NCBI GenBank assembly: GCA_031416315.1
Contig: JANOTL010000077.1
Span: 1-14,567, forward strand
Reading direction: 5' to 3'
DNA length: 14,567 nt
DNA from: Pseudomonadota bacterium
GTDB taxonomy: Bacteria; Bdellovibrionota_B; Oligoflexia; Oligoflexales; CAIYRB01
A program made the translations under genes and the position numbers. The notes beneath the pieces are model-generated. The model was given only the letters and a program-made list of their open reading frames with translations. It was not told where the DNA came from and searched no databases. Positions 1 through 14,567 of this stretch are shown piece after piece (position 1 is the stretch's first letter; each line of letters opens with the position of its first letter).

Positions 1-1
1 A

Positions 2-109
2 CTCATCATCAACTTCTCGGCGGCGAAGCTGCGGGTCAGACGAGTTGTGCGTAGCCTTTCGGAGGCCGCCGAGGACGCCGAAGAGCCGAGGGCGCCGAAG
101 GGATTGTAA
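2..109 (+). CDS. 3' end of an upstream gene of unknown function (5'-partial)
   Basis: Frame 2 is open from the window edge (LIINFSAAKLRVRRVVRSLSEAAEDAEEPRAPKGL) to TAA at 107-109, with GC3-rich codons. A small GC hairpin follows (CCGCC-TGCC-GGCGG, 111-124). Too short to assign a family. Confidence 0.5.
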   Translation, partial: LIINFSAAKLRVRRVVRSLSEAAEDAEEPRAPKGL

Positions 110-165
110 GCCGCCTGCCGGCGGTGAAGATGCTTTACAAATGGTGGGAAGTCCCCCCCCCCTCT

Positions 166-184
166 ATCTTTACGACGTGAAGAT
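166..184. promoter_or_regulatory. 19-bp imperfect palindrome, candidate TetR operator
   Basis: ATCTTTACG-A-CGTGAAGAT, with 8 of 9 arm positions complementary. It lies 46 bp upstream of the tetR ATG and next to a TTGACC -35-like hexamer (189-194). TetR proteins typically bind such palindromes near their own promoter. Confidence 0.6.
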
Positions 185-230
185 TAAATTGACCCTGCCC
201 CTGGTCGGAGAGATGGAGTTAACTGGGGCG

Positions 231-857
231 ATGCCTGCAAAGAAGCCTTCTTCAAAAGATAAATACCATCACGGCGATCTGCGCAAAGCGCTGATCGAGG
301 CCTCGCTGAGCATCATCGCGCGGGAAGGCGCCGAGGCGCTCACCCTCCGCAGCGCCGCGCGCGCTGCTGGCGTTTCCCACGCCGCGCCATACGCACACTA
401 TGAAGACAAAGAAGACCTGATCGCCGCCGTCAAAGACGACTGCTTCAAAGAGCTCCAACAACAGCTCGCCGAGGGCCTCGGGGAAAAAGATGCGCCGCTC
501 GTCCGGCTCGAGTCGATGGCGCGCATCTACCTTGCCTTCGCCGCGGACCACCCCGCCAAATACACCATCATGTTCAAGCGTCCGCTCGGCAAAGAGCCGC
601 GCGAGACCTTCGCCTATATCGAGATCGGCCGCGACATCTTTCGCATGCTGGCCGAAGAGGTCGCCGCAGCCTTGATCGCCCACGGGCGCAAGGTCGACCC
701 CCAGGACGTGACCCTCACCTCGTAGGCCACCCTCCACGGCCTTTGCGCGCTTTGGAACGACGGGCCCATGCAGATGATCATGCCTAAGGGCACCCGTTTC
801 GACGCCTTGGCGAAGCGCTTCGTCGCCTTCATCATCGCCTCGATCAAGGGACCATAG
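231..857 (+). pseudogene. TetR/AcrR-family regulator with C-terminal WHG domain, interrupted by an in-frame TAG at 723-725
   Basis: N-terminal YHHGDLRKALIEA...LTLRSAARAAGVSHAAPYAHY is a TetR helix-turn-helix. The same frame continues past the TAG as ATLHGLCALWNDG...IIASIKGP to TAG 855-857, giving LTS*ATLHG where W-x-x-x-H-G is expected. Full length would be 208 aa. An alternative start is ATG 213. The stop may be a real nonsense mutation or a base-call error. Confidence 0.85.
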
Positions 858-1809
858 CGAATCGGTCGGTAGCCGCCGTCAAAGCCCGCGCGATTCCCGG
901 CTCGCTCGCCGCATGGCCCGCATCCGGGATCACCATGAGCTCCGCCTCGGGCCATGCCTTCGCCAGGTCGAAGGCGCTCTTGATCGGACAGCACACGTCG
1001 TAGCGACCGTGCACGATGATCGCCGGAATCTTTCGCAAGCGCTCGACCTGCTTCAGGAGCCAGCCGTCCTCCGAGAAAAAGCACTTGTTGAAGAAGTAGT
1101 GGCACTCGATCCGCGCGAAGGCCAGCGCGAACTCGTCCTCCGTGAAGTGCGCGACGTGATCGGCATCGGGAATGAGCTTCGTCACGCGCCCCTCCCAGCC
1201 ACTCCACGCGACCGCTGCCGCCACGCGCGCCTTCGAGTCCGTCCCGGTCAGCCGCTTGTGGTACGCCGCGACGAAGTCGCCACGCTCCGCCGTCGGAATC
1301 TGCGCCTCGTACTCGGTCCAGCCATCCGGGAAGATCCGGTTCGCCCCGCCCTGATAGAGCCAGTCGAGCTCTTCGTTGCGTCCCAGAAAGATCCCGCGCA
1401 GGACGAGCTCCGTCACGCGTTCGGGATGCGTCGCCGCATAGGCGAGGGATAGCGTGCTGCCCCACGAGCCGCCGAACACTTGCCAACGTTCGATGCCGAG
1501 ATGCTTTCTCAGCTTCTCCATGTCTTCGACGAGATCCCAAGTGGTGTTCTCTTCCAGCGACGCATAGGGCTTGCTCTTCCCGCAGCCGCGCTGATCGAAG
1601 AGCACGATCCGGTAGCGCCGCGGATCGAAAAACTGTCGGTGCCCCGCCTCGGTGCCGCCGCCGGGCCCGCCGTGCACGAACAGGACAGGCTTGCCCTGAG
1701 GGTTGCCCGACTCCTCGTAATAGACTTCGTGCAACGACGAAACGCGCAACATCCCGGTCACTCTGGCTTCGAGGGGCGGATAGCGCCAAGTCAGCGGATC
1801 GCGCATCAT
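844..1809 (-). CDS. pip: Proline iminopeptidase (prolyl aminopeptidase, S33 alpha/beta hydrolase)
   Basis: Motifs YYEESGNPQGKPVLFVHGGPGGG, FDQRGCGKS, nucleophile GGSWG, LVLRGIF, ARIECHYF, HGRYD (Asp) and AGHAASE (His). An AAGGAG ribosome-binding site precedes ATG 1809, preferred over the TTG at 1827. 321 aa. Confidence 0.95.
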   Translation of the reverse strand: MMRDPLTWRYPPLEARVTGMLRVSSLHEVYYEESGNPQGKPVLFVHGGPGGGTEAGHRQFFDPRRYRIVLFDQRGCGKSKPYASLEENTTWDLVEDMEKLRKHLGIERWQVFGGSWGSTLSLAYAATHPERVTELVLRGIFLGRNEELDWLYQGGANRIFPDGWTEYEAQIPTAERGDFVAAYHKRLTGTDSKARVAAAVAWSGWEGRVTKLIPDADHVAHFTEDEFALAFARIECHYFFNKCFFSEDGWLLKQVERLRKIPAIIVHGRYDVCCPIKSAFDLAKAWPEAELMVIPDAGHAASEPGIARALTAATDRFAMVP

Positions 1810-1852
1810 TTTGGTGACTCCTTCCAAGGTGGGCCCAGGCGCAAGCTACCCC

Positions 1853-1874
1853 GTCTTGACGTGGGCGTGAAGAT
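1853..1874. promoter_or_regulatory. Palindrome related to the 166-184 site, in the divergent pip / secreted-protein intergenic region
   Basis: GTCTTGACG-TGGG-CGTGAAGAT. The right arm is identical to that of 166-184 and the left arm matches at 7 of 9 positions, but the spacer is 4 bp rather than 1 bp. It contains TTGACG (-35-like) at 1856-1861. Confidence 0.4.
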
Positions 1875-1945
1875 GGACCAACCTCCCTGGAAACAGCCAT
1901 TCGCCATTTTTCCGTTCATCCCCTTTTCCCCGGACAGGAGACGCC

Positions 1946-2659
1946 ATGATCAGGACGATCACCATGCTGGCCCTTTCGTTGGCGTTCGCGGCGACGGGAG
2001 CGCAAGCCGGCAACGTCGCCAAGAGCGAGCGCGAGCTCGTCGTCGTCTCCGAGCTGGTCACACATTCGGCCCAGTACCGTTGGCTCTACCGCTTTATGGA
2101 GGCCAGCGGCGTCTCCCTTGCCTGGGAAACCCTGGGCAGCGAATACCGCACCGTCTACGCCCTCACCGGCGAGCGCGCGACCCTCGAGAACTTCAACCGC
2201 GGCCTCGGTCGCCTCGCCGAGAACGGCGAGGTCAAGGCCCTGGACGTTTTCCTGCACCTCCACGGCGGCCCAAAAACCCTGTATTTCCGCGAAGGCGGCT
2301 ACGCCACCGAAGACATCGCGCGCCGGCTCACGGAAAGCTCGCTCCTTCCGTCCAAGCTCCGCCTCGCCTATTCGACCGCCTGCTACGGCGCCTCGCACGC
2401 CGGAGACCTCCTCGCCGGCGGCTTCGAAGCGGTTTCGGGATCCCGCAGAGTCAATACTAACGGTGCTTACGACTACCCTGCGGTCTTGACCTCCTGGCGC
2501 GCCGGAGAGACGATCGCGGTCGCTCAAGATTGGGGTAACGTCGAGTTTTTCCGCAGGCTGTCGGACGACATCGCCTCCACCATGGGCTTCGGGGACGTCG
2601 ACAGCTACAAGGACGTCTTCGGTGCCAGCGAGCTGACGATCGGCTCGTCGAACCGCTGA
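1946..2659 (+). CDS. Secreted hypothetical protein, putative clan CD (caspase-hemoglobinase fold) cysteine peptidase
   Basis: AGGAG RBS at 1936-1940. Sec signal peptide ending AQA|G at about residue 21. ATLENFNRGL helix, strand-His-Gly (LDVFLHLHG, H106) and strand-Ala-Cys (LRLAYSTACYG, C146). The CDS is well supported; the function is inferred. Confidence 0.8.
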   Translation: MIRTITMLALSLAFAATGAQAGNVAKSERELVVVSELVTHSAQYRWLYRFMEASGVSLAWETLGSEYRTVYALTGERATLENFNRGLGRLAENGEVKALDVFLHLHGGPKTLYFREGGYATEDIARRLTESSLLPSKLRLAYSTACYGASHAGDLLAGGFEAVSGSRRVNTNGAYDYPAVLTSWRAGETIAVAQDWGNVEFFRRLSDDIASTMGFGDVDSYKDVFGASELTIGSSNR

Positions 2660-2666
2660 GGTTTCC

Positions 2667-3182
2667 GTGAACGTCAAATACCGCATCATCCAGTATCTCG
2701 CCGTCATCATCCCTTCTGTCCTGTTCGCGTATTTCTACGAGCCGCAGCGCAAGGAGATCGAAGGCACCTTCATCGCACCCGGGCGCAACGTACCCTCGAC
2801 GAAGCCGGTCGAGACCGCTGGCGGCGGCAACGCCCTCGACGAGATCAGCGACGCGCCGGCGGAGGGCGAGCCGCTCGCCGGCACCGAGCTCGAAAAGATC
2901 GTTCCGGACGCCGAGACGCAGGCGGGCCTCGCATACGTCGAGTCGCTCCGTCAGATCCCCGACGCCGCGCCTTTGATCGACGACATCGTCGAGTACATGA
3001 AGGAAGACGACGGCGCCGAGTTCTCGCTCGACCAGCTGGACTACGACGAGAACGGCCTCGCCGTGATCGACGCGAACACCAACAAGAAAATGATCAAAGA
3101 CCCCGAAATCCTCGCGAAATGGCAGAAGCTGATGCAGCTGATCGCCGCGAATCAGGCGCAGAAGAAGGCGGACAAGCTCTAG
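2667..3182 (+). CDS. Hypothetical acidic protein with a single N-terminal transmembrane anchor
   Basis: GTG start 7 bp after the upstream stop, with GAGG at 2658-2661. Hydrophobic segment IIQYLAVIIPSVLFAYFY, a Pro/Gly/Glu-rich linker and an acidic helical C-terminus. Codon usage is typical of the window. 171 aa. Confidence 0.8.
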   Translation: MNVKYRIIQYLAVIIPSVLFAYFYEPQRKEIEGTFIAPGRNVPSTKPVETAGGGNALDEISDAPAEGEPLAGTELEKIVPDAETQAGLAYVESLRQIPDAAPLIDDIVEYMKEDDGAEFSLDQLDYDENGLAVIDANTNKKMIKDPEILAKWQKLMQLIAANQAQKKADKL

Positions 3183-6100
3183 CCCTCCGCCAACATCGCC
3201 GCAAAGTGCCCCCCGCTTCGCCCCATCAAGACCTCGGGCGCATCAAACTCCACGACGCGCCCTTGCTCCATCACCATGATCCGGTCCGAGTCCATCACCG
3301 TCCCGAGCCGGTGCGCGATCGTGATCACCGTCGCGTCGCGGAATTCCTCGCGGATCGTCCGCTGGATCCACGCGTCCGTCGTCACGTCCACGCTCGCCGT
3401 CGCCTCGTCCAGCAGCAAGACCTTTGCGTCCTTCAGCAGCGCCCGTGCCAAGCAGAGGAGCTGCTTCTGCCCGACGGAGAAGTTTGACCCGCCCTCGTGC
3501 ACGTTCGTATCGAGCCCCTTCGGTAGCCTTTGTACCGACTCCTTCAAGGCCGCCCGCGCGAGCGCGTCCCAAAGGCGCGCCTCGTCGTGCACCGCGAACG
3601 GATCGAGGTTCTTGCGGATCGTGCCGCTGAATAGCGTCGGCTCCTGCGGAATGATCGCCAGCCGCGACCGCAAGGCCGCCAAGTCCAAGCCGGCGACGTC
3701 GACCCCGTCGATCGAGATCCGGCCCGCCTCGGGCTCCAGAATCCTGAACAAAGACAGTAATAAAGTACTCTTGCCGGCGCCCGTCCGCCCGACGATCCCC
3801 ACCTTTTCCCCAGCCCGGATCGTGCAGTCCAACTCGCGCGCGACCGGCGGCAGATCCGGTCGGTAGCGCAGGGTTACCTTGTCGAACCGAACCTCGCCCG
3901 CCGACGGCCAGCCCTCCGGCGGCCGCGCCCCGGCCCAGCGCTCCGACGGCAAGCGCGTGTAGTGCTCTATTCGCTCGACCGAGTTCAAATTGCTTTCGAC
4001 CTGGCTCACCATCCGGACGGCCCAGTTCATCGCGCCGGTGATCGCCAGCGCGTACGTCACCGACAGCCCCACGAAGCCCGCGCCCAGAGAGCTGGTCGTC
4101 GCCACCGAGGCGATCGCCGCCGCCGCCACGACGCCGGCGCCGAGCGTCTCGATCCGGGTCCCGAGCCAGCGGTTCGCCGACACCAAGGTGTAGAACGTCC
4201 GGCTGTTCGTCTCGAGGGCGCCGAGCAAGGAGCGCTCGAAGCGCCGCTCCGCGCCGAACGCGCGGATCACCGCCACGCCGGCGAGCGTCTCCGAGAACTG
4301 CGCGAACACCGGCGAGCGCGTGATCGAATCGAGCCTTTGCCCTTCGCGCGAGGCCGGCCGAAACGTCTTCTGCACCTGCCAATAAATGAATCCGATCGGG
4401 ACGATCGCGAAGAGCGCCGCCGGCGTCACCAACACCACCACGACCAGGGTCGAGACGATCGTGAAGATGCAGCCCAGAGCGTCGAGCAAAGACCTCGGAA
4501 TCTGCTGGTCCACTGCCTCCATGTCTCGCGCGAAGCGGTTCAGAACCCGACCGACCGGCGTCCCCTCGAAGAACCCCATCGGCGCCGCGAGCACGCTCTT
4601 CAACAAGCCGTTGTGAAAGATCGTCCCGGCCGTCAGGCCGCGCAAGGTGATGATCAAGCTGCGGATGAAGGTCGACGTGCACGCCGCGATCCCGAACGCC
4701 AGATAGCCGAGGAGAAACCAGTGCGCCTGGAAATCCTTGGCCGTCGACCAATAAGCCAGCCACGAGTCCGTGCCGACCCCGAGCAGCTCCTTCGTCAGGA
4801 ACGCCACGGACAAGCCCGCCGCGATCGCCCCCGGCGCAAAGGTCTTGAAGTAGAGCTTGTAGACGCCCCAGCCCACGACGCCCGTATTGCGCTCTTCTTC
4901 CGTCATGATCCGCGTCGCCGGCTTGCCCAACTCGCCGCGCGCCGGGCTCACGCGCTCCGCCGCCGGCACGTCCGCTTCGGCCTCCGCCGCAAGCATCTCC
5001 TCCTCGGTCGCCTCGGCGTTGCCCTCGGCGCGCTCGTAGGCTCGCCAAAGCTGGAAAAAGTACTTGGACTTACGCTTTAACTCGCGCGGGCGGCCGCTTT
5101 CGACGACCACGCCGCCGTCGAGCACGATCAAACGATCGGCGCGGTCGACGAACTCGAGACGATGCGTCGCGAGAATCCGCGTCTTGCCCTTCAGCGCGCC
5201 GAGAATCGCGTCGTCGTACACCGCATGCGCCACCTGCGCATCGAGCGCGCTCAGGGGGTCGTCGAGCAGATACACGTCGGCGTCGGCGTAAATCGCTCGT
5301 GCCAGGCTGATCCTCTGCCGCTGCCCGCCTGACAGGTTGACGCCGCGCTCGCCGATCTCCGTCGCGTCCCCGCCGGGAAAATGCGCCAGATCCGCGAGCA
5401 TGGAGCTCACCGCCAGAGCCCGCTCATAGCGCGCTTCATCGAGCTCGAGCCCAAACAAGACGTTGGCGCGGATCGTGTCGTTGAGAATCCAGGCCTGCTG
5501 CGAGACGAAGGCGACGCTCCCTGCCACGTCAGCCGTCCCGGCCACGAGCTCCAGATCGCCGAGCAAGGACGCGATCAACGCGCTCTTCCCACTTCCGACC
5601 GCTCCGACCACGACCACGAGCTCCCCACGTCGAACCTCGAGATCCAAGCCGCTGAGCGCACGCGCCGTCTTCGTCCAGGAAAACGCTGCACCTTTCAGCG
5701 AGATGGTGCCCGCCGGCAAACTCGACGGAGCCCGCTTCGCCAGCTCCGGCAGGGCGAGAAACTCCTCGACGCGTTTGATCGAGACGTTGGCGTCCATACA
5801 CAGCGTCAACATGTCGGGCAGCATCACCATCGCCTGCCGCAACACCGTGAACAGCGCTAGTGACGCGAACACGTCTGCTGCGTTCAAAGCGTGCCCCGAA
5901 AGCACATACGTCGCGAACGTCGCTACTGCGACGACGACCGGCGAGCTGAAGAACAAGAGCTGCCCGAGCGAGCCTAGCTTCGCGAGCTTGCGCAGCTCGA
6001 CGACCTCTCGTCCTCGGATCTGCTGCGCTTCGGCCTCGAAGCTGCGCTCCCAAGCATAGAACTTCAGCACGCGAATGCTCATCAGGATCTCGTTCATCAG

Positions 6101-6862
6101 GCCGACGCGCTCGTCCGAATGCTTCACGAGCTCCTTCCGCGCCACGAGCCCCTTCCGCGCAACGACGGATGCGAGGTACAGAAACATCAACAAAATGGCC
6201 GCGCCCGCGAGCGAGGCCGGCCCCAGGATCCAATACAAAATCGCCATGACCAAAGTGAGCTGCATCGGATGGAGCCACAACGAGTGGAAGACGTTCAGCA
6301 TGTTGACGAACTTCTGCGCGTCGGTCCCCATCAAGTTGATGATGCGCCCCGCGGGGGCCCGCTGCCGCGATTCGATCGTCAGAGCCAGGGACTTTCGGTA
6401 GATCGCGGTCACGAGCCCGATGCGCACGCGCACCATCAGGCGCAGGTTGCGGTGAAAGATGTGATGCGCCGTCATGCTCGTCGCCAAGGCGCTGACGAAG
6501 AGCGACACCGCGAGCGTCAGCGCCAAGGCTCCGCCCCCGCCGCCTAGCTCATGAACCAGCTCGCGCAAGAGCAAGGGACTCGCCACGGACGCCACGAGAT
6601 GGAACATCGAAATGCCGAAAACTCCGGCGAGCGCCCGCTTGTGGATCTCCCACATGCTGCGCAGAACGGGGCGACGCCGAGCCGCATTGACGACGAGCTC
6701 ATCTTTGAACGCCGTCTCGCAGCGCTGGGGATCCTCCTCTTCGTGCAACGGCAAGAGATCGGCGATCGTCAGCGGATGCTCGACGCCTGCGTCCAAGGTC
6801 GGCCGAACCCAACGGAAGTAGAGCCTCGAGAAGAGTCCGGCAGATTGTTCGGGGGAGCGCAT
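3179..6862 (-). CDS. Single-chain ABCC/MRP-like ABC exporter (TMD1-NBD1-TMD2-NBD2)
   Basis: NBD1 has GAVGSGKS, LSGGQ and a degenerate Walker B (VYLLDDPLSA). NBD2 has GRTGAGKS, FSVGQ, LLLDEATAS and IAHRL. Two multi-helix transmembrane domains. N-terminal lasso-like segment PEQSAGLFSRLYFRWVRPTL. The start is ATG 6862 (1227 aa) or TTG 6880. Confidence 0.93.
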   Translation of the reverse strand: MRSPEQSAGLFSRLYFRWVRPTLDAGVEHPLTIADLLPLHEEEDPQRCETAFKDELVVNAARRRPVLRSMWEIHKRALAGVFGISMFHLVASVASPLLLRELVHELGGGGGALALTLAVSLFVSALATSMTAHHIFHRNLRLMVRVRIGLVTAIYRKSLALTIESRQRAPAGRIINLMGTDAQKFVNMLNVFHSLWLHPMQLTLVMAILYWILGPASLAGAAILLMFLYLASVVARKGLVARKELVKHSDERVGLMNEILMSIRVLKFYAWERSFEAEAQQIRGREVVELRKLAKLGSLGQLLFFSSPVVVAVATFATYVLSGHALNAADVFASLALFTVLRQAMVMLPDMLTLCMDANVSIKRVEEFLALPELAKRAPSSLPAGTISLKGAAFSWTKTARALSGLDLEVRRGELVVVVGAVGSGKSALIASLLGDLELVAGTADVAGSVAFVSQQAWILNDTIRANVLFGLELDEARYERALAVSSMLADLAHFPGGDATEIGERGVNLSGGQRQRISLARAIYADADVYLLDDPLSALDAQVAHAVYDDAILGALKGKTRILATHRLEFVDRADRLIVLDGGVVVESGRPRELKRKSKYFFQLWRAYERAEGNAEATEEEMLAAEAEADVPAAERVSPARGELGKPATRIMTEEERNTGVVGWGVYKLYFKTFAPGAIAAGLSVAFLTKELLGVGTDSWLAYWSTAKDFQAHWFLLGYLAFGIAACTSTFIRSLIITLRGLTAGTIFHNGLLKSVLAAPMGFFEGTPVGRVLNRFARDMEAVDQQIPRSLLDALGCIFTIVSTLVVVVLVTPAALFAIVPIGFIYWQVQKTFRPASREGQRLDSITRSPVFAQFSETLAGVAVIRAFGAERRFERSLLGALETNSRTFYTLVSANRWLGTRIETLGAGVVAAAAIASVATTSSLGAGFVGLSVTYALAITGAMNWAVRMVSQVESNLNSVERIEHYTRLPSERWAGARPPEGWPSAGEVRFDKVTLRYRPDLPPVARELDCTIRAGEKVGIVGRTGAGKSTLLLSLFRILEPEAGRISIDGVDVAGLDLAALRSRLAIIPQEPTLFSGTIRKNLDPFAVHDEARLWDALARAALKESVQRLPKGLDTNVHEGGSNFSVGQKQLLCLARALLKDAKVLLLDEATASVDVTTDAWIQRTIREEFRDATVITIAHRLGTVMDSDRIMVMEQGRVVEFDAPEVLMGRSGGHFAAMLAEG

Positions 6863-6873
6863 TCGTCTACAAT
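6845..6873 (+). promoter_or_regulatory. Putative sigma70-type promoter for the S8 protease gene
   Basis: TTGTTC (6845-6850), a 17-bp spacer, then TACAAT (6868-6873), 33 bp upstream of the GTG start. It overlaps the start of the divergent ABC gene. Confidence 0.5.
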
Positions 6874-6906
6874 CCAGCAAATTGGTCCACTTCTCCAGGA
6901 GTTCCC

Positions 6907-8334
6907 GTGACGCTCACCGTCCTCAGCACCGCCGCCGCGCTCACTTTCACGGCACTCGGGCAGAAGCAGCCGATTTCTCTCGTAGACTCGGCGGAGAAAT
7001 CCACGGCCCTCGCCGACGGGTCCGGGCTCGCCGGGATACGCATTCGCTTCGCGAGTGGCGCGAGCGCGACGTTGACGAATCGTATCGTGATCGGCGTCGA
7101 TGCGCCCGTAGCCCTCGCATTTTTGCGGGACCAGCCAGGATTCATCAGCTCGAGGCCGCTGCCGTTCCACGAGGCGGTGGTCACGGCGACGTTCACGAGG
7201 CCGCTCGCGGCGCTGGCGGCGGCAAACGCGCTCGTCGGGCAGGAAGGCGTGCGCTACGCGCATCCGGATTTCAAGTTGGAGGTCGAGCCACGCTCCGCAC
7301 ACGCCACTTCGCCCGTCGACGAGCCGCTCTATGCCGCGCAATGGCACCTTCCCCGTGTCGGCGTCGACACCGCCTGGACCGTCACGCGCGGCTCGCCCGA
7401 TCTCGTCATAGCCGTCCTGGATCTAGGCTTCGAGCAAGACCACCCCGATTTGCGCGACGCCTGGCTGGTCAATCCCGGAGAAATCCCGGGCAACCGCCTC
7501 GACGACGACGGCAACGGCCTGAAGGACGACGTGCGCGGCTGGAATTTCGCGACCAACGGCAGCAACCTCATCTATGGCGCCGCGCCGGGTCACGGCACCG
7601 CCACCGCAGGCATTGTCGGCGCGCGCGCCAACGGCGCTGGCGTTGTCGGCCTCTGTCCCGACTGCCGTGTGTTGCCGGTCGTCCTCGACGACTATCCCTC
7701 CAATGCCGCCGCGGCGTTCGGCTATGTGCAGAGCTTCGGCGCCGCCGTCGTCTCCAACAGCTGGGGCTACAAGATCGGCACGCCGGCGACCGACGTCGTC
7801 GTCGAGGCGATCGAGAGGCTCGCACGCGAAGGCCGAAACGGCAAAGGCACCACCATTGTCTTCGCGATGTCGAACGCCGCCGTGGACAATTGCCGGTGGC
7901 CGGAGCCCGACATCTCCGCGCTCGACCTCGTCGTCGCCGTCAGCTCGGTCGACCAGGACGAGCGCAAGGTCCCGGAATCCGGCTACGGCGCCTGCCTCGA
8001 CCTCGTCGCGCCGTCGTCGCCGTCACAGGACCGCGGCGTCGTCACCGTCGACCGTCCCGGCATCAAGGGCTACAACACCGGCGCGCGCTCTAGCGACCTC
8101 GAAGATCTCGACTACACAAACACCTTTTACGGCACCTCCGCCGCCGCCCCCCAAGTTGCCGGCGCATTCGCGCTTCTGTATGCGGCGCGCCCAGGCCTCA
8201 CCCGCGCCGAGGCCTACACGCTGATGGTCGCGCACGCGGAGAAAGTGGAAGTGGGGACAGCCGCTTACGACGCAAACGGCTTCAGCCGCACGCACGGCTA
8301 CGGACGCATCGACCTTTCGTTCCTAGTCGAATAG
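6907..8334 (+). CDS. S8 (subtilisin/kexin-like) serine peptidase, probably secreted
   Basis: AGGAG RBS at 6897-6901 and GTG start. Catalytic triad IAVLDLG (D172), HGTATAG (H229) and GTSAAAP (S411). Also SNSWG, a DDDGNGLKDDVRGWNF Ca-binding-type insert and a C-terminal HGYGRID. It has a hydrophobic N-terminus and a prodomain of about 130 aa. Confidence 0.92.
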   Translation: MTLTVLSTAAALTFTALGQKQPISLVDSAEKSTALADGSGLAGIRIRFASGASATLTNRIVIGVDAPVALAFLRDQPGFISSRPLPFHEAVVTATFTRPLAALAAANALVGQEGVRYAHPDFKLEVEPRSAHATSPVDEPLYAAQWHLPRVGVDTAWTVTRGSPDLVIAVLDLGFEQDHPDLRDAWLVNPGEIPGNRLDDDGNGLKDDVRGWNFATNGSNLIYGAAPGHGTATAGIVGARANGAGVVGLCPDCRVLPVVLDDYPSNAAAAFGYVQSFGAAVVSNSWGYKIGTPATDVVVEAIERLAREGRNGKGTTIVFAMSNAAVDNCRWPEPDISALDLVVAVSSVDQDERKVPESGYGACLDLVAPSSPSQDRGVVTVDRPGIKGYNTGARSSDLEDLDYTNTFYGTSAAAPQVAGAFALLYAARPGLTRAEAYTLMVAHAEKVEVGTAAYDANGFSRTHGYGRIDLSFLVE

Positions 8335-8385
8335 ACCAGCACTCGACGACCCGAAATTCAAGAAGATGGATCGCCAGTGGCGCGC

Positions 8386-8417
8386 AAAAAAAGGGACCGT
8401 CCAAAGACGGTCCCTTT
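8386..8417. terminator. Rho-independent terminator between the convergent S8 genes, likely bidirectional
   Basis: Perfect 12-bp stem AAAGGGACCGTC-CAAA-GACGGTCCCTTT (8390-8417). The A7 run at 8386-8392 gives a U7 tail on the minus strand; the plus-strand tail is weaker (TTTAGCTTT). Confidence 0.88.
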
Positions 8418-8434
8418 AGCTTTGCTTCTACAGA

Positions 8435-11400
8435 TCAGTGCGCAGGAGCCGGCGCCACCGGCTTCGCCACCTTCACCGGCACACTCGCCATGACCGAGTT
8501 CGTCTCGGTCCGGATCACGAGGTCGCCGGTCGCGGAGAACTTGCCGCTCAAGAAGAGCTCGTGCTGCAAGATCTTCGACGCTTCCTGGTCGAAGGCGAAG
8601 CCGATCTTGTATGCCTGGCCGCCGAGGTCCTCGACCGTAATCGCACCCTTCTCCGCAGTCTTCAGCGTGCGCTTGTCGCCCAAAACGAAGGCCGTGCCCG
8701 TCGGCATCGCGTAGCCGACGGCGAGCGCCGCGTAGAATTTGCCGGCGACCGGCTGGAACTCCACCTTCTCGACGTCCGTCGCGCCAGCGCTTTGGCCCGC
8801 GAGACCGCAGTCCGTCAGCGCTTCGTCGGCGCACTCGAGAACGGCGAGGTCGATGTCGTTGCCCGTGGAGCCGCCGGTCGAGATCGCGACCGTGGCCACG
8901 TCGTCGCCGTAGGTGCGGGCCACTTTGCCGTCCGCATCCGGAACCAGCTGCTGCTCGTCCTGCTCGAGCTTGCCCACGAGCTCCTGCAGCAGGCTGTCCA
9001 AAGTCAGCGTCGTCTTCGTCGCCGACGGCGTCGCCGCGAAGGAAGCCTCGAGCACTTTGAAGTCGATCGCGCCGTCGAGGGCCTCGGGGCCGCCCGTGAT
9101 GGCCGCGACCGAAGCTTGGACCTTCGCGTACTCGACCGAGATCTTGTACGCCGAGTGGGCGAACTGGTAGCGGCCGAACACGTGGAGGTTCCAGATGCCC
9201 GGATTCGGATTGGCGCGGGCGTAGGTCACTTTGCGCGTCTCGGGCGAGGCGTTGCCGAAGTCGTCACAATTCTTGGCGATCGAGGCGCTGCCCGCGATTT
9301 CGGCCGGAGTCAGCGTGTTGCCGGCTTCGTAGGCATAAAGACGGACGCCTTGGCAGCCCGTGATCGCGCTGCCATTGACGTCGGCAGCCGGCACTTCGAG
9401 GGTGACCGTGACGAGGCTTACGCCCGCCGGGACGTCGACGTAGTGGCGCGCGAGGCCGAAGGCTTCCACGCCGCCGTCGGTCGAGAATCCAGCCGAGCCC
9501 ACGAGCGTCTTGTTCGGCACCGTGACGTAGACCGGCACGATGAGGGCCGCGTTGGCCTCGACCTTATCGCCCGACTTGCGATGCAGCGAGATCAGCGCGC
9601 CGTGGTCACCCGCAGGCAAGGTCGCCATGAGCTCACGGTTGACGCAAACGTAGAGGGTCGATTCGCGATGCGGGATCGAGCGGCCGGCGCCCGGGGCGTC
9701 GAACGCATCGGTGGCGCCTTCGCCGATGACGATGAGATCGGCCTTCGGGGCCTTGGCGCAGTCGAGCTGGTTCATCGAGCCTGCGCCGACCCAGCGCACC
9801 TTCGAGCCGTAGACCGAGGTCTTGACGACAAACTCGTCTTTCGTGTCCTTCAGGAGTCGCTGCAGGTCGCCGAGGTCACCGCGCGCCGCGGCGCTGTACG
9901 GGAGACGACGGGCGATTTGGACCGGGATCAGGCTCTCGGTTTGCTTGGCGTCGAGCCAGATGCCGCGGCCGAAGCGAGGACCGGTAACCTCGTAGATTTC
10001 CGGCGGCAGCTCGAGCGAGCCGTCGTATTTGATGTTGTTCGGGCCAGTCCGGAGAACGCGGACCTGGTAGTCGAGGGCGATGTCCTTCTTCACGCCGTTT
10101 TCGAGGGCGTAGACGGCGCTGGGGAGCTTGGTGTCACGCTCGGCTTTCAGGGCGGCCCAAGCGCGCGGCAGGTTGACCATGCCGGTGCCTTGATCAACCC
10201 AAGTATACTGGCCGCGCTGGAAATCGCCCGTGTCGAGGTCGAACTTGGTGACGTCGAACGGCTTCGCCGAGGCGATGATGACCTTACGCAGGGTCAGCGC
10301 GTCGAGCGGCAGCGCTTTGTCCGGGTTCTGCGTGTTGTAGAGCTTGGCCGCGTCGAGAAGGAGCGCGATCGCGCCGGCAGCCGAGGGCGCCGCCATGGAG
10401 GTGCCCCAGTAGACTTCGAGGCCGGCGCGGGTGCCGGGCGCGGTGTTCAACTGGACGGCGGAGAGCTCGGTGCCCGGAGCGGTGATGTTCGGCTTGAAGC
10501 CGCCCGCCGCGTTCGGGCCGCGGGAGGAGAAGAAGAGCATGAAGTCGTCATTCTTGGACGCGTGCTCGCTCGAAAGCTTGCCCGTGCCCGGCCACTGGTA
10601 CTGGCGCTCAAGCATGGTGCGGGACGCCGTGGCGCCAACCGAAAGCGCGTGACGGGCGTTGCCCGGCGAGCCGATCGTGTTGAGGCCCGGGCCCGAGTTG
10701 CCGGCGGAGATGACGAACAGGGTGTTGTTCATCTCGGTCAGGCGGTCGATGACGATCTCGTCGACGCCGTAGCCGTCGTTGTACGGCGACAGGCCGCCGA
10801 GCGACATGTTGACGATCTCGGCGCCGGCTTCCGACATGTCGATGATGGCTTCCGAGTACTCGCAGCCGCCGTTGTTGGCGCAGACGCGGTTCATCATCAG
10901 CTGCGCGTTCGGCGCGACGCCGCGCGCGAGCGTGTCGTCGCTGTCGTTGGCGATCGTCTTGCGGCCGCCGACGATGCCGGCGACGTGCGAGCCGTGGTTG
11001 CCCGGATCGAAGCCGACGATGGAGGCCGACACGACGTCGATCTCTTCGCCCGCGGCGTTCGCCAGCTTCTGGCCTTGAATGTGGAAGCCGAACTGCTCCG
11101 CGCTCAGCTTGATCAAGCCGTGCGTCGTGTTGAAGTCGCCGATGGCGGAGACGCCGCGGAAGTCGACGCCGCCTTGGGCCGCGAAGTAGAGCTTGTAGGC
11201 GCCCTCGCCCGCGGGGGCGATGATGGCGAGGAGGGAGTCGTCGACCTTGCCGTTCTGGTTCAAGTCGACGAACTCGGGATCGGCGGAGAAAGAGGTCTCC
11301 GACAGGATGCCGAGCTTGGCGCCGTTGCCGGCGGTGGTGAGGAGCGCTTTCAGCTCGTCCGACGCGCGGATCGGCGTCGCGATGGCGCGAAGGTTGTCGG

Positions 11401-12397
11401 CGACGGGGACCGCAGCGGCGCCTTTTACGGGCGGCAGCACCTCGGCGTCGATCAGGAGGACGTCGGCCGGGAAGCCGGCGTCGGCCGCGGGCACCGTGAC
11501 CTCGAACTTCGCCGCCGGGTTGAAGTAGATCCGGCCTTCGGCCGTGAAGTCCTTCATGTAGGCGATACGGGTGTTGCCGTCTTTGTCGGTGAACGAGGGA
11601 TGGTTATACGTGATGCCGGTGTCGGTGACGCCGACTTTGACGCGCGAGCCGTCCGGGACCGCGGTGCCGAGGTCGGCTTTGACCGCTTCGAGGAACTGCG
11701 GCACTTCCATGCGGGTCAAGCCGCTGAAGCCGTCGAGGTTGCCGCGGCCGTCGGCGAGCAGCTGGTCGACCAGGCTCGAGTCCATCTTGCGGACCGAGCG
11801 CTCGTCGATCGGGTTGACGACGACCGGGGCGAGCACGACCGAGGTCGGCAGGCCGCGGACGTTAGCGAGCTGGCTGTAGGAGGAAAGCTTCATCTTCGCG
11901 AGGAAGAAGCCGTACTTCGGGTAGCTGCGGATGGCCTCGAGGCCGCCGACTTGCTTACTCAAGGCTTCGATCGTGGAGGCGAGCGGCGCGGCCAGCTCGG
12001 TGGCCAGCTCGGCGTCGGTGCGCGAGACCGAGCGAGCGGTCGCGAGCAGGCGCTTGAAGCCCGTTTCCTCTAGGACCGCTTGAACGGTGATGTACTGCTC
12101 GCCGCGGATCGTCGAGACGTTGACGAAGTCGCCGGCCGGCAGCTTGATGCGCGGGCCGTCGGCCGTGTCGGTCGGGGTCGGCAGGCTGCCGGCCGCGATG
12201 ACCACTTGGCCTTGATTCACCGGCGTTTCGGTCGTGAGACCGCCGCCATTGGTGCCTGTGGCCGGAGCCTCGGTCGCGGTCGTCGGCTTTTTCGCCGCGG
12301 CCCCGCCGTCCCCTTTACGCGCACAACCCGACCCGACCAGGGCAAGGGCTGCCGCAAGTCCAACGCTATAGCCGACGGAAGACGGACGTAGTCTCAT
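8435..12397 (-). CDS. Large S8 serine peptidase lipoprotein, TPPII/pyrolysin-like, with C-terminal PPC-like domains
   Basis: GAGGAG RBS. Signal peptide with lipobox-like LVGSG|C25. Catalytic VGVTDTG (D259), HGSHVAG (H468) and GTSMAAP (S667), plus SAGNSGPGLNTIGSPG and FSSRGP. Two PPC-like beta segments (HYVDVPAG...NPNPGIWNLHV and NDIDLAVLE...EKVEF...GKFYA). 1320 aa. Confidence 0.93.
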   Translation of the reverse strand: MRLRPSSVGYSVGLAAALALVGSGCARKGDGGAAAKKPTTATEAPATGTNGGGLTTETPVNQGQVVIAAGSLPTPTDTADGPRIKLPAGDFVNVSTIRGEQYITVQAVLEETGFKRLLATARSVSRTDAELATELAAPLASTIEALSKQVGGLEAIRSYPKYGFFLAKMKLSSYSQLANVRGLPTSVVLAPVVVNPIDERSVRKMDSSLVDQLLADGRGNLDGFSGLTRMEVPQFLEAVKADLGTAVPDGSRVKVGVTDTGITYNHPSFTDKDGNTRIAYMKDFTAEGRIYFNPAAKFEVTVPAADAGFPADVLLIDAEVLPPVKGAAAVPVADNLRAIATPIRASDELKALLTTAGNGAKLGILSETSFSADPEFVDLNQNGKVDDSLLAIIAPAGEGAYKLYFAAQGGVDFRGVSAIGDFNTTHGLIKLSAEQFGFHIQGQKLANAAGEEIDVVSASIVGFDPGNHGSHVAGIVGGRKTIANDSDDTLARGVAPNAQLMMNRVCANNGGCEYSEAIIDMSEAGAEIVNMSLGGLSPYNDGYGVDEIVIDRLTEMNNTLFVISAGNSGPGLNTIGSPGNARHALSVGATASRTMLERQYQWPGTGKLSSEHASKNDDFMLFFSSRGPNAAGGFKPNITAPGTELSAVQLNTAPGTRAGLEVYWGTSMAAPSAAGAIALLLDAAKLYNTQNPDKALPLDALTLRKVIIASAKPFDVTKFDLDTGDFQRGQYTWVDQGTGMVNLPRAWAALKAERDTKLPSAVYALENGVKKDIALDYQVRVLRTGPNNIKYDGSLELPPEIYEVTGPRFGRGIWLDAKQTESLIPVQIARRLPYSAAARGDLGDLQRLLKDTKDEFVVKTSVYGSKVRWVGAGSMNQLDCAKAPKADLIVIGEGATDAFDAPGAGRSIPHRESTLYVCVNRELMATLPAGDHGALISLHRKSGDKVEANAALIVPVYVTVPNKTLVGSAGFSTDGGVEAFGLARHYVDVPAGVSLVTVTLEVPAADVNGSAITGCQGVRLYAYEAGNTLTPAEIAGSASIAKNCDDFGNASPETRKVTYARANPNPGIWNLHVFGRYQFAHSAYKISVEYAKVQASVAAITGGPEALDGAIDFKVLEASFAATPSATKTTLTLDSLLQELVGKLEQDEQQLVPDADGKVARTYGDDVATVAISTGGSTGNDIDLAVLECADEALTDCGLAGQSAGATDVEKVEFQPVAGKFYAALAVGYAMPTGTAFVLGDKRTLKTAEKGAITVEDLGGQAYKIGFAFDQEASKILQHELFLSGKFSATGDLVIRTETNSVMASVPVKVAKPVAPAPAH

Positions 12398-12475
12398 CCT
12401 TCACACTCCTCGCGAGATGAAAAAATATTGCGGCTGATTTGGGAACTAGGTGGGGGGATTAGCTTCCAGCAGCGC

Positions 12476-12505
12476 GTTTTACTGCATAACTGGACGCTTG
12501 GTCAA
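12476..12505 (-). promoter_or_regulatory. Possible sigma70 promoter for the large S8 gene
   Basis: On the minus strand, TTGACC (12505-12500), an 18-bp spacer, then TAAAAC (12481-12476), in an AT-richer intergenic region. The -10 element lacks the conserved final T. Confidence 0.3.
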
Positions 12506-12577
12506 CGAGATTCTAAGGATCATAGAAAGGACTAAAGAATTGGTGGGGATATCGAGGTGTTATGCGCAGAAATGACG

Positions 12578-12600
12578 TAGCCCGCCGGGAGGGCGGGCTA
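12578..12600 (-). terminator. Stem-loop downstream of the lipoprotein gene, probable terminator
   Basis: Perfect 9-bp stem TAGCCCGCC-GGGAG-GGCGGGCTA, 46 bp past the TAA. The U-tract is weak (CGUCAUUUCU). Confidence 0.55.
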
Positions 12601-12646
12601 AGGGGGTCGCAATTGGCATCAAGCGGAAACGGCCGAGTGAGAGCTC

Positions 12647-13459
12647 TTAATCGCCAGTGGATCCAGTCGCGCCGGTCGAGCCGGTGGATCCCGTCGAGCC
12701 GGTGGATCCCGTCGAGCCCGTGGATCCGGTCGCGCCTTCCGAGCCAGATCCGGATTCGTCTTCGCCCGCGTCAGACCCTTCCGAGCCCGTGCCTTCGGAT
12801 CCAGACGAGGCCTCGCCGGAGCCGGAGCCTTCTGCAGCACCCTTGGCAGGGCTGAGGTAGATGTACATCTCGTTCTTGGAGCCGTCCTTCAGGATCTTCT
12901 TCTTCTCCGTCGGGGCGATGTAGCTCGCCTCGAGCTTGAAGGCGACGACGTCCTCGCCGTCCTGGTATTCGCCCGTGACCTTCACGAGGCCGCCCTTTTC
13001 AGGACCGGAGGCGATGAAGTAGATCGGTTTGGAAAAGCCGAGGGTCGCGATCTTCTGCGTAAGCTCGATGGTCTCTTTGTCTTCGACTTTACTCAGCAGC
13101 TTCTGCTGAGCTTCGTCGTAGCCCTTCACTTCCTCTTCGAGGAGCTTGAGCTTCACGCCCTTCTTGCCCTCGATCTTGAAGGTCCAGATGATGCAGGGCT
13201 TGGTGTCGTCTTTCTTATGGTCGTCGCTCTGGAGGACGAGGGCGACGGCGGCCCAGCCGGCCTTCATCTTCGACTCTTTCGCCATGTTCTTAAACGTGGA
13301 GTCGGGCTTCTTCTCTTTGCCGGCGTCCGTCGGGCAGGCGGGGCCTACGCTCGAGCCGATGTCCTTGAGAATCGCCGGCGCGCCGGTGTCTCCGCAGGCC
13401 GCGACATAGGTCGCAAGCAAGGTCGTCGTCGCAACGGCAGTGAGGCGAATCGCTCGCAT
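12647..13459 (-). CDS. Hypothetical lipoprotein with a Lys-rich core and a low-complexity G/S/E/T C-terminal tail
   Basis: ATG 13459 has a GGGAGA RBS, preferred over ATG 13498. Signal peptide II MRAIRLTAVATTTLLATYVAA|C22. Two further Cys residues could form a disulfide. 270 aa. Confidence 0.85.
   Translation of the reverse strand: MRAIRLTAVATTTLLATYVAACGDTGAPAILKDIGSSVGPACPTDAGKEKKPDSTFKNMAKESKMKAGWAAVALVLQSDDHKKDDTKPCIIWTFKIEGKKGVKLKLLEEEVKGYDEAQQKLLSKVEDKETIELTQKIATLGFSKPIYFIASGPEKGGLVKVTGEYQDGEDVVAFKLEASYIAPTEKKKILKDGSKNEMYIYLSPAKGAAEGSGSGEASSGSEGTGSEGSDAGEDESGSGSEGATGSTGSTGSTGSTGSTGSTGATGSTGD
12656..12736 (-). repeat. Coding tandem repeat of nine 9-bp units, (G-X-T)9, with a higher-order 18-bp period
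   Basis: The plus-strand unit GTCGAGCCGGTGGATCCC is repeated about three times within the array. It encodes GAT-(GST)6-GAT-GST just before the C-terminal GD. Confidence 0.9.
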
Positions 13460-13580
13460 GAGCAGTCTCCCAAAACGGAACGAAGAAGCAGAAGCCATCT
13501 AGGTTCCTCTTCGGGCGGTCTGGGCGATAGCTTAAAGGATGCGAAACATCACTTTAAATACAAGGGATTGCCCGAAAGAA

Positions 13581-14567
13581 TCAGGCCAGCGTGCGGCCGT
13601 AGTTCGCAGTGTGGGTCCCGGGGAGGGGAGCCCGGCGGCGGGCGGCGTCGAGGACCGAGAAGACGCGCTCGGGCGCATACTCTCGGGTCAGGAAATCGAG
13701 GCGAAAGTCGCGGATGCCGAGCGCCACGAGCTCGGTTTGCGCCGCGGTGATCGCGTAGGCTTCCTCGCCGTAAACGATCGACTTGCAGGACTCGTGCGCG
13801 ACGTAGAAGCGCTCGCCCTTGGGGTTCTCGATGGTCAAGGAGCGGTAGCCGCACACCTTCGCCGTCGGGCAGCCGTCATGCAGCGCGGTGAGCGAGCATG
13901 CTTCGGCGATGAAAAGCGGCGTGTCCTTGAAGAGGATGACGCGGGTCGCGGCGACTTCCTCCAAGGTAAGGCGTGCGAGATGCTCGGTGAGGTTGGCGCG
14001 GTCGTCTTCCACGGACAGGCAGACGGTGCCGACGCCCCGCTCGCGCCAGAATCGGTGCGTCTCCGAGTTCAGCGCGTAGAGCGTGAAGTCGGCGGCGACG
14101 TCGGTGGCCTCGATGCCCCAATCCTTGAGGAGGAGGAGCGCGCCGACGTTGCCAACCTCGAAACGGGTGACGCCGCGAGCGTGCGCGACCTGGAGCCAGC
14201 GCTTCAAGAGCGGCTCGTCCCAGGCGCGGAGGACGGTGGGGATGGCGAGGCGGAGGGGAATGTCGAGGGACGTGAGCTCGGCGGATAGGGCCTCGGGATC
14301 GATGGAGGGGAGGAAAGCGCGTTTCGGCTCGAAAATGAGCTCGGAAAGGGTGAAGTCGGGGTGTGCCGCCGCGTAGGCGAGGACCGTACGCGCCGTCTCC
14401 AAGCGATCGGTCTTCACGCAATAAGAAACCCCTCCGCTACTCCGCCCCACAGTCCCGCCGTAGCGGGGGGGCCGGGGGGGGGCGGCCGAGGGCGGGGCGA
14501 GGGGGGGGGGTGGGGGATGTAGGGGCGGCGGGGCTCCGGGGGCGCCGCCGACGGGGGGGGGGGGGCG
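13581..14567 (-). CDS. C-terminal part of a U32-family protein (long YdcP/RlhA-like), 5'-partial
   Basis: Motifs FEVGNVG, ADFTLYALN, VCLSVED, ILFKDTPLFIAEAC, GCP...CG, CKSIVYG and GIRDFRLDF resemble the C-terminal region of long U32 proteins. The frame has no stop up to the window edge, but the sequence beyond about 14430 looks unreliable. Confidence 0.7.
   Translation of the reverse strand, partial: RPPPPVGGAPGAPPPLHPPPPPLAPPSAAPPRPPRYGGTVGRSSGGVSYCVKTDRLETARTVLAYAAAHPDFTLSELIFEPKRAFLPSIDPEALSAELTSLDIPLRLAIPTVLRAWDEPLLKRWLQVAHARGVTRFEVGNVGALLLLKDWGIEATDVAADFTLYALNSETHRFWRERGVGTVCLSVEDDRANLTEHLARLTLEEVAATRVILFKDTPLFIAEACSLTALHDGCPTAKVCGYRSLTIENPKGERFYVAHESCKSIVYGEEAYAITAAQTELVALGIRDFRLDFLTREYAPERVFSVLDAARRRAPLPGTHTANYGRTLA
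14430..14567. other. G-rich low-complexity tail, probably low-quality contig-end sequence
   Basis: Progressive drift into G runs of up to 13 nt at the very end of the window, where a coding frame is expected and normal codon structure is lost. Confidence 0.75.

Follow-up and report, generated by a model that had tools for sequence, protein, structure and literature searches.

Members of the ABCC family, among them the drug pumps MRP1-5 known from cancer, CFTR (the cystic fibrosis channel) and the sulfonylurea receptors, are usually regarded as eukaryotic. A full-length ABCC-type gene on a bacterial contig raises the question of whether it is a true member of the family, whether it belongs to its host, and in which direction such genes moved between bacteria and eukaryotes. 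Analysis of the window (the whole stretch of 14,567 bp) and of related sequences makes it probable, in our judgement, that this is a native and intact gene of an Oligoflexia-class bacterium for a single-chain ABCC/MRP-type exporter, likely pumping amphipathic organic anions or small peptide-like metabolites, and that its clade is the bacterial sister of the eukaryotic ABCCs. Bacterial ABCC-like genes were divided into two-gene pairs (types C and D) and fused genes (types B, B' and A); the protein described here is of type A.

Organization of the Gene and its Product

The gene was found to be a single open reading frame on the minus strand, running from an ATG at position 6862 to a TAG ending at 3179 and encoding 1227 aa; an in-frame TTG at 6880 is a possible alternative start that would add 6 aa. 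The domain search detected two ABC_membrane and two ABC_tran domains in one chain, in the order TMD-NBD-TMD-NBD, and no TMD0 was present. The N-terminus (aa 4–39; 6746–6853, minus strand) resembles the lasso (L0), a motif described for ABCC/MRP proteins (PMC10886794). It aligned to plant ABCC2 from residue 227 and to MRP1 from residue 208, with an alignment span of aa 4–48, and the match in this region covered MRP4 and CFTR from their N-termini onward; in the predicted model it is helical (pLDDT 83–94). The following features lie on the same strand. TMD1 (about aa 65–369; 5756–6670) was delimited by the domain search and the predicted model and has six long helices. NBD1 (about aa 387–612; 5027–5704) has a canonical signature and a Walker B DD at 534–535, with D535 at the catalytic E position, and its H-loop H567 is followed by a bacterial-type R568. 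The stretch from Walker A to the Q-loop (5498–5587) is 29 residues long compared to 42 in ordinary exporters, corresponding to the 13-residue NBD1 deletion described as an ABCC feature (PMC10305233). Residue composition and the predicted model identified an acidic linker, predicted to be disordered (aa 612–653; 4904–5029), with 11 D/E against 4 K/R in 44 aa and low model confidence over aa 615–653. This linker would be the point where two ancestral half-genes joined; type D pairs are split there. Motif alignment placed the pre-TMD2 motif at aa 655–671 (4850–4900), and the second gene of split pairs starts with a similar motif. TMD2 (about aa 678–969; 3956–4831) contains R898, N946, W947 and R950, which correspond by alignment to R1196, N1244, W1245 and R1248 of bovine MRP1, and NBD2 (about aa 991–1220; 3203–3892) has the catalytic E1153, H1184 and an altered signature at 1128.

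The initial annotation had proposed a four-domain single-chain ABCC-type transporter with an acidic linker, and this was confirmed: the order is lasso-TMD-NBD-TMD-NBD, MRPs were the best family and structure matches, and every motif it quoted was found, those besides the lasso, Walker B, pre-TMD2 and NBD2 signature motifs lying at aa 771, 846 and 897. The NBD asymmetry it reported is also present, but it did not hold as a eukaryotic hallmark. In ordinary bacterial heterodimers, the catalytic position of the first half is D in all 16 cases and the signature of the second half contains V in 6 of 16; a degenerate NBD1 with an altered NBD2 signature is thus not diagnostic for ABCC.

The best NCBIfam match was TIGR00957 (MRP) with 1027 bits, below its cut-off of 1470, followed at a distance by MsbA (403); with this score and no TMD0, the protein falls outside the long MRPs. 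SmdA/SmdB models were also matched in the family search of the window. The best PDB sequences were plant ABCC2 (935 bits), MRP1 (905), MRP4 (810) and CFTR (541), and all 50 top matches of the fold search were ABCCs, with query TM-scores up to 0.90. The description 'MRP4/Yor1-like' fits the build, which has no TMD0, but not the sequence, which is nearer to plant ABCC2 and MRP1, nor the trees, where the protein lies outside all sampled eukaryotic subfamilies and groups neither with the ABCC4 row (P0365) nor with a fungal row (P0306) that we take to be the Yor1-like one.

Genomic Context

The GC content of the contig (0.651) matches that of the genome (0.649). Among 2694 filtered ORFs of the same genome, the gene lies at the 59th percentile for GC3 (0.866) and at the 25th for a CAI-like score, in agreement with the earlier statement that its codon usage is like that of its neighbours. 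In 11 type A loci, gene GC was shown to track flank GC from 0.28 to 0.65. The genome contains three full-length copies, i.e., two besides 3179–6862, as well as two type B paralogues, and a same-genus orthologue (67%) has a different upstream neighbour. Neighbouring genes in the window are of bacterial type (TetR and, above cut-off, proline iminopeptidase).

An assembly in 226 contigs with 3.17% contamination might raise the suspicion that the contig is eukaryotic or chimeric and was wrongly binned. This explanation was rejected and is given a negligible chance: the GC match, host-like codon use, bacterial-type neighbours, lack of introns, the orthologue and relatives in single-contig genomes and complete bacterial chromosomes all speak against it. 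These findings support the identification as a full ABCC-type transporter that belongs to its bacterial host. Carriage on a mobile element was considered and set aside: no plasmid match was obtained at E<=1e-80 among 72,556 records, and the phage collection gave four partial matches, none covering 80%. The promoter and terminator scan (no sigma-70-like sites; 2 terminator-like sites compared to 4.1 expected) was uninformative.

Distribution among Bacteria

In three Bdellovibrionota-like phyla, 39/104, 44/301 and 27/110 genomes contained matches, some of them single-contig genomes. Relatives include type B proteins in records named Bdellovibrio bacteriovorus, and genomes of that phylum hold types B and C together. 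Within the class Oligoflexia all five rungs (C, D, B, B' and A) co-occur. Type A is diverse across two phyla and patchy, being present in 2 of 12 family-level genomes searched (this genome counted), and it also appears sporadically in cyanobacteria and Sorangium (Nostoc and Sorangium clusters). Type B was detected in 2/101 genomes of another phylum. Type C was absent from 151 + 151 genomes of two other 'delta'-type phyla, where the best scores were 313 and 318 bits compared to 532–820 for type C, and all 14 complete pairs from these phyla grouped with the outgroup. Query P0001 gave a match in 1/301 genomes there, a two-gene outgroup pair, and a cyanobacterial query in 0/251. The genome-wide searches covered seven phyla and the named GTDB scan 2 of 64 parts; in a metagenome scan, 3/80 loci were ABCC-like and the remainder were ordinary half-transporter matches.

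For type C, the second half had ABCCs as its best PDB matches (283 bits, one stretch); the ranking of the first half was left aside because its scores were inflated by two-domain sums. An ESM Atlas search with a type C half returned only generic ABC clusters.

Phylogenetic Analysis

Trees were rooted with ordinary heterodimeric exporters and limited to proteins of 1050–1750 aa. They showed a ladder from the two-gene types C and D to the fused type B and then to type A (with B'), next to which all the sampled eukaryotic ABCCs branch. This order was recovered in separate FastTree runs from N-halves, C-halves and both (295 rows), and with LG+C20+G4 PMSF on 43 rows, i.e., 63 rows less 20 (34 of the 63 failed the composition test). 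Support values in the latter tree (SH-aLRT/aBayes) were 98.1/1 for the eukaryotes, 99.9/1 for A+B'+eukaryotes, 99/1 with B added and 96.3/1 with D added; the protein thus groups with the ABCCs, away from ordinary bacterial exporters, and branches outside the eukaryotic radiation. The ladder persisted when the search was begun on the rival tree using site frequencies derived from that tree, and again after Dayhoff-6 recoding. B' was sister to A or to A plus eukaryotes depending on the method. The IQ-TREE search was stopped after just over 10 iterations, with no ultrafast bootstrap, and constrained trees were fast searches.

On the 43-row set, AU tests rejected seven alternatives (p 0.0001–0.031): a single clade of all Bdellovibrionota types (p 0.0007 and 0.031) or of all fused bacterial types (p 0.0004 and 0.002), A+B' placed with any of three eukaryote groups (p 0.0001–0.009) and the root on either of two eukaryote branches (p 0.011 and 0.006). 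When type C was the only outgroup, trees with a root within the eukaryotes scored 3.0–3.6 lnL better, and none of three trees was rejected. Eukaryote-side support likewise varied with the outgroup, being 15.7/0.53 with C alone, 29/0.68 with ordinary pairs alone and 100/1 with D alone.

The eukaryote rows were top matches to the query plus MRP4; most of the 142 are nameless, and no ABCC5/10/11/12, SUR, CFTR or excavate row was identified among them. Sampling via the short NBD2 region yielded nearly all MRP4, and those rows were left out. More than ten long or duplicated proteins examined beyond the tree set revealed no identifiable new subfamily.

Marker residues changed along the ladder. The spacing from Walker A to the Q-loop was 42 in 16/16 outgroup and 20/30 type C rows, 36–37 in 47/63 type B rows and 29 in 30/33 type A, 3/3 B' and 115/142 eukaryote rows. 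The same loop was shortened independently (spacing 28) in 6/30 type C rows, which shows that this indel can recur. An R after the NBD1 H-loop was present in 16/16 outgroup, 63/63 type B and 29/33 type A rows but in only 4/142 eukaryote rows, and K at the column of MRP1 K332 in none of 33 type A rows compared to 97/142 eukaryote rows.

Origin of the ABCC Family

These results support a nesting of the eukaryotic ABCCs in a grade of Bdellovibrionota-type genes that starts with unfused two-gene forms, and they bear out the suggestion of a bacterial sister lineage informative on ABCC origins. In the history we propose, an ordinary heterodimeric exporter would have specialised in Bdellovibrionota-like bacteria as type C, with two genes and a full NBD1 loop; the anion-binding residues and part of the lasso would have appeared in type D, still two genes; fusion of the halves would have given type B, and loss of 13 NBD1 residues types A and B'. 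One such fused gene may then have entered a stem eukaryote and given rise to MRP, Ycf1/Yor1 and plant ABCC proteins. CFTR and SUR are established ABCC members and would be included on that ground. Since the type A clade branches next to the whole eukaryotic sample, with the two-gene bacterial forms below it, eukaryotes likely obtained ABCC from Bdellovibrio-like bacteria and not the other way round. On balance we lean, by a small degree, towards the full statement that the whole family (MRPs, Ycf1/Yor1, plant ABCCs, CFTR and SUR) was built stepwise inside such bacteria and passed ready-made to a stem eukaryote, with every intermediate alive in Oligoflexia and no prokaryotic group closer to MRP1 and CFTR than the present clade.

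The initial annotation had favoured the opposite direction, an old, ameliorated eukaryote-to-bacterium transfer. Type A, perhaps with B', could have returned to these bacteria from a eukaryote that is early or was left unsampled. Alternatively, every bacterial type could derive from a captured eukaryotic ABCC, with the ladder produced by long-branch attraction; a ladder with lengthening branches is a known artefact of this kind. The complete eukaryotic lasso of type A, its exact 13-residue deletion, the W after its Q-loop (31/33 rows), its patchy occurrence and movement between phyla, and the root within eukaryotes that is not rejected with type C alone are all consistent with such a transfer. 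However, the AU tests rejected it on the 43 rows under both site-frequency sets, a eukaryote-derived type C would need to regain both the ancestral NBD1 segment and the two-gene layout, and type A is diverse in two phyla, retains the bacterial R and has no K332 equivalent. We consider this direction disfavoured and quite unlikely, though it survived with type C as only outgroup. Still less likely, in our view, is a bacterial donor from another unsampled or extinct lineage, with Bdellovibrionota-like bacteria merely keeping the intermediates. The scattered type A and B genes of other phyla and the extent of the scans would allow it; the five rungs together in Oligoflexia, the lack of type C in the two 'delta'-type phyla, whose pairs fell with the outgroup, and the near-absence of matches there and with the cyanobacterial query argue against it.

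If descent from Bdellovibrionota-like bacteria is true, graded living intermediates would name the donor lineage for one pre-LECA gene family and bear on whether 'delta'-type bacteria contributed to eukaryotes. How the lasso, the fusion and the NBD1 deletion arose could then be tested in cultured organisms (B. bacteriovorus-named records with type B; genomes of its phylum with B and C), and prokaryotic ABCC models would be available for structure and mechanism.

Putative Function

Judged from sequence, the protein likely uses ATP to export amphipathic anions or small peptides across the inner membrane. Seen directly are the domain order, the lasso, the R-N-W-R residues of TM16/TM17 and a pair of ATP sites, of which one is degenerate and the other consensus. 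By homology, substrate would bind an inward-facing cavity, the two NBDs would close on ATP, and its hydrolysis at the NBD2 site (E1153) would reset the pump.

The pocket of bovine MRP1 comprises K332, H335, L381, F385, Y440, T550, W553, F594, M1092, R1196, Y1242, N1244, W1245 and R1248 (PMC10886794). Five of these 14 are identical in the present protein (F385, R1196, N1244, W1245 and R1248), and H335 is probably matched by H88 in the alignment column. The R1196, N1244, W1245 and R1248 equivalents and H88, together with a glutathione-synthetase-like gene in the genome (181 bits), could indicate a glutathione-conjugate pump like MRP1/Ycf1. The synthetase-like match is, however, below the 299 cut-off, the equivalents of K332, Y440, W553, F594, M1092 and Y1242 are S, V, F, Q, D and A, and the K is missing from every type A row; such a pump is unlikely, and glutathione-specific export is probably not the role. 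No conserved operon indicating a substrate was found across families, as gene neighbourhoods are not kept. For one cyanobacterial-type A member (L267), the transporter gene immediately follows genes for an O-methyltransferase and two ATP-grasp ligases in the same orientation, a hint at function. Type I secretion and tripartite efflux were also considered and set aside, no membrane-fusion or outer-membrane factor genes being present among the window genes scanned or in recurring neighbour clusters.

Comparison with Known Transporters

The ABCC family has been proposed to result from heterofusion of two divergent halves, with progenitors that may be bacterial, and prokaryotic half-transporter clades were placed basal to each half (Xiong et al., 2015; PMC4649718). 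The passages of that paper on this point date the full ABCC 'in or before LECA' and name no fused bacterial ABCC or donor lineage; compared to their scheme, fusion here appears earlier than transfer. Our literature search retrieved no description of a bacterial full-length ABCC. The same heterofusion proposal with possibly bacterial progenitors was reportedly made by Igarashi et al. in 2004, as cited by Xiong et al. Parts of PMC12872458 contained no ABCC or KOG0054 entry, and main-text passages of bioRxiv 10.64898/2026.05.08.723234 make no mention of ABC.

The type B 'multidrug ABC transporter ATP-binding protein' of B. bacteriovorus (P0182, P0203 and P0208) is, like the present protein, fused, with DD/DE asymmetry and the TM16/17 residues. 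It differs in a truncated lasso, a partly lost NBD1 segment and usually Q in the NBD2 signature, and lies one rung further from eukaryotes; the literature search found database annotation only and no study. A 2007 survey of Bdellovibrio transporters in Genomics may mention the gene. Bacterial heterodimeric type IV exporters of the MdlAB/SmdAB/BmrCD/TM287-288 kind, to which our outgroup pairs presumably belong, share the half order DD then DE, the asymmetry and a related motif opening the second half. Those are encoded by two genes, have the full NBD1 loop and lack the lasso and N-W-x-x-R, with about 26–33% identity. Eukaryotic short ABCC/MRP proteins (the MRP4/ABCC4 build; the core of MRP1/ABCC1, Ycf1 and plant ABCC2; CFTR) showed 33–39% identity and share the single chain, the lasso, the 13-residue NBD1 deletion, the degenerate NBD1 and consensus NBD2 sites and the TM16/17 R-N-W-R. 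Compared to them, the present protein is hosted by a bacterium, has no TMD0 and a short linker (about 44 aa), carries R after the NBD1 H-loop but no K332 equivalent, and branches outside their sampled members.

Identity and Setting of the Transporter

At positions 3179–6862 (minus strand), a single open frame of 1227 amino acids encodes ABC_membrane and ABC_tran domains, two of each. Its product scored 1027 bits against the MRP model TIGR00957, more than twice the score of any bacterial exporter model (MsbA, 403 bits). Sequence matches in PDB were to plant ABCC2 (935 bits), MRP1 (905 bits) and MRP4 (810 bits), and also to MRP2/3, Ycf1, MRP5, SUR, and CFTR. An AlphaFold2 model covering residues 1–1187 (pLDDT 89, pTM 0.85) had only ABCCs among its top 50 fold matches. 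The ABCC-type full transporter proposed in the initial annotation is thus real, and all motifs cited there were located in the protein where they had been placed. The NBD asymmetry, which had been taken as a eukaryotic ABCC hallmark, was shown to be common to ordinary bacterial heterodimers (D in 16 of 16 first halves). The diagnostic features are therefore the lasso (an L0-like N-terminus), the TMD sequence and a 13-residue deletion in NBD1 between Walker A and the Q-loop, which is known for MRP1 (PMC10305233).

The source genome (6.36 Mb, 93% complete) has a GC content of 0.649, compared to 0.651 for the window, which is all of contig C77. Codon use of the transporter was ordinary for this genome, and across 11 loci gene GC tracked flank GC from 0.28 to 0.65. 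Three full-length ABCC-type copies were present, including two paralogues of type B (see below) on contigs C175 (13995–17762) and C138 (176312–180007) that showed 35–37% identity to the window protein.

Neighboring genes code for a TetR regulator, a proline iminopeptidase and two S8 peptidases. At 6862–6907, one S8 peptidase gene and the transporter point away from each other with only 26–44 bases between likely starts, so that promoters would sit within coding regions; a purine run resembling a ribosome-binding site lies upstream of an alternative TTG at 6880. At 3179–3182 the transporter stop overlaps that of a convergent 171-aa gene (2667–3182, plus strand) in a common CTAG. An S8 peptidase gene at 8435–12397 (minus strand), with strongly host-adapted codons (92nd percentile), encodes a lipoprotein-like product of 1320 aa whose catalytic domain is interrupted by a large insert and whose C-terminal 600 or so residues are unassigned. 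The 171-aa gene and those at 1946–2659 (plus), 12647–13498 and 13581–14567 (both minus) gave no Pfam or NCBIfam match; three of these four have signal- or anchor-like N-termini, and the last resembles, by eye only, the C-terminus of the U32 peptidase family.

Bacterial Types and Their Distribution

The bacterial relatives were divided into five types. In type A (33 rows, including the window protein) the lasso is complete and the NBD1 deletion exact. Type B (63 rows, among them both paralogues and proteins carrying the name B. bacteriovorus) is a fused form; its lasso is truncated and its deletion partial. Type B′ (three rows, from the Silvanigrellaceae family) is likewise fused and shows the exact deletion. 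Types C and D, which turned up during outgroup collection, are two-gene pairs: type C has ABCC-like TMD motifs and a full NBD1 loop, and type D (eight loci, L210–L217, Silvanigrellaceae family) is split at the linker, its second gene opening with the pre-TMD2 motif. Type D also has an extended NBD1 loop, and phosphoglycerate dehydrogenase is adjacent in seven of the eight loci. Type A was syntenic in the Silvanigrellaceae family (L020, L095–L104), with methyltransferase and glycosyltransferase genes upstream and genes for a small membrane protein and a UbiA-family prenyltransferase downstream.

ABCC-type matches were found in 14 of 41 relatives, in 39/104 genomes of the host phylum, in 44/301 of the phylum of a Bdellovibrio record and in 27/110 of a third phylum labeled Bdellovibrionota, from which 12 loci were placed in type A. 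Outside these three phyla, matches were found in 2/101 genomes of one set and, at a laxer cut-off, in 1/301 of another (a two-gene pair); none were found in 251 cyanobacterial genomes searched. Sporadic members in Nostoc/Roholtiella and Sorangium made up two of 10 clusters looked up (seven without a name); the Sorangium type A members (P0358 cluster) have an altered NBD2 signature. Some relatives already carry the automatic JGI label 'subfamily C (CFTR/MRP).' Type B genes were also present in records labeled Hyphomicrobiales, Polynucleobacter, and Pseudomonadota (L023, L026, L032); depositor labels may not match the lineage of such bins.

Type C was detected in 50/301 genomes at E ≤ 1e-100 and in 27/104 at E ≤ 1e-80, and a search of the source genome gave none. 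This heterodimer (L030:5704–9202; L180–L199; L218–L227) is widespread in Bdellovibrionota and often adjoins genes for an MgtE transporter, a flavin amine oxidoreductase and a 2OG-Fe(II) oxygenase. With a first-half profile built from types C, D, A, and B (9 of 15 rows type C), type C scored 532–820 bits; no type C was found in 151 + 151 genomes of two other 'delta'-type phyla (best ≤318 bits). Fourteen of the 15 best pairs fetched from these phyla were complete, and all 14 grouped with ordinary heterodimers.

Phylogenetic Placement

FastTree analysis of 295 rows, rooted on an outgroup (O) of 16 ordinary heterodimer pairs and with eukaryotic ABCCs as E, gave O,(C,(D,(B,(B′,(A,E))))) from the N-half, the C-half and both. 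IQ-TREE (LG+C20+G4 PMSF, 43 rows × 1109 columns; search ended early, without bootstrap) gave O,(C,(D,(B,((A,B′),E)))), with SH-aLRT/aBayes values of 98.1/1 for eukaryotes and 99.9/1 for A+B′+E. AU tests rejected five alternatives with site frequencies derived from this ladder (p 0.0004–0.009) and from a rival tree (p 0.0001–0.031), and also two roots within eukaryotes (p 0.011 and 0.006). The ladder was recovered in a free search begun on the rival tree and in a Dayhoff-6 tree. Of the two histories initially considered, a bacterial sister lineage is supported; eukaryote-to-bacterium transfer was rejected on the 43-row set but not with type C as the only outgroup, and is disfavored. With type C as sole outgroup and B, B′, and D removed, roots within eukaryotes fitted slightly better and none were rejected. 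When only ordinary pairs served as outgroup, the root lay between A and E but was weakly supported; type D alone placed it within A (eukaryotes 100/1). The ladder therefore relies on the long branch being broken up by the intermediate types.

Eukaryote rows were chosen by similarity to the window protein. Those named cover animals, land plants, a streptophyte alga, fungi, amoebozoa, an apusozoan and a stramenopile; most rows are without a name, and among them no ABCC5/10, SUR or CFTR was recognized. With type A, scores for every ABCC subfamily in PDB, these included, exceeded those obtained with type B by a factor of 1.3–1.4, which is consistent with the placement beside eukaryotes but no proof of it.

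Spacing from Walker A to the Q-loop was 42 in the outgroup (16/16) and in 20/30 type C rows, 51–56 in type D, 36–37 in 47/63 type B rows, and 29 in A (30/33), B′ (3/3) and eukaryotes (115/142). Several type C rows keep a recognizable canonical NBD1 segment, which a eukaryote-derived type C would have had to regain; the loop was shortened independently in six type C rows, so its length is not a unique character. A W three residues past the Q-loop is common to A, B′, and E. The bacterial types retain an R after the NBD1 H-loop (A, 29/33), which is seen in only 4/142 eukaryote rows. The MRP1 TM16 R and TM17 W/R are present in D, B, A, and E and absent in C and the outgroup.

Predicted Function

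The NBD2 Walker motifs and NBD1 signature would form a hydrolytic site, and a binding-only site would be made up of NBD1 (D535) and the altered signature of NBD2, as in MRPs, which have such paired ATP sites (PMC10886794). Of 14 MRP1 pocket residues, F385 and the TMD2 group R1196, N1244, W1245, and R1248 are kept in the window protein, and K332, Y440, W553, F594, M1092, and Y1242 are not. Because of this pattern, the substrates are probably amphipathic anions or small peptide-like metabolites exported over the inner membrane. Export of glutathione conjugates seems less likely on the same residues, and lipids or other substrates take the remaining probability. No fusion or outer-membrane partner genes are adjacent to the transporter, so delivery of the predicted anions or peptides would be to the periplasm. 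The sole contextual hint is L267:3–8738, where a cyanobacterial-type A gene ends a run of O-methyltransferase, unassigned and two ATP-grasp ligase genes, likely a small-peptide biosynthetic cluster. ORFs resembling, by eye, CRISPR-associated genes come next.

Comparison with Known Systems

Searches of the open literature gave no description of a bacterial full-length ABCC. Xiong et al. (2015; PMC4649718) proposed that ABCC arose by heterofusion from two half-transporters of perhaps bacterial ancestry, and the text available from that paper names no fused bacterial ABCC or donor. The window adds a member of type A, as the rung beside eukaryotes, and the analysis the five-step series with its character changes.
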